The notes under the pieces were generated by a model that saw nothing but the letters and a program-made list of their open reading frames with translations, was not told where the DNA came from and ran no database searches. DNA of 64,000 nucleotides from an uncultured Acidobacteriota bacterium (GTDB lineage Bacteria > Acidobacteriota > Thermoanaerobaculia > Gp7-AA8): positions 1-64,000 of the forward strand of contig CAVUKB010000001.1 in NCBI GenBank assembly GCA_963741955.1, written 5' to 3'. Each line of letters opens with the position of its first letter. Within the stretch, counting starts at the first letter, position 1. Positions 1 to 64,000 of this stretch are shown one piece after another. Made by a program: the position numbers and the translations under genes.

Positions 1-4
1 CTAG

Positions 5-1595
5 GAGTCTGCGCGATAGGACGTAAGTTCGGCGCTTCCTGATGATCTCGGGTGACGTCCGCTCGCGAGCGGCAGAACCGGGCCATCGAAGCGCCTTGGG
101 GTTGATGGAGCCGTTCTCGGGGAGGTGGCAGCGCGAAACACTTGCTCGGCGGGACTTTTCGGGGTTGGATACTGCTCTGCCGGGGCTATTCGACCGCAAC
201 CAGAGCGCTCATTCGCTTCAGATTGATCACCAGGCACACCAGAGCCCATTCGCCGGCAACTTTGCGCGTCCCGCGGAGACTGAATCGTCGAAAGCCGAGA
301 ACGTTTTTGACCCAGCCAAACACCGGCTCAACGATCGCCTTTCGCCGGCGATAGACCGCCTTGCCTGCAGGTGAGTCCAACTTCTGCTTCATCCGCAGAG
401 TAGCGGGGAGCGTCGTCTCAGCTGCGGTTTCTTTGCCTTCTCGTCCGAGAGAAACATACGCATCGATCTTCTTCTCCTCCAACTCGATGAACGAGCTTTC
501 CGACTTGTAACCGGTGTCGGCAACAACCTGGTCGGGGCTTGTTTCGCAATTCTGTTCGACCACCTCGACCAAAGGCACGAGTGATCCGCTGTCCGCCGCA
601 GATTGTGTGATCTCGAATCCGACGATGAGTTGGTTATCGGCATCGACTGCGATCTGCGCGTTGTAGCACTGCTGAAATCCTTCCTGGGACTTCATGATTC
701 GGCTCTCGGAATCGGTGAAGTTCTCTTGCGCTTTGTCCTCAGGTACGCCGAACTTCCGTTTGAATGGCTTACCCTTCTTCCTGGCCGGATCATCGTCGCC
801 TTCGGAGCGACCAGCCTTCGTGTCCAGTTCCCGCTGTCGCTGTTCGAGTCGCTCTCGTGCATCTCTGATCTTTCGGATGCGTGTTTCCCGGCGCTGGAGC
901 TCTTCGGGCAACTCATCCCCGCGTCGATCAACCCCGTACTCGGCATCCTCCCGGGCATCCTCTTCCGCCGCTGTGGCCAAAATCTCCGCGATCTCCTTCT
1001 CGAGCTTCGCTTCTTCCTTCTTCATCCGATCGTAGCTCATCGCCTTGTGCTTGCTGGCATTCGCTCGCACCTTCGACCCGTCGATTGCGATCCTCCCGAG
1101 CGTAACTAACCCTGCCTCCTGAGCGGTCCGAATGATCTGGACCAGCAATGAGCTGAATGCGTCCACGTTTTCAAGCCGAAAGTCGCAGATGGTCCGATGC
1201 GATGGAAAGTTCCCGGCTGCAAGATACCGGACGGCGATATCTTCATCGATCCGCCGGGCAATCTTGCGCGAGGAGAACGTTCCCGTCAGGTACGAATAGG
1301 TGATCAACTTGAGCATCATCCTCGGCTCGTAGGGCTGCTTCCGCCTGCCGTCGCCCTTGTACCGCTCGTAGAATGCACTCAGATCAAGCTGATCGATCAT
1401 GTCGGAAACGAAGTGCGCCAAGTGACCCTCAGGGAGCCACTCGTATGGCGAGGGCGGAAGCAGCAGCGACTGCTCCGGTCGGTATGGCCTATACGTGGTC
1501 GGCATGACCTAATCTTAACATATTATCGTTACTACTAACCATTCACCTTTTATCATGCCGATTTGCCGCGAACCGGGTTTCTACCGCGCAGACTC
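5..1595 (-). mobile_element. IS1182-family insertion sequence
   Basis: Terminal IRs GAGTCTGCGCG(A/G)TAG at 5-19 and 1581-1595, CTAG on both flanks (1-4, 1596-1599), enclosing one transposase. Confidence 0.88.
186..1505 (-). CDS. IS1182-family transposase
   Basis: N-terminal LLLPPS..WLPEGHLA, YEPRMMLK..SSRKI, IAIDGSKVRANAS, YNAQIAVD, ADTGY, RKAIVEPVFG motifs. Confidence 0.92.
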   Translation of the reverse strand: MPTTYRPYRPEQSLLLPPSPYEWLPEGHLAHFVSDMIDQLDLSAFYERYKGDGRRKQPYEPRMMLKLITYSYLTGTFSSRKIARRIDEDIAVRYLAAGNFPSHRTICDFRLENVDAFSSLLVQIIRTAQEAGLVTLGRIAIDGSKVRANASKHKAMSYDRMKKEEAKLEKEIAEILATAAEEDAREDAEYGVDRRGDELPEELQRRETRIRKIRDARERLEQRQRELDTKAGRSEGDDDPARKKGKPFKRKFGVPEDKAQENFTDSESRIMKSQEGFQQCYNAQIAVDADNQLIVGFEITQSAADSGSLVPLVEVVEQNCETSPDQVVADTGYKSESSFIELEEKKIDAYVSLGREGKETAAETTLPATLRMKQKLDSPAGKAVYRRRKAIVEPVFGWVKNVLGFRRFSLRGTRKVAGEWALVCLVINLKRMSALVAVE

Positions 1596-1599
1596 CTAG

Positions 1600-1776
1600 C
1601 CCGCATTTCTCACATCGTCTCTGCTGCGGAGACGGATGGCGGCCTGTCTGCTGCGTTGCGCCCGGCTTCGGCTCCTCGACGTAGTCACCACTATGCCTTC
1701 GTCGCCGAAGCGAGGCGCGCCTTGCATCCAGGCCACTCTCCGCCTCCTCGCGACGAGATGGTGTGAGAAATGCGGG
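1600..1776. mobile_element. MITE family A, 177 bp, copy 1
   Basis: Terminal IR CCCGCATTTCTCACA/TGTGAGAAATGCGGG, CTAG on both sides, non-coding; inverted homolog at 36316-36492. Confidence 0.85.
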
Positions 1777-1799
1777 CTAGATTTCGCGAACAATCCCGG

Positions 1800-2603
1800 T
1801 TACTCGATCATCCCGTTCAGCGGACTCGACGCAGTGGCGTAGAGCTTCTTCTCGATCCGGCCGGCCCGGTACGCGAGACGCCCCGCCTGGATTGCGTAAT
1901 TCATCGCGCGCGACATCGCGATCGGGTCCTTCGCTCCTGCGATTCCGGTGTTCATCAGCACCGCATCTGCACCGAGCTCCATCGCCAGGGCCGCGTCCGA
2001 CGCCGTTCCGACGCCGGCGTCGACGATCACCGGGACCTTCGAGAACTCACGGATGATCCGAATGTTGGTCGGATTGCGAATTCCCAGACCCGATCCGATC
2101 GGTGCAGCGAGAGGCATCACCGCGGCACAGCCGAGGTCCTCGAGTTTCCGGCAGGTGATCGGGTCGTCGCTGGTGTACGGAAGAACCGTGAAGCCCTCTT
2201 TCAGCAGGGTCTCGGCGGCCTCGAGGAGCGCGACGTTGTCCGGAAAGAGCGTCTTCGGGTCGCCGATCACTTCGAGCTTCACCCAATCGGAGAGGCCGAC
2301 CTCCCGTGCGAGACGCGCGTAGCGCACCGCCTCGGCAGCGGTGTAGCAGCCGGCGGTATTCGGAAGGACGAGGTACTTCTTCGGGTCGATGTAGTCGAAC
2401 AGGCGCGGCTGGTTCGGATCGGCCACTGACGTGCGACGTACCGCGACCGTCACGATCTCTGCACCGGAGATCTCGATCGCCTCCGCCATCTGTTCCATGG
2501 TGGCGTACTTGCCGGTGCCGACGAGGAGACGCGAGCGAAACGTCTTCCCTCCGAGCAAGAAGGGATCGTCGATCTGGACAACGGGTTCGGTCATGGTGGA
2601 CAT
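1800..2603 (-). CDS. thiG: thiazole synthase
   Basis: [48 protein letters not shown]; start chosen at MSTMTE after GAAGGAG. Confidence 0.95.
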
Positions 2604-2740
2604 CGGAGCTCCTTCAACCGCGCGCGATTGTAGCTGATCTCGCCGGTCACGATCGTGACGGCGATACGCCCCGTGCAACGGCGACCGGCCGGTCGTTGTT
2701 CCACCATCTCACCCGAAGAAATGATCCGCTTCGACATCGG

Positions 2741-2893
2741 GAGTCTGCGCGGAGTCTGCGCGGTCGACGCGGATCAGCGGTCCACGCCCTTCCGGCTTCT
2801 CGGCGAGGTGTCACCGCTACGCCTGTCGACTCCCGACGAATCCGGCCCGGGGCCCTCACTTTCTCGCGACGGGCCTTCCTGTCGCGCAGACTC
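2741..2893. mobile_element. Degenerate MITE family B copy with IS1182-type ends
   Basis: GAGTCTGCGC duplicated at left end, GCGCAGACTC at right; internal blocks (GCGGATCA.CGGTCC, CACCGCTACGC, CTTTCTCGC.ACGG) match reverse complement of 5878-6036. Confidence 0.7.
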
Positions 2894-2904
2894 CGGGCCG
2901 AGGT

Positions 2905-3579
2905 TCAGAACATTCCTCTCTTGCGAAGCGAGACGTAGCGGTTCGTGCCGAGGATCAGGTGATCCATGACGTCCACACCCATCAGCTTTCCGGCCTCGAT
3001 CATCTTCCGGGTGAAGACGATGTCCTCGGCGGAGGGAGCGGGGTCGCCCGAAGGATGGTTGTGAAAGATGATCACCGCGGCGGCGGATTCCTGAAGGGCG
3101 AGACGGATCACGTCGCGGGTCGAGACGACCGTCGAGTTCAGCGTACCGACGTAGATCTCGCGTTCCTTCAGGACCCGGTTCTTCGAATCGAGGAAGACGG
3201 CGCCGAGCCGCTCCTGGAGGTGGTGCGAATAACGGGCGATGAGCGAGCGGGCGATCGATTCGGCATCCCGGACCGGCATTCGTTCTTCCGGCCGGTGCGC
3301 TGCGAGACGGCGCGCGATCTCGAATGCCGCAGCGAGGCGGGCGGCCTTCGCGTCTCCGACGCCAATCACGTGCTCGCTTCCCCAGTCGCAACGGGAGAGC
3401 TCGTGGAGCCCGCGCGCAGTGATCTCCCTCGCGACGTGAACCGCGCTGCGGCCGCGCACACCCGATCCGAGGAGGATGGCCACGAGCTCGGAGTCGGAGA
3501 GAGTCGCGGGGCCATGGCGGAGGAGTCGTTCGCGCGGGCGCTCTTCGAGCGGAAGGTCTGCGATCATGTCGCGGGTCAT
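2905..3579 (-). CDS. radC: RadC/JAB-domain protein
   Basis: ERPRERLL, LSDSELVAILLGSG, HNHPSGDPAPSAED, DHLILG; ATGA overlap with cobB stop. Confidence 0.92.
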   Translation of the reverse strand: MTRDMIADLPLEERPRERLLRHGPATLSDSELVAILLGSGVRGRSAVHVAREITARGLHELSRCDWGSEHVIGVGDAKAARLAAAFEIARRLAAHRPEERMPVRDAESIARSLIARYSHHLQERLGAVFLDSKNRVLKEREIYVGTLNSTVVSTRDVIRLALQESAAAVIIFHNHPSGDPAPSAEDIVFTRKMIEAGKLMGVDVMDHLILGTNRYVSLRKRGMF

Positions 3580-4322
3580 ACGGCCACACTCCGGATCACT
3601 TCGACGAGGCGCGGAAGAATCTCGGCGGCCTTCCCCGCGATCGCCACGTCGCAACGCGACGAGAGCTCCGTCGACGCGATATTCAGCTCGATCGAAGTGC
3701 CGTGCTCGAGATACGCTGCCAGTCCCGCGGCCGGGTAGACCGTTCCGGACGTTCCTACAATCAGGAGGAGGTCGGCGCGGCTGACCGCATCGGCAGCGGC
3801 TTCGAACACTCCGGGAGGCAGCATCTCACCGAACCAGACCACATCCGGACGGAACGGCGCTCCGCACCGGCAGCGCGGAGGGAAGTCGTTGATCGCTCCG
3901 GCGAGCTCCTGCACCGTTCCATCTGCGGTGCAGCGCACGCGGAAGATATTGCCGTGAAGCTCGAGAAGCCGGCGATTGCCTGCACGGCGGTGGAGGTCGT
4001 CGACGTTCTGTGTGACCAGAGTGAATCGGTCCTCGCCGATCGATCGTTCGAGATCGGCCAGCGCGACGTGGGCGGCGTTCGGCTCGCAGTTCCGGATCAG
4101 ATCCCGGCGCCACTCGTACCACTCCCAGACCAGTGCCGGGTCGAGGTCGAATGCTTCGGGGGTTGCCAGCTCTTCGGCCCGGAATTCCTTCCACAGACCT
4201 CCGGCGCCACGGAATGTCGGGATACCGCTCTCAGCGGAGATCCCGGCTCCAGTCAGTACGGCAATTCGCGAGGGTTTCCGATTGCGGATCAGAGAGAGGG
4301 CAGGTTCGAGATCGTTCATCAT
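3576..4322 (-). CDS. cobB: NAD-dependent sirtuin deacylase
   Basis: GAGISAESGIPTFRG, TQNVDDLH, LHGN, RPDVVWFGE, GTSG. Confidence 0.92.
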   Translation of the reverse strand: MMNDLEPALSLIRNRKPSRIAVLTGAGISAESGIPTFRGAGGLWKEFRAEELATPEAFDLDPALVWEWYEWRRDLIRNCEPNAAHVALADLERSIGEDRFTLVTQNVDDLHRRAGNRRLLELHGNIFRVRCTADGTVQELAGAINDFPPRCRCGAPFRPDVVWFGEMLPPGVFEAAADAVSRADLLLIVGTSGTVYPAAGLAAYLEHGTSIELNIASTELSSRCDVAIAGKAAEILPRLVEVIRSVAV

Positions 4323-4410
4323 GAGTCGCAGGGGGGCGACGGAGAACGGACGTCCAGGGCGGGAGAGCCGGGACGGATTGTAGCACGGCGAAGAAGGAGT
4401 AGGGGGCCGA

Positions 4411-5815
4411 CGTATCGCGCCAAACTAAATCTGACCGAAGGGAGAATCGTCGCGCCAAAAAGAATCTGACCGGGGCATCCTCTGCGGGGGAGGGTGCGAT
4501 GAAGGCGAAAGATCGACACGAACAGGCACGGCGACTCTCGGAACGATACCGGAAGGCAGGGCGGAAGGAGAAAGCGATGATCCTCGACGCGTTCTGCATG
4601 GCAGCGGGGCTGAACCGCAAGTATGCGATCTCATTGCTCCGCAACCCGCCTGAGAAGAACGGCCGGAGGCGGGGACGACCTGGACGGAAGAAGAAGTATT
4701 CGGCCGCGGTGATCGACGTGCTCGAGGGCATCTGGGAAGCGGCCGATTATCCATGGTCGGTGAGGCTCAAATCGATGCTCCGGTTGTGGCTGCCGTACGT
4801 GAAGAATCTATCCTCAGAGGTCGAGCAGGCCGTGCTCGAGATCAGCCCACGATCGATCGACCGCTACCTGCGAGAGCGGCGGACGGCGGATCGGCGGAAG
4901 CTCTACGGTCGAACCAAGCCCGGCACGCTTCTCAAGCATCACATCCCGATCCGCACCGATCGGTGGGATGTCCAGGATCCCGGCTGGTGTGAGATCGATC
5001 TGGTGTCGCACTCCGGGCCGTGTGCCGATGGCGAGTTCGCCCACTCACTGAACTTCACCGACATCCACTCGACATGGACCGAGACCCGGGCGGTTCTGAG
5101 TAAAGCCCAGACCGGTATCGTCGCGGCGATCGAATGGATCCGGGTTGCACTGCCCTTCCGTCTTCTCGGAATCGACTCTGACAACGGCAGTGAGTTCATC
5201 AACGGTCATCTCTATCGGTACTGCCTCCGCAACAAGGTTCAGTTCACCCGGGGACGGCCGTACAAGAAAGACGACAACGCGCACATCGAGCAGAAGAACT
5301 GGACCCACGTCCGACGGCTCGTAGGCTGGGAGCGGATCGATACCCGTGCGGCCGTGGACGCGTTGAACGATCTCTATGCGAAGGAGTGGCGGCTGATGAT
5401 GAACCTGTTTCAGCCCTCGGTGAAGCTCATCCGGAAGGAACGAATCGGCTCTCGTACACGGCGCGTCTACGATGCGCCCCGCACGCCCCTCGATCGCCTC
5501 CTCGCCGACAATCCGCGTTCTCCCGAGCTCGCCCGTCTCGCTGCGCTCCGTGCGACGCTCAACCCCTTCGAACTATCCGACATCATCGAACGAAAGCTCG
5601 CCCGCGTTCACCACCTCAACGGAAAAAGCTCGACGCGAGCACGCTCTCTGAACCGTCGCACCCCCTCCTCGATCCTCCCCCTCGAGGGGGAGGACGCCAC
5701 CACCCCGAGGTCCACCGATGCCAGCGTCTAAGAAGCCAAACCAACGACCCCCTTCGGTCAGATCCAATCTGACGCGACGATCCCCCCTAAAGTCAGATTT
5801 TAATTTGACGCGACA
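4411..5815 (+). mobile_element. IS element with rve-type DDE transposase (IS481/ISNCY-like)
   Basis: Two TCGCG.CAAA..AATCTGAC motifs at each end in inverted orientation; right end ...GCGACA; GGCCGA at 4405-4410 and 5816-5821 is a possible 6-bp TSD. Confidence 0.75.
4499..5731 (+). CDS. Integrase-core (rve) DDE transposase
   Basis: CEIDLVSH, GIDSDNGSEF, RPYKKDDNAHIEQKN catalytic-type motifs. Confidence 0.88.
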   Translation: MKAKDRHEQARRLSERYRKAGRKEKAMILDAFCMAAGLNRKYAISLLRNPPEKNGRRRGRPGRKKKYSAAVIDVLEGIWEAADYPWSVRLKSMLRLWLPYVKNLSSEVEQAVLEISPRSIDRYLRERRTADRRKLYGRTKPGTLLKHHIPIRTDRWDVQDPGWCEIDLVSHSGPCADGEFAHSLNFTDIHSTWTETRAVLSKAQTGIVAAIEWIRVALPFRLLGIDSDNGSEFINGHLYRYCLRNKVQFTRGRPYKKDDNAHIEQKNWTHVRRLVGWERIDTRAAVDALNDLYAKEWRLMMNLFQPSVKLIRKERIGSRTRRVYDAPRTPLDRLLADNPRSPELARLAALRATLNPFELSDIIERKLARVHHLNGKSSTRARSLNRRTPSSILPLEGEDATTPRSTDASV

Positions 5816-5822
5816 GGCCGAG

Positions 5823-5873
5823 CCCGCATTTCTCACACCGTCTCCGCAGCAGAGATGGTGTGAGAAATGCGGG
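5823..5873. mobile_element. Internally deleted MITE family A (51-bp hairpin)
   Basis: CCCGCATTTCTCACACC...GGTGTGAGAAATGCGGG, same termini as 1600-1776. Confidence 0.8.
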
Positions 5874-5877
5874 CCAG

Positions 5878-6036
5878 GAGTCTGCGCGGTAGAAACGTCC
5901 GTAGCGAGAAAGCGGAGCAGCGAGGCCAAATTCGTTCGGATTTGAGGTGCGTAGCGGTGGCTACTCGCCGAAAATCCGGGCGAATTCGGACCGTTGATCC
6001 GCTTTCGCAGTAGGACAGTTTCTACCGCGCAGACTC
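5878..6036. mobile_element. MITE family B (159 bp) with IS1182 ends
   Basis: GAGTCTGCGCGGTAGAAAC...GTTTCTACCGCGCAGACTC, matching the IS1182 end at 1577-1595; flanks CCAG/CGAG. Confidence 0.85.
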
Positions 6037-6063
6037 CGAGGCGTGCTCCGCCCGGAGAGCGGT

Positions 6064-7044
6064 CTATCCCTTCGGGATGTTCTCCTCGTGGATCTGAACG
6101 AAAGCGTCTTTCCGGAGCCTCTCGATGTAGGTCTTGTAATCACGCTGGAACGCGGCGTCACTCGCTTCCTTCCGGAGTTTCTCCTTGACTGCATCGAACG
6201 GCGGGACTTCGGATGGGAGGCGATCTTCGACCTTCAGCACGTGAAACCCGTGTTCGCTCCGGATCGGTCCGACGATGCTTCCGGGAGCTGCGGCGAAGAC
6301 GGCGGCATCGAGAGCCGGGATGAGCTCGCCCTTGGCGACGACTCCGATGTCGCCGCCCTTGTCACGGCTCGGTGCGCCCGAATACTCCTTGACCAATTCC
6401 GCGAAATCGGCGCCGCTCTTCGCCTTTGCCGCTGCTTCTTCGGCATGCTGCTTCGAATACGCGATCTGCTCGTCCGACGAGCCGGGCGGCGTGAGTACGA
6501 TGATCTCTCGGAGCTTCGCCCGCTCGGGAAGCCGGTAATGCTCCTTGTCACGCTCGTAACGTTCTTTCAGCTCGCGGTCGGTCAGCTCCTGCCTGGAGCG
6601 GAGCTCCCGGGAGAAGACCTTGTTGGTGAGGATGGTGTCCCTGAGGCGGAGCTCCATCTCGGCACGAGTGAGGCCGGAGCTCTTCAGTGATTCTTCGAAC
6701 TGTTCGTCGGTCTTGATCCCGTACTGCTGCCTGAGGTTCTTGACCGCTTCGTCGAGCTCCTGTTTGGTGACGGTCAGACCGAGCCGGTCGGCGCGGTCTT
6801 TGATCAGCAGCTCGGCCAGCATCTCATCGAGGAGGCCCTTTTCGAACTTCTGCTTTTCATCCTCGAGCTGACTGGGAGGAATCCTGCGTTCCAGATCGGC
6901 GTAACCGCCTTTGAGGCGCTCGAGGTACTGAGAGCGGGTGATGATGCGGTCGCCGACGCGTGCGACGATCGTCTCGACGACCTGCCCCGCGAAAAGCTGT
7001 CCCGCAGCGAGAATGACGATAGCGGTGATGAGAAGTTTTTTCAT
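6064..7044 (-). CDS. SurA/PrsA-like parvulin peptidyl-prolyl isomerase
   Basis: Signal peptide, IVARVGDRIIT, FAELVKEYS..S..KGGDIG, GPIRSEHGFHVLKV. Confidence 0.88.
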   Translation of the reverse strand: MKKLLITAIVILAAGQLFAGQVVETIVARVGDRIITRSQYLERLKGGYADLERRIPPSQLEDEKQKFEKGLLDEMLAELLIKDRADRLGLTVTKQELDEAVKNLRQQYGIKTDEQFEESLKSSGLTRAEMELRLRDTILTNKVFSRELRSRQELTDRELKERYERDKEHYRLPERAKLREIIVLTPPGSSDEQIAYSKQHAEEAAAKAKSGADFAELVKEYSGAPSRDKGGDIGVVAKGELIPALDAAVFAAAPGSIVGPIRSEHGFHVLKVEDRLPSEVPPFDAVKEKLRKEASDAAFQRDYKTYIERLRKDAFVQIHEENIPKG

Positions 7045-7154
7045 GGCGAAGAAATCCGAGTCGGCAGAGGGGCGTCCGCACGCGTCCATTCCGATCATCC
7101 GGGAGGCCCTTTCTGATGTAGACGACTCAGTCCGAAAACAAGTTCCGGAGCGGA

Positions 7155-8093
7155 TTATTCTTTCCCTTCGGAGGGGAAAGCCCCCGAATACCTGAACGGC
7201 AGGCGGTCGGTGAGAATGGCCACCGGAATTTCTTTCCGGGCCTCGGTGACCTTCTTCATCACCGCGTCATCGAGCGACTGGTTCTGCATGCGCGAACGGA
7301 TCAGCGGTTCCGCCTCGTTGAAACTGAGGCTTCCCGGCTTCTCGTGCTCGTCCACCCGGAAGATGTGGTAGCTGTCATCCGTGCGGATGATCCGGCTGAC
7401 GTTTCCGGGAGGTAGATCGAAGATCTCGTCCTCGAAAGTCCGGGGAAGCTGTCCACGGCTGACCCATCCGATGTCGCCGCCGTTCTTGGCATTCGGGGCC
7501 GCGGAGTAACGCGCAGAGAGGTCCTCGAAGCTGGCACCGCGACGGAGGTCGGCTTCGATCTTGTTCGCGACGGTTTCGTCGTGGACCAGGATCTGGCGTA
7601 CTCGGACCCGCTCGTCGTAGCGGAAATCGTCCGGATGCTGAGTGTAGAAGGTCTCGATGTCCTGCTCGGATGGGAGGGAGGTCTCACCTGCGATCTGGTC
7701 GATCAGCTTGCGGCGGCGCATTTCATCGCGCTTCTCCATCACCGTGGATCCGGGATCGTTTCGAACCGCCTGTGCGACCTGTTCGGCGGAAACGTCGATG
7801 CCGTGCAGGGCGGCGTACTCGGAGAGAAGCTCCTCTTCGACATACTGGTCGAGCAGGGCGCTGGCCGCTTCCGGAGCGATCTCCGCGAGGGCAGTTCCGG
7901 CATTGCGATCGAGATAGCGTTTGAAGTCGGAGAGTGTGATCGGACGATCACCGACCAGGCTGATCACGTCGGGAGATACGCGGCGTTTTCCCCGGCTGCA
8001 GGACGCGACGAGGATGACGGCGAAAATCGCGACGATGACGGTGAGGAGACGGACGAAAGATCGCATTCCAGAAAGCGGTGTGGAGTGTATCAC
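7155..8093 (-). CDS. Parvulin-type PPIase, probable lipoprotein
   Basis: ILVASC lipobox-like; VRVRQILV, FEDLSARYS, GGDIGW, YHIFRV; start uncertain. Confidence 0.85.
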   Translation of the reverse strand: MIHSTPLSGMRSFVRLLTVIVAIFAVILVASCSRGKRRVSPDVISLVGDRPITLSDFKRYLDRNAGTALAEIAPEAASALLDQYVEEELLSEYAALHGIDVSAEQVAQAVRNDPGSTVMEKRDEMRRRKLIDQIAGETSLPSEQDIETFYTQHPDDFRYDERVRVRQILVHDETVANKIEADLRRGASFEDLSARYSAAPNAKNGGDIGWVSRGQLPRTFEDEIFDLPPGNVSRIIRTDDSYHIFRVDEHEKPGSLSFNEAEPLIRSRMQNQSLDDAVMKKVTEARKEIPVAILTDRLPFRYSGAFPSEGKE

Positions 8094-11000
8094 GCTGCAG
8101 CCGCGACGCTCTGCAGAAGGTCGCGAAGCTCTCCGACGATCTCCCGGCCGCTGGTCCGAAGCTCCAGGGTCAGCACTCCGGCGGGTGAGAAGCGGGCGAC
8201 CGGATCGCGGGAGAGGAGATCGAGGAGCCGGTTCGGATCGATCCTGGCATTCTGCCGGAATTTGACCGCGACCTTCGCTCTGTCGCGGGTGACCGAGACC
8301 ACACCCATGGTGCGGGCGAGCGTTCGGAGCCGGACGAACTCGAACAGACCCTCGATGCTCGGCGGGAGAGGGCCGAACCGATCCACCATCTCGTTGCGGA
8401 TGTCCTCGAGCCGTGAGACGTCGCGTGCCGAGGCGATCTTCTTGTAGAAGGTCATCCGGATGTTCTCGTCTCCGATGTATTCGTCGGGGATGTAGATGTC
8501 GAGGCCGAGGTTGAGCGAGGTGTCGATCTCCTCTTCGATGGGCTCGCCCTTGAGCTCCCGGACGGTCTCCTCGAGAAGGCGGGTGTACATCTCGATACCG
8601 ACTGCGGCGATCTGTCCCGACTGTTCACCGCCGAGGAGATTTCCGGCGCCGCGAATCTCGAGGTCACGCGCGGCGATGCGGAAGCCGGCTCCGAGGTCGG
8701 AGAACTCCTGAATTGCGGCGAGGCGTTTTCGCGCATCCGAGGTGAGCGCGCGCTCGGAAGGAACGACCAGATAGCAGAACGCGAGGCGGTCGCTGCGTCC
8801 GACCCGCCCTCGAAGCTGGTAGAGCTGCGAGAGACCGAAACGCTCGGCGTGGTTGATCAGGATGGTGTTGCAGGCGGGGATGTCGATCCCGTTCTCGATG
8901 ATCGTGGTGGCGAGCAGGACGTCGTATTCCCGGGCGATGAAGGCCATCATCGATTTTTCGAGCTGCTTTTCCTCCATCTGTCCATGACCGATCACCACTC
9001 TCAGCCCGGGGAGCAGCTTCTCGAGGTGCTCCTTCATGGTGTAGATCGAATCGATCCGGTTGTGCACGAAGAAGACCTGACCCCCGCGTCCCAGCTCGAA
9101 CTCCAGCGCTTCGGCGATGAGCTCGTCGTTGAACGGGACGACCGCGGTCTGGATTGCCAGCCGGTCTTTGGGCGGCGTCTCGATCACCGAGATGTCGCGG
9201 ATCCCCGCGAGCGACATGTGGAGCGTCCGAGGGATCGGCGTGGCGGACATCGAGAGGACGTCGATCGATTTCTTGTATTGCTTGAGCTTTTCCTTGTGCC
9301 GGACGCCGAAACGTTGCTCCTCGTCGATGATCAGCAAGCCCAGATCCTTGAATTCGGCGCCGCGGGAGAGGAGCCGGTGCGTGCCGATCAGGATGTCGAT
9401 CTCTCCGGTGCCGATCTTCGCTGCGATCTCCTTCGATTCTTTCGGCGAGCGGATCCGGGTGAGAAGCTCGATGGTGACCGGGAAGGAGCTGAAACGGCGG
9501 AGGAACGTGCGGTAATGCTGGTATGCGAGCACCGTAGTCGGCGCCAGTACGGCGACCTGCTTTCCGTCCATCACCGCCTTGAAGGCGGCGCGCATCGCGA
9601 CTTCCGTTTTTCCGTAGCCGACGTCGCCGCAGAGGAGGCGGTCCATCGGACGCCTCGATTCCATGTCCCGCTTGATCTCGTCGATCGCGGTGACCTGGTC
9701 TTCGGTCTCGTCGAACTCGAATGCTTCTTCGAAGTCGAACTGCCACGGGGTGTCGGAGCTGAAGGCGGTTCCAGTGATCATGCGGCGGGTGGCGTACAGC
9801 TTCAGGAGCTCGTCCGCCATGTCCCGCATCGCCCTTTTCACCGAAGCCTTGGTGCGCGCCCAGCTGGTACCGCCGAGCCGGTCGAGGCGCGGCTCGGTGT
9901 CGCCGCCTCCGGAGTACTTCTGCACGAGGTTGAGGTGCTCGACCGGGAGGAGGAGTTTTCCGTTGGAGGAGTACTCGAGCTCCATCACCTCGCGTTCGGT
10001 CACCCCGAACGGGATGCGCTGCAACCCTCTGAAGCGGCCGATTCCGTGGTCGACGTGGACGATGTAGTCGCCGACCTTCAGGTCGCGCATGTCGGTCAGG
10101 AATGCGTCGGCGCTACCTCGCTTCTTCGCGCCGACCCGGGTACTGGTCGGCGGTTCGAAGAGATCCCACTCGGAATAGAGCGCCAGTCCGGCGCTCTCGA
10201 GATCGAATCCCCGCGGAAGGTTTCCTCGTGACACGACGACGTCTTCGCCGAGTCGCTCCGCGTCATCGACGAAAGGAACGCCGAGCTCTTTGAAGAGGCG
10301 CTCGACCTTCTCCTTCCCCCCTCTGGTGGAGATGAAGACCACCGGATGGCGCCCCGAAGCTCGGTCGTCTTCGAAGGAAGCCGGAAGCTCGCTGAGACGA
10401 TTGACGAAGCTCGAGCGCTCGGGAGCGGCGATGCGGCGCTCTTCGAACTCTCCGCTCGCGACGTGCAGCCGGCTGAATCCGAGCCGCGCCCGCCCGAGGA
10501 AGTCGTGAATCAGATCGCCACCGACGAGGACGCGATCCGGGGGATAGGCGCCCCGTCCCTTTTCCGTCGCCGCTTCGTACTCCGACTGGAGAAGCGCTTC
10601 GTACTTCGCGATCGAGGATGCGATCTCTCCCGGTTCGACCACCGAGACGAGCCACTCCGAGCCGTCGCGAAGATACTCTTCGAATGACGTCGATTCGTTC
10701 ACCAGTGGGAGCCAGTTCTCCACGCCGGGGAAGGTCCCGTATTCATTGAGCCGCTCGATCTTCTCGCTCAGGTCTCGCTTGAAGTGGGGGTCATTGAAAT
10801 CGATCGACAGCTTTCGGGCGAGCGTATCGCGGGTGCGTGGAGTGAGCGGGAAATGGGAGAGTGGAAGCGCGGTCAGCCGATCGAGAGACTGGGCGGATCT
10901 TTGAGAGTCGACGTCGAAGGTTCGGATGGATTCGATCGTGTCGCCGAACAGTTCGAGCCGGACCGGAGAATCGAGGTTCGGCGGGAAGACGTCGAGAATG

Positions 11001-11563
11001 CCGCCGCGGAACGCGAATTCGCCCATCTCCCCGACCAGGTCGGTCCGGACGTACCCGTTCTCGACCATCTGCTCCAGCATCTCTCTCGGGTCGATCTCGT
11101 CTCCGGTGGAGAGCTCGAGCGTTCGCGCTGCGAGCGAAGCCGGATCCGGAAGTCGCCTGAAGAGGGCGCGCGCGGGAACCACGACGATCTCCGCCGCCCC
11201 TCGTACCAGCATGGAGAGGCTCCGGATCTCGTCCCTGGTGATGGCCAGAGAGGGCGCGACGTCCTGGTAGGGAGAAAGAGAAGGAGTGGGATACGTCGCG
11301 ATGCAGTGCTCGTCTGCGGCGAAGAGGCGAAGAGGTCCTGCGAGCTCGGCGATGTCGGCGTCACCGGGGACGACGACGAGCAGCTTCCGCCTCAGCTTCT
11401 CCTGAAGAGAGGTCAGAAGAAGCGCGCGAGCTTCCTGAGACAGACCGGTCACCTCGGTCCGTGCGGAGTCGAGCTTCGCAGAGAGAGTGGAGACCGGATC
11501 GCTCGCGGCGAGAGCGGCCCGGATCTCAGCAATCAGCGTTTCGTTGCGCGCGTCGTGCTGCAT
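8090..11563 (-). CDS. mfd: Transcription-repair coupling factor
   Basis: VHVDHGIG, DRLLCGDVGYGKTEVA, DEEQRFGV, SATPIPRTL, QLRGRVGRS, RDLEIRGAGNLLG; start uncertain. Confidence 0.96.
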   Translation of the reverse strand: MQHDARNETLIAEIRAALAASDPVSTLSAKLDSARTEVTGLSQEARALLLTSLQEKLRRKLLVVVPGDADIAELAGPLRLFAADEHCIATYPTPSLSPYQDVAPSLAITRDEIRSLSMLVRGAAEIVVVPARALFRRLPDPASLAARTLELSTGDEIDPREMLEQMVENGYVRTDLVGEMGEFAFRGGILDVFPPNLDSPVRLELFGDTIESIRTFDVDSQRSAQSLDRLTALPLSHFPLTPRTRDTLARKLSIDFNDPHFKRDLSEKIERLNEYGTFPGVENWLPLVNESTSFEEYLRDGSEWLVSVVEPGEIASSIAKYEALLQSEYEAATEKGRGAYPPDRVLVGGDLIHDFLGRARLGFSRLHVASGEFEERRIAAPERSSFVNRLSELPASFEDDRASGRHPVVFISTRGGKEKVERLFKELGVPFVDDAERLGEDVVVSRGNLPRGFDLESAGLALYSEWDLFEPPTSTRVGAKKRGSADAFLTDMRDLKVGDYIVHVDHGIGRFRGLQRIPFGVTEREVMELEYSSNGKLLLPVEHLNLVQKYSGGGDTEPRLDRLGGTSWARTKASVKRAMRDMADELLKLYATRRMITGTAFSSDTPWQFDFEEAFEFDETEDQVTAIDEIKRDMESRRPMDRLLCGDVGYGKTEVAMRAAFKAVMDGKQVAVLAPTTVLAYQHYRTFLRRFSSFPVTIELLTRIRSPKESKEIAAKIGTGEIDILIGTHRLLSRGAEFKDLGLLIIDEEQRFGVRHKEKLKQYKKSIDVLSMSATPIPRTLHMSLAGIRDISVIETPPKDRLAIQTAVVPFNDELIAEALEFELGRGGQVFFVHNRIDSIYTMKEHLEKLLPGLRVVIGHGQMEEKQLEKSMMAFIAREYDVLLATTIIENGIDIPACNTILINHAERFGLSQLYQLRGRVGRSDRLAFCYLVVPSERALTSDARKRLAAIQEFSDLGAGFRIAARDLEIRGAGNLLGGEQSGQIAAVGIEMYTRLLEETVRELKGEPIEEEIDTSLNLGLDIYIPDEYIGDENIRMTFYKKIASARDVSRLEDIRNEMVDRFGPLPPSIEGLFEFVRLRTLARTMGVVSVTRDRAKVAVKFRQNARIDPNRLLDLLSRDPVARFSPAGVLTLELRTSGREIVGELRDLLQSVAAAA

Positions 11564-11717
11564 TTCGTGAGTTGCAGGCCGGGGCGAGAGTCGGACCTGT
11601 CGTTTCGCAGAGACGACAACGGCGGCGATGCCATCGGCCATTCCGCGGCAGACGCGGCGTCGGGTTCGCCCCTCGGAGAAGTGGAATCCGCCGCGGATTC
11701 ATCATCGGGCTGCGACG

Positions 11718-13124
11718 CTATTGAACGAAGTAGCCTCGAATGGTCCGCGCAGTGAGCCTGGGCGAGGGGAGAGTCACCCGGACCGGCCGCCACTCGTTCT
11801 CCTTCGATTCGCTCGCGACCTGATAGCGGATGGCGTACTGCGAGCGAAGATCCTTCTCGATGCTGGCATACCGCTGCTCGAGGTTCGAGGTGTACGCGCG
11901 GGCCATGAATGCGCCCGTATCCTCGGAGAGGATCTTCAGTCGATCGATGGGCTGATTCGTATCGTCGTCACCGAAAGCGATCGAGTAGATCGGGATGGCC
12001 GTCGTGCGGACCTTCTTCGCCACCTCGTCGAACGTGGCGAAAGAAGAGTTGTCGTCGCCGTCCGAGAGGAGGACGATGGCGCGACGATTCTTTTCGTTTT
12101 CCAGCTCTCGGATCGCAGCCTCGATCCCGTCATAGAGCGCAGTCTTGCCGTCGGCGCGGAGGTTCTGGAGTTTCGATCTCGCCAGGGCGAGGTCGCTGGT
12201 GAGGGGAAGCTCACGGGTTGCAGCGGAGCGGATCGCGAAGATCGAGACCCGGTCGCCGGGACGGAGAATGCGGTCCATGAATTTTCCCGCCGCTTCTTTT
12301 ACCTTCGGCATCTGATAGGTCATGCTCGCCGACGCATCGATCACCAGCGCAATGGAGATCGGTTCGTCGAACGCTTTGCCGAATTCGAGGATCCGTCCCC
12401 GCTCGTCGCCGTCGAAGATCTTGAAATCGGATGCGTTGAGGTCCGATCGGACCTTCCCGTGTTCGTCGACGACCGAGACGTAGAGCGGAACGGTCCGGAC
12501 GTCGAGAGACGAGACCATCACGTTGCCCGCAGTGCTGAAGTAGGCGCTCTGCTCGATTCCCGAACGTGTCGTCGCGGTCGCCTGGAGCACTGGCCCGAGC
12601 TGCGGGGGAGCCGGAATCCGCCACGGACCGGCTGTGAGCTGGGCGAGCTTCTGCTGGTCGTTGAAGAAGGCGACGGAAACGACCGGATCGCTCTCGGGAG
12701 CAGTGAATTCAGCCTCGAACCAGAGGTCGTTCCCGATGTGCAGCGGTTGAATGGAAAGACTCAGGCCTCTGTTGCCGCGATTGATGGTCTCGGTCCAGGT
12801 CGAACGGCGGCCGTTTTCCGGGTTCGTGATCACGATCTGAATCTGGTGCTGGATCGGACGCGGTCCGAAGTCGACGTCGACCGCATAGGGGGCACCGCCG
12901 CGGGTGGCGATGCGCTGCCCGTCGACGAAGAATGTGATGCGGGCAGCTTCGAACGGAGGATCGACGTTGATCTGGGTCGGACCGGAGATACCACTGAACG
13001 CCTCATGGTTTCCGATCGAGAGGTTCAGCCTGTGAGTCGCGGCTCCGGCCAATACCGGAAAGGCGAGGAGGGCGATTACCGGGATGAGCCGGATTGCGAG
13101 CTGTCTGACGTTTCTGCCTGCCAT
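11718..13124 (-). CDS. Exported VWA-domain protein with N-terminal Ig-like repeats
   Basis: Signal peptide; MIDAS DASASM, TALYD, LLSDGDD; LRSQYAIRY and WRPVRV tail as in acidobacterial VWA proteins. Confidence 0.82.
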   Translation of the reverse strand: MAGRNVRQLAIRLIPVIALLAFPVLAGAATHRLNLSIGNHEAFSGISGPTQINVDPPFEAARITFFVDGQRIATRGGAPYAVDVDFGPRPIQHQIQIVITNPENGRRSTWTETINRGNRGLSLSIQPLHIGNDLWFEAEFTAPESDPVVSVAFFNDQQKLAQLTAGPWRIPAPPQLGPVLQATATTRSGIEQSAYFSTAGNVMVSSLDVRTVPLYVSVVDEHGKVRSDLNASDFKIFDGDERGRILEFGKAFDEPISIALVIDASASMTYQMPKVKEAAGKFMDRILRPGDRVSIFAIRSAATRELPLTSDLALARSKLQNLRADGKTALYDGIEAAIRELENEKNRRAIVLLSDGDDNSSFATFDEVAKKVRTTAIPIYSIAFGDDDTNQPIDRLKILSEDTGAFMARAYTSNLEQRYASIEKDLRSQYAIRYQVASESKENEWRPVRVTLPSPRLTARTIRGYFVQ

Positions 13125-15316
13125 ATTTGCCTCGGAGTTGCCTGATCCGGATCGTAGATTCGTCGGTACTCGTAGCGGTTGCGGGTGACGGTCTTGACGT
13201 ACAGCCGCGTCTCCGCGTACGGAATCGATTCGATAAAAAGATCAAGGTCTCCGAGAGGCGTTTGTGCAAGCCAACGGCCAACCGCCGATTCCCCGGCGTT
13301 GTAGGCCGCGATGGCGAGAATCACGTCACCGTTCATCGCGGTACGCTTCTGCGCGAATTCGGCGGTGCCGAGTCTGATGTTCGTGGCGGGATCGAAGAGC
13401 TGTTCGCGATCGACCGAAGTGGGAAGCCCGGCTCTGGAGGCGATCGATCGGGCCTCCTGGGGCATGAGCTGCATCAGTCCGACCGCTCCGGCGTTGGAGA
13501 CGATCGACGGCTCGAAGCCGCTTTCCTGGCGGATGATGGCAGTGACCAGATATGGGTCGATTCCCTGACGCTGCGCCGCGCTCTCGATGTCCTGCCAGTA
13601 CGAGCGGGGGTAGAGAATCTGCCAGAACTGATCCGGTACACCACTCGCGCCGTGACGGATCACGTCGCGGAACTTCCGCTGAAGAATCGCGTTCGCGCGC
13701 AACGGCTCGCCGGCGCGTACGTAGAGACGTGCGAGTGCGTAGGAGAGGCCGAGATCGTCGGGGCGGCTCTCGACGAGCTGCCGCATCTCGATCGCCGCTT
13801 CCTTCTCCAGTCCGATCGTTTCGAGCTCGCCGATCAGCGCGAGCCGCGGGTCATCCGGCGGCAGCTGCATCGCGATCGAAGGGAACGGCTCACTCGACGC
13901 GGCGTCGGGAAAGGCGGCCGGATCCACCCCGAGGATCTCTTTGGCCCGATACGCGTAGTAACTGTAGGGGACGAGATCGATCAGCTTCCGGAGTCGCGTG
14001 TCGGCTTCCTCGATCCTGCCGCAGCGACGAAGGACCTTCGCGCTCCAGAAGAGGGAGTTCGACGTGTAGTCGGCGTCGGGGTAACGGCGGAGGTAGAGAT
14101 CGAACGTCGCGAGAGCCTGGTCGTCCATTCCCGCGAGGGTGTACACCCAGCCGAGAGTCCAGATGTTCTCGCCGTCGGTCCCGGGATGCCCGCTGTCGAT
14201 GACCTGACGGAGGAGGGAGATCGACTTCGGATAGTCGATCTCGTCGGTCACGTAGTACTTGGCGAGAAGCAGCTTCGCGCGTGGCGCCTGGTCGGATTTC
14301 GGGTACTGCGCGAGGATCCGGTTCAGGATGTGGACGAACTCCTCGGGCCCCCCGCTTCGCCACCAGGCGTGCGCGCGATAAATCTCGAGAGAGACATAGT
14401 AGGGCTGCGACGGGTCGAGCGTCGCCGCGCGTACCGTCTCGTAGTGGCGGGAGTGAAAGAGCGACGTGATGCGCTCGTAGCGGAAGGTGGCATCATCGCT
14501 CCGTTCGGGAAAGCGGGAGCGAATCCGGTCGAGAAGCGCGAGCGCCTGATCGTAGCGGTTGAAGCGACCGAGCCGGTCAGCGAGATCGAGACTCTCCTTG
14601 TAATCGAGCCGGTCGAGAGGATCGAGAGGAGAGTCGGAAAGCTCGCGATATACCTTTTCGACGGTGCGCCCCTGCGGGTATTCACGGAGAATCCTCATTC
14701 GAAGAGCGTCCGCTTCCGCGATGAGTCCTGCGTTCTGCAGGGCCACGGCGGTCGAATCGAACTCCGGTTCGACGAACGGTCCGATCTCGACCGACGCAAC
14801 CGCCCCGAGCGCGCGAACCGCGTCCTGCGGGCGTCCGGCTGCCGCTTCCAGAGCGGGAAGTTCGACCTTCGCGAGACGGGCTGCCGAAGATTCGGGCGCC
14901 TCGCGCACCAGCGCCGCAGCAGTCCGTGCCGCTCCGGCGTACCGGCCGGTCTGGCGGAGTGCCTCTACCATCTTCCACTGAAGGAACGGCTTCAGCTCGG
15001 GGTAGTGGCGAATCGCGGGCCGCAGGAATCGAAGCGCGTCGTCCGGGCGATGCCGATCGAGGTTGTAGATGCCGAGCATCGCCAGAGCGCGCTTCTGCTC
15101 GTCCGGAGAGCCGTTCTCCACGATCCGAAGAAGTCCGGCCTCGAAGAGGTCGGCACGTCCCTGACGTTTTGCATCGAGACAGGCCTGGACGGTCGAGGGG
15201 AGCTCGATTTCCGGGGACGCGAGCGGCTCGGGCGATTGCGATTGCGGCGCACGACCACAGGAGATCAATGGAATGAGCGCTGCCACTGCGAGAGCTGTCG
15301 CCGTACGCCAGGTCAC
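13076..15316 (-). CDS. TPR-containing soluble lytic transglycosylase, probable lipoprotein
   Basis: AIIRQESGF, GAVGLMQLMP, AAYNAG, ETRLYVK; LISC lipobox. Confidence 0.9.
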   Translation of the reverse strand: MTWRTATALAVAALIPLISCGRAPQSQSPEPLASPEIELPSTVQACLDAKRQGRADLFEAGLLRIVENGSPDEQKRALAMLGIYNLDRHRPDDALRFLRPAIRHYPELKPFLQWKMVEALRQTGRYAGAARTAAALVREAPESSAARLAKVELPALEAAAGRPQDAVRALGAVASVEIGPFVEPEFDSTAVALQNAGLIAEADALRMRILREYPQGRTVEKVYRELSDSPLDPLDRLDYKESLDLADRLGRFNRYDQALALLDRIRSRFPERSDDATFRYERITSLFHSRHYETVRAATLDPSQPYYVSLEIYRAHAWWRSGGPEEFVHILNRILAQYPKSDQAPRAKLLLAKYYVTDEIDYPKSISLLRQVIDSGHPGTDGENIWTLGWVYTLAGMDDQALATFDLYLRRYPDADYTSNSLFWSAKVLRRCGRIEEADTRLRKLIDLVPYSYYAYRAKEILGVDPAAFPDAASSEPFPSIAMQLPPDDPRLALIGELETIGLEKEAAIEMRQLVESRPDDLGLSYALARLYVRAGEPLRANAILQRKFRDVIRHGASGVPDQFWQILYPRSYWQDIESAAQRQGIDPYLVTAIIRQESGFEPSIVSNAGAVGLMQLMPQEARSIASRAGLPTSVDREQLFDPATNIRLGTAEFAQKRTAMNGDVILAIAAYNAGESAVGRWLAQTPLGDLDLFIESIPYAETRLYVKTVTRNRYEYRRIYDPDQATPRQIWQAETSDSSQSGSSR

Positions 15317-15693
15317 GTTCTTGATGTGCCTCCCTCTGAGATCAGCAACGCTCCGTCGGCGTCGCGGAATCCCGCATTCCGAAAAAAGCGGTCCGTCTTG
15401 TCGTCTCTGCGAACTGCGAGCCCGCCCGGCGTGAGAAGCAGAAGCTCGCGCAGCAGTGTCCGGCCGATGTGCTTCCGTCGCAGGCGCGGAGCGACGAGGA
15501 ACAGCTCGATCAGAGCGCCCGGAGGGACGGGGCGGGTGAGCACTACTGCGACGGGATCCCCGAGAAGTTTGGCGACGAGCCCCTCGGATGGAGCATCCTT
15601 CGGGAGCGCGACGCCGGCCTGGTCGAGTATTTCCCGGACCACCGGCAGATCGCTGGTAGTGAGAGGGCGGACAAAGAGTCGCAGGCCTTTCAT
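15313..15693 (-). CDS. GNAT-family acetyltransferase
   Basis: LVAPRLRRKHIGRTLL motif A, FFRNAGF. Confidence 0.7.
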   Translation of the reverse strand: MKGLRLFVRPLTTSDLPVVREILDQAGVALPKDAPSEGLVAKLLGDPVAVVLTRPVPPGALIELFLVAPRLRRKHIGRTLLRELLLLTPGGLAVRRDDKTDRFFRNAGFRDADGALLISEGGTSRT

Positions 15694-15777
15694 GCCCGCT
15701 CTGGTCCTTGAATTTTCATCGGAGATGCCGTGAGTCGTGTTATAACAGCAAATATCCTGAACTTATTTTATCCCATC

Positions 15778-15806
15778 TTGACAAAGGATGATGGAGTGGA
15801 TAAGTT
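15778..15806 (+). promoter_or_regulatory. Putative sigma70 promoter of recombinase
   Basis: TTGACA-17 nt-TAAGTT in an AT-rich patch. Confidence 0.55.
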
Positions 15807-15846
15807 CGCACGATCCCCGGTTCACTTCAAAAAGATCACGAGAGGC

Positions 15847-16839
15847 ATGGACGTTCAAGAGGCAATCGCCGACTTTCTCAGACACGGCCGGGACGTGAGG
15901 AACCTGTCGGACCGGACGATCCGTGCCTACGAATCCGACCTGATGCAGTTCTCCACCCGGGTGGAGCAGGCGCAGGCGGTCTCGATCAGTCCGAGTGATC
16001 TCGAGGGATATATCGAGGAGCTCGGTGACGGCCCCTACCGGGACACTTCGATACGGCGCAAGATCGCCGCGCTCAAGGTGTTCTTCCGCTACCTCGAGGA
16101 CGAGGGCATCGTGGAAGAGTCTCCTGCGCGCCGGCTCAGGATCCGCCAGCCGATCGAGGCGCGGGTCCCGAATGTGTTGTCGATCAAAGAGGTCAAGAGC
16201 CTCCTTTCCGCGCCGAAACGCCAGATCGAGCAACTGCGAAGCGATCGGGAGCGCTCGCCGGGAGCCCGGAACCGCTTCTTCTGCGCGGTACGGGACAACG
16301 TCATCATCGAGATTCTGTTCTCGACCGGGATCCGGATCGGCGAGCTCGTCGCGCTGGACGTCGAGGATTTCGACCTGAAGGAACGGACGCTGACGGTGAA
16401 GGGGCGAGGGACGCGAGGAAGATCGATCGCCGTCCTCTCGGAGATCGTCATCGGCGCTCTCTCGGACTACCTCACGCTGCGGAGCGAGCGCAGCGTGCAG
16501 TCGGACGCGCTGTTTGTCGGACGCTCCGGAACGCGGCTCACCATCTACTCCATCGAGAACATCTTCAAGAAACACGTGAAGGGAGCCGAGATCCGCCGGC
16601 ACGTCACGCCTCACGCTCTCCGTCACACCATGGCTTCGATGATGGTCAACAGCGGAGCGGATCTCCGCGCGGTGCAGGAGATGCTGGGACACGCCTCGAT
16701 CCTCTCGACCCAGGTCTACACGAAACTCCACATCGCGCGGCCGCGGCGTTCGGGGAACAGCGTGATGAACCATCGCGACCGGATCGTTCTCGACGCTCCC
16801 GCCGCCCGCCTGAACATTCGTAAGAAGGAAAAGAAGTAA
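15847..16839 (+). CDS. XerC/XerD-like tyrosine recombinase
   Basis: N-terminal SAM-like domain; STGIRIGEL, VKGRG, HALRH, LGHA, TQVYT give the full R-K-H-R-H-Y set. Confidence 0.9.
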   Translation: MDVQEAIADFLRHGRDVRNLSDRTIRAYESDLMQFSTRVEQAQAVSISPSDLEGYIEELGDGPYRDTSIRRKIAALKVFFRYLEDEGIVEESPARRLRIRQPIEARVPNVLSIKEVKSLLSAPKRQIEQLRSDRERSPGARNRFFCAVRDNVIIEILFSTGIRIGELVALDVEDFDLKERTLTVKGRGTRGRSIAVLSEIVIGALSDYLTLRSERSVQSDALFVGRSGTRLTIYSIENIFKKHVKGAEIRRHVTPHALRHTMASMMVNSGADLRAVQEMLGHASILSTQVYTKLHIARPRRSGNSVMNHRDRIVLDAPAARLNIRKKEKK

Positions 16840-16906
16840 GCTCTCCCTCGAACAGGGAACTATTCGTTACCGAAGCCGGTGTTGTACAATGCGCCTCTCG
16901 GCGTGG

Positions 16907-16982
16907 GCGGGCATAGCTCAGCTGGTAGAGTACGAGCTTCCCAAGCTCGGTGTCGCGGGTTCGAGTCCCGTTGCCCGCTCCA
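16907..16982 (+). tRNA. tRNA-Gly(CCC)
   Basis: 76-nt cloverleaf, anticodon loop TTCCCAA, GTTCGAG T-loop, CCA end. Confidence 0.96.
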
Positions 16983-17218
16983 CTTTCTCCCTTTCAGCTC
17001 GATCTCGCGTGACCACGCCCGAACGGAAAGCGACGGCTGACGACTCTCCCGAGGGGATACGGATCTGATATCCTAGTGGAGCGTTTCACGACTCCTATGA
17101 AGAGGGTGGGAGTCGAGACCGCAAGGCGCGACGACGACGCCGTTCGGCGGCCACCGGTTGCGCCGATCAGTTCCAGCGACGGGCCGCACTCACTCCGACT
17201 GAACTTCCGAGGTCAATT

Positions 17219-17623
17219 ATGGCTATTTTTTCGAAAGAAACCGCTGTTGAAAAGCCTCCTGCGGCGGCAGGGGACACGACTCCGCAGGTTCCCGGCGCTC
17301 CCTCATTCCTCGGGCCAGGGGTGGTGTTCGAGGGCACTCTGAGCGGCGCGGAGAACGTGGCGGTCGAAGGGCGTTTCAGCGGCCGGATCGATCTGAAGAG
17401 CGGGCTTCGGATCGGTTCGCACGCACGGGTCGAAGCGGACATCCATGCCCGGACCATTCTGATCGAGGGAACGGTGGTCGGAGAGGTCGCTGCGGATGAG
17501 AAGGTCGAGCTGGTGACGAGTGCGAACGTCGACGGCAACATCAAAGCACCGAAGATCGTCGTCGCCGAAGGCGCTCGTTTTCGCGGCGCCGTGGACATGG
17601 GAACTTCCCGGCCCAAAGAGTGA
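17219..17623 (+). CDS. Bactofilin (polymer-forming cytoskeletal protein)
   Basis: Beta-helix repeats [35 protein letters not shown]. Confidence 0.88.
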
Positions 17624-17649
17624 CACACCACAAATCAAAGGAGCTGTCC

Positions 17650-19206
17650 ATGCCTGCAACTGCAGAAAAGAAGAGCGATAAATCCATTCACGAGACGCTG
17701 CGCGAAACGCGCGCGTACTCGAACTTCATCGACGGCAAGTGGGTCCCGTCGCATACCGGGAAGACGTTCGAGAACCGGAACCCTGCGAACACGGACGATC
17801 TGATCGGCACGTTCCAGAATTCCGATGCCGACGACGTGAACCGCGCAGTCGAAGCGGCGCATCGCGCGTTCCTGAAGTGGCGTCTCGTCCCTGCGCCTCG
17901 CCGCGGCGAGTACCTCTACAAAGTCGCGCAGCTGCTCCAGCGCGACAAGGAAAAGATCGCACGCGAGATGACGCGCGAGATGGGAAAAGTGCTCACCGAG
18001 ACGCGCGGCGACGTGCAGGAAGCGATCGATCTCGCCTATCTGATGGCGGGTGAGGGCCGCCGCCTGTTCGGGGTGACCACGCCTTCGGAGCTCGCGAACA
18101 AGTTCAACATGGCGGTTCGGATGCCGCTCGGCGTCGCCGGGCTGGTCACTCCCTGGAATTTCCCGATCGCGATCCCGGCCTGGAAGACCATGCCCGCGCT
18201 CGTCGCCGGAAACACCGTGGTCATCAAGCCGGCTTCCTTCACTCCGCTCTCGGTGGTGATGCTCGCCGAGGTGATGGAAGAGGCGGGCCTCCCACCCGGC
18301 GTGTTCAACGTGGTGACCGGGAGTGGTGGTGCGGTCGGCGATCCGCTGGTCCAGCACGAGAAAGTGAAGGTCGTTTCATTCACCGGTTCGACCGACGTCG
18401 GCCGGCAGCTCTCGATCGCCTGCGCTCCGACGTTCAAGCGTCTGCACCTCGAGATGGGTGGCAAGAACGTGATCATGGTGATGGACGACGCGGACATCGA
18501 CCTCGCCGTCGACGGCTCTCTCTGGGGAGCTTTCGGAACCGCCGGACAGCGCTGCACCGCGGCTTCGCGGCTCGTGGTGCACGAGAAGGTCTACGATCAA
18601 TTCGTGGAGAAGCTCGCCGGGCGGACGTCGAAACTGCGCGTCGGCAACGGACTGGACGAGAAGACCGACATGGGTCCGACCGTTTCCGCCGGTCAGATCA
18701 AGACGGTCGGGAGCTACGTGAAGATCGGAAAGGACGAAGGGGCGCGCCTCGTCACCGGAGGCGAAGTCCTCGACGGAAAGGGTGAGGTCGACTATTCGCG
18801 CGGCCACTACTTCCAGCCGACGGTCTTCGCCGACGTGACCCCGAACATGCGCATCGCTCAGGAGGAGATCTTCGGACCGGTGACCGCGGTCATCAAGTGC
18901 AAGTCGCTGGAAGAGGCGATCGAGATCGGCAACGGAGTCCGGTACGGCCTCTCCTCCTCGATCTACACCCGCGACGTTCACAATGCATTCGTGGCCATGC
19001 GCGAGATGTACACCGGCATCTTCTACGTCAACGCACCCACCATCGGAGCGGAGACCCATCTGCCATTCGGTGGAACCAAGGAGACCGGCAACGGTCACCG
19101 CGAAGCCGGCGTCGCCGGGATCGACGTCTTCACGGAGTGGAAGTCGATCTACGTCGATTACTCCGGCTCGCTCCAGCGGGCGCAGATCGATACGGAAGAG
19201 ATCTGA
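17650..19206 (+). CDS. Aldehyde dehydrogenase family protein
   Basis: [34 protein letters not shown]. Confidence 0.93.
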
Positions 19207-19230
19207 GATCCGGAAGAGATCGGAAACGGG

Positions 19231-19258
19231 AAACGCCGGCCGCGAGGCCGGCGTTTTT
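19231..19258 (+). terminator. Intrinsic terminator
   Basis: AAACGCCGGCC-GCGA-GGCCGGCGTTTTT. Confidence 0.8.
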
Positions 19259-19442
19259 CATGCGCTCAATCGGTGGCGCTCCGGCCGCGAGGGGTGCGGA
19301 TCCTCTGATCCGCCCCGACGATCGCGTTCGAGCGTGACGAGAGGATGACCGGGGCAGCAGCGGAGCCGATTCCGCGACCGGGAGCTCGCGTGGCTGCGAC
19401 GGTTCGGTCCGGCCGCAGAAGCTTCGACCGGCCCGATCCGCG

Positions 19443-21005
<1,563 letters not shown>

Positions 21006-21011
21006 TTAGAA

Positions 21012-21212
21012 GCATCTAGGATCTGTGATCGAGGATCGAGGATCTGAAAGGCATCGAGGATCGGAAAGGCATCGAGGATCGGAAAGGCATCGAGGATCTG
21101 AAAGGCATCGAGGATCTGAAAGGCATCGAGGATCTGTGATCGAGGATCGAGGATCTGAAAGGCATCGAGGATCTGTGATCGAGGATCGAGGATCTGAAAG
21201 GCATCGAGGATC
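21012..21212. repeat. Composite tandem array of ATCGAGG-based 7/18/32-bp units
   Basis: GCATCGAGGATC(T/G)GAAAG units interspersed with ATCTGTGATCGAGG. Confidence 0.9.
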
Positions 21213-21252
21213 GTCGATCTTCGAGGAATCCGGGCGAAAGTGAAGATCTCTG

Positions 21253-21378
21253 CCACGATCCACGATCCACGATCCACGATCCACGATCCACGATCCACGA
21301 TCCACGATCCACGATCCACGATCCACGATCCACGATCCACGATCCACGATCCACGATCCACGATCCACGATCCACGAT
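21253..21378. repeat. (CCACGAT)18 heptamer array
   Basis: Perfect 7-bp tandem repeat, 126 bp. Confidence 0.95.
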
Positions 21379-21470
21379 GAATTCGAGCCCCGTTTCCGGG
21401 GCTCTCGAGGAGGAACCAGCGTTCCAGGGGGGCTCGGCAGTCCGGGGTGCTTCCCGCCTGCCGGAATGCT

Positions 21471-23642
21471 TCACTGCGATCTACGTGCCGGAGTGGACGG
21501 AGTTTCACTTCTGCGCATCGAGCGGGCGCGGGATCTCCAGCGGCGCGCTCCGGCGACGTCCTCGAGCGTCTCGAGCGTCTTTGCCGCCAGCTCTGCGGTC
21601 GCGGCGGATGGGTTCGCCCTCAGCATCTTCTCGAACAGCGGCTCCACCGAATCGCTCTTCCCTTCCACTGCGTAGACGATCGCGAGACGGACGTACGCAT
21701 CGAGGTGCGCGGGGAATGCTTCGATCTCGCGCCGGTAGGATTCCTCCGCCTCGGGCATCCGCTGCATCCGGGCGAATGTATCCGCCCGGAGAAACTCGAG
21801 TCCGTACACCCGCTTCATCCCGAGATCCCGTCCGCGCGCTTCGACCGTGGAAATCGTCGCGAGAGCTGCGTCGAAGTGTCCGGCACGCTGCTGGACCTCC
21901 GCCAGCAGCAGGAGGGAAGAGGGTTGCTCACGAGTTGCCGCGATTGTGGCGCGCGCTTCGCGTTCGGCACCGACGAGATCCTTTCGGGTCAGGGCGATCC
22001 GCGCGTTCAGCTCGTGCGCCTTTCCCGGATTCTCGCGCATCGCGCTGCCGGCGAGCCGTTCTGCCTGATCGAGCTCGCCGAGGCGGAGATGAACATAGCC
22101 GGCGCGAACGAGATCGTCCGAGGAGACGATCGGAGAACGCGCGAACGCCTCCCGGTACGCTTCGGCCGCCTCCTTCTCCCGTCCCGCTTTTGCAAGGACT
22201 TCGGCCAGGCGCGTCCACACCTCGACCATCCCCGGATTCTCTGCGACGAGTTCGCGCAACCCCGCGACCGAATCATCGAAGCGTCCTTCTTCGGCGAGGA
22301 GAAGAGCGTTGCGGATCCGATCGAGATACTGAATCCGATCGGCCGGATTCGGGAGCGACGATGAGAGGTCGCTCACTTTGGGTGAGCCGATGTATCCGAG
22401 CGCGGCGAGTCGCGACATCACCTCCGGGTCGACGTTCTCCATCGGCCGGAGCGGCTTCCGGTACGGCTCGATCTCCTTCCGCATCGACGCTGCGATCCGC
22501 CGGTTCGCGTCGAGGATGTCGTCCTTCTCCGCGGGGTCGGACGAGAGGTCGTAGAGCTCGGGGCGCGGTCCGTCGATGTAGTGATGCTGATCGCGGATCA
22601 GCGACGCGAGATCGCTCCACCCGAGGTGGATGCGCGGGTACATCGTCTCGGCGAAGATGCTGCGGGAGGCGAGCTTCGACTCTGATTCGAGGAGCGAGAT
22701 CCCATCTGCACGATGAGGAGGCTCGATGCCGAGAAGAGTGAGGACGGTCGGATAGAGATCCGAGAGCTGAACCGGTGCGTCGACGGTCGTTCCGGCGCGC
22801 GTCCGGTTCGGAAGCTTCACGAAGAGCGGGACCTGAAGCGCCTCGCGGTAGAGGAGGATGGAATGCTGTTCCTCGCCGTGATCGCCCAACCCTTCCCCGT
22901 GGTCGGATGTGACGATGACCAGCGCACGGTCGTAGATGCCGAGCGATCGCAGGTGATCGAGAAGCTTCCCGACGATGTCGTCCGCCGTCGCGATCTCCGC
23001 GTCGTATCCGGAGGAGTAGCGGCTCTTGAACGGCTCGGGCGCGGTGTATGGGAGGTGCGGCTCGTAGAGGTGAAAGAAATAGAAAAACGGCTTGCTCTGG
23101 TGCGCATCGATCCACGACTCCGCAGCGCGGAGAGTCTCGTATCCGGAGCGCTGGTACTCGCCGAATGCCGCGCCCGGATGAGGATCGATCGAGTCGTCGT
23201 AATCGTCGAAGCAGCTGTCCATCCCGCTGCCGGCGCGGAGAACGTACGAGGAGACAGCCGCCCCGGAGAGGATGCCGTGGTTGCGCAGAACGCACGGAAG
23301 GGAACCCTCTTTCGTGGAGTCGAAGTGGAATCCGATGTTGTTCCGGACTCCGTGGTCCGCCGGAAGGAGGCCGGTGAGCATCGTGGCATGGGAGGGAAGG
23401 GTCATCGGGACCGGGGAGTACGCACGCCGGAAGAGAATGGCGTCGCGGCGGAGTGCGTCGAGGTGTGGCGTTTCGATGGCCCGGTAGCCGTAGGCCGGGA
23501 GGTGATCGGAGCGGAGCGTGTCGATGGAGATCAGGACCACCGGGGTCTCGCGATTCGACGTGACGGAGGATCTCTCGCCTCCGCATCCGGAGAGGAGCAC
23601 CGCGGTGGCGAGGAGAGCTGCGAGTCGGCGGGGGCGGATCAT
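21471..23642 (-). CDS. Sulfatase-like hydrolase with C-terminal TPRs, probable lipoprotein
   Basis: LLSGC lipobox; ISIDTLRSD, TLPSHATMLTG, HLYEPH, TSDHGE, LAALGY; TPR tail. Confidence 0.88.
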   Translation of the reverse strand: MIRPRRLAALLATAVLLSGCGGERSSVTSNRETPVVLISIDTLRSDHLPAYGYRAIETPHLDALRRDAILFRRAYSPVPMTLPSHATMLTGLLPADHGVRNNIGFHFDSTKEGSLPCVLRNHGILSGAAVSSYVLRAGSGMDSCFDDYDDSIDPHPGAAFGEYQRSGYETLRAAESWIDAHQSKPFFYFFHLYEPHLPYTAPEPFKSRYSSGYDAEIATADDIVGKLLDHLRSLGIYDRALVIVTSDHGEGLGDHGEEQHSILLYREALQVPLFVKLPNRTRAGTTVDAPVQLSDLYPTVLTLLGIEPPHRADGISLLESESKLASRSIFAETMYPRIHLGWSDLASLIRDQHHYIDGPRPELYDLSSDPAEKDDILDANRRIAASMRKEIEPYRKPLRPMENVDPEVMSRLAALGYIGSPKVSDLSSSLPNPADRIQYLDRIRNALLLAEEGRFDDSVAGLRELVAENPGMVEVWTRLAEVLAKAGREKEAAEAYREAFARSPIVSSDDLVRAGYVHLRLGELDQAERLAGSAMRENPGKAHELNARIALTRKDLVGAEREARATIAATREQPSSLLLLAEVQQRAGHFDAALATISTVEARGRDLGMKRVYGLEFLRADTFARMQRMPEAEESYRREIEAFPAHLDAYVRLAIVYAVEGKSDSVEPLFEKMLRANPSAATAELAAKTLETLEDVAGARRWRSRARSMRRSETPSTPARRSQ

Positions 23643-23793
23643 CGGTGTCTTTCGGGACTCTCTGGTTTCACGAACCATCAGCGCAGCCGGGCTGGCCCGG
23701 TCGTCCGTTCCGGTCGGGAAGAGAAGCAGACCTTTCCACCCGAACGTTACGCGCGTCGTTCATGAGAACACGGCGGCGCGGAAAATCTGCCCG

Positions 23794-23825
23794 AAAAAAA
23801 AGGCCCCGGTCCGAAGACCGGGGCC
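23794..23825 (-). terminator. Intrinsic terminator of TonB receptor gene
   Basis: GGCCCCGGTC-TTCG-GACCGGGGCC-T8 on minus strand. Confidence 0.85.
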
Positions 23826-23849
23826 GTGCTGCTCGTGAAGCTCGCTCGA

Positions 23850-26846
23850 TCAGAATCGCAGTCCGAGCGAGAAGCGGTAACTGAACGGGGTCTGGTAGTA
23901 GCTCGCCGCCGTCGGCTTGCCGAAGTTCGGTCCCTTCACGTAGTTGACTCCCTCCACCGGGGTGTCCGTGAACGGGTTGAACACGCTGCAGCGCGTTCCG
24001 TCCGCCTTCTTGCACTGGCTGTTGAGTGACGTATAGACGGTGGTGTTGACGTTGGTCACGCCGCTCTCGTCGAAGATGTTGAACATCTCGGCCTGGGCGA
24101 ACAGCTGCACGCCGGCCGCGATCTTCCTGCCGTAGTTGAACGACAGGTCGGTCGAGGTGATCGTATCGGTCCGGTACGCTCCGCGACCGGAGAAGTAGTA
24201 GACCGGATATCCGAGCTGCGATTCGGCGTAGCTGGTGATGTTCGGCGCGCCCGGATAGCTGAACGCGTCGATCGTTGCGGCTGCCGAGTACGGAAGTCCG
24301 CTCCCGTAGTTCTGGAGGAGCGAGACGTTCAGGGTACCGATCATCTCCGGCATCGGGACGTCGTAGCCCACCCACATCCGTGCGCGATGCCGCTGGTCGC
24401 CTGCGAGGTAACCGATCGGGAGCGACTGCTTGAAGCCGAGATATTCGGGATAGAAATCGGTCAGGGTCGTGTTGCCGACCGTGCCGCTGGACGCGCTCTC
24501 CTGGGTGTCGTTGCCGCGCAGCTTGGACCAGGTGTAGTTCAGGCCCGTGTTGAAGCGGTTCGGACGCCAGGCTGCCTGGAGCTGCACACCGCGATACTGA
24601 CGCTTGATGTCGTCCGTGTTGTAGACGGTGGCGACGTCGTGCTCGATGCCGAGGAAATCGGTCCTGATCGGCGATCCCTGGACGATCCGGAAGGCGTAGA
24701 AGTCCTTCCAGTCGCGCGAAACGAAATCGGCCTTCGCATATGCGGTCCGGCCGAGCTGTACGCCGTAGCCGAGGACGTATTCGGTGACCTTCGGCGACTT
24801 CAGGTTGCTGTCGATGACGTAGTCGTAGCCGGGGACGTTCTTCGCCCCATTCGGCTTGAGAAGCGCGGTGTTGCTGGTGCCGCCGTTGGCGAAGAACCAG
24901 TCGAAGATCATCTGAAGCGCCTGGTGCGCGTCCAGCAGCTCATTCTGCGGAGTTCCCGGAGCGTTGATCGCCGGCCCTCCGTAGATGTAGTCGATCGTGC
25001 CGGGGCTGCCCGCCGCGTCGGCTGACGTGCCGGGACCCTCACCGACCATGGTCACGTACTCGTTGTACGAGGCCTGAACGCGATGACGGCCGTTCCCCTG
25101 GATGTCGTAAGTGGCCGAAAGGCGAGGGCTGATCGCGCTGTCCTTCGAGACCTGGTTTCCCTGGCCGTCCTTCGCGTCGTTCTTGTCGTAACGGAGTCCG
25201 ACGTTGAAGGACCAGTGATGGCTCAGATCCCACCGGTCGTTGACGAAGAGGGAGTCCTGTCCGAGGTGGTTCTGGTTCGCGCCGACGAAGATCGGGGTCC
25301 AGCGGAGATAGCTGGTCGCGGCGCTGTTGGTCACCACCGGGTAGAGCAGCCCCTCGGGTGACATCAGAGGAGTGGTCGAGCCGGGGACGCGGACCACGTC
25401 CGTGACCTGCATCCGGTAGTCCGAGCCCGACTGGTGGTTGTTCGCATAACGCTGCTGGTCGAAACGCTCGTAGCCGGCGACGAAGTTGTGTGCGCCGGTG
25501 CCGGCGGTGCTGAGGAAGTAGTTTCCCTTGACGGTGTAGCCGTCGCTGTTGCGGCTCTCAGTGTCGCAGACGCCGCAGAAGGTCGGGGAGTTGAAGCGTG
25601 CGAGACCGTCTCCCGCGTTGCGGATCAGCGTCCCGCGGAGGAGGTCGGTGTACTGGGCTCCGTTGCCCACGGCGATGTCGTACTTGCGCTGCGAATAGTG
25701 GCCTTCAACCAGGAAGTTGTTGGTGATGATGCCGTTGTAGTGAGCGGAGAGGAGCGACTGTGGATCCTTCCGGTCCGAGAGGCTGTTCAGATCGTAGCTC
25801 GATGAAGTGAAGCGGGTGTTCGTGCTGGTGCTGTCGTTCTTCAGGTACGAGCCGACGATCGAGTGTTTCGGAGTGATCTGGCCGGTGAGCTTGGCTTCCC
25901 ACCGCTTCGCATCGGTGCTCGTCGCATAAGGGATGTTGGTCCGGTAGGTCTCGGCGGAGCTCGAGGTCGACTGCTTGCGGCCCGCGCCGAAGAACCAGAG
26001 ACGATCCCTCATCACGAATCCGCCGAGTGTCGCCTCGTAGATCGAATTGATCTTGTCGAGGTGGTCTGCCTCGCCGGCATATGGGGTCTTGTTCGTCCAG
26101 CTGTTGTTGGAGAGGGAGTCCCGGAACGAGCCGGAGAATTCGTTGCCGCCGGTCTTGGTGATGGAGTTCACCACGCCGCCGGTGAAACGGCCGTACTCGG
26201 CGGAGATCGCGCCGGTCAGGACAGTGGTCTCCTGAATCGCGTCTTCGATGAAGAGCGCGAGGGTCTGGTTGCGGACGTTCTCGGTGATCGAGACGCCGTT
26301 GACCATGACCAGGTTGTCGTAGCCCGGGCTGCCGGAGATCGACAGCTGGTTGGTCTGGACGGTGTTGCTGTTCACGCCTGGGGCGAGATCTGCCGCGGCG
26401 AGAACGGTCCGGCCGAGGGGAAGGTCATCTACGAGCTTGGAGGAGACGTTCGCCGACACCTGGGGGGTGTCGAGGACCGCCGGAGAGCTCGCGGTGACGG
26501 TGATCGCCTCGGTGACGGCGGAGAGCTTCAGGTCCGCGTCCGCGGTCGCCGTGGTCGACAGCGACAGATGGACTTTCTTCGTGACCGTCTGCATTCCTTC
26601 GAGTGCGATGGTGACGGCGTAGTCGCCCGGAGGAAGTGCCGGGAAGACGTAGCCGCCGTTGATTCCGGACACCGTCGTCCGGGTGCCCTGCAGGGCCGGG
26701 GATGAGATGGTGATCGTGGCGCCGGGGAGCGGGCCCCCGTCCGTGGTGACCGTCCCGCTGAGAGTGGCCGTCGTCTGCCCGAAGGCGGTGATGCCTGCGA
26801 GCAGAAGGAGAAGCGACAGGCCGAGAGTCCGTTGGAGCTGTTTCAT
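23850..26846 (-). CDS. Oar-like TonB-dependent receptor with carboxypeptidase-regulatory-like N-domain
   Basis: Signal peptide; GTVT..GPLPGATITI, SAEYGRFTGGVVN, GLRYD, SPRLSATYD, C-terminal GLRF. Confidence 0.9.
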   Translation of the reverse strand: MKQLQRTLGLSLLLLLAGITAFGQTTATLSGTVTTDGGPLPGATITISSPALQGTRTTVSGINGGYVFPALPPGDYAVTIALEGMQTVTKKVHLSLSTTATADADLKLSAVTEAITVTASSPAVLDTPQVSANVSSKLVDDLPLGRTVLAAADLAPGVNSNTVQTNQLSISGSPGYDNLVMVNGVSITENVRNQTLALFIEDAIQETTVLTGAISAEYGRFTGGVVNSITKTGGNEFSGSFRDSLSNNSWTNKTPYAGEADHLDKINSIYEATLGGFVMRDRLWFFGAGRKQSTSSSAETYRTNIPYATSTDAKRWEAKLTGQITPKHSIVGSYLKNDSTSTNTRFTSSSYDLNSLSDRKDPQSLLSAHYNGIITNNFLVEGHYSQRKYDIAVGNGAQYTDLLRGTLIRNAGDGLARFNSPTFCGVCDTESRNSDGYTVKGNYFLSTAGTGAHNFVAGYERFDQQRYANNHQSGSDYRMQVTDVVRVPGSTTPLMSPEGLLYPVVTNSAATSYLRWTPIFVGANQNHLGQDSLFVNDRWDLSHHWSFNVGLRYDKNDAKDGQGNQVSKDSAISPRLSATYDIQGNGRHRVQASYNEYVTMVGEGPGTSADAAGSPGTIDYIYGGPAINAPGTPQNELLDAHQALQMIFDWFFANGGTSNTALLKPNGAKNVPGYDYVIDSNLKSPKVTEYVLGYGVQLGRTAYAKADFVSRDWKDFYAFRIVQGSPIRTDFLGIEHDVATVYNTDDIKRQYRGVQLQAAWRPNRFNTGLNYTWSKLRGNDTQESASSGTVGNTTLTDFYPEYLGFKQSLPIGYLAGDQRHRARMWVGYDVPMPEMIGTLNVSLLQNYGSGLPYSAAATIDAFSYPGAPNITSYAESQLGYPVYYFSGRGAYRTDTITSTDLSFNYGRKIAAGVQLFAQAEMFNIFDESGVTNVNTTVYTSLNSQCKKADGTRCSVFNPFTDTPVEGVNYVKGPNFGKPTAASYYQTPFSYRFSLGLRF

Positions 26847-27328
26847 CGAGTTTCCTCCTCTATGTCGCCCTCCACCCGATTGCCGGGGGAGGATTTGTAA
26901 ATCACGACTTCAGAATCGGCGACGGAACTGCACGGTCCGGACCGCGACGGTGCCAGGAGTCGCAGAGCTCAACTCTTTATTGAACAATCGTTTACAAAAC
27001 CGCCGTTTACCTGCCGGTTACGGCAGATTCGGAAATTTGATGCGAAGAGGTGAAAATGCCGAATCGGGCCCGGCCGGAGCGCCTTCAGGCAGCGGTGTCC
27101 GCCGGATTCGGCTCCGGATCGCCCGGGGGTGAAACTCGGGTTAAAATCAGGGAAACCCCTTGAAAACGCAGTCTTCTGGCCTGGAGGAATGGCGGCGCTC
27201 CCTCGGAGCGCGAACGGCGAATCGTCCGGAGCCGGCCGCCGGCGGCAGCGGCGGGGAGTGAGGAGGCTCTCCGAACAGGCTGTTGTTCGGAATTTTGGAT
27301 TCCGTCCGCGGGGCCTCCCGGGAGGACG

Positions 27329-27360
27329 AAAAAAAAAGGCGCGGCGTTGCCGCCGCGCCT
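27329..27360 (-). terminator. groEL terminator
   Basis: AGGCGCGGC-loop-GCCGCGCC followed by T9 on minus strand. Confidence 0.8.
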
Positions 27361-27385
27361 CGATGCGTCCCGATGACGGGAGCGA

Positions 27386-29379
<1,994 letters not shown>

Positions 29380-29459
29380 CTCTCCTTTCAGAACTCCAAT
29401 TGATGCCGCGGAGAAATCCGCGATTTGAAGACCTCATTCTGCCGCGCCGGGCTCCTCTG

Positions 29460-29486
29460 TTAGCACTCTCCCGACGTGAGTGCTAA
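29460..29486. promoter_or_regulatory. CIRCE operator (HrcA site)
   Basis: Perfect TTAGCACTC-N9-GAGTGCTAA upstream of groES. Confidence 0.96.
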
Positions 29487-29488
29487 CA

Positions 29489-29517
29489 AATATAGTCGGC
29501 GAGTCGAGGTGTGTCAA
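29489..29517 (-). promoter_or_regulatory. groESL sigma70 promoter
   Basis: TTGACA-17 nt-TATATT directly upstream of CIRCE. Confidence 0.8.
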
Positions 29518-29559
29518 GGGGGCAGAATTTGAGTTGACGGGACGAAGATTTCTGGAGCG

Positions 29560-29647
29560 GCGAGCGACGAGAGACGAGGGACCAGGGACGAGAGGCCGGA
29601 GCTTGTCAGGAACCCGGCAATGTCGGACCTGTCGGACCTGTCGGACG
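29560..29647. repeat. Degenerate GACGAG(A/G) heptamers plus (TGTCGGACC)3 nonamers
   Basis: Visible short tandem units between corA stop and groES promoter. Confidence 0.7.
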
Positions 29648-29679
29648 AATCCTGCGCGGCCTAACCTCGCTCGCCGCAC

Positions 29680-30771
29680 TCAGCGCGTCCAGACCGGAGG
29701 TGGCGGCGGTCCCAGACGCCGTCGCCGGTGGCGGAGCTTCCGGAGAGGATGGCGGCGGCGCATGAAAAGACGTCCGATCAGACTCTCGTCCGACGCCTTC
29801 TCGAACAGCCACCCCTTGTGAGTGAAGTAGCCGAGCATTCCGACCGCGATCGCGAGCATCACTCCGATCGCCGCCCAGAATCCCCAGGGGGAGCGGAGGA
29901 AGGGGATATGGGCGAAGTTCATTCCGTAGATTCCGGCCAGCATGTTGATCGGAAGGAGGACGGTCGAGATGATCGTGAGAAGTTTCATGATGTCGTTGGT
30001 GCGGTTCGCCACCACCGACAGGTACGCGTCGAGCGTGGAAGTCGTGAGATCGCGCTCCACGTCGATCCACTCGCTGATCCGGTACATGTGGTCGTACAGG
30101 TCCCGGAAATAGATCAGGTGGTCCCTCTTGACGAACTTCGCATCTCCCCGGCTGATCGCGTTGAGCAGTTCGCGCTGGGGCACAGAGTGGCGGCGGAGCT
30201 GATTCAGGTCCCTCTTGAAATGGAGCACTTCGTCCAGAAGGTCCTGGCGGGGACGGGTGAACATCCGGTCCTGGATCGCGTCCACCCGATCTTCGATCTC
30301 GTCGATGATGGGGAAGTGCATGTCGACCAGCAGGTCGATGATGGAGTAGAGGAGGAAGTCGGTCCCTTCCACCATCAGGCGGGCGTCGTTCGGAAGGCGG
30401 TCGCGAACCGTGTCGACCGTCTGTTCCAGGCCGTCGTGAACCGTGAATATGAACCGGTCGCTGAGGAACACCGCGAGCTTCGTCGTGTCGATCCCGTGCT
30501 CGTTGAGGTTGACGTTGACGGCGCGGAATATGAAGAAATCGTAGTCGGGATAGGCGTCGTATTTCGGCAGGGTATGCGCGGAGACGGCGTCCTCCGCAGC
30601 GAGAGCATGGAATCCGAAGCGATCCTCGAGAATCGGTTCGATCTCCTCCTGGGTCGGTTTCACGATGTCGACCCACAGCCGGTCTTTCCCTTCGGGGGAC
30701 CAGCGGTCGATCAACTCCTGGGCGCCGAGGGTGACCTTTCCCTCGTGAAGCAGTGCGGTGCGGATCATCAT
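29680..30771 (-). CDS. corA: Magnesium/cobalt transporter
   Basis: [30 protein letters not shown] and two C-terminal TM helices. Confidence 0.93.
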
Positions 30772-30993
30772 CGCGGTCCGTTCAACATAGCAGAAGAGGG
30801 GAGGGAATTGCTCGCTTTGCGGTGCCGGGTCGGGAGAGGCGAGAGTTCCCCCGCGATGCGCCGCTGCTCCGCCGCGCAAATCTGCGCGCCCTCTCGCCCG
30901 GCGCCGCATCATCTGCTATCCTCCGTCGGGCGTCGGAGGCGAGCTCCCCGCCTTTCATCAGTCCCGAAATCCACTCCGGACACAGGAGCGAAG

Positions 30994-31530
30994 ATGAAAG
31001 TCAAGAAGCGCATCCTCGATGGCGCCCGGATGCGGCGCGCCATCTCGCGAATGGCCATCGAGATCGTCGAGCGGAATCGCGGCACGGAAGAGCTGATCAT
31101 CACCGGCATCCGCAGCCGCGGCGTCCCGATCGCCGAGCGCATCGTTCGTCACATCAAGGACGCTGAAGGTGTCGAGGTCCCGCTCGGGATCCTCGACATC
31201 ACACTCTACCGCGACGACCTCACCACCATTGCCCCCCAGCCGGTGGTCAAGCCGACCAAGTTCCCGCAGCCGATCGACGAGAAGATCGTGGTCCTGGTCG
31301 ACGACGTTCTCTACACCGGGCGCACCGTCCGGGCGGCCCTCGACGCACTGATCGATTTCGGACGCCCGAAGGCGGTGCAGCTTGCGGTGCTCATCGACCG
31401 GGGACATCGCGAGCTTCCGATCCACGGCGATTTCATCGGCAAGACCGTCCCCACGGACCGGACCGAAGTGATCAAGGTGAAGCTGGAAGAGACCGACGGC
31501 GATGACGAAGTTCTGATCATGGAGCAGTGA
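30994..31530 (+). CDS. pyrR: Pyrimidine operon regulator / uracil PRTase
   Basis: [35 protein letters not shown]. Confidence 0.95.
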
Positions 31531-31534
31531 TCCG

Positions 31535-32482
31535 ATGAGAAGTGCCACCTCCGCCCTCCGCTCGAAGGATTTGCTCGGGATCGAATCGCTCTCCGCCGAC
31601 GAGATCACTCTGATCCTCGATACGGCGGAAGGATTCAAGGAAGTCAGCGAGCGTCCGATCAAGAAGGTCCCCACCCTCCGCGGGCAGCTGGTGATCAATC
31701 TCTTCATGGAGGCTTCCACCCGGACCCGCGTCTCGTTCGAGATCGCCGAGAAGCGTCTCTCTGCCGATACCCTGAACTTCTCCGCCTCCGGTTCGTCGGT
31801 CGAAAAAGGAGAGACCCTGCTCGACACCGCCGAGAACCTGATGGCGATGCACCCGGACATGATCGTGATCCGCCATCGCTTCCCGGGTGCCGCGAAGATG
31901 CTCGCCGACCGTCTTCCGGCCTCGGTGATCAACGCGGGCGACGGCGCGCACGAGCACCCGACTCAGGCGCTGCTCGACGCGTTCACCATCCGCGAGCGGC
32001 TGGGGAGGCTCGACGGCGTCAACATCTCGATCATCGGCGACATCGCCTACTCCCGGGTGGTTCGCTCCAATATCCATCTGCTCACGAAGATGAACGCAAA
32101 CGTGACCCTCGCGGCGCCGCCGACTCTGATGCCGGCGGAAGTGGAGCGTCTCGGCGTCCGAGTCGTCCATTCGCTCGACGAGGCTCTGGAAGGTGCGGAC
32201 GTGGTGATGATGCTCCGGATCCAGCTCGAGCGTCAGGGGAAGCTCTCGTTTCCTTCGCTCCGCGAGTACTTCAACACCTTCGGGCTGACTGCCGAACGGC
32301 TCCGTCGGGCCAGGGAAGGGGTCGTGGTCATGCATCCGGGGCCGATGAACCGGGGCGTGGAGATCGCTTCCGACGTCGCCGACGGCCCCTTTTCCGTGAT
32401 CCTCGAGCAGGTGACGAACGGAGTGGCCGTGCGGATGGCGGTGCTGTATCTGCTGGGTGGCGGACATCTGACCGAAGGATGA
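31535..32482 (+). CDS. pyrB: Aspartate carbamoyltransferase
   Basis: [33 protein letters not shown]. Confidence 0.96.
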
Positions 32483-32507
32483 TTCACGCTCGATTCGAGG
32501 ATTCGAC

Positions 32508-33866
32508 ATGGACTTGCTGATACAGAACGGACGGGTGATCGATCCGAGCCAGGGGCTCGATGAAGATCTCGATCTTCTGATCCAGGACGGAGCGATCGCG
32601 AAACTCGGAAAGCGGATGAAGGCTCCGGCCTCGATCGAGAAGATCGACGCGAAGGGTCAGGTCATCACTCCGGGATTCATCGATCTCCATACCCATCTTC
32701 GCGAGCCCGGACAGGAGCACAAGGAGACCATCCGCACCGGAACGAGAGCCGCAGTGGCTGGCGGCTACACCGCCGTTTGCGCCATGGCGAACACCGTACC
32801 GCCGAACGACGAGCGGGCTGTCACCGAGATGATTCTCGCCGAAGCCGCGCGGAACGGCGCCTGCCGGGTCTACCCGGTCGGCGCGGTGAGCAAAGGCCTG
32901 CGGGGTGAGGAGCTGGCCGAGCTGGCCGACCTCCGCGGTGCCGGTTGCGTCGCGGTGAGCGACGACGGCATGCCGATCGCGAACTCGCTCCTGATGCGGC
33001 GCGCGCTCGAGTACACCCGGATGCTCGGAATCCCCGTCGTGGCTCACGAAGAGGATCCGTTTCTCGCCGAAGGGGGCGCGATGCACGAGGGCTACTTCTC
33101 GACGCTTCTCGGGCTCAAGGGCATCCCCGCCGCCTCGGAAGAGACCATGACCGCGCGCGACGTCCTTCTGACCCGCGTGACCGGCGGACATCTCCACGTC
33201 GCGCACATTTCCACCCGAGGGGGAGTCGAGGCGGTGCGACGGGCGCGCGCCGAAGGGTTGAAGGTCACCTGCGAAGCGGCGCCCCATCACATCGCTCTGA
33301 TGGACGAGGCGCTGATCTCGTTCTCGACCAACCTGAAGATGAAGCCCCCTCTCCGTTCGGCCGATCATCGCCGGGCGCTGCTCGAGGCGATTGCCGACGG
33401 GACGATCGACGTGATCGCCACCGATCATGCGCCGCATCACGAGGACGAGAAGAACGTCGAATTCGATCTCGCACCGTTCGGGATCATCGGTCTGGAGACC
33501 GCATTCGCGGTCTGCAACGAGACTCTGGTCCGGGGGAAGATCGTTCCTCTCGGCCGGCTGATCGAGATGCTCACCTCCGCACCGGCGAGAGTGTTCGCGC
33601 TTCCCGGAGGGACTCTGCGCGAAGGATCTCCGGCCGACGTGACGATCGTCGACCCCACCGCCGAGGTGGTCTTCGAATCGTTCCGGTCGCTGGCGAAGAA
33701 TTCGCCCTTCACCGGCCGCCGTTATCACGGGAAGATCATGGCGACGGTGGTTGGTGGATCGGTGAAGTATCGCGCGGACGAGGGCGTCGCAGCAGTTGCG
33801 TCGTCAAGCGACAGATCCGGCGGAAAGAAGCCAGCCTCCCGGAGCGGCTCCAAGAGAAGACGATGA
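32508..33866 (+). CDS. pyrC: Dihydroorotase
   Basis: DLHTHLREPG, HVAHIST, ATDHAPH, GLETA. Confidence 0.94.
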   Translation: MDLLIQNGRVIDPSQGLDEDLDLLIQDGAIAKLGKRMKAPASIEKIDAKGQVITPGFIDLHTHLREPGQEHKETIRTGTRAAVAGGYTAVCAMANTVPPNDERAVTEMILAEAARNGACRVYPVGAVSKGLRGEELAELADLRGAGCVAVSDDGMPIANSLLMRRALEYTRMLGIPVVAHEEDPFLAEGGAMHEGYFSTLLGLKGIPAASEETMTARDVLLTRVTGGHLHVAHISTRGGVEAVRRARAEGLKVTCEAAPHHIALMDEALISFSTNLKMKPPLRSADHRRALLEAIADGTIDVIATDHAPHHEDEKNVEFDLAPFGIIGLETAFAVCNETLVRGKIVPLGRLIEMLTSAPARVFALPGGTLREGSPADVTIVDPTAEVVFESFRSLAKNSPFTGRRYHGKIMATVVGGSVKYRADEGVAAVASSSDRSGGKKPASRSGSKRRR

Positions 33867-34252
33867 GACCGGCGACCCCGAAGCGGGTGGTGATCGTGGA
33901 CGACTCCACCGCCTTCTGCGACCTCTGGGCGAACATCCTCGAGGAGCGGTACGAAGGAGTGGCCAGAGTGGAGACGTACCACCATCCGTACGACGCACTC
34001 CCGAAGATCGATCAGTCGATCGACCTCCTTCTGGTGGACCTCGAAATGCCGGGAATGGACGGACAGAAATTCGTCCACTACGCGAGGGAAAAGGGAGTGC
34101 CGGCGAAGCGGATCATCGTCACCTCGTCGCATCCCTCGGACGAGCTGCATGCGAGATTCCGGATCGGAGACACCATCGCCGTGATCAACAAGACGGAGCC
34201 GAAACAGCAGGAGGCATTCCTGATGATTCTCGACTCCATCATGCGGAAATGA
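33863..34252 (+). CDS. Single-domain response regulator
   Basis: VVIVDD, LLVDLEMPGMDG, VTSS, INK; ATGA overlap with pyrC. Confidence 0.85.
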   Translation: MRPATPKRVVIVDDSTAFCDLWANILEERYEGVARVETYHHPYDALPKIDQSIDLLLVDLEMPGMDGQKFVHYAREKGVPAKRIIVTSSHPSDELHARFRIGDTIAVINKTEPKQQEAFLMILDSIMRK

Positions 34253-34322
34253 CGCGGTTCGATTCACAACCGAAGCCGATTCCGTTACATTCAGAAGCGA
34301 CACACCCGAAGCGGAGCCGCCC

Positions 34323-35798
34323 TTGACCGCCGAAAACACGAACTCGACATCCACCGCCACGGAGAGCACGCCGCTCACCCTGAAGGATCTTCTCGTCTTC
34401 ATGGCGTCGAAGGAGGCCTCGGATCTTCACCTCAAACCGATGCGTCCTCCGCTCCTGAGGATCTCCGGGAAGCTCGTTCCGGTGAAGACGGATCCCCTCA
34501 AGCCGGCGGACCTCGAACGGATGCTCCTGCCGATCCTGAACAAACACCAGCAGGAGAAGTTCGAAGCGCATCAGTCGGTCGATTTCGGTTACGGCGTTCC
34601 CGGAGTGGCGCGGTTTCGCGCCAACCTCTACCTTCAGCGGGGAACGGTCGCCGCGGTGTTCCGCCGGGTCCCGATCCAGATCCTCGGAATCGAAGAGCTG
34701 GAGTTGCCGCAGGCAGTCCGCGATCTGACGGACATTCCCGGAGGGCTGGTGCTGGTGACCGGTCCGACCGGATCGGGGAAGTCGACCACCCTGGCGGCGA
34801 TGATCTCCGAGATCTCCGCCCATGAAGCGCTGCACATCGTGACCATCGAGGATCCGATCGAGTTTCTCTTTCAGGACAAGGTCGCGGCGATCTCACAGCG
34901 CGAGGTCGGCAGCGACACCCCGACCTTCGAGGAAGCGCTGAAGAACACCATGCGGCAGGATCCGGACGTGATCATGGTCGGCGAGATGCGCGACCGCAGC
35001 ACCATGCAGACAGTGCTCACGGCGGCCGAGACGGGACATCTGGTCTACTCGACGCTTCACACCAACAATGCGGCGCAGACCATCGACCGGATCATCGATG
35101 CGTTCCCTCAGGAACAGCACAAACAGATCCGGGCACAGCTCGCGCTCGTATTGCGAGGCATCATCTCACTCAAGCTGGTCAAGACCGTCACCGGGAAGAT
35201 GACCGCCGCGGTGGAGATCCTGAAGAACTCGCCGAAGATCGCCAAGCAGATCGAAGAGGGGAGTACCAGGGAGATTCTCGAGGAGATCGAGAACTCGGTC
35301 GGTTACTACAGGATGCAGTCCATGAACCAGTCGCTCATCGCGCTGCTCGCTCATCAGAAGATCCTGTATCAGGATGCGATGGAGCTCTCCGGCGATCCGG
35401 AGGACCTGTCGCTGAAACTCAGAAAGATGTTTCCTGCGATCGAAGAGCGCGTTCGCAAGGGAGGCGAAGGAATGCCCAGCTATTCGGATTTTTCCCAGAT
35501 CACCGAGCTGATGGAGATCAAGCGGCTTTACGAAGAGCAGGAAGAGAAATTCCGTATGCGTCTGCTGGAGAAGGATGAGGAGCTCGAGAACCTGCGACGC
35601 GACCTCGATTATCACTCCCAGTCGGTGGCCGAGCAGGAACAGAACACCGGCCAGAAAGACGACGAGATCAACCGTCTGAAGGGAGAGCTCGAACGGCTCA
35701 GGGCCGAGGCGCAGTCGAAGATCAATTCACTGCAGGAACGGATCAAGGAGCTCAACCAGAAACTGATGGCCGGCGGGGCAGGACCGGCGCGACGCTGA
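34323..35798 (+). CDS. pilT: PilT/PilU-family ATPase with C-terminal coiled coil
   Basis: ASDLHL, GPTGSGKSTT, TIEDPIE, RQDPDVIMVGEMRD, TGHLVYSTLH; TTG start uncertain. Confidence 0.88.
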   Translation: MTAENTNSTSTATESTPLTLKDLLVFMASKEASDLHLKPMRPPLLRISGKLVPVKTDPLKPADLERMLLPILNKHQQEKFEAHQSVDFGYGVPGVARFRANLYLQRGTVAAVFRRVPIQILGIEELELPQAVRDLTDIPGGLVLVTGPTGSGKSTTLAAMISEISAHEALHIVTIEDPIEFLFQDKVAAISQREVGSDTPTFEEALKNTMRQDPDVIMVGEMRDRSTMQTVLTAAETGHLVYSTLHTNNAAQTIDRIIDAFPQEQHKQIRAQLALVLRGIISLKLVKTVTGKMTAAVEILKNSPKIAKQIEEGSTREILEEIENSVGYYRMQSMNQSLIALLAHQKILYQDAMELSGDPEDLSLKLRKMFPAIEERVRKGGEGMPSYSDFSQITELMEIKRLYEEQEEKFRMRLLEKDEELENLRRDLDYHSQSVAEQEQNTGQKDDEINRLKGELERLRAEAQSKINSLQERIKELNQKLMAGGAGPARR

Positions 35799-35843
35799 CG
35801 TGACGAAGTGCGAGAACCGTCCGCGACCTGATCCGACGACGAC

Positions 35844-36203
35844 ATGACCACCACTCCTTCCAGAGAGCTCGAGACCTTCCCCAATCCGAATCCCGAGCGC
35901 GACTACGAGATCGCGTTCGAGGCGCCGGAGTTCACCTGCCTGTGCCCCATGACCGGTCAGCCCGATTTCGCCACCATCCGGATCCGCTATACGCCGGATT
36001 CGAAGTGCGTGGAGCTCAAGTCCCTCAAGCTCTATCTCTGGTCGTTCCGGAATGAAGGAGCGTTTCACGAGGCGGTGACCAACCGCATCCTCGACGACCT
36101 GGTCGGCGCGCTCGATCCCCGCTGGATCGAGGTCGAGGGAGACTTCTTCGTCCGCGGAGGGATTCACACCGTGGTGAGGGTGGAACATCGCAGGAACGGG
36201 TGA
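35844..36203 (+). CDS. queF: preQ0 reductase
   Basis: [30 protein letters not shown]. Confidence 0.95.
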
Positions 36204-36315
36204 ATCCACAATCCACGATTCGGAGCTCGGACTGGAGGACTGACCCTCCTCCCCCCACACGGAGGGCGAACCTTTCGGATCTCCTCCCCGATCCTCCGTG
36301 GCGCTCGGTTGTTAA

Positions 36316-36492
36316 CCCGCATTTCTCACACCATCTCGTCGCGAGGAGGCAGAGAGTGGCCTGGATGCAAGGCGCGCCTCGCTTCGGCGACGAAGGCTTA
36401 GTGGTGACTATGTTGAGGAGCCGAAGCGGGGCTCAACGCAGCAGACAGGCCGCTATCGGGCTCCGCAGCAGAGATGGTGTGAGAAATGCGGG
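36316..36492. mobile_element. MITE family A, 177 bp, copy 2 (inverted)
   Basis: Same IRs and length as 1600-1776; flanks TTAA/TTGA. Confidence 0.85.
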
Positions 36493-36529
36493 TTGAGATC
36501 GCGCTTCCGGCATCACTCGCAGCTGCCGC

Positions 36530-37243
36530 CTACCGGCAGTTTCGTGCGCGGCGGTAGCCGGCGGCGAGCGCTTCGGCCTCGGTCTCGAACACCACACGGT
36601 TGTGCGGCGACACCTCCGACCACCCGGGACAGCCGGGGAGATGGTAGAGATGACTGCGCCGGTTCGCGATGACCTTTCCCGCGAGCGACGCGGCCGGCGG
36701 CTCCGGAGGGGGAGCGCGCCGGGCCGACGGCGGTTCACCGCGCCGCGCGAGACGCCGGAACTGCCACGGAGGGATCGGATCGGCTGCGGCCCACAGGCCT
36801 GCGCGCGCCGCCCGGGCCCTCCGATGCGCCTCGGCGTAGAGGCGGCGGTCGCGCGGCGGGAGCTCGTTTTCGTAGTGCGCGTAGAACCAGGCGAGCCCGG
36901 CGCGGATCTGCTCCAGTCCGGCATCGGTATCTCCGATCAGCACCCGGCCGACGAAACGCCCGTAGTCGTCGACCTTCGTGATCTCGACCGTGACTTCGCG
37001 TCGGTAGACGAGACGGTCGAGATGCGAGCGCGAGAGGTTGCCGAAATCCTGGCCGCGCTCCGGCGCATCGATTCCCTGCAGCCGGATCCGGCTGGTGTGC
37101 TTCGTCGCGTCGAGGATGGTGATCGTGTCGCCGTCGGCGACGGAGACCACGCGGCCGCGGAGGACGCGCGTCGCGGTGAGAGCCGGTGCCGCGAGGCCGG
37201 AGAGAACAAGTGCAGCGATCGCGAGAGACCGCAAGGAGCGCAT
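36530..37243 (-). CDS. Exported thermonuclease (SNase) with C-terminal Ada-like metal-binding domain
   Basis: DGDT, IRLQGIDAPE, DDYGR, GLAW, GLW; tail YHLPGC..EAEALAAGYRRARNC. Confidence 0.88.
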   Translation of the reverse strand: MRSLRSLAIAALVLSGLAAPALTATRVLRGRVVSVADGDTITILDATKHTSRIRLQGIDAPERGQDFGNLSRSHLDRLVYRREVTVEITKVDDYGRFVGRVLIGDTDAGLEQIRAGLAWFYAHYENELPPRDRRLYAEAHRRARAARAGLWAAADPIPPWQFRRLARRGEPPSARRAPPPEPPAASLAGKVIANRRSHLYHLPGCPGWSEVSPHNRVVFETEAEALAAGYRRARNCR

Positions 37244-37295
37244 GAGGCGATTATAGTGGCGAGAGGCGAGGAATCGGGGCCCGGGGGTCAGGGCC

Positions 37296-37482
37296 ATACG
37301 CACTAACTTTTGCCTTTCTCGTGAGTGCACAGGCCTGCGAATCGGGTCGGCAACGACGAATGCAGAATGCAAAATGCAGAATTGAGAGCTGAGAAGCGAC
37401 CCCAGCCCTTCTTCATTCTGAATTCTGCACTCTGCATTCGTCGGGCGATGCCTTCATTTCGCTCCTCAAAGTTTGTGCGTAT
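37296..37482. mobile_element. MITE family C
   Basis: IR ATACGCAC.AACTTT/AAAGTT.GTGCGTAT, flanked by direct repeat GGGGGTCAGGGCC (37283-37295, 37483-37495); internal inverted GAATGCA heptamers. Confidence 0.7.
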
Positions 37483-37664
37483 GGGGGTCAGGGCCCGGGG
37501 AAAGAGACTGCCGTCTGCTCCGATGAGACGAACAGGAAGAGACGAATGCAGAGTTCAGAATTCAGGCGCCACCGGCGGGCGGCGGCCATCTTTGACCAAA
37601 CGAACGGCGGGAGCGAATTCAAAATCGTCCTCCTGCCGCGAAGGGGCCGCCACCGGAAAGAGAG

Positions 37665-39248
37665 GGATCTCCTAACAGGTGTGTAGCAGAGTTCATAGGC
37701 CGAGAGGATGGAATGCGATTGCTGACGTACAGAGGAACGCCATTGCGATCAGAGCTTCCGCGGTGTGAAAGCCGAAAGCGCGGTGACTGAGCATTCGGAT
37801 CTTGTTGTTGCAGCCTTCAGCAACTGCATTCGTGAGTCGATACTCGAAGTAACGGCGGATGCCAGGCCATTTCGCCGCGACGGTTCGCGCGAAGCGAACG
37901 AGGGGTTGAATGCGGCTATGAACCGCGGACTGATACCAGCGCTTGAACCGTCGATCAGCTTGGCGGACGGACGAGGAGTCATAGATGTCCTGAAAGGATT
38001 CCTTGACCAGGTAACTGCGAAAGAGGGTGTGATTCATCCGCGCGAGCTCCGAGAGTTTCGCCTCCTCGGCATCACGCAGGTTCCAGGGGTTCTTCAGGAG
38101 GACGAACCGAGTGGATTTGAGAGCGGAGCGCTCCTCGCCGGTGGCCTTTCGCATCTCGTCCCGCCTCACCTGATCGATCGCATTCCCGAGGAGTTGGACC
38201 ACGTGGAACCGATCGAAAACGACCTCGGCGTTCGGCAGTCGGTCGCGAACAGCTTTCTCGAAGGCCGCGCTCATGTCGATGCTCACCAGACGGATTCGCG
38301 CGCAGCGCTCGGGGCCGAGCAGATCGAACAGCCCGTCGAGAACCTCTGCACTTTTACCCTTCGCCGCCCAGATCATCTGCCCGGTCTCGTGGTTCGTGAC
38401 CACGGTCATGAACTTCTTCGGCCGCCCCCAGCAGATCTCGTCGATGCCGATCCGGGTCAGATTCTCGAGCGCGTTCGGGTCGCGTTTTTCGGCAACCACT
38501 CGAGCGGCGATCCGTCCGGCCGTGAGCCAGCTGACCTTGAAGTACGCCGAGACCGCGGTTTGATTGGATCGCTGCAGAAACCAGGCAAGCTCGTCTTCGA
38601 ACGCGCGGGTGAACATCGAACCAGGCCGTGCCCACGGAACCGCGGCCGTTCGCACCCCGCAGCGGCGGCAACGCACCCGCGGCAGATCCGCCCGCAGCAT
38701 CACCCGGCATCCCCAGAGGCCGAGATGACGCCATTCGCGATGCTTCATCACCGTTCCGTGAAGCTCGGGAGCAACCCGTCCGCACCCTCCGCACCGCGGA
38801 CGTCTCCACGTTGGACTCACGTCGAGATAGAGACTCCGAGCTTCGAACCGAACCCCGCGAACCGTTACGTTTGCCATGTTGAGCAACTTCCGGAACAATG
38901 TCGTCAGGCGCACCGTGCCTGTCCTCCCCGTGTCTTGGTTTCATCGACTACAGACTACGGGAAATGGGCAGCACGGTTCGCCGATTCCAACCTGCTATCG
39001 CTGCTTCGATCTTCACCTCTCCACGAGCAGCGACTTTCGGGGCTCCTTCAGATCCTTCCGCGACGGCGGGGCAAGTTGTGGGAACGGCGGAAAACGCGGC
39101 GGCCGGGTGGCGGCGTTTTCCGCGGTTTCCACAACTTCGCTTTCCGAACGCTTCGGCGAACACCGACTTGCTCCTCGAAAACAGCCGCGTCGCCGTTCCT
39201 GCATGCCTCCGACAATCATTCCGCACCTACACACCTGTTAGGAGAACC
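37665..39248 (-). mobile_element. ISL3-family insertion sequence
   Basis: 22-bp IR GG(A/T)TCTCCTAACAGGTGTGTAG; 8-bp TSD AAAGAGAG at 37657-37664 and 39249-39256. Confidence 0.93.
37693..38913 (-). CDS. ISL3-family transposase
   Basis: CGGCG and CRRCG zinc finger, IGIDE, VSIDMS, FDRFHVV, TNAVAEGCNNKI. Confidence 0.93.
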   Translation of the reverse strand: MRLTTLFRKLLNMANVTVRGVRFEARSLYLDVSPTWRRPRCGGCGRVAPELHGTVMKHREWRHLGLWGCRVMLRADLPRVRCRRCGVRTAAVPWARPGSMFTRAFEDELAWFLQRSNQTAVSAYFKVSWLTAGRIAARVVAEKRDPNALENLTRIGIDEICWGRPKKFMTVVTNHETGQMIWAAKGKSAEVLDGLFDLLGPERCARIRLVSIDMSAAFEKAVRDRLPNAEVVFDRFHVVQLLGNAIDQVRRDEMRKATGEERSALKSTRFVLLKNPWNLRDAEEAKLSELARMNHTLFRSYLVKESFQDIYDSSSVRQADRRFKRWYQSAVHSRIQPLVRFARTVAAKWPGIRRYFEYRLTNAVAEGCNNKIRMLSHRAFGFHTAEALIAMAFLCTSAIAFHPLGL

Positions 39249-39300
39249 AAAGAGAGGAGCGCGATCATTCGTCGCACCCCGAAGGGGTGGCGGATTTCGC

Positions 39301-39418
39301 AGCAGAATGAAGAAGGGTTCGTAGTTTTCTCAACTCCAAACTCTGCATTCTGCATTCGGTGCTGCCGACCCAACCCCCACGGAAGTTCCGTCACGAGAAA
39401 GCCAAAGTCAGTGCGTAT
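39301..39418 (-). mobile_element. Partial inverted copy of MITE family C
   Basis: Reverse complement ATACGCACTGACTTTGGCTTTCTCGTGA...GGGTCGGCA...GAATGCAGAATGCA...CCCTTCTTCATTCTG matches the left part of 37296-37482. Confidence 0.7.
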
Positions 39419-39420
39419 TC

Positions 39421-39465
39421 CCCCGACCCCCGGCCCCCGATCCCTGACCCCCGATCCCCGACCCC
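39421..39465. repeat. Degenerate CCCCGAC/CCCTGAC heptamer array
   Basis: About six imperfect units ending at the purC stop. Confidence 0.75.
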
Positions 39466-39467
39466 GT

Positions 39468-40355
39468 CTACAGCGCGAGCTCTTCGCCCGTGAGCGTCCG
39501 GTACGCTTCGAGATATTTCTCGAGGCTCTTCCGCACCACCTCTTCCGGCAGTTCCGGTGCGGGAGGCGTCTTGTCCCACCCGGTGGTCTCCAGCCAATCA
39601 CGCACGAACTGCTTGTCGAACGACGGCGGGTTGGATCCTTCCGAGTACTGATCCGCAGGCCAGAACCTCGAGGAATCGGGGGTCAGGGCTTCATCGATCC
39701 AGACGATGCGATCTCCGATCCGGCCGAATTCGAATTTCGTGTCGGCGATGATGATCCCGCGGCCCTTCGCGTACTCCGCGGCCCGGACGTACAGCGAGAG
39801 CGTGAGGTCGCGGAGCTTCGCGGCGAGCTCGCCCCCGATGATCTCCGACATCCGCTCGAACGAGATGTTCTCGTCGTGACCGCTCTCTTCCTTCGTCGCG
39901 GGAGTGAAGATCGGCTCGGGGAGCTTGCTCGCCACGGTGAGGCCGGCCGGCAGCTCGATGCCGCACACCGTTCCCGACTGCCGGTACTCCTTGTATCCGG
40001 AGCCGACCAGATAGCCGCGCGCGACGCACTCGATCGGGACTACCTCACATTTCTTCACGATCACGCTTCGTCCACGCAGTTCATCGTGTTTCTTCAGCTC
40101 CGCCGGGAACTTTTCGAAGTCGGTCTCGATCAGATGGTCCTCGACCTCCCGGAAACGCCGGAACCAGAAGTTCGAGATCTGCGTCAGGATCACCCCTTTG
40201 CCCGGAATGCCGGGCGAGAGGACGACGTCGAACGCGGAGATCCGGTCCGTTGCTACGAAGAGGTACGACTCGCCCAGATCGTAGACGTCACGGACCTTTC
40301 CGCGGCGGTGCAGAGGAAGCGGGAGCTCGGTACGGGAGATCGCTTTTTCCATCAT
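39468..40355 (-). CDS. purC: SAICAR synthetase
   Basis: GKVRDVY, TDRISAFD, ECVARGYL, ADTKFEFG, DEALTPDSSRFW, DKQFVRDW. Confidence 0.96.
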   Translation of the reverse strand: MMEKAISRTELPLPLHRRGKVRDVYDLGESYLFVATDRISAFDVVLSPGIPGKGVILTQISNFWFRRFREVEDHLIETDFEKFPAELKKHDELRGRSVIVKKCEVVPIECVARGYLVGSGYKEYRQSGTVCGIELPAGLTVASKLPEPIFTPATKEESGHDENISFERMSEIIGGELAAKLRDLTLSLYVRAAEYAKGRGIIIADTKFEFGRIGDRIVWIDEALTPDSSRFWPADQYSEGSNPPSFDKQFVRDWLETTGWDKTPPAPELPEEVVRKSLEKYLEAYRTLTGEELAL

Positions 40356-40571
40356 GAGCGGTCTATGTAAAGGGGGAGGAGCGGGATGTCAAGAGGTTGC
40401 GATGACCCCGCGTTCCGGGAACGTTCGGATGAGTCCGACACGTCCCGCTCGTCCGACGGGTCTGACGATTCTGATCAGCCTGACGAATCGAGGGGGAACT
40501 TTATTCTGCAAAAATGGCCAAAAACAGCACTATTTGCGCGGAAATGCATACTGTTCAGAATAAGATCTCTC

Positions 40572-40641
40572 CTCGCCTCTCGCCTCTCGCCTCTCGCCTC
40601 TCGCCTCTCGCCTCTCGCCTCTCGCCTCTCGCCTCTCGCCT
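40572..40641. repeat. (CTCGCCT)10 heptamer array
   Basis: Perfect 7-bp tandem repeat abutting the stop codon at 40641. Confidence 0.95.
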
Positions 40642-42689
40642 TACACGAAGACGTCGCCCTCGGGGAACGGGCTCTCCTGCGTCGGCTCGCGTCCCGCGTC
40701 GCCGTCCTTGCGTGCCTGCGCGGTCGCCCGGTGGTACTCCTGCCGCAGGTGGATCAGCAGAGGTTCGGAGAGCTTCATCACCTCGGCTTCCACTTCGTCC
40801 TTCCTGAACGGAGCGACCTCGGCCACCTCGATTTTCCCGAGCCCCTTCAGCGACACGGAGCCGATCAGCCGGATTCCGATCCAGTCGGCGGCGGCGCCGC
40901 TCGAGCTGATCCCGATGTAATTCGCCCACTCGGTTCGGAGCGACCACGTCTCTTGCCGCTCCTCGTCGATCTCCGATCCGAGCTGTTCGACCAGTGCAGC
41001 GGATGCGACGATTCCTTCGTTCACCAGATGTCCGTTCTGGTTGACGTAGGCGTAGAACCGCCTCGCATGCATCCGGTGGTCGACCAGGTCCACCTCGCTG
41101 GCGAGGGGCTCGAAGAAGCGGCGGACATCGCCGGGATCGTACCCGTGCGCGATGAGGAACGACTGGTACTCTTCGATCTCCTTGCTCGCCTTCCCCGTCG
41201 TCAGTCGCGAGAGCTCGACGATGCCGGGGCCGTAGAACTCCATGGTGTGCTCACTGGATGCACGAAGTGCCTTCATCGGGAGGAGCCGGTAATAACCGAA
41301 GTTCAGCGCGATCCTCAGACCACGGTTGAAAGCGAATCCCTTGTGGCGCATCTCCTCGTAGAATTGCTGAATCTCGACCGCTGCGCCGAGGAGACGGAGA
41401 GCGCGGCGGGTGGTGTAGAACGCGCCGTCGCCGAGAAACTTTTCGAACTGCAGATTGTGCCGTTCGGTGATCTTCAGCAGCGTGCGCTGGAACAGGAGCA
41501 TCTGGCGATAGGAGGTGACTTCCCCCTTCCGGCCGCTCCGCACGATCTCGCCGAGTGTCTCGGAGAATGCGGTGATGTCGTACATCAGCCCGAAACGGTA
41601 GACCATCGGGTCGACCACCCCGGCGCGACCGAAGTCGAGCGGCCGGGTGTTTCGGGAGTAGACGGTCGGGAGGGAACGATCGACCGGAACGGTCTCTCCG
41701 GTCGCGGTGGTGGTCATGAAGACGATCGCCCGCCGGAGCTGGTGCAGAATCGTGAAGCAGCCGAGTCTCCGGGCGAGGGCCTGCAACTGCTCACGCTCCT
41801 GAGAAGAGAGGACGGTGGCGACCGACGGCTGTCTGAAGAGGAACTGTTGAATCCTCGGGTCGAAGAGGATGGCGCTGTCGGCGCCGGCGGCCGGATCGAC
41901 GCCGAACAGAGCGAGTGCGGTGCGGGCAGTGGTATTGCGATCGAGGAGCTCGGCGGTTGCGTTCCGGAAGCGCTCCATCATCTCGCGGACCTGCTGGAAG
42001 TCGACGTGGGCGTATCCGTTGAGGAACGGTTTGAGCTCGCGCAGATCGGGTCCGATGAACTCCTCGGTGAAGATCAGGACGTTTTCCTGCAGCAGCCGGA
42101 AGAACCGCTCCCCACGCTCCTCGTCTCCGTCGAGCATCTTGTTCGCACGCCCCACCATCCGGCCGACGTGGTCGGACATCTCGCTCGCCCAGCGCGCGAA
42201 CGCGCGGTACTTGATCGCGTCCGCCTGAGTGCGGGCCGCCTGCGTGTCGATCGCTCCGATCCGTCTCGCGACGCTGGAGAACTGCCTCGAGACATCGAGT
42301 GAATGGGCGAGCCAGAAGACGGCGTGATAGTCGGCGAGAAGACTCGAGAGCATCGAGTTCTCGGCGAGTTTGACCGCCTGGATCGAGTACGCCTCCAGAG
42401 CCTGCTGGGAGCGTTCCTTCGAGTCGCTCTGCCGGAGCTGCCAGAGAATTTCTTCGTTGAGCCAGCGATCGAATCGGGTGTCGAGCTCCCGCAACGCGAT
42501 CGATTCACCGACCGGAAATCCGAGGGTGGGGGCCGCGAATTCGTCGGTGAAGAAGATCTTGTACGGAGTCGGGAGGATGTCCTCCGCCCGACCGAAGAGT
42601 TCCTCGATCGTCTTCTCCAGACCGGAAGAGAGGACGAACGGCGAGCCTTCCAGTTTCGGCTCGAGGTATTCGATCAGGGCGTCGCGCAT
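40641..42689 (-). CDS. Hypothetical protein with divergent class III nucleotidyl cyclase domain
   Basis: YDITAFS, EKFLGDG, LRIALNFG, FYGPGIVELSRL, GIVAS, SLKG motifs in cyclase order. Confidence 0.65.
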   Translation of the reverse strand: MRDALIEYLEPKLEGSPFVLSSGLEKTIEELFGRAEDILPTPYKIFFTDEFAAPTLGFPVGESIALRELDTRFDRWLNEEILWQLRQSDSKERSQQALEAYSIQAVKLAENSMLSSLLADYHAVFWLAHSLDVSRQFSSVARRIGAIDTQAARTQADAIKYRAFARWASEMSDHVGRMVGRANKMLDGDEERGERFFRLLQENVLIFTEEFIGPDLRELKPFLNGYAHVDFQQVREMMERFRNATAELLDRNTTARTALALFGVDPAAGADSAILFDPRIQQFLFRQPSVATVLSSQEREQLQALARRLGCFTILHQLRRAIVFMTTTATGETVPVDRSLPTVYSRNTRPLDFGRAGVVDPMVYRFGLMYDITAFSETLGEIVRSGRKGEVTSYRQMLLFQRTLLKITERHNLQFEKFLGDGAFYTTRRALRLLGAAVEIQQFYEEMRHKGFAFNRGLRIALNFGYYRLLPMKALRASSEHTMEFYGPGIVELSRLTTGKASKEIEEYQSFLIAHGYDPGDVRRFFEPLASEVDLVDHRMHARRFYAYVNQNGHLVNEGIVASAALVEQLGSEIDEERQETWSLRTEWANYIGISSSGAAADWIGIRLIGSVSLKGLGKIEVAEVAPFRKDEVEAEVMKLSEPLLIHLRQEYHRATAQARKDGDAGREPTQESPFPEGDVFV

Positions 42690-42787
42690 CGGGCGATCCC
42701 GAGTATAGGCCGTCGGCCCGGCGGGTGAAAGTCCGGCCGGCCGCTTCGTTCCTTCGGAGCGACTGCGACCAATGCTAAGATCGCTGC

Positions 42788-43504
42788 ATGATCGAGACCT
42801 CCGAAGCGGTGTGCGACATCTGCGGCGGGAGCGGCTGGAGAGAGGTCGAGCCGCGCCGGATGGGCCCCTGCGGATGTCGTGAAGAAAGACGAAGAGTGCA
42901 GAGGTTTGCCGCGGCGCACATTCCCGCTCGGTACGCCGGCTGCACGCTCGATCATTTTCACGACCGCGGACATGGTCCGCTGGTCCGGGCCAGGCGCAGA
43001 GTCGCCGAATTCGTCGAATGCTGGCCCGCGTTCGATCGGGGTCTGCTGCTGATGGGACCGCCCGGCGTCGGGAAGACCCATCTCGCAGTCGCCGCGCTCC
43101 AGGAGATCATCGGGCTCGGAAAACCGGGAAAGATGCGGTTCAGCAATTTTCAGGATCTGATTCAGGAGATTCACGCTTCTTTCAGCTCGGACCAGACGCC
43201 GAGCAAGTTCGAAATTCTCCAGCCGGTGCTGGAAGCGGATCTTCTCGTGCTCGACGAGCTCGGCTCCCAGAAGCCGACCTCGTTCGTCCAGGACACGCTC
43301 TACTACATCATCAACAGCCGGTACAACGAGGCTCGCGCGACGATCTTCACTTCCAACTACTACGACGAGCGCCCGCGTGAAGGAGGAGAGATCCTCGAGG
43401 AACGGATCGGCCGCGCACTCCGCAGCCGGCTGTTCGAAATGACCGAGCGTGTCGTGATCGACTCCGATGACTACCGGAAAGTCGTGAAGGCGCGGACCAT
43501 CTGA
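42788..43504 (+). CDS. DnaC/IstB-like AAA+ ATPase
   Basis: CDIC..CGC, GPPGVGKT, LLVLDELG, TIFTSN, RSRLFEM. Confidence 0.88.
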   Translation: MIETSEAVCDICGGSGWREVEPRRMGPCGCREERRRVQRFAAAHIPARYAGCTLDHFHDRGHGPLVRARRRVAEFVECWPAFDRGLLLMGPPGVGKTHLAVAALQEIIGLGKPGKMRFSNFQDLIQEIHASFSSDQTPSKFEILQPVLEADLLVLDELGSQKPTSFVQDTLYYIINSRYNEARATIFTSNYYDERPREGGEILEERIGRALRSRLFEMTERVVIDSDDYRKVVKARTI

Positions 43505-44433
43505 TGACTCTTTCCACCCTCTTTCGCCGCAGCCTCGACGATGTGATCGCCAACTGGCCGTTGATCCTCGTCCGTGTCGCGGAAGGGTTCGTCGTGTTCG
43601 GCACGATCATCTTCTCCATCCTGGTGGCGGTAGTTCCTCTCGGGATCTTCGCGTCGCTGCGCGATTTCGACTTCCGGAATGGCGATCCGACGCGGATCCT
43701 CGGCGCGATCACGGCGGGGCAGCTCGCCGCGGTTCTCTACGCTCTTCTGGTGGTCGGCATCGCGGTCGGCGTGCTCATCGCGATCCGTTCGTTCGTGGAA
43801 GCGGGAACCGTGGCGGTCATGGCCGAGGCCGAGCGCACGGGAACCGAATCGCCGGTTCCCTCGTTCACCCTCGATCGCTGGTTCCGCGCCGCTCGGAACG
43901 GATGGTGGCGAGTCTTCCTGATCTACAACGTGATCTGGGGAGTGGCCTCGCTGATCCTCCTCTTCCCGCTGCTCGCGATTGCCGCGGTCGCCGTTCGCTG
44001 GCTCGAGCATCCTGCGGTGCTCGTCGCGGGATGCGCGCTGGCGCTCGTCTTCGTTCTGGTGGCCCTGGTGGTCAGTCTCATCACCCATCTGTGGACTCAC
44101 TTTTCGATCACCGCGAGCATTTACGGGCGGCTCGGCGCGGTGGAGGGGATGAAGGAGGGACTCCGGCTCTTCCGCCGTCACGCCGGACCGGCAATCGTCG
44201 TCCTGATCGTCTCCTTCGTGATCTCCTTCGCCGTCGGAATGCTCGGCGCGATCCTGAATCTGGCGCACGGCGCATCCCAGCACGCGCCGTTTCTGAATCT
44301 CGTGTTCCTCCCGATGCAGCTGGTGATGTTCTTCGTCCAGTCGGCGCTCGGCGTTTTCCTCGGCCTCTGGTTCACGGCGGCGATCGTCTCCCTGGTGGTT
44401 CGCGGGGGAGGGTTCGAGCCGCTTCCTGCCTGA
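43504..44433 (+). CDS. Multi-pass membrane protein of unknown function
   Basis: About six hydrophobic segments; translationally coupled (TGATG). Confidence 0.75.
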   Translation: MTLSTLFRRSLDDVIANWPLILVRVAEGFVVFGTIIFSILVAVVPLGIFASLRDFDFRNGDPTRILGAITAGQLAAVLYALLVVGIAVGVLIAIRSFVEAGTVAVMAEAERTGTESPVPSFTLDRWFRAARNGWWRVFLIYNVIWGVASLILLFPLLAIAAVAVRWLEHPAVLVAGCALALVFVLVALVVSLITHLWTHFSITASIYGRLGAVEGMKEGLRLFRRHAGPAIVVLIVSFVISFAVGMLGAILNLAHGASQHAPFLNLVFLPMQLVMFFVQSALGVFLGLWFTAAIVSLVVRGGGFEPLPA

Positions 44434-44463
44434 CGATCTGATCTCATTCGAACGGATGGTTCC

Positions 44464-45675
44464 ATGGACAAGCAGTTTCACGATCTCTTCTCGAGCGATG
44501 CGCGCAACTTCCGTCCCTCCGCGATCCGCGCATTCGCGCGGCTGATCAACGACCCGAACATCATCTCCTTCGCCGGAGGAGTTCCGAGTCCCGCGACGTT
44601 CCCGGTCGAGCTGGTGGCGCGCTGCGCCGATACGGTGATCCGCACCCGCTCGTCGATTGCGCTGCAGTACGGACCGACTCCCGGGCTCCCTCGCTTGCGC
44701 GACTCCATCGCCTCGATCAGCCGGTCGCGCGGGATCGAGTGCGCGGCGGAGGACGTGATGGTCACCACCGGCTCGCAACAGGCGCTCGATCTGGTCGCCC
44801 ACGTCCTGCTCGACCCCGGCGACGTGGTGCTGGTCGAGCTTCCGACGTACATCGGAGCGTCCTCGTCGTTCTACGCCCGGAGCGCCGAGCTCGCGGGGGT
44901 GTGCCAGGACGATGAAGGGATCGTCCCGGAAGATCTTCGAGCGGTACTCGCGCGCCTGAAGAAGGATGGGAAGAACGCGAAGTTTCTCTACACCATCCCG
45001 AACTTCCAGAATCCTTCGGGGCGGGTGATGAAGCGGGAGCGCCGCGCCGAGGTGAATTCCATCGCCGCCGAGGCCGGGATCATCGTGGTGGAGGACGATC
45101 CGTACGGCGAAGTGAAGTTCGATCCCTCCACCGACACCACCCCGATCAAGGCGCTCGGCGAGTCGGCCCACGTGGTCTACCTCGGGTCGTTCTCCAAAGT
45201 GCTCGCGCCAGGACTCCGATGCGGGTGGATTCTCGCGGATCCGTTACTCCTCCGGATGTTCGAGCTGGCGAAGGAGGCGGCGGATCTCTGCTCGGGGATG
45301 CTCGACCAGTCGATCGTCGACGAGCTCTGCGCGTCGGGAGACCTCCCGTCGCAGATCGAGAGAGTGCGGGAGTTCTATCGCGCGCGATGCGGCGTGCTGA
45401 TGGATGCGCTCCAGGCGCGATTCGCGGGACGCGCGACGTGGACCCAGTCGACCGGCGGGCTCTTCACGTTTCTCACGCTCAACGACCGCGTCGACACGCG
45501 GGAGTGGGTGCGGCGCTCCATCGATGCGGGAGTGGCGTACGTTCCCGGCGCACCGTTTTTCGTCGATGGGAGCGGCCTCGAGACCATGCGCCTGACTTTT
45601 GCAAAGGAGCCCGACGATCGACTGCGGGAGGGGATCGATCGCCTCGCGCGAGTTTTTCTCGATCGGGAGGGGTAG
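44464..45675 (+). CDS. PLP-dependent aminotransferase (LysN-like, class I/II)
   Basis: ISFAGG, TGSQQAL, NFQNPSG, EDDPY, SFSKVLAPGLR. Confidence 0.9.
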   Translation: MDKQFHDLFSSDARNFRPSAIRAFARLINDPNIISFAGGVPSPATFPVELVARCADTVIRTRSSIALQYGPTPGLPRLRDSIASISRSRGIECAAEDVMVTTGSQQALDLVAHVLLDPGDVVLVELPTYIGASSSFYARSAELAGVCQDDEGIVPEDLRAVLARLKKDGKNAKFLYTIPNFQNPSGRVMKRERRAEVNSIAAEAGIIVVEDDPYGEVKFDPSTDTTPIKALGESAHVVYLGSFSKVLAPGLRCGWILADPLLLRMFELAKEAADLCSGMLDQSIVDELCASGDLPSQIERVREFYRARCGVLMDALQARFAGRATWTQSTGGLFTFLTLNDRVDTREWVRRSIDAGVAYVPGAPFFVDGSGLETMRLTFAKEPDDRLREGIDRLARVFLDREG

Positions 45676-47898
45676 TTGAAGGTTCGAGCTCTCTGGATTC
45701 CAATCATCGCCTCATCACTCGTCGTCGCGTGCGCGACGACTGCACCTGCACCCGCTCCCGCCCCTGCACCTGGAGCCAGGGCGGCCAACGTGCTGACGCC
45801 GCTCGCGACCGCGCCGAAGGCGATCGCGACTCCGGTCGTCCGAGTCGGACTCGAATCCGATCAGGCCACCGCGACCTCGCCGCGCGTTCCGGGCGGATAC
45901 GTCATCGTGACCGGCAAAGGTCCGTGGCAGCTCGGCCGGGGGTTCACTCTGCACGCTCCTCTGGAGAACGCGGTGCCGCGCTTCGGCGTGCAGGTCGCCG
46001 CGCTTTCGGATCAGAGCAGCGCGGAGGCGCTCGCGGCCAAAGCGCGACAGGAAACCGGCGCGGAGGCCGGCGTGGTGTTCGATTCCGGCGGTGGCGTCTA
46101 CAAGGTGATCGTCGGTGATTTCGCCTCCGCGGAGGAAGCGACTCCATTCCGTCAGACCCTGGTGGACAAAGGCTATGCGAAGGACAGCCTGATCGTCCGC
46201 CGGCCGTCGACGCAGACGTTCCAAAAGGAGATCCGTCTGGTCGACGACGAAGGCAACGAATACACCTTCGCCGGGGAGTCGATTCTCGTGCTCCCCGCGC
46301 AGGGCGAGACGATCGAGATCGCCGATCATCCGTACCGCGGCGGCGCGAGGGTGTTCGTCAACAGCCGGGGGCTGCTCAACGTGATCAACGAGCTCAACCT
46401 CGAGGATTACGTGCGCGGCGTGATCCCGAACGAGATGGGTCCCAGGACGTATCCCGCCCTGGAGGCACTAAAGGCTCAGGCGCTCGCCGCTCGGACCTAT
46501 GTCTTCAAGCGGCTCGGCGAGTACTCCGCGGAAGGTTACGACATCTGTCCCACCCCGGCGTGTCAGGTCTACAAAGGATTCAGCACCGAGGATCCTCTGA
46601 CCGACCAGGCGGTGAAGGAGACCGAGGGTCAGGTCATCACTTTCGACGGTCAACCCATCGATGCGCTCTTCACTTCCACCTGCGGCGGGGCGACGTCGGA
46701 CGTGTCGACCATGTTTCCCGACCGGCACGAGCCGTATCTGAAGGGCGTTCCGTGTGTGGAGCTGCAGACCACGACCATCACGGGACGAGAGATCACTCCG
46801 CTGCTGACCGAGACTCAGACCGCAGCCCGGATCTTCGAAGCGATCACCGGCGCCCCGGCGGCCGGAAACAGCTGGAGTGCATCGGACGTTGCGACCGCGA
46901 CCCGGGCCGCGGCGAAGAGCGCCGGATTTCCGATCGACTCCTCTGCCCGTCCCGCATCCAGCCGCCGCGGCGACGTCCTCCGGTATCTCGGCCGGGTCCT
47001 CCACTTCGACGATGCGTCGAACGTGCTTCTCCTTCCGCAGGACCGCGCGTATTTCTTCCCCACCAGCTCTCCGGATGCCGATCCGTATCCCGCCGCGGCA
47101 TTCATGATCAAGTACCGGATCCTTCCGAGTCAGAACATCGACAAGGTCGACCTCGACGCGGCCATGCCGCGCGACGAACTGCACGCCGTTCTGTATCACT
47201 GGATGGAGAACTACGGCGCGCTGAGCGAGGTGAAGGGAGTGCTGGCGACCGCCGACGGGCGCGCCCTGTCGCTCCGGGCCGGCGGGAAGACCCTCTCCTA
47301 CACTCTCCCGGACGGTATTCCGCTCTTCCGCGTGATCAACGACCGCGCGCAGGAACAGCAGAGCGTGACCACCATGACCGGCGACCGGGTCACGGTATTC
47401 GCCGACCGGAGTGGAAGAGTCGGGGCGCTCGAAGTGGAAGGAAATTACGACGGCGCGGCCTTCGACCGGACCTCTGCGTACTCGAGCTGGGTACGGAGCT
47501 ACCGGGCGGACGAGCTGGTTCCGGCGATCAGCCGGCGCTTCCCGATCCAGAAGCTCCAGGATCTGAGGCCGACCGTCGTCGACCCCGCGCACCGGGTGGC
47601 GGAGATGGAGGTCACCGCCGAAGGGGGTCGGGTCTTCACCATGAAGGGAATCGTGATCCGCTGGTCGCTCAAGCTTCCGGACAACCTCTTCTGGATGTCG
47701 AAGACGAAGGATTCCGACGGTGTCGATCGCTATACGTTCTTCGGGAAGGGATGGGGACACGGAACCGGGATGTGCCAGGTCGGCGCGTATGGAATGGCCG
47801 TCCGCGGCTGGACCGCCGACAAGATCGTGAAGTGGTACTACACCGGAGTGGAGATCACGCCGGTGTCGTCGCTGACTGCGGCGAACGCCACGCCGTAA
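45676..47898 (+). CDS. SpoIID/LytB-domain lipoprotein with SPOR domain
   Basis: LVVAC lipobox; LEDYVRGVIPNEM, ALKAQALAARTY, CQVY, GWGHGTGMCQVGA. Confidence 0.88.
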   Translation: MKVRALWIPIIASSLVVACATTAPAPAPAPAPGARAANVLTPLATAPKAIATPVVRVGLESDQATATSPRVPGGYVIVTGKGPWQLGRGFTLHAPLENAVPRFGVQVAALSDQSSAEALAAKARQETGAEAGVVFDSGGGVYKVIVGDFASAEEATPFRQTLVDKGYAKDSLIVRRPSTQTFQKEIRLVDDEGNEYTFAGESILVLPAQGETIEIADHPYRGGARVFVNSRGLLNVINELNLEDYVRGVIPNEMGPRTYPALEALKAQALAARTYVFKRLGEYSAEGYDICPTPACQVYKGFSTEDPLTDQAVKETEGQVITFDGQPIDALFTSTCGGATSDVSTMFPDRHEPYLKGVPCVELQTTTITGREITPLLTETQTAARIFEAITGAPAAGNSWSASDVATATRAAAKSAGFPIDSSARPASSRRGDVLRYLGRVLHFDDASNVLLLPQDRAYFFPTSSPDADPYPAAAFMIKYRILPSQNIDKVDLDAAMPRDELHAVLYHWMENYGALSEVKGVLATADGRALSLRAGGKTLSYTLPDGIPLFRVINDRAQEQQSVTTMTGDRVTVFADRSGRVGALEVEGNYDGAAFDRTSAYSSWVRSYRADELVPAISRRFPIQKLQDLRPTVVDPAHRVAEMEVTAEGGRVFTMKGIVIRWSLKLPDNLFWMSKTKDSDGVDRYTFFGKGWGHGTGMCQVGAYGMAVRGWTADKIVKWYYTGVEITPVSSLTAANATP

Positions 47899-47955
47899 CC
47901 GGAACGGACGGCGCAGACTCCTGGCCCGCGCTCTTCAGAGTCCGCGGGCCGTTCT

Positions 47956-49563
47956 TCACGTGCCGAGCTCGTACACGAACATGATGATCATGATGGCCAC
48001 TCCGATCGAGCCGGTTCCGATCACCAGGATCGCGTTCCACGGTCCGACGAGCGTCGTCGCATAGACGTACGACAGGCCGGTGAGCGTCGCCAGCGAAAAG
48101 ACGAAGAGCTGCAGCAGTCCCTCTCTCTGCGCATCGGGTGCGGCAAAGAGAAGCTCCCGCAGAAAACGCTGCGCGATGAGGATGAAGAGGATCATCGCCA
48201 GAATCGACGAGCCTCCGATGAAATTGGAGGAGAGAAAAAAGTCGTACGCTCCATGGATGCCGATCACGATGAGGAACGTCACGTTCAGATCGCCCGACGG
48301 CCTCCGTCGCGACTTGCTGATGTCGTACGCCGCGACTGCGACCAGCGCGGTGAGCGCCATGTGGAGGAAGTTCGCGGTGAGAAACCGCCCCAGCGCCGCG
48401 GACATGTCCATCGAGTGGAAGTAGCCGATGTTCTCTTCCGCGGCGAACCCGAGCCCGACCATCGCACCGCAGGTCAGAGCTTCGATCCTCGAACCGCGGC
48501 GGTTCAGCCACGGGAGAAGAGGGAGAAAGAGAAGGAACTTCGAGAGCTCTTCGCGAAGTCCGACCCCGAAGACGAAGTAGATCGCGTCGGGGATCGGCTG
48601 TCCCATCGGGTGAAGCTTGAACACCGTCTCTTCGAGCGTGATCAGGAGGAGCGTGGGATAGACGCTCAGGATGCCGAGCGCGAATGCGGTGAGGTAGAGG
48701 GCCCGCCGTCCCGGAACGTGCTCGTCGGCGCGTCCCATTCTCGAGGCGATGGCGAACCAGAGGACGGCCGCACAGGCAGCCAGAATCAGCGGCCACGCGC
48801 GCGTGCCGTCGAAGCCCGCGGGCCAGAGCCAGACCAGCACCGCCGCCCAGTCGCGGTCGTGCTCGGCGAGTGAGAGCCGGACCGATGCTCCGATCGCGTC
48901 GCTGAAGCGAGGGTCGTGCACGCGCTGGCGGATCTGCTCCCACTTTCCGGCATCCGCCCAGAGCTCGATCGCGTCCTTCAGATCCTCGGCGGCTCTCACC
49001 GGATACGCGAGACCTTCCCGTTCGAACCGCCGCGCGGCCTCCTCCTCGTCTCCGCTCTCGAGGCCTGCGCGCGCGAGGAGATGATTCGCCCACCGGGGCG
49101 GCGGCGTGTGATCGGCGAGCGCAACGACCGGCGCCGCGGCCGCCGGATCGCCGCCGGCACGGAAGCGGTACCAGTACCGGGCGAGAATCGCTGTGGTTGG
49201 GTCGATGTCCGGGCGTCGAAGAATGGACGCGAGATCGACGCTCTGGTGTTCACCACGGGCGAACGACGCTGCGACGAGCGGGTCCTGAAGCGTGTGCAGA
49301 AGGAGATGCTCGTTGTCGATGAAGCCGACGATCGTCGGGAGGCTCACGCGTTTCGATTGCAGCGCCTGACGGTAGAGCGCGTCGGCCTCCTCGAACTCTC
49401 CCATCGACGAGAGCCGGTCCGCGCGTTCCGCGGGAGTGCCTTTCTCTGCGAGGAAGAATGAGACGGCGAAGGCGGACAAGAGCGCGATCACGGCGATTGC
49501 CAGCGCGGGGAGCGCGAGTCTCCGGAGATGCGCTCGCCGTTTCATCCCGTAGAAGGAGCCCAT
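47956..49563 (-). CDS. PrsW-family intramembrane protease with extracytoplasmic TPR-like domain
   Basis: GLREELSK, GLGFAAEEN, LHMALT, IHGAYDF. Confidence 0.85.
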   Translation of the reverse strand: MGSFYGMKRRAHLRRLALPALAIAVIALLSAFAVSFFLAEKGTPAERADRLSSMGEFEEADALYRQALQSKRVSLPTIVGFIDNEHLLLHTLQDPLVAASFARGEHQSVDLASILRRPDIDPTTAILARYWYRFRAGGDPAAAAPVVALADHTPPPRWANHLLARAGLESGDEEEAARRFEREGLAYPVRAAEDLKDAIELWADAGKWEQIRQRVHDPRFSDAIGASVRLSLAEHDRDWAAVLVWLWPAGFDGTRAWPLILAACAAVLWFAIASRMGRADEHVPGRRALYLTAFALGILSVYPTLLLITLEETVFKLHPMGQPIPDAIYFVFGVGLREELSKFLLFLPLLPWLNRRGSRIEALTCGAMVGLGFAAEENIGYFHSMDMSAALGRFLTANFLHMALTALVAVAAYDISKSRRRPSGDLNVTFLIVIGIHGAYDFFLSSNFIGGSSILAMILFILIAQRFLRELLFAAPDAQREGLLQLFVFSLATLTGLSYVYATTLVGPWNAILVIGTGSIGVAIMIIMFVYELGT

Positions 49564-49643
49564 CCGTTCATTCTAGCCCGGATGATTCACGGGCTTTCGT
49601 CGCGAGGAGAAGGAAGCCGTTCTGCCAGAGGATCCCGGCCGCT

Positions 49644-50795
49644 CTACTCCGTCGACAGCACCATCGCGAGCGAGAGCGCGATCCGGCGGTCGAGAAGAAA
49701 TGCCGGGTCTCCGTTCAGATCGAGTCGACGCGCGCTCCGGTCGCGGTGCACGAAGCGGCCGACCGGACTCCCGCCGACGAAGATCTGAAAGTTACTCCGG
49801 AGCGCTCCGAAGAGCCGCAGAAAGAGACGAAAAAAAGGGAGGAGATGCCCCTCCTCGACAGCATATCCGAGCGTCCTGACTCCGACTTCGTCCACGATCC
49901 ACCAGCGATTCCGCAGCAGTCGGTCCAGCGGCCGCTTCTGGAATGACGCGATCACCCTCCCGTCCGCCTCCCTCGCGCTGAACCTCTTTCGAGGAGATGC
50001 GAACGGTGTCTCCTCGGCGACCATCAGCTCCACCTCGTCACGCGCGCTGCCGGTGCCGAAAAGCGAAGCCAGGCGCCGAGGAACCAGAGCCGCGATCAGC
50101 ATCGAGAATCCGACCGTCAGTGCGATTGCGAGAAGGGCGGGAAGATAGAGGTTCTCGGCGGCGAGATAGCCTCCCGCGGCGACTCCCGCAACTCCGACCA
50201 GAAGGAGAACGGTCGCCGCGATCCACTCCAGCCCGTCCCGGCTCGTCTCGATCCGGAAGAGCGGTCTTTCTTCCGCATCCCGAACAGATCGTATTCTGCG
50301 GGAGGAATCGCTGACGAAAATGTATTCGAGACGGTGGTACCGCGATTGCGGCCACGGGCCGCTCGACACCGACTTCTTCGACTCCCCGGTTCCCCGCTTC
50401 GGCTCGAGAGTGGTCACCGCGGGCGCGTCGGCCGGAGAGGGATGACTCCGCTCGTGCGGCTTCGTGTTCACATCGTCTCCCGAACCACTTCGGGAGGACT
50501 GATCGGGAAGGTCTTCGGTGAACTTTCCGAGACTGTTGCCGAGCTTCAGCTCCGCTCCGTCGATCAGAGGCGCGACACGGATTTTCCGGCCGTTCACGAA
50601 ACTGCCGTTCGAGCTGTCGAGGTCGTGCAGGACGAAGAACCCCCGCTCGAAGACGACCTCGGCGTGGTGGCGCGAGACTTTGGGATCCCGAAGGACGACG
50701 TCATTCCCCGGGTCGCGTCCGATCCGCAGAGTCCTCTGCGGATGCAGCCGGAACGACTGCTCACCATCCGCCCCGAAGAACGTCAGTTTCGCCAT
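49644..50795 (-). CDS. FHA-domain membrane protein
   Basis: IGRDPGND, VSRHHA, DLDSSNGSFVNG; two TM helices; C-terminal beta-rich domain. Confidence 0.82.
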   Translation of the reverse strand: MAKLTFFGADGEQSFRLHPQRTLRIGRDPGNDVVLRDPKVSRHHAEVVFERGFFVLHDLDSSNGSFVNGRKIRVAPLIDGAELKLGNSLGKFTEDLPDQSSRSGSGDDVNTKPHERSHPSPADAPAVTTLEPKRGTGESKKSVSSGPWPQSRYHRLEYIFVSDSSRRIRSVRDAEERPLFRIETSRDGLEWIAATVLLLVGVAGVAAGGYLAAENLYLPALLAIALTVGFSMLIAALVPRRLASLFGTGSARDEVELMVAEETPFASPRKRFSAREADGRVIASFQKRPLDRLLRNRWWIVDEVGVRTLGYAVEEGHLLPFFRLFLRLFGALRSNFQIFVGGSPVGRFVHRDRSARRLDLNGDPAFLLDRRIALSLAMVLSTE

Positions 50796-50919
50796 CCGTC
50801 CAATTCTAACGTAAACGATGATCAGCGAAAGGCTTATCGAATGAGCTCGGAATCGAGAGTCGGGTTCGCTGCTCCGCTTTCTCGCGACGAGGCGGTGCGA
50901 GAGATCCAGGGCCGGTCTC

Positions 50920-51312
50920 TCAGGTCCGGGGCGGGAGCTGGACCGGTGCGGAGAGTTTCTCCGTGATCGTTTCCACGAGCTCCGCGATCGTGATGGGCTT
51001 GAAAAGCACGCCGAGGACCGCGTGGTGCATGTCTTCCGTCTCCTCGATCGAATGACCGGTCAGAACGATGACCGGAATCATGTCACTGCCGTCCACGGGA
51101 TTGATCTTCTCGAGCAGCTCCCATCCGCTCATGACCGGCATGATGAGATCGAGGAGAACGAGATCGGGGCGTTCGTGCTCGACGCGGGTGAGCGCCTCGG
51201 CACCATTCGCGGCCAGCTTCACCTCGAATCCACGGCGGTTCAGACCGAGCGCATACAGCCGGCGGAGCTCGGGGTTGTCTTCCACGACGAGGATCTTCAG
51301 CCGGCCCTTCAT
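50920..51312 (-). CDS. Single-domain response regulator
   Basis: ILVVED, LLDLIMPVMSG, VLTG, FKP. Confidence 0.88.
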   Translation of the reverse strand: MKGRLKILVVEDNPELRRLYALGLNRRGFEVKLAANGAEALTRVEHERPDLVLLDLIMPVMSGWELLEKINPVDGSDMIPVIVLTGHSIEETEDMHHAVLGVLFKPITIAELVETITEKLSAPVQLPPRT

Positions 51313-51467
51313 CTCCCACTTCAGCCGTGCAGTTTCCATGCACATGGAGTCCGGACGGCACGGAGTGGATGCGGAGGCTCCTTCCGTTCGGTTGTTCCGA
51401 TTCGCAAAACTTCCAAAGCTCTCAACCTCCCGACCGCTGGGTTAGAATCTCGGGCCGAGGAGAAACG

Positions 51468-51902
51468 ATGCGAGCCGACTGGCACGAGTACTTCATGGGG
51501 ATCGCCCGGCAGGCGGCGACCCGATCGACATGTCCCCGGAAGCATGTGGGCGCGGTGATCGTCCGTGACCGGACAGTCCTCTCGACCGGATACAACGGAT
51601 CGATCCGAAGCATGCCGCACTGCGACGACGTCGGCTGCATGATGGAGGACGGGCATTGCGTGGCGACGGTGCACGCCGAAGCGAACGCGATTCTGCAAGC
51701 CGCGAAGAACGGTGTATCGATCGATGGCGCGGAGCTCTACACGACCGCGTCTCCCTGCTGGGGATGCTTCAAGCTGATCGCGAACGCCGGGATCAGGCGC
51801 ATCTACTACGGCGAGTTCTACCGCGAGGAACGTTCTCGTGAAGTTGCTCCGAAGCTGGGGATCGAGCTCGTCGACCTGGAGATGAGGGAAGGCGGCGCGT
51901 GA
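51468..51902 (+). CDS. dCMP deaminase (ComEB-like)
   Basis: TGYNG, VHAEANA, PCWGC; SD GAGGAG. Confidence 0.9.
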   Translation: MRADWHEYFMGIARQAATRSTCPRKHVGAVIVRDRTVLSTGYNGSIRSMPHCDDVGCMMEDGHCVATVHAEANAILQAAKNGVSIDGAELYTTASPCWGCFKLIANAGIRRIYYGEFYREERSREVAPKLGIELVDLEMREGGA

Positions 51903-52516
51903 TTCTGGCCGTCGACAGCTCATTGCCGCTCTTTTCCGTGGCACTGGTGGAGAACGGCATGGCCGTCGCCGCGCTCCTTCTCGAGGGGCGGGAGTCGCGG
52001 AACGAGAAGCTTCTCCCGTCGATCGACTGGCTCTTCGCGGAGAGCGGGAGCTCGCGGGAGCGCCTCACGCTGCTGGTGACGACGAGAGGTCCCGGATCGT
52101 TCACCGGAGTCCGGGTCGGGATGGCGACGGTGAGCGGGTTGGCGATGGCCCTGGCGATTCCGGTGTGCGCGCTCTCGACCCACGAAGCGATGCTGGCCGG
52201 TGCGTCGCGGGACGCGCTGGTGTACAACGATGCGGGGCGCGGAGAATTTTACGTCTCCGGTTTCCGCGAGGGACGCGAGGTGCTCGCTCCCGCGCTGATG
52301 GGGAAAGATCGACTGGACGAGCTTCGCGGAGAATGGGACGAGTCGATCGACATCGCCGTGGCACTGAAGACGCAGAATCCCGCGTTGAACGCCGCTCTTG
52401 CGGCGGAGAAGATCTCGGCCCGGCGAGACCTCGATCGATATTCCGATACGAGTCCGATCTATGTTCGACTGGCAGAGGCAGAAATCCGGCTCCGGCAGCG
52501 AGACGCTGCCCGCTGA
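51899..52516 (+). CDS. tsaB: tRNA t6A biosynthesis protein TsaB
   Basis: ILAVDSS, GPGSFTGVRVG, PIYVR. Confidence 0.9.
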   Translation: MILAVDSSLPLFSVALVENGMAVAALLLEGRESRNEKLLPSIDWLFAESGSSRERLTLLVTTRGPGSFTGVRVGMATVSGLAMALAIPVCALSTHEAMLAGASRDALVYNDAGRGEFYVSGFREGREVLAPALMGKDRLDELRGEWDESIDIAVALKTQNPALNAALAAEKISARRDLDRYSDTSPIYVRLAEAEIRLRQRDAAR

Positions 52517-52955
52517 GGTCCGGATCTCGAAGGCGACCGACGCCGACGTGGCGGAGGTGTACGTACTCGAAAGAGAGTGCTTCCCTGCGCCGTGGAAGCG
52601 GGAGTTCTTCGAGAGTGAGGTCCGCGCCTCGGGACGGTTCAACCTCGTGGCGAGAGATTCACGCGGAAGCCTGATCGGGTATCTCTTCGGGATGCATTTC
52701 CTCGACGAGATGCACATCAACAAGATCGCGGTGGCGGAGAGTCACCGGCGTCACGGCATCGCCACGATCCTGATGGAGCGCTGCTTCGAGTTCGCGCGGG
52801 AGCGGCATCTCCGTTCCATCAGTCTCGAGGTGCGCGAAATGAACCAGGGAGCGCAGGACTTTTACCGCCGTCTCGCATTTCACGACAGTTACCGGCGCCC
52901 GCGGTACTATCCCGATGGCGAGGCCGCAGTGGTGATGACCAGGAGCATGGGGTAG
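52461..52955 (+). CDS. rimI: Ribosomal-protein alanine N-acetyltransferase
   Basis: FPAPW, HINKIAV..RRHGIA, LEVR..N..A..FY, RPRYY; follows tsaB; start uncertain. Confidence 0.85.
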   Translation: MFDWQRQKSGSGSETLPAEVRISKATDADVAEVYVLERECFPAPWKREFFESEVRASGRFNLVARDSRGSLIGYLFGMHFLDEMHINKIAVAESHRRHGIATILMERCFEFARERHLRSISLEVREMNQGAQDFYRRLAFHDSYRRPRYYPDGEAAVVMTRSMG

Positions 52956-53040
52956 TACGGATCTGCTCCGAACGGACGAGCGGGAGATTCAGCGACGGCT
53001 TCCGGTGCTTCTGCGGTGCAGCTCGGGGGCACGATCCCAT

Positions 53041-53186
53041 TTGCGCGATTTGCGCGATTTGCGCGAATTGCGCGAATTGCGCGAGTCAGGCGTGAGCCCG
53101 CGCTTTCCGAAGAAGAGGTTCGAGTCCGGTATCACCACGAGACCACCGTCGTGGAGCGGTCCTCAAAGATCGCGCAATTCGCGCAA
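53041..53186. repeat. Inverted nonamer arrays TTGCGCGA(T/A)x5 and TCGCGCAA x2
   Basis: 53041-53084 and 53170-53186 around a short spacer. Confidence 0.8.
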
Positions 53187-53324
53187 GTGAGCACCTGATC
53201 TCTCAGCACTCGCGTAGCGTCGAGGACGCGTAGCGTCGAGGAGATCGCGATCGCAGGAATCCCGAGCCCCGCTCCTTCGTTGCGGCGCACGAGCGGCCCG
53301 GCAGCGGCCGGTTGGAGTGAATGG

Positions 53325-55001
53325 ATGGCTGTGACGATCGAAGCGACGGAGACGCCGGTGCGCTGGACCGCGTTGAAAGCGGCAGCTCTGCTGCTGCTCG
53401 TGACTTTCCTTCTGGGGTACCGCCTCGGAAGCGTTCCCCTTTTCGATCCCGACGAAGGCCGGAACGCGGAAGTGGCGCGCGAGATGGCGGTCAGCGGGGA
53501 CTTCGTTCTTCCCACTCTGAACGGGCTTCCCTATCTCGACAAGCCGATCGTTCTCTTCGCTGCCGAAGCAGTGGCGATGAAGACGTTCGGAGCGAATGAG
53601 ATGGCGGCGCGTCTTCCGTCGCTCCTCTTCGCACTGGCGACGGTTCTTCTCATTGCCTGGTTCGGAACCCGTCACTTCGGGCTCGAGCGCGGTCTCCTCG
53701 CCGGGTGGGTCGCGGCGGCATCCCCGCTCCTGGTCGCGTTCTCACGAATCGTCATCTTCGATACCGGTCTGACGTTTTTCATCACGTTCTCCATCCTCGC
53801 CCTTTACGAAGCGGTCGTGGCAGGGGAGAGGCGCGCCGGCGAAGGGTGGCGTCTCGCCGCGTGGGCCTCGATGGCGCTCGGCGTGCTGATGAAAGGGCCG
53901 GTGGCTCTCGCACTCCCGGCGATGGTGCTGATTCCCTTCGCCTGGCGCTCCGGTCGCATCCGGGACCTGGCCAGTGTCTGGTCGGCGCTTCTCTTCTCCG
54001 TCGTGCTGGCGCCGTGGCTGGTTCTGGTCTCGCTCCGCATCCCGGACTTTCTCGATTACGCGCTGGTGACGGAGACGGTCTCCCGCCTGACGACGAACGA
54101 GTTGAAGCGGCAGGGTCCGATCTGGTACTTCGTTCCGTACCTGATCGGCGGCTTCTTTCCCTGGATTCTTCTCCTCGCGGCGAACGCGAAGCGGATCATC
54201 CGCGACGAACGGAAAACGCCTCAGGGTTGGCTGTTCGTCCTCTGGATCGCAGTTCCGTTCATCTTCTTCTCGCTATCGCATTCGAAGCGACCGCAGTACA
54301 TCCTCCCTCTCGTCGCGCCGATTGCGCTGCTGACGGCGCTGGTCGCGCCGCGTGCGCTGCGGCTGACCGGCGCTCGCGTAGCCGCCGTCGCATACGTTCT
54401 GTTCGGCGGGGCAGTCACCGCGGCGGCGTTCGTTCCCCGTCTCACGTCGCGGGTGCCGGCGGCCGATCTCCAGTCGCTGCGAATGGCTGTGCTGGCGCTC
54501 GGTGTGGTGATGATCGTCGCCGGTATCCTCGCCTGGAGTATCCGGGAGTGGCGCGGGGCGGCCGGAGCACTCGGGCTGCCGGTGCTGCTGATTCCGGCGC
54601 TGACCATGCCGATTCTCCTCTACGTCGGCCACCAGAGATCGATGCGGGAAGTCGCTGCCGTCATTCCTCTGCATGCAGAAGTCGTCTCGGTCGGCACATT
54701 CGAGCCCTCCCTCGCGTTCTACACCGGGGAGCCGATGAGCGTGGCGACGAACGACGGCGACGAGTTCCGCAGCAACTACCTGGTGCGGCATCCCGCTCTT
54801 CTGAAGGCAAGCCCGGACATTCTCCTTCCGGAAACGAAGTGGGAGAATGTGATGGCGCTTTGCGCGGAGCCGACGGTCTTCGTAGTGGGGAGAAAGGCGG
54901 CGGCGCGCACGGTTCTGAGCGGGCAGCTCCCTCTGCTGCACCAGGACCGCGATATCGAGGTGTATGGTCCGTGCCGCGCAGGTGCGGGGCGGGCGGAGTG
55001 A
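53325..55001 (+). CDS. ArnT/GT39-like polytopic glycosyltransferase
   Basis: DPDEGRNAEVAREM, YLDKP, ARLPS, KGPVA, SKRPQYILP. Confidence 0.88.
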   Translation: MAVTIEATETPVRWTALKAAALLLLVTFLLGYRLGSVPLFDPDEGRNAEVAREMAVSGDFVLPTLNGLPYLDKPIVLFAAEAVAMKTFGANEMAARLPSLLFALATVLLIAWFGTRHFGLERGLLAGWVAAASPLLVAFSRIVIFDTGLTFFITFSILALYEAVVAGERRAGEGWRLAAWASMALGVLMKGPVALALPAMVLIPFAWRSGRIRDLASVWSALLFSVVLAPWLVLVSLRIPDFLDYALVTETVSRLTTNELKRQGPIWYFVPYLIGGFFPWILLLAANAKRIIRDERKTPQGWLFVLWIAVPFIFFSLSHSKRPQYILPLVAPIALLTALVAPRALRLTGARVAAVAYVLFGGAVTAAAFVPRLTSRVPAADLQSLRMAVLALGVVMIVAGILAWSIREWRGAAGALGLPVLLIPALTMPILLYVGHQRSMREVAAVIPLHAEVVSVGTFEPSLAFYTGEPMSVATNDGDEFRSNYLVRHPALLKASPDILLPETKWENVMALCAEPTVFVVGRKAAARTVLSGQLPLLHQDRDIEVYGPCRAGAGRAE

Positions 55002-55009
55002 ACTGAACG

Positions 55010-56899
55010 ATGTGCGGACTGTATGGGATGGTGTCGATGGCGGGCCGACCGCTCCGGTATCCGGAGCTGGCCGACCGGATGGGAGAGACTCTCCACCATC
55101 GCGGACCCGACAATCACGGACTCCTCACCTCACCCGTGGCTTCGCTCGGCGTTCAGCGTCTCCGGATCATCGACATCGCGGCGCGCGCCGACCAGCCGTT
55201 CACCGATCCCAGCGGCCTGGTCTGGCTCGCCTGCAACGGTGAGATCTACAACGCTTCGGAGATCCGCGGCCGCTACTCCGATTACCCCTACCGCTCCTCC
55301 TCCGACGTCGAATCGATTCTTCCGCTCTATCTCCAGAAAGGGATCGCGGGCGTCTCGGAGCTCGACGGAATGTTCGGGATTGCGATCTGGGACAGCCGGA
55401 TCGAAAAGCTCTTTCTGGTCCGAGACCGGGCCGGAGAGAAGCCTCTCTTTTACGCCGAGGTCGACGGAGAGATCTGGTTCGCTTCGGAGATTCAGGCGCT
55501 GCTCGAGCATCCGACTCTGAGCCGCGAGATCGACCACGATTCGGTTCGCGATTTCCTCTCCCTCGGATACGTACTGGAGCCGAAGACTCTGTTTCGCGGG
55601 ATCCGCCGGGTCGAGGCGGGATCGTTCCACGAGATCGATTCCGATGGCGCGCGTGAGCATCGTTACTGGGACGCATCGTCGTTCGCGGTCCAGCCGACAG
55701 GTCCGGCCGACGCCGAAGAGCAGCTCGCGGAGCTGTTCGAGGCGGCAGTCGAGCGGCAGACCATCTCCGATGCGCCGATCGGCGTCTTCATGAGCGGCGG
55801 TCTCGACTCGTCGCTCCTGGCAGCGCTCGTCGCACGGAGAGTGGGCGCGGATCGCATCCATACCTACACCGCGCGTTTCACCGAAGAGTCGTACGACGAG
55901 AGTGTGGAAGCGGAAGTGTTCGCGAGATCACTCGGGACGCATCACGTCAGTGTTCCCGCCGGAATCGACGAGCTGCTCCTCGCAGTCGAAAACGTGGTGA
56001 ATCGGATCGCGGAACCGATGGCCGACCCTGCGGTGCTTCCGACCTGGCTTCTCGCGCGGCGTGCGTCGAAGGACGTTCGCGTGGTCCTCGCCGGTGAAGG
56101 AGCCGACGAGCTCTTCGGCGGATATCCGACCTATCTCGGACACAAGTTCGCTCCGATCTTCGGCGGGTTGCCTTCCCCTTTGCGTCGCGGCATCTCGCGT
56201 GCGGTCGGGCTTCTGCCGTCGAGCCAGTCGAAGGTGCCGCTCGAATTTCTCCTGAAGCGTTTCGTCACCGGCGCCGAGCTCCCGTGGCTGGAAAGACACC
56301 TTCGGTGGTTCGGGACCGGAGCGCCGTGGAGCGAGAACCGCTTCGAGCCGGAATACGGAAGCATTCCCGACGCCCTCGCCGGCGCGATGCTGCTCGACTA
56401 CCACAGCTATCTCCGCGACAACCTGCTGGTGAAGATCGACCGAGCGACCATGCTCGAATCGGTCGAATCGCGTGCGCCGTATCTCGATCGTGCACTGACG
56501 CGTTTCGCCTTCTCGCTGCCCACCGCGCTCCGGCTTCGCGGGACCGAGACGAAGTGGCTTCTGAAGCGCGCGTCACTTCGCTGGCTTCCGCGCGAGCTCG
56601 TCTACCGCCGGAAGCGCGGACTGAGCGTTCCGGTGGCTTCGATGATCAACCACCAGCTTAGTGGCGACGTCGACCGTCTTCTTCTCTCCCCATCGATGGA
56701 AGAAGCCGGATGGCCGGGACGGGCATCGATCGAGAGGCTGCTCGCGGAACATCGCAGCGGCCACGCGAATCATGCCCGCGCGATCTGGCCGCTTTACATG
56801 CTGCTGCGATGGGCCGAGCGATGGAACGTCTCTCTCTTCGACTCGCGCCGTGCCGAAGACGAGCCGCGAGAGGCGCGGTTCGTCGAATCGCTCGTCTGA
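55010..56899 (+). CDS. asnB: Asparagine synthase (glutamine-hydrolysing) family amidotransferase
   Basis: MCG, HRGPD, NGEIYN, SGGLDSS, GEGADELFGGY, KIDRATM. Confidence 0.92.
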   Translation: MCGLYGMVSMAGRPLRYPELADRMGETLHHRGPDNHGLLTSPVASLGVQRLRIIDIAARADQPFTDPSGLVWLACNGEIYNASEIRGRYSDYPYRSSSDVESILPLYLQKGIAGVSELDGMFGIAIWDSRIEKLFLVRDRAGEKPLFYAEVDGEIWFASEIQALLEHPTLSREIDHDSVRDFLSLGYVLEPKTLFRGIRRVEAGSFHEIDSDGAREHRYWDASSFAVQPTGPADAEEQLAELFEAAVERQTISDAPIGVFMSGGLDSSLLAALVARRVGADRIHTYTARFTEESYDESVEAEVFARSLGTHHVSVPAGIDELLLAVENVVNRIAEPMADPAVLPTWLLARRASKDVRVVLAGEGADELFGGYPTYLGHKFAPIFGGLPSPLRRGISRAVGLLPSSQSKVPLEFLLKRFVTGAELPWLERHLRWFGTGAPWSENRFEPEYGSIPDALAGAMLLDYHSYLRDNLLVKIDRATMLESVESRAPYLDRALTRFAFSLPTALRLRGTETKWLLKRASLRWLPRELVYRRKRGLSVPVASMINHQLSGDVDRLLLSPSMEEAGWPGRASIERLLAEHRSGHANHARAIWPLYMLLRWAERWNVSLFDSRRAEDEPREARFVESLV

Positions 56900-58081
56900 T
56901 CACTCCTCGCGAATCGCGGCGATCGGATCGAGCTTGGACGCGACCCGTGCCGGATAGAGCGTCGCCACGACAGAGAGGACGATCGCGACGAGATTCACTC
57001 CGATCACGTCCGTTGCGTCGATCTTGAACGGCAGCCACGAGAGGTAGTAGACGTCCTGCGGGAGCGGGACGAGATGGAAATGGTTCGCGGCCCAGGCGAG
57101 CCCCAGCCCCGCGACATTTCCCAGAACCGTCCCCGCAATTCCGATCAGGAGTCCCACCGTCATGTAGATGCCGAGGATCGATCGTTCCGAAGCGCCGAGA
57201 GTGCGAAGCACGCCGACCTGAGGTCGCTTCTCGACGATCATCATCGAGAGCGACGAGACGAGATTGAGCGCCGCCACGAAGACGATCAGAGAGATGGTCA
57301 GGAACATGACGATCTTTTCGAGCCGGAGCGCGAGGAAGAGCGGGCGGTTGATCTCCTTCCAGCTCTGGAACCGGAGAGCCCCGTACTTCGCGCCGAGCTG
57401 CTTCTGCGCCTCTTCGACTCTGTCGAGGGACCTGGTGTAGACGGAGATCGAAGTCGGATTCCCGCCGGTATCGAAGAGCCGCGTTGCCGCCTCGAACGGG
57501 AGTCGTGCCGAGGGATCGGTCTCGGATGTCGTGGTGGGGAGAAGGCCTCCTACGCGGTACTTCTTCCAGACCGGCACCGGGCCGAACGGCGTGAGCTCGG
57601 TCCGTGGAGCCACGATGATGATGTCGCTGCCGGTGTCGGTTCCCATCGCAGCGGCGAGATCGCGAGTGAGGTAGATCGCCCCTTCGGAATCGAGAGGGGC
57701 GCCGGACGGCGGGAACGATCCGATCCGGACCGGGCGGCCGCGTCCCGCGCGCCGGTTGGTCGCCCACGCGAACCCGGAGATCTCGGGGCGGATCGTCTCG
57801 AATCCGTAGTGCTCGAGATCGGCGAGCACTTTTTGCGAATCGGCGATCGACGTCCCGGAGGCCGGCTCGATCAGGAGCTGCGGGCTCGCAGCGATCAGAC
57901 GCGATTTGATCTCTCCCTGCAGACCGGAGAGGAGCGCGAGCGAAATGATCAGAGTGAAGACGCCGACTGCGAGACCGAGCATGCTGATCCCGGAGAGGAA
58001 CGCCGTGTGGACGCGCTTGCGTGCGGTCCAGAGATAGCGGAGCGCGATCCGCAGCTCGTAGCGATTCGGCGAGAACGGCAT
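56900..58081 (-). CDS. LolC/E-type lipoprotein-release ABC permease
   Basis: IALRYL, LRLEK.VM, VGVLRTLGA, LYPARVASKLDP. Confidence 0.88.
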   Translation of the reverse strand: MPFSPNRYELRIALRYLWTARKRVHTAFLSGISMLGLAVGVFTLIISLALLSGLQGEIKSRLIAASPQLLIEPASGTSIADSQKVLADLEHYGFETIRPEISGFAWATNRRAGRGRPVRIGSFPPSGAPLDSEGAIYLTRDLAAAMGTDTGSDIIIVAPRTELTPFGPVPVWKKYRVGGLLPTTTSETDPSARLPFEAATRLFDTGGNPTSISVYTRSLDRVEEAQKQLGAKYGALRFQSWKEINRPLFLALRLEKIVMFLTISLIVFVAALNLVSSLSMMIVEKRPQVGVLRTLGASERSILGIYMTVGLLIGIAGTVLGNVAGLGLAWAANHFHLVPLPQDVYYLSWLPFKIDATDVIGVNLVAIVLSVVATLYPARVASKLDPIAAIREE

Positions 58082-58246
58082 GTCGCGGAGATTCTACGAC
58101 ACGTCATGGTCGCAAGCTCAGCCCCCATGGGCCGAAGCCAATTGAAGTCGCCCATGTCACCCGCCGGAAGCGAAGGCTGCCGTTCGAGCGTGTGCGGCGT
58201 ACATCGATATGGGATTATGGGTCATGCTGAGATTGTTTTCCGGGTC

Positions 58247-58501
58247 ATGAAGAACTCGAAGACGACCGTCGAGATCCGTAAGCCCCTGCTGGATGCAGCG
58301 CGCAAAGTCGCGGTTCGTGAAGGCATATCGCTGCGAGCGCTGATCGAACAGGGTCTGGAACACGCGATTCAGGAGCACAAGGCGACCAAGCCCTTCCGGC
58401 TCCGGAGAGCGACATTTCGAGGACGTGGCCTCCAGAAAGGCGTGCGGGAAGGAGATTGGAGCGATCTCAGAGACCGGATCTACGAAGGGCGTGGGACGTG
58501 A
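58247..58501 (+). CDS. VapB-type antitoxin (RHH)
   Basis: KTTVEI..LL..ARK.A..EG.SLRALIEQGL; GTGA overlap with PIN toxin. Confidence 0.8.
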   Translation: MKNSKTTVEIRKPLLDAARKVAVREGISLRALIEQGLEHAIQEHKATKPFRLRRATFRGRGLQKGVREGDWSDLRDRIYEGRGT

Positions 58502-58932
58502 TCGCAGTCGACACGAATATCCTCGTCTACGCACACCGGGAAGACTCGCAGTGGCACGAGGCCGCATGGGAGGCGCTGCACAGTCTGGCGGAAGGGGTGC
58601 GGCCGTGGGCCATTCCATGGCCTTGCGTCCACGAGTTTCTCGCGATCGTCACGCACCCGAAGATCTACGATCCTCCCACTCCGCGGGCGAAGGCGATCGA
58701 GCAGGTGGAGAGCTGGCTCGAGTCTCCCACCCTGAAGCTCCTTTCGGAGGAGCCTGGGTACTGGGAACGGCTCCGCCTTCTGATCACGGCGGCGCGCGTG
58801 GAGGGACCGATGATCCACGATGCGCGGGTCGCGGCACTCTGTCTGTTCTGGGAAGTTCGCGAGCTCTGGACGACGGACCGCGATTTTTCGCGATTCGCCG
58901 ATCTGCGCGTGCGGAACCCGCTGGTGCGGTGA
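58498..58932 (+). CDS. vapC: VapC PIN-domain toxin
   Basis: IAVDTNILVYA, HEF, HDARVAA, TTDRDF. Confidence 0.9.
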   Translation: MIAVDTNILVYAHREDSQWHEAAWEALHSLAEGVRPWAIPWPCVHEFLAIVTHPKIYDPPTPRAKAIEQVESWLESPTLKLLSEEPGYWERLRLLITAARVEGPMIHDARVAALCLFWEVRELWTTDRDFSRFADLRVRNPLVR

Positions 58933-58994
58933 GCACGTCGAGCATCCCTTCCGGGGTAAGGTCGGTTGATCCACCAGCGCAGCATGATCGCCCG

Positions 58995-59071
58995 CCCGAG
59001 CCCCGAGCCCCGAGCCCCGAGTCTCGAGCCTCGAGCCTCGAACCTCGAGCCTCGAACCTCGAGCCCCGCGC
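58995..59071. repeat. C(C/T)CGA(G/A)C heptamer array, about 11 units
   Basis: Graded tandem units ending just before the lysS stop. Confidence 0.88.
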
Positions 59072-59072
59072 C

Positions 59073-60650
59073 TTATCGCGGCCGCATCAGCGGGAAGAGA
59101 ATGACATCCCGGATCGACGGCGAGTCGGTCAGGATCATCGCGATGCGGTCCATCCCGATTCCCTCGCCGGCGGTGGGCGGCATGCCGTACTGCAGCGCAC
59201 GCACGTAGTCCTCGTCCATCTGGTGTGCCTCGTCGTCGCCGTGGGCGCGCTCGCCCAGCTGCTGGAGGAACCGCCGCTCCTGCTCGTCCGGGTCGTTGAG
59301 CTCCGAGAACGCGTTCGCCACTTCCATCCCGCCGATGTAGAGCTCGAACCGCTCGACATACCGCGGATCGTCCTTCCTCTGCTTCGAGAGGGGGGAGACT
59401 TCCACCGGAAAATCGGTGATGAAGGTCGGTTCGATCAGAAACTCCTCGGCGAAGCTCTCGAAGATCTCCGCGATGATCTTCCCGTCGTTCATCTCTTCGA
59501 GCGGCGGCGCTCCGGCAGTGATCGGCCCTTCCGTCGCATCGGATTTCACATGACGCGGCTCGCCGTACCTGCGCGCGAGCTCGATCAGTGACGCGCGGTT
59601 CTCCAGCGACTGCGGATCGATGGTGATCTCCTTCCGCGCGGCGAAGTGGACGATGGCCTCCTTCATGGTGAAGCGGGCGAAGGGAGGAGTGAAGTCGATC
59701 TCATTGCCGCGGAAGGTGAGCCGGGTCGAGCGATGAATCTCCATCACCAGCCCCGCCAGGAGCGACTCGGTGAGGTTCATCAGGTCGCGGTAATCCGCGT
59801 ACGACTGGTAGAACTCGAGCATGGTGAACTCGGGATTGTGCCGGACCGAGATGCCTTCGTTGCGGAAATTGCGGTTGATCTCGTAGACGCGATCGAGCCC
59901 GCCCACGATCAGCCGCTTCAGATAGAGCTCCGGCGCGATGCGGAGATAGAGGTCGATGTCGAGCGTGTTGTGATGGGTGATGAACGGCCGTGCCGCCGCA
60001 CCTCCGGCCAGCGGCTGCATCATCGGCGTTTCCACCTCGATGTATCCCCGCGCGTCGAAGAAGTTGCGGATGAAGCGGATCATCTGCGCCCGAATCTCGA
60101 ACGTCCGCTTCACGTCGTCATTGACGATCAGATCGAGGTATCTCTGCCGGTATCTCTGCTCCAGGTCGGTCAGTCCGTGCCATTTCTCGGGAAGAGGACG
60201 GAGCCCCTTCGCGAGAAATCCGAGGTTCGAGGCCTTGATCGAAAGCTCGCCCTTCCGGGTCCGGAAGACCGTTCCCTCGACGGAGATCCAGTCGCCGATG
60301 TCGAGGTTCTCGTACAGAGTCCACTCGTTTTCCGGGATCGAATCCTTCCGGCAATAGACCTGAATCCGCGCCATCCTCTCCGACAGATCGAGGAACGAGG
60401 TCTTCCCGTGGTGGCGGATGGTCATCACGCGTCCGGCGATCTTCACCTGCCGCGGATTCGCTTCGAGCACCTCTGCGGTCTGTCCCGCATGCGTCTCGAC
60501 CACCTCCGCGATGGTGGTGTCGGTCTCGGCCCTGGTAGGGTACGGGTCGAACCCGGCGTCCACGATGCGGGCGAGCTTCTCTCGCCGGATGCGAATCAGT
60601 TCGCTTTCCGGCGTTTCGGATGTCGGATCGGGTGCGTGTTCGTCGGACAC
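59073..60650 (-). CDS. lysS: Lysine--tRNA ligase (class II)
   Basis: [45 protein letters not shown]. Confidence 0.97.
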
Positions 60651-60690
60651 GAAGTCTCCTTCGGTGAATGGTGCGGACGCAGCCGCGCAG

Positions 60691-61896
60691 TCACTTCATT
60701 TTCGAGAGCGCGTCGATGGCGCGCTCGATCGTCTGGGTCGAGGTGGAAAAGGACATTCTGAGGTGACCCTCACCGTGAGGGCCGAAGACCACGCCCGGAA
60801 CGGTCGCGATGTTCGTCCGGTCGAGAAGTGTGTCGAACGCGGTCCAGGAGTCTTCGCCGAGCCGTTCCCGCACGTCGAGAAAAAGATAGATCGCTCCGGC
60901 CGGCGGGACGCAGCGGAAGCCGGCGCGAATCAGTCCGGCGACGAGAAGGTCACGCCGTTCGCGGTAGTGCTCGAGGTTCTTTTCGAGATAATCCGAGCGG
61001 TCTGCGATCGCAGCGGCCGCGGCGAACTGAGTCGGGGTGGAGACGCCGTTCACGGAATTCAGAACCAGCTTCTTGAGCGAATCCATCCAGAGATCGGAGG
61101 CGACGACGTACCCCACGCGCCATCCCGTCATGGAGTAGCTCTTGCTCAGCGTGAAGCAGGTGATGGTCCGGTCGAGCATCCCGGGTAGCGAAGCGATCGA
61201 GACGTGCCGCCCGTCGTAGATCAGGTCTTCGTACGCTTCGTCCGCGATCACGACCAGGTCGTGCTCGACGGCCGCGCGCGCGATCGACTCGAGCTGTGGG
61301 CGCGAGAGGACGTCTCCGGTGGGGTTCGAGGGCGAATTGAGATAGAGCACCCGCGTGGCGGACGTGACGTGCCGGCGGATGACTTCGGCCGGATCCTCTT
61401 CGCGGATCGCCTCCCACGGGACGAGGAGCTGCTTCGCGCCGCAGTAGTTCACCAGCGACTGGATCGGAGTCCAGTAGGGGGAGAAGAACATGACCTCGTC
61501 GCCGGAGTCGACGGCCGCCTGGAAGGCGCAGAAGAGTCCGTGCATCCCTCCTGCGACGACGATCGCGTTCTTCCGGCCGAGCGGAATGCCGTTCCGGGTC
61601 GCCACTTTCTCCTCGATCGCTTCGAGAAGCGAAGGGATTCCGGAGGAAGGGGCGTAGCGAGTCTGGTTCTCGTCGAGCGCGCGCCTCATGGCGTCCTTGA
61701 CGAGCTCGGGAGTGGGACCGAACGGCTCGCCTCCCTGGAACTGCAATACGTCGACCCCGCGGCCGCGCAGCTCGATGACCCGGTTGCGGATCTTCACGAT
61801 GTCGGAAAAACCGAGCAGGGAAGTCCGCTCGGCAAGATGACTGGTCAGTCTCTCGTCTGCCACCTGCGCTGCCTCGTTTTTCTTTTGCCGGTCCAT
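60691..61896 (-). CDS. Aspartate aminotransferase-like PLP enzyme
   Basis: [30 protein letters not shown]. Confidence 0.9.
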
Positions 61897-61941
61897 TCTT
61901 TCCTGCTCCGAAAGCGGGGCCCGATTGTAAGGGAAAGGGCG

Positions 61942-62124
61942 TGCGGGGGCGAGGGGCGAAAGGCGAGAGGCGAGGAGGTGAGGATACGCCGCCAGGTCCG
62001 ACAAGTCTGACACGTGGGACTCGTCGGACACGTCTGACGTCCGGCCTGAAGCTCCCCGGCGATATTCTTCGCCCCTCGCCCCTCGCCCCTCGCCCCTTGC
62101 CCCTTGCCCCTCGCCTCTCGCCTC
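61942..62124. repeat. Inverted heptamer arrays (GGCGAGR / YTCGCCC) enclosing nonamer repeats
   Basis: G-rich units 61942-61978, TC(C/T)GAC nonamers in the middle, C-rich units 62069-62124. Confidence 0.85.
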
Positions 62125-62126
62125 CA

Positions 62127-62155
62127 TTGACTCCGCATCCCCCGTTCTTTATGCT
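62127..62155 (+). promoter_or_regulatory. Putative sigma70 promoter for tRNA-Val pair
   Basis: TTGACT-17 nt-TATGCT. Confidence 0.7.
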
Positions 62156-62232
62156 TGGCGCCCTCCGGAAATAAGCCGGACATCGGCCGGGGTTTCCGGG
62201 AGACAGGCGGCGACGCCGCCAGCGGTTCGTTC

Positions 62233-62308
62233 AGGCGCTTAGCTCAGTTGGTAGAGCATCACCTTCACACGGTGGGGGTCAGCGGTTCGAGTCCGCTAGC
62301 GCCTACCA
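62233..62308 (+). tRNA. tRNA-Val(CAC)
   Basis: 76-nt cloverleaf, loop TTCACAC, CCA end. Confidence 0.95.
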
Positions 62309-62357
62309 CGAACCGTCAGGTCGGTGGCCCGGCGGGCGGGCCGGAAATGGAAAGAGC

Positions 62358-62434
62358 AGGCTCTTAGCTCAGTTGGTTAGAGCGCCACCTTGACACGGTG
62401 GAGGTCAGCGGTTCGAGTCCGCTAGAGCCTACCA
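62358..62434 (+). tRNA. tRNA-Val(GAC)
   Basis: 77-nt cloverleaf, loop TTGACAC, CCA end. Confidence 0.95.
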
Positions 62435-62443
62435 TTCACGACG

Positions 62444-62518
62444 ATGGCGACATTCACGAAGGACGGAGCCGGCACTCGAACGACGAGCACGCGCTCGAGT
62501 GGACATCCCTGTCGATAG
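62444..62518 (+). CDS. Putative thrS leader peptide MATFTKDGAGTRTTSTRSSGHPCR
   Basis: 24 codons, 6 Thr, ends just before a terminator that precedes thrS. Confidence 0.6.
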   Translation: MATFTKDGAGTRTTSTRSSGHPCR

Positions 62519-62545
62519 TTCGTGAAAACAGGATTGCGACGAATG

Positions 62546-62574
62546 AAGACAGGGTTTACGGCCCTGTCTTTTTT
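62546..62574 (+). terminator. Intrinsic terminator / attenuator upstream of thrS
   Basis: AAGACAGGG-loop-CCCTGTCTT-TTTT. Confidence 0.85.
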
Positions 62575-62627
62575 GTTGCTGCGACGGAATTCAGGAGCGG
62601 GCCCGGGTGGCCCGAGGAGTGAGTGAG

Positions 62628-64000
62628 ATGCAAGTACAACTGCCGGACGGTTCGGTGAAAGAGGTGCAGGAGGGAGCCACTGTCGCTGCGGTCGCCGAGT
62701 CGATCGGCAAGCGGCTGGCGAAGGACGCCCTCGCGGGGAAGATCGACGGGAAGATCGTCGACGTCTACTTTCCGGTTCCCGACCGCGCCAAGGTGGAGAT
62801 CATCACTCCGAAGAGCGAGGAGGGGCGCGACGTGATCCGGCATTCGACCGCCCACCTGATGGCGATGGCGGTGCAGGAGCTCTTCCCCGGAACTCAGGTC
62901 ACCATCGGGCCCGTGATCGAGAACGGTTTCTTCTACGACTTCGCGACCGACCGCCCTTTCACCGACGAGGATCTCCGCCGCATCGAGGAGAAGATGCAGG
63001 AGATCGTGAAGCGTGATCTCCCGATCCAGCGCGAGGAGTGGGCGCGCGACGACGCGATCGCCGAATTCGAGCGGGCGGGGGAAAAGTACAAGGCGGAGAT
63101 CATCCGCGATATCCCTCCGGGCGAGACCCTCTCGGTCTACCGGCAGGGCGAATGGAAGGATCTCTGCCGCGGGCCGCACGTTCCCTCCACCGGACGTCTC
63201 GGGGCGTTCAAGCTCCTCTCCGTCGCCGGCGCGTACTGGCGCGGTGACGAGCGGAACGCGATGCTCCAGCGGATCTACGGCACCGCCTGGGCCGATCAGA
63301 AGGAGCTCGAGGAGCATCTGAGGCGGATCGAGGAAGCGAAGGCGCGCGATCACCGCAAGCTGGGAAAGGAGCTCGGCCTCTTCACCTTCTCCCACTTCGC
63401 TCCGGCGATGCCGATCTTCCTTCCGAAAGGGGCGGTGATCTACCGGGAGCTGATGACCTTCGTCCGCGAGTACTACGATCGTGACGGCTACTCGGAGGTG
63501 GTCACTCCTCTCATCTGGGAATCGGAGATCTTCCACGTCTCGGGGCACTACGAGAACTACAAGGATTCGATGTTCTTTTCCGACATCGACGAGCGGGAGT
63601 ACGGCGTGAAGCCGATGAACTGCCCGGGGCACACCCAGATCTTCGCCCTCGAGCGCCGCTCGTACCGCGATCTCCCGATGCGGATCGCCGACTTCGCGCG
63701 CCTCCACCGCTTCGAGCGGTCGGGCGTGACCCATGGGCTCGCGCGCGTCCGTTCGTTCTCACAGGACGACGCGCATCTGTTCGTGACTCCGGAGCAGATC
63801 GAGGAAGAGATGGGGCGGGAGATCCGGCTGATCAACGAGATGTACGAAGTGTTCGGATTCGAGAACGTGAAGGTCGCGCTCTCGACCCGTCCCGAGAAGC
63901 GGCTCGGAGACGATGCGATGTGGGACCGCGCCGAGGGCGCGCTCGAGGATGCACTCGAGCGCGAGCACGTCGAGTATCACGTCAACCCGGGTGAGGGAGC
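62628..64000 (+). CDS. thrS: Threonine--tRNA ligase (runs off window)
   Basis: Manual translation: MQVQLPDGS, IRHSTAHLMA, DLCRGPH, GAYWRGD, RDHRKLG, KPMNCPGH. Confidence 0.96.
   Translation, partial: MQVQLPDGSVKEVQEGATVAAVAESIGKRLAKDALAGKIDGKIVDVYFPVPDRAKVEIITPKSEEGRDVIRHSTAHLMAMAVQELFPGTQVTIGPVIENGFFYDFATDRPFTDEDLRRIEEKMQEIVKRDLPIQREEWARDDAIAEFERAGEKYKAEIIRDIPPGETLSVYRQGEWKDLCRGPHVPSTGRLGAFKLLSVAGAYWRGDERNAMLQRIYGTAWADQKELEEHLRRIEEAKARDHRKLGKELGLFTFSHFAPAMPIFLPKGAVIYRELMTFVREYYDRDGYSEVVTPLIWESEIFHVSGHYENYKDSMFFSDIDEREYGVKPMNCPGHTQIFALERRSYRDLPMRIADFARLHRFERSGVTHGLARVRSFSQDDAHLFVTPEQIEEEMGREIRLINEMYEVFGFENVKVALSTRPEKRLGDDAMWDRAEGALEDALEREHVEYHVNPGEG

Follow-up and report, generated by a model that had tools for sequence, protein, structure and literature searches.

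How bacteria adjust thrS expression to the supply of charged tRNA-Thr has two textbook solutions, namely, autorepression by ThrRS in E. coli and T-boxes in Firmicutes. The locus described here raises the question of whether a third solution operates in Acidobacteriota. It lies at the end of a 64,000-nucleotide stretch of DNA, referred to as the window, that belongs to a Thermoanaerobaculia bacterium (Acidobacteriota). A preliminary description, made from the letters of the window, had proposed that a short Thr-rich reading frame and a terminator precede thrS and act as an attenuator. On comparative sequence and folding evidence, the leader is likely to attenuate thrS transcription through a translating ribosome (leader-peptide attenuation), with the level of charged tRNA-Thr as the signal; we assign this reading a probability of about 0.75.

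The thrS leader and its surroundings

The start codon of thrS is the ATG at 62628 rather than at 62629/62630. The encoded ThrS is 75-81% identical to other Thermoanaerobaculia ThrS proteins. The features found in and around the leader, all on the + strand, are as follows.

62127..62155, + strand: promoter-like site TTGACT-17 nt-TATGCT (sigma-70-like scan)
62233..62308, + strand: tRNA-Val, anticodon CAC (ARAGORN; Rfam tRNA, 66.3 bits)
62358..62434, + strand: tRNA-Val, anticodon GAC (ARAGORN; Rfam tRNA, 71.2 bits)
62444..62518, + strand: leader sORF MATFTKDGAGTRTTSTRSSGHPCR, 24 codons plus TAG, six Thr (ORF list; homologous to the 19-25-codon sORFs of 31 relatives)
62473..62501, + strand: hairpin P1 over the Thr core, outer pairing CACTCGA 62473-62479 / TCGAGTG 62495-62501, inner pairing CGAGC 62484-62488 / GCTCG 62493-62497 (MFE fold)
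62474..62491, + strand: putative sensing core ACT CGA ACG ACG AGC ACG (T R T T S T), delimited by conservation across leaders
62507..62513, + strand: region 2, CCCTGTC, overlapping the final codons of the sORF and supplying the 5' side of the outer antiterminator helix (sequence and folds)
62518..62544, + strand: antiterminator inner helix, GTTCGT (62518-62523) with ACGAAT (62539-62544), plus loop (fold)
62545..62575, + strand: intrinsic terminator, stem 62545-62571 followed by a T-run (terminator scan, MFE fold, RNAalifold)
62548..62554, + strand: region 3, GACAGGG, common to antiterminator and terminator (invariant in 32/32 leaders)
62598..62619, + strand: GC hairpin, then the thrS Shine-Dalgarno GAGGAG at 62614-62619 (sequence and MFE fold)
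62628..64000, + strand: 5' part of thrS (Pfam domains TGS, tRNA_SAD and tRNA-synt_2b); the gene continues past the window end

The sORF extends from the ATG at 62444 to the TAG at 62516-62518. Its Thr codons are codons 3, 5, 11, 13, 14 and 16, four of the six falling within codons 11-16. The Thr codons of the core, 15-30 nt upstream of region 2, are proposed as candidate stall codons. Region 2 spans the third- and second-to-last codons and the first base of the last codon, while region 4, a second CCCTGTC (62562-62568), is located inside the terminator 3' arm CCCTGTCTT (62562-62570). Reading of the sequence confirmed all the coordinates previously given for the sORF, its Thr codons, CCCTGTC, GACAGGG, the terminator arm and CACTCGA/TCGAGTG.

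Both strands of the 64-kb window hold 259 ATG-initiated sORFs of 15-35 codons. At least six Thr are present in seven of these, and at least four Thr within six codons in three, including the thrS leader sORF. CCCTGTC occurs three times on the + strand of the window, two copies being spaced 55 nt apart in the leader, and GACAGGG occurs once in the window. Such window statistics are suggestive; the decisive evidence is the comparison with relatives.

The two tRNA-Val genes, and the lack of initiation signals before the sORF of the window, had not been noticed in the preliminary description. The sORF ATG lies 10 nt past the 3' end of tRNA-Val(GAC), and neither a -10 motif, nor a promoter-like motif, nor a Shine-Dalgarno was seen ahead of it. 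TTGACT/TATGCT is the sole sigma-70-like match in 61800-62900 (shuffle mean 0.1). Both hexamers are kept, with a different spacer, in two relatives, L017 and L021, and the site at 62127..62155 is the probable promoter of a tRNA-Val/leader/thrS transcript. TACCAT (62430-62435) was considered as a -10 element for the sORF and rejected, as it matches at only 4/6 positions, has no upstream TG and overlaps the tRNA 3' end. An independent thrS promoter past 62574 was also sought by a sigma-70-type scan, and no promoter-like site was found, including in the segment from 62575 to 62628 before thrS. The module of the window is thus probably transcribed from the tRNA-Val promoter, and its terminator would then probably end the tRNA transcript as well.

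The same arrangement admits a different reading, which we consider unlikely: the hairpin and U-tract may serve only to end the tRNA-Val operon, with the sORF as an untranslated relic of the family leader that can still be recognised but has ceased to sense anything, and thrS may depend on RNA polymerase leaking past the terminator from the tRNA promoter. A sORF placed 10 nt past a tRNA gene, with neither a -10-like motif nor a Shine-Dalgarno, and a sole promoter-like site upstream of the tRNAs, are what this reading predicts. In contrast, the window has an intact frame with its T-R-T-T-S-T core, and region 2, the terminator and the two antiterminator helices are likewise intact, which would not be expected of a relic.

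Conservation of the module upstream of thrS

The comparison set includes 33 thrS loci of Thermoanaerobaculia/Acidobacteriota, with ThrS proteins 60-81% identical; upstream sequence is present in 32. Alignments comprised 32 leaders, 31 from relatives plus that of the window. A module made of a 19-25-codon Thr-rich sORF, CCCTGTC at the sORF end, GACAGGG, a second CCCTGTC and a U-tract is found directly 5' of thrS in 31 of the 32 loci with upstream sequence. The Thr-rich attenuator architecture claimed for the window therefore recurs before thrS in nearly all assessable Thermoanaerobaculia loci. Thr-rich sORFs, defined as sORFs of 8-45 codons having at least four Thr in eight codons and located at most 450 nt from thrS, are present in 31/33 regions, window included, vs 1/47 thrS loci of other phyla. 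Orthologous leaders thus carry the Thr-rich sORF first noticed in the window. The exceptions are L004, which lacks the module, and L001, which features only three Thr. The single match in other phyla is a weak one.

All matches to a covariance model of the leader lay 5' of thrS, in the 32 sequences that had served to build it (window included); the search covered 527,706 bases, made up of the window and all 80 loci, and detected no further copies. The window copy is the weakest and most divergent member, scoring 53 bits vs 66.9-129 for the others, and its sORF has lost the first Thr cluster present in relatives. Both traits are in line with an untranslated relic, as is the finding that L004, which has the same tRNA pair, bears a plain terminator in place of the leader. 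However, the tRNA-linked loci L017 and L021 retain a leader with eight Thr, indicating that a leader can persist over the long term beside tRNA genes. In the subclade formed by the window, L017 and L021, the leader ATG lacks a Shine-Dalgarno and is located 10-30 nt past a tRNA 3' end.

Several lines of evidence speak for the sORF as a genuine reading frame under coding constraint. Leaders contain 3-9 Thr per 19-25 codons, and Thr accounts for 235/683 leader codons (34.4%) vs 663/14373 codons (4.6%) in thrS genes. ACG makes up 168 of the 235 Thr codons in leaders, vs 161 of 663 in thrS. A CGA codon is invariant in 32/32 leaders, and adjacent positions are either invariant or at least 90% conserved. 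The distance from this CGA codon to region 2 is 21, 24, 27 or 30 nt, a multiple of three in all 32 leaders; the non-coding spacing between regions 2 and 3 takes nine values, with residues 0, 1 and 2 modulo three in 8, 17 and 7 leaders, respectively. The first Thr cluster of relatives varies synonymously among ACG, ACC, ACT and ACA.

Candidate initiation signals also occur before the sORF in most leaders. In 22/32 leaders, an extended -10-like motif, TGnTAnnnT, occurs 8-12 nt before the ATG with no Shine-Dalgarno, suggesting that the mRNA of these 22 leaders is leaderless or near-leaderless. Three leaders with longer spacers (22, 29 and 48 nt) each carry GAGG 4-10 nt before the ATG. The two-hexamer promoter scan gave no match in L016, and the promoter call for the family is for this reason based on the conserved -10-like motif alone. 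The distance from the U-tract to the thrS ATG is 9-19 nt in 22/32 aligned leaders, leaving no room for a separate thrS promoter in those 22. We infer that the sORF is translated and that ribosomes stall at its Thr codons.

Two other readings of the conserved sORF bear on this point. The leader RNA may be sensed by something other than a ribosome; candidates would be a small ligand, uncharged tRNA-Thr, or ThrRS, which plays this part at the E. coli thrS operator. The Thr codons would then be a by-product of RNA sequence conservation. Conservation around CGA does occur at the nucleotide level, third positions included, beyond what either the peptide or codon identity needs. An RNA sensor would not, however, require indels to preserve the frame, as they do in 32/32 leaders, nor the synonymous variation of the first Thr cluster. 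Likewise, it would not call for an ATG at a fixed distance from the -10-like motif, for a Shine-Dalgarno only in long leaders, or for a stop codon that always falls 9-12 nt past the first base of region 2. Sensing of this kind is therefore very improbable.

The sORF may alternatively encode a functional micro-protein, or boost thrS translation by re-initiation, the terminator being unrelated. Conservation of the peptide end (PCR) and of the core (QTRTTS) could be viewed in this way, and the passages of PMC4833913 that deal with leader genes near structural genes propose that such genes raise translation. Yet the pairing element CCCTGTC occupies precisely the C-terminal codons that are conserved, and a Thr content of 34% over about 21 residues is what attenuator leaders typically show. 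Moreover, the stop codon is about 100 nt from the thrS ATG, with the terminator between them, much farther than the re-initiation distances of 10-16 nt considered in the same passages of PMC4833913. We regard a micro-protein or a translation booster as the least credible of the readings, with hardly any likelihood.

Alternative folds of the leader RNA

Under the attenuation model, region 3 would pair either with region 2, forming the antiterminator, or with region 4, forming the intrinsic terminator, and the two structures would be mutually exclusive. The inner helix just past the stop codon would reinforce the antiterminator. When Thr codons are decoded fast, a ribosome at the last codons or at the stop would cover the inner helix strand together with region 2; with region 3 thus left free, the terminator would form, and thrS would not be transcribed. 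When charged tRNA-Thr is scarce, through either low threonine or low ThrRS, the ribosome would stall at the Thr codons, 15-40 nt upstream, and leave region 2 free to pair with the emerging region 3, and RNA polymerase would read into thrS. Hairpin P1, which overlies the Thr core, may serve as a pause or synchronising hairpin.

Both structures were found in the window. The terminator previously claimed 5' of thrS was recovered by terminator scan, MFE fold and RNAalifold; the scan detected a terminator-like site with a stem of 12 pairs and a T-run after it. The MFE fold holding the P1 hairpin (62473-62501) and the terminator has z = -2.76, and 0/200 shuffles are as stable. The inner P1 hairpin (-7.4 kcal/mol, z = -0.96) is no better than shuffles. 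The complementarity claimed between regions 2 and 3 corresponds to an actual predicted pairing, as region 2 pairs with 62548-62554 in the fold of 62505-62555, in the truncated MFE and in the full-length MFE, as well as in the consensus of the truncated alignment. The inner antiterminator helix is an addition to the preliminary description. That the free full-length MFE of the window already contains the antiterminator would mean constitutive read-through, as expected of thrS expressed by leakage through a tRNA operon terminator. A relic, in contrast, would hardly feature an inner helix whose sequence is unlike that of most relatives yet still complementary.

The two folds are shared by the relatives. 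In all 32 leaders, the stretch bounded by regions 2 and 3 forms a hairpin of two helices. When the RNA is truncated before region 4, the antiterminator is present in the MFE of 31/32 leaders. With each structure folded in isolation, the antiterminator is the more stable of the two in 31/32. RNAalifold returned the terminator as the consensus of the full alignment and the 2:3 antiterminator pairing as the consensus of the alignment devoid of region 4. Terminator columns have 96.9% of cells paired (32 sequences); for antiterminator pairs, the figure is 81.5%, vs 31-43% with slid partners.

Ten pairs show double changes, a number reached by 4/500 shuffles. The outer helix is nearly invariant, and is thus conserved but contributes little covariation; CCCTGCC, which introduces a C.A mismatch, occurs in the outer helix of 7/32 leaders. 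Covariation comes chiefly from the inner helix, which has other sequences in the relatives, with both-side changes in 5/6 pairs. A partner-swap test of the inner helix was only moderately significant (43/10000) and counts as weak support; cognate partners seldom came out on top, as a GATC core is common to most members. Leaders L012 and L031 keep GACAGGG even though its GACA part has lost its match in the terminator 3' arm, a retention that fits selection for pairing with region 2.

A P1-equivalent hairpin of different sequence occurs in relatives, with at least 4 bp in 30/32 segments as first chosen and z < -1.64 in 20. The column-based count for P1 is just 58.8% paired because the hairpin shifts register, and per-sequence folds were used instead. 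A fixed-column 1:2 pairing, joining Thr codons to the end of region 2, was not above controls and was dropped.

Ribosome positions were modelled by masking. The preliminary description had held that a ribosome at the stop codon would favour the terminator, and one stalled at Thr codons the antiterminator. In line with the first part, masking 28 nt around the stop codon yielded the terminator in 32/32 leaders. The second part was not reproduced: a 28-nt mask at each Thr codon produced an antiterminator MFE in only 41/235 cases and the terminator in 194/235. Masking the core stall site shifted the antiterminator-vs-terminator balance by a mean of -0.42 kcal/mol, 18 leaders moving toward the antiterminator and 14 away (Wilcoxon p = 0.52). 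In the window, this energy difference is -0.3 when the RNA is free and +5.0 with the core masked, a change in the wrong direction. Equilibrium folding of the stalled-ribosome leader reproduced no switch on full-length leaders and was abandoned as a test of the model. A fold left unshifted by ribosome masks is also in line with a sensor other than the ribosome. For ribosome-mediated attenuation, the failure of equilibrium folding to reproduce the switch means that any switch must be kinetic, and we infer that the choice between the two folds is a kinetic one.

Relation to known systems

A cmscan of 61800-62900 of the window at E up to 10 found only tRNA matches reaching gathering scores. Over the element itself, Rfam gave sub-threshold matches to ar9 (19.1 bits against a cutoff of 45) and to SorX (12.9 bits against 46.6). 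Only similar sub-threshold matches, and no leader family, were obtained in the region 2300-2520 of L016 at E up to 10. Neither region matched a T-box model at the same limit. Features of an E. coli-type operator were sought by inspection: the P1 and antiterminator loops are unconserved, and none resembles an anticodon arm. In the relatives, the hairpin beside the thrS Shine-Dalgarno is the terminator, which has a short, mostly 4-nt loop that is not anticodon-like. Since the hairpin loops are unconserved, no anticodon-like or ligand-pocket motif is apparent, which, like the absence of a T-box or any other Rfam family at that E limit, argues further against direct sensing by the RNA.

The thrS operator of E. 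coli and the Firmicute thrS T-box involve the same gene and signal as the leader described here. However, the sensors are ThrRS bound to a tRNA-like operator in the former and uncharged tRNA in the latter, and not a translating ribosome. The enterobacterial thrL leader (Rfam Thr_leader) controls the biosynthetic genes thrABC and reads Ile codons too. Both thrL and the thrS leader combine a Thr-rich peptide with a putative antiterminator/terminator switch, but the latter precedes a synthetase gene. The resemblance is analogous, not homologous, to judge from the lack of Rfam leader family matches in the window and L016. In E. coli pheM-pheST, a Phe-codon-rich leader ORF followed by an intrinsic terminator precedes the synthetase, which is controlled by charged tRNA. 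The thrS leader has the same leader-ORF/terminator plan but would sense Thr, occurs in another phylum and is probably leaderless or near-leaderless in most members.

In the relevant part of PMC1262725, pheM-pheST is cited as the classical synthetase attenuator, and classical attenuators of leuS and trpS are predicted computationally in Streptomyces. A His leader upstream of Bacillus hisS paralogues is likewise predicted computationally in the corresponding part of PMC2965389. The leuS, trpS and hisS cases are also predicted synthetase attenuators outside Proteobacteria, but they concern other amino acids and phyla, and none of those given in these parts precedes thrS. The closest case is that of Streptomyces lividans TK24, for which PMC8079986 describes a leaderless thrL sORF immediately before thrS as a predicted threonine-dependent attenuator, and also lists alaS, trpS and leuS leaders. 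According to that paper, the S. lividans thrS leader has two Thr in 18 residues and one hairpin, and no U-rich tract was found. By comparison, leaders of the Acidobacteriota family have 3-9 Thr per 19-25 codons, and they carry a conserved antiterminator as well as a canonical terminator. Apart from the S. lividans prediction, a literature search of limited coverage retrieved no leader-peptide attenuator of thrS, and no attenuator of this type described for Acidobacteriota. Leader-peptide attenuation is an already known mechanism; its probable case at thrS of Thermoanaerobaculia is one for which no description was found in print.

Judging from the conserved leaders, Thermoanaerobaculia very probably set the level of ThrRS by the speed of ribosomes over Thr codons. 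A further idea, which we put forward only tentatively and consider rather doubtful, is that tRNA 3' processing creates a near-leaderless 5' end for the leader peptide in the window subclade, such that tRNA maturation, termination of the tRNA operon and attenuation would be coupled in one element. The idea also includes leaderless attenuation throughout the class, with the minor ACG codon beside the invariant CGA as a tuned stall site.

If attenuation by the leader peptide is true, it would represent a third, class-wide solution to thrS regulation and would extend classical attenuation to Acidobacteriota. The covariance model can annotate about 130 nt that are otherwise blank before thrS in these genomes. 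A leader peptide carried, in most members, on a leaderless or near-leaderless mRNA would provide a natural test of transcription-translation coupling without a Shine-Dalgarno.

Leader of thrS in the window and in related genomes

The preliminary description of positions 62444-62630 (a Thr-rich short open reading frame, or sORF, with its Thr codons, pairing arms and hairpin) was matched exactly on re-reading. The features, taken from the sequence, the ORF list and a fold (inner helix), are listed below.

Within 62444-62630: leader sORF MATFTKDGAGTRTTSTRSSGHPCR, 24 codons, 6 of them Thr
62473-62501, plus strand: hairpin CACTCGA/TCGAGTG
62507-62513, plus strand: CCCTGTC (region 2)
62518-62523 with 62539-62544: inner helix of the antiterminator
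62548-62554, plus strand: GACAGGG (region 3)
62562-62570, plus strand: terminator 3' arm CCCTGTCTT, then a T-run
62628, plus strand: thrS start ATG, preceded by GAGGAG; ThrS domains TGS, tRNA_SAD and class II core

The terminator is detected by a consensus scan and in the MFE fold (z = -2.76). In the whole window, 3 of 259 small ATG ORFs contain at least four Thr within six codons, and two of the three occurrences of CCCTGTC on the plus strand of the 64 kb fall in the thrS leader. The window alone thus provides moderate evidence for a non-chance leader.

A search with a ThrS fragment returned 80 loci. Of these, 33 are from Thermoanaerobaculia/Acidobacteriota and encode ThrS proteins 60-81% identical to the query, which is the ground for assigning the window to the Thermoanaerobaculia class. 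As one locus (L008) has no upstream sequence, 32 could be assessed, and the same module occurs directly upstream of thrS in 31. The Thr-rich sORF, on whose presence in orthologous leaders the proposal had been made to depend, is therefore found there. The module comprises, in order:

1. an ATG-initiated sORF of 19-25 codons, whose typical product is M.RTTTTGQTRTTS....PCR
2. a near-invariant core around ACG CGA ACG ACG
3. CCCTGTC in the last codons, with the stop 9-12 nt past its first base
4. a variable spacer of 37-46 nt
5. an invariant GACAGGG
6. a tight loop, CCCTGTC again (region 4) and a U-tract

The exceptions are locus L004, which lacks the module, and L001, which keeps a homologous leader with only 3 Thr. 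A fixed criterion (at least four Thr in eight codons, sORF of 8-45 codons, within 450 nt) was passed by 31/33 upstream regions, window included, versus 1/47 thrS loci of other phyla, the lone match being weak. A covariance model built on 32 leaders, the window's among them, recovered exactly these leaders and no further match in a search of 527,706 bases that also took in the remainder of the window.

The sORF appears to be read as codons. Thr accounts for 34.4% of leader codons (235/683), compared with 4.6% in the adjacent thrS genes, and synonymous variants (ACG, ACC, ACT, ACA) occur in the first Thr cluster. In every leader (32/32), region 2 lies a whole number of codons from the CGA codon (21, 24, 27 or 30 nt); between regions 2 and 3, in non-coding sequence, nine distances occur, with residues 0, 1 and 2 modulo three in 8, 17 and 7 sequences. 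ACG makes up 168 of the 235 leader Thr codons versus 161/663 in thrS, in which ACC is the preferred Thr codon. All 32 leaders have CGA as the Arg codon flanked by Thr codons (62477-62479 in the window). This invariance and the ACG bias may adjust stalling or have a role in RNA pairing.

An extended -10-like motif (TGnTAnnnT) stops 8-12 nt short of the ATG in 22/32 aligned leaders, which have no Shine-Dalgarno sequence; this implies that the predicted mRNA is leaderless or nearly so. In three loci the motif lies at 22, 29 and 48 nt, and each has GAGG 4-10 nt before the ATG. Sequences upstream of the motif are unrelated from locus to locus; the conservation of the leader is therefore not just recent common descent. 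A two-hexamer promoter scan of L016, one of the related loci, gave no match, so the promoter call relies on the conserved -10-like motif. At 2360-2484 and upstream in L010, the ancestral start position is apparently ATA, and the start used is an ATG further downstream that follows a GAGG; this looks like a start-site shift keeping the leader translatable.

Alternative pairings and ribosome position

The segment from region 2 to region 3 forms a two-helix hairpin in every sequence folded. In the outer helix (G)CCCTGTC pairs with GACAGGG(C), and the inner helix, which starts directly past the stop codon, is of the TGATCG/CGATCA type in most relatives and of other complementary sequences elsewhere. 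In the model-fitted alignment, 81.5% of cells pair, versus 31-43% with slid partners, and 10 pairs changed on both sides, a number reached in 4/500 shuffles. Double changes affect 5/6 inner pairs. The outer helix is nearly invariant (two wobble-compatible changes, a C.A mismatch in 7/32), as expected because its strand must match two partners. In the terminator, 96.9% of cells are paired. RNAalifold, run without imposed structure, predicted the terminator from the full alignment; from an independent MAFFT alignment ending before region 4 it predicted the 2:3 helix. The antiterminator was in the MFE of 31/32 single RNAs truncated likewise, and in isolation was more stable than the terminator in 31/32. 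Loci L012 and L031 keep GACAGGG even though its 5' part has lost its partner in the terminator, which fits selection for pairing with region 2.

In masking folds with a ribosome footprint on the stop codon, the terminator formed in 32/32 leaders, but with Thr codons masked the antiterminator was the MFE in only 41/235 cases. Full-length leaders favour the terminator state by about 4 kcal/mol both with and without a mask on the core stall site; the mask gave a mean shift of -0.42 kcal/mol (18 toward the antiterminator, 14 away; p = 0.52). The window's leader favours the antiterminator even without a mask, and masking tips it towards the terminator. Many leaders can form a hairpin over the Thr core, but its register shifts; a specific pairing of the Thr codons with region 2, looked for in the leaders, was unsupported. 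Since equilibrium folds do not switch, the decision, if it exists, must be kinetic. The same order of stability, terminator above antiterminator, holds in the classical trp attenuator.

The tRNA-linked copy in the window

Further features of the window, the tRNA genes being absent from the preliminary description, are as follows.

59073-61902, minus strand: lysS (class II LysRS) and a class I/II aminotransferase gene, lysS directly downstream of the latter
62127-62155, plus strand: promoter-like TTGACT-17-TATGCT, the sole such site in 61800-62900
62233-62308, plus strand: tRNA-Val (anticodon CAC)
62358-62434, plus strand: tRNA-Val (anticodon GAC), 3' end 10 nt before the sORF ATG

The sequence separating the aminotransferase gene from the tRNA promoter contains an extended, imperfect inverted repeat of tandem 7-mers (61946-62123; GGGGCGA-type in one arm, TCGCCCC-type in the other), with a 9-mer tandem at its centre (61996-62038). 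The repeat gives spurious miRNA-like Rfam matches. Some relatives have palindromes of different short tandem units next to the thrS leader, downstream of the terminator in L004, L005 and L030 and upstream of the promoter in L014, L020 and L053.

The tRNA-Val(CAC)/tRNA-Val(GAC) pair and the upstream TTGACT-17-TATGCT are common to the window, L017 and L021. In these three genomes, thrS is immediately downstream of the pair, and their alignment places the leader after the second tRNA. No -10-like motif or Shine-Dalgarno precedes the sORF (0/3). The simplest reading is that the window leader is transcribed together with the tRNAs and that its terminator serves the tRNA operon as well; one possibility is that ribosomes would enter the sORF via the 5' end left by tRNA 3' processing. 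The main rival is that this particular copy is a decaying, untranslated relic. The window is the weakest family member (53 bits versus 66.9-129 for the others), and L004 has the tRNA-Val pair followed by a plain, different terminator and a repeat palindrome, without a Thr leader. There is moderate doubt as to whether this divergent copy, linked to tRNA genes in the window, still responds to threonine. About 10 nt after the U-tract, the tRNA-linked subclade alone has a conserved GGAATTCAG/GAAATTCAG-like motif (window 62584-62614, with equivalents in L017 and L021), then a GC-rich hairpin right before the thrS Shine-Dalgarno.

Proposed attenuation of thrS

Recurrence, codon constraint and alternative pairings support the attenuator interpretation at the level of the conserved family. 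The mechanism is classical leader-peptide attenuation, already known and proposed here for thrS; among synthetase genes, pheM-pheST is the textbook case. No Rfam family matches the leader in the window or in L016. Outside Proteobacteria, attenuators have been predicted for Streptomyces leuS and trpS (PMC1262725), and predicted His leaders precede hisS paralogues in Bacillus (PMC2965389). In a full-text literature search, the only other thrS leader peptide was a predicted leaderless thrL in Streptomyces lividans, with two Thr and without a U-tract (PMC8079986). For Acidobacteriota, this search gave no report of thrS attenuation by a Thr leader; the survey of Lopatovskaya et al. (2010) may include earlier predictions.

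An independent thrS promoter past the terminator, which would have spoken against attenuation, was not found: the window's 50-nt gap between U-tract and ATG, which contains GAGGAG and a GC hairpin, gave no promoter-like site, and in 22/32 aligned leaders the U-tract ends 9-19 nt before the ATG, leaving only a Shine-Dalgarno. The outcome would be set by whether a ribosome covers region 2 as region 3 leaves the polymerase. With such a kinetic choice, an untranslated leader would read through instead of terminating. The genes infC, rpmI and rplT come after thrS in L016, and the regulated unit may therefore be larger than thrS.
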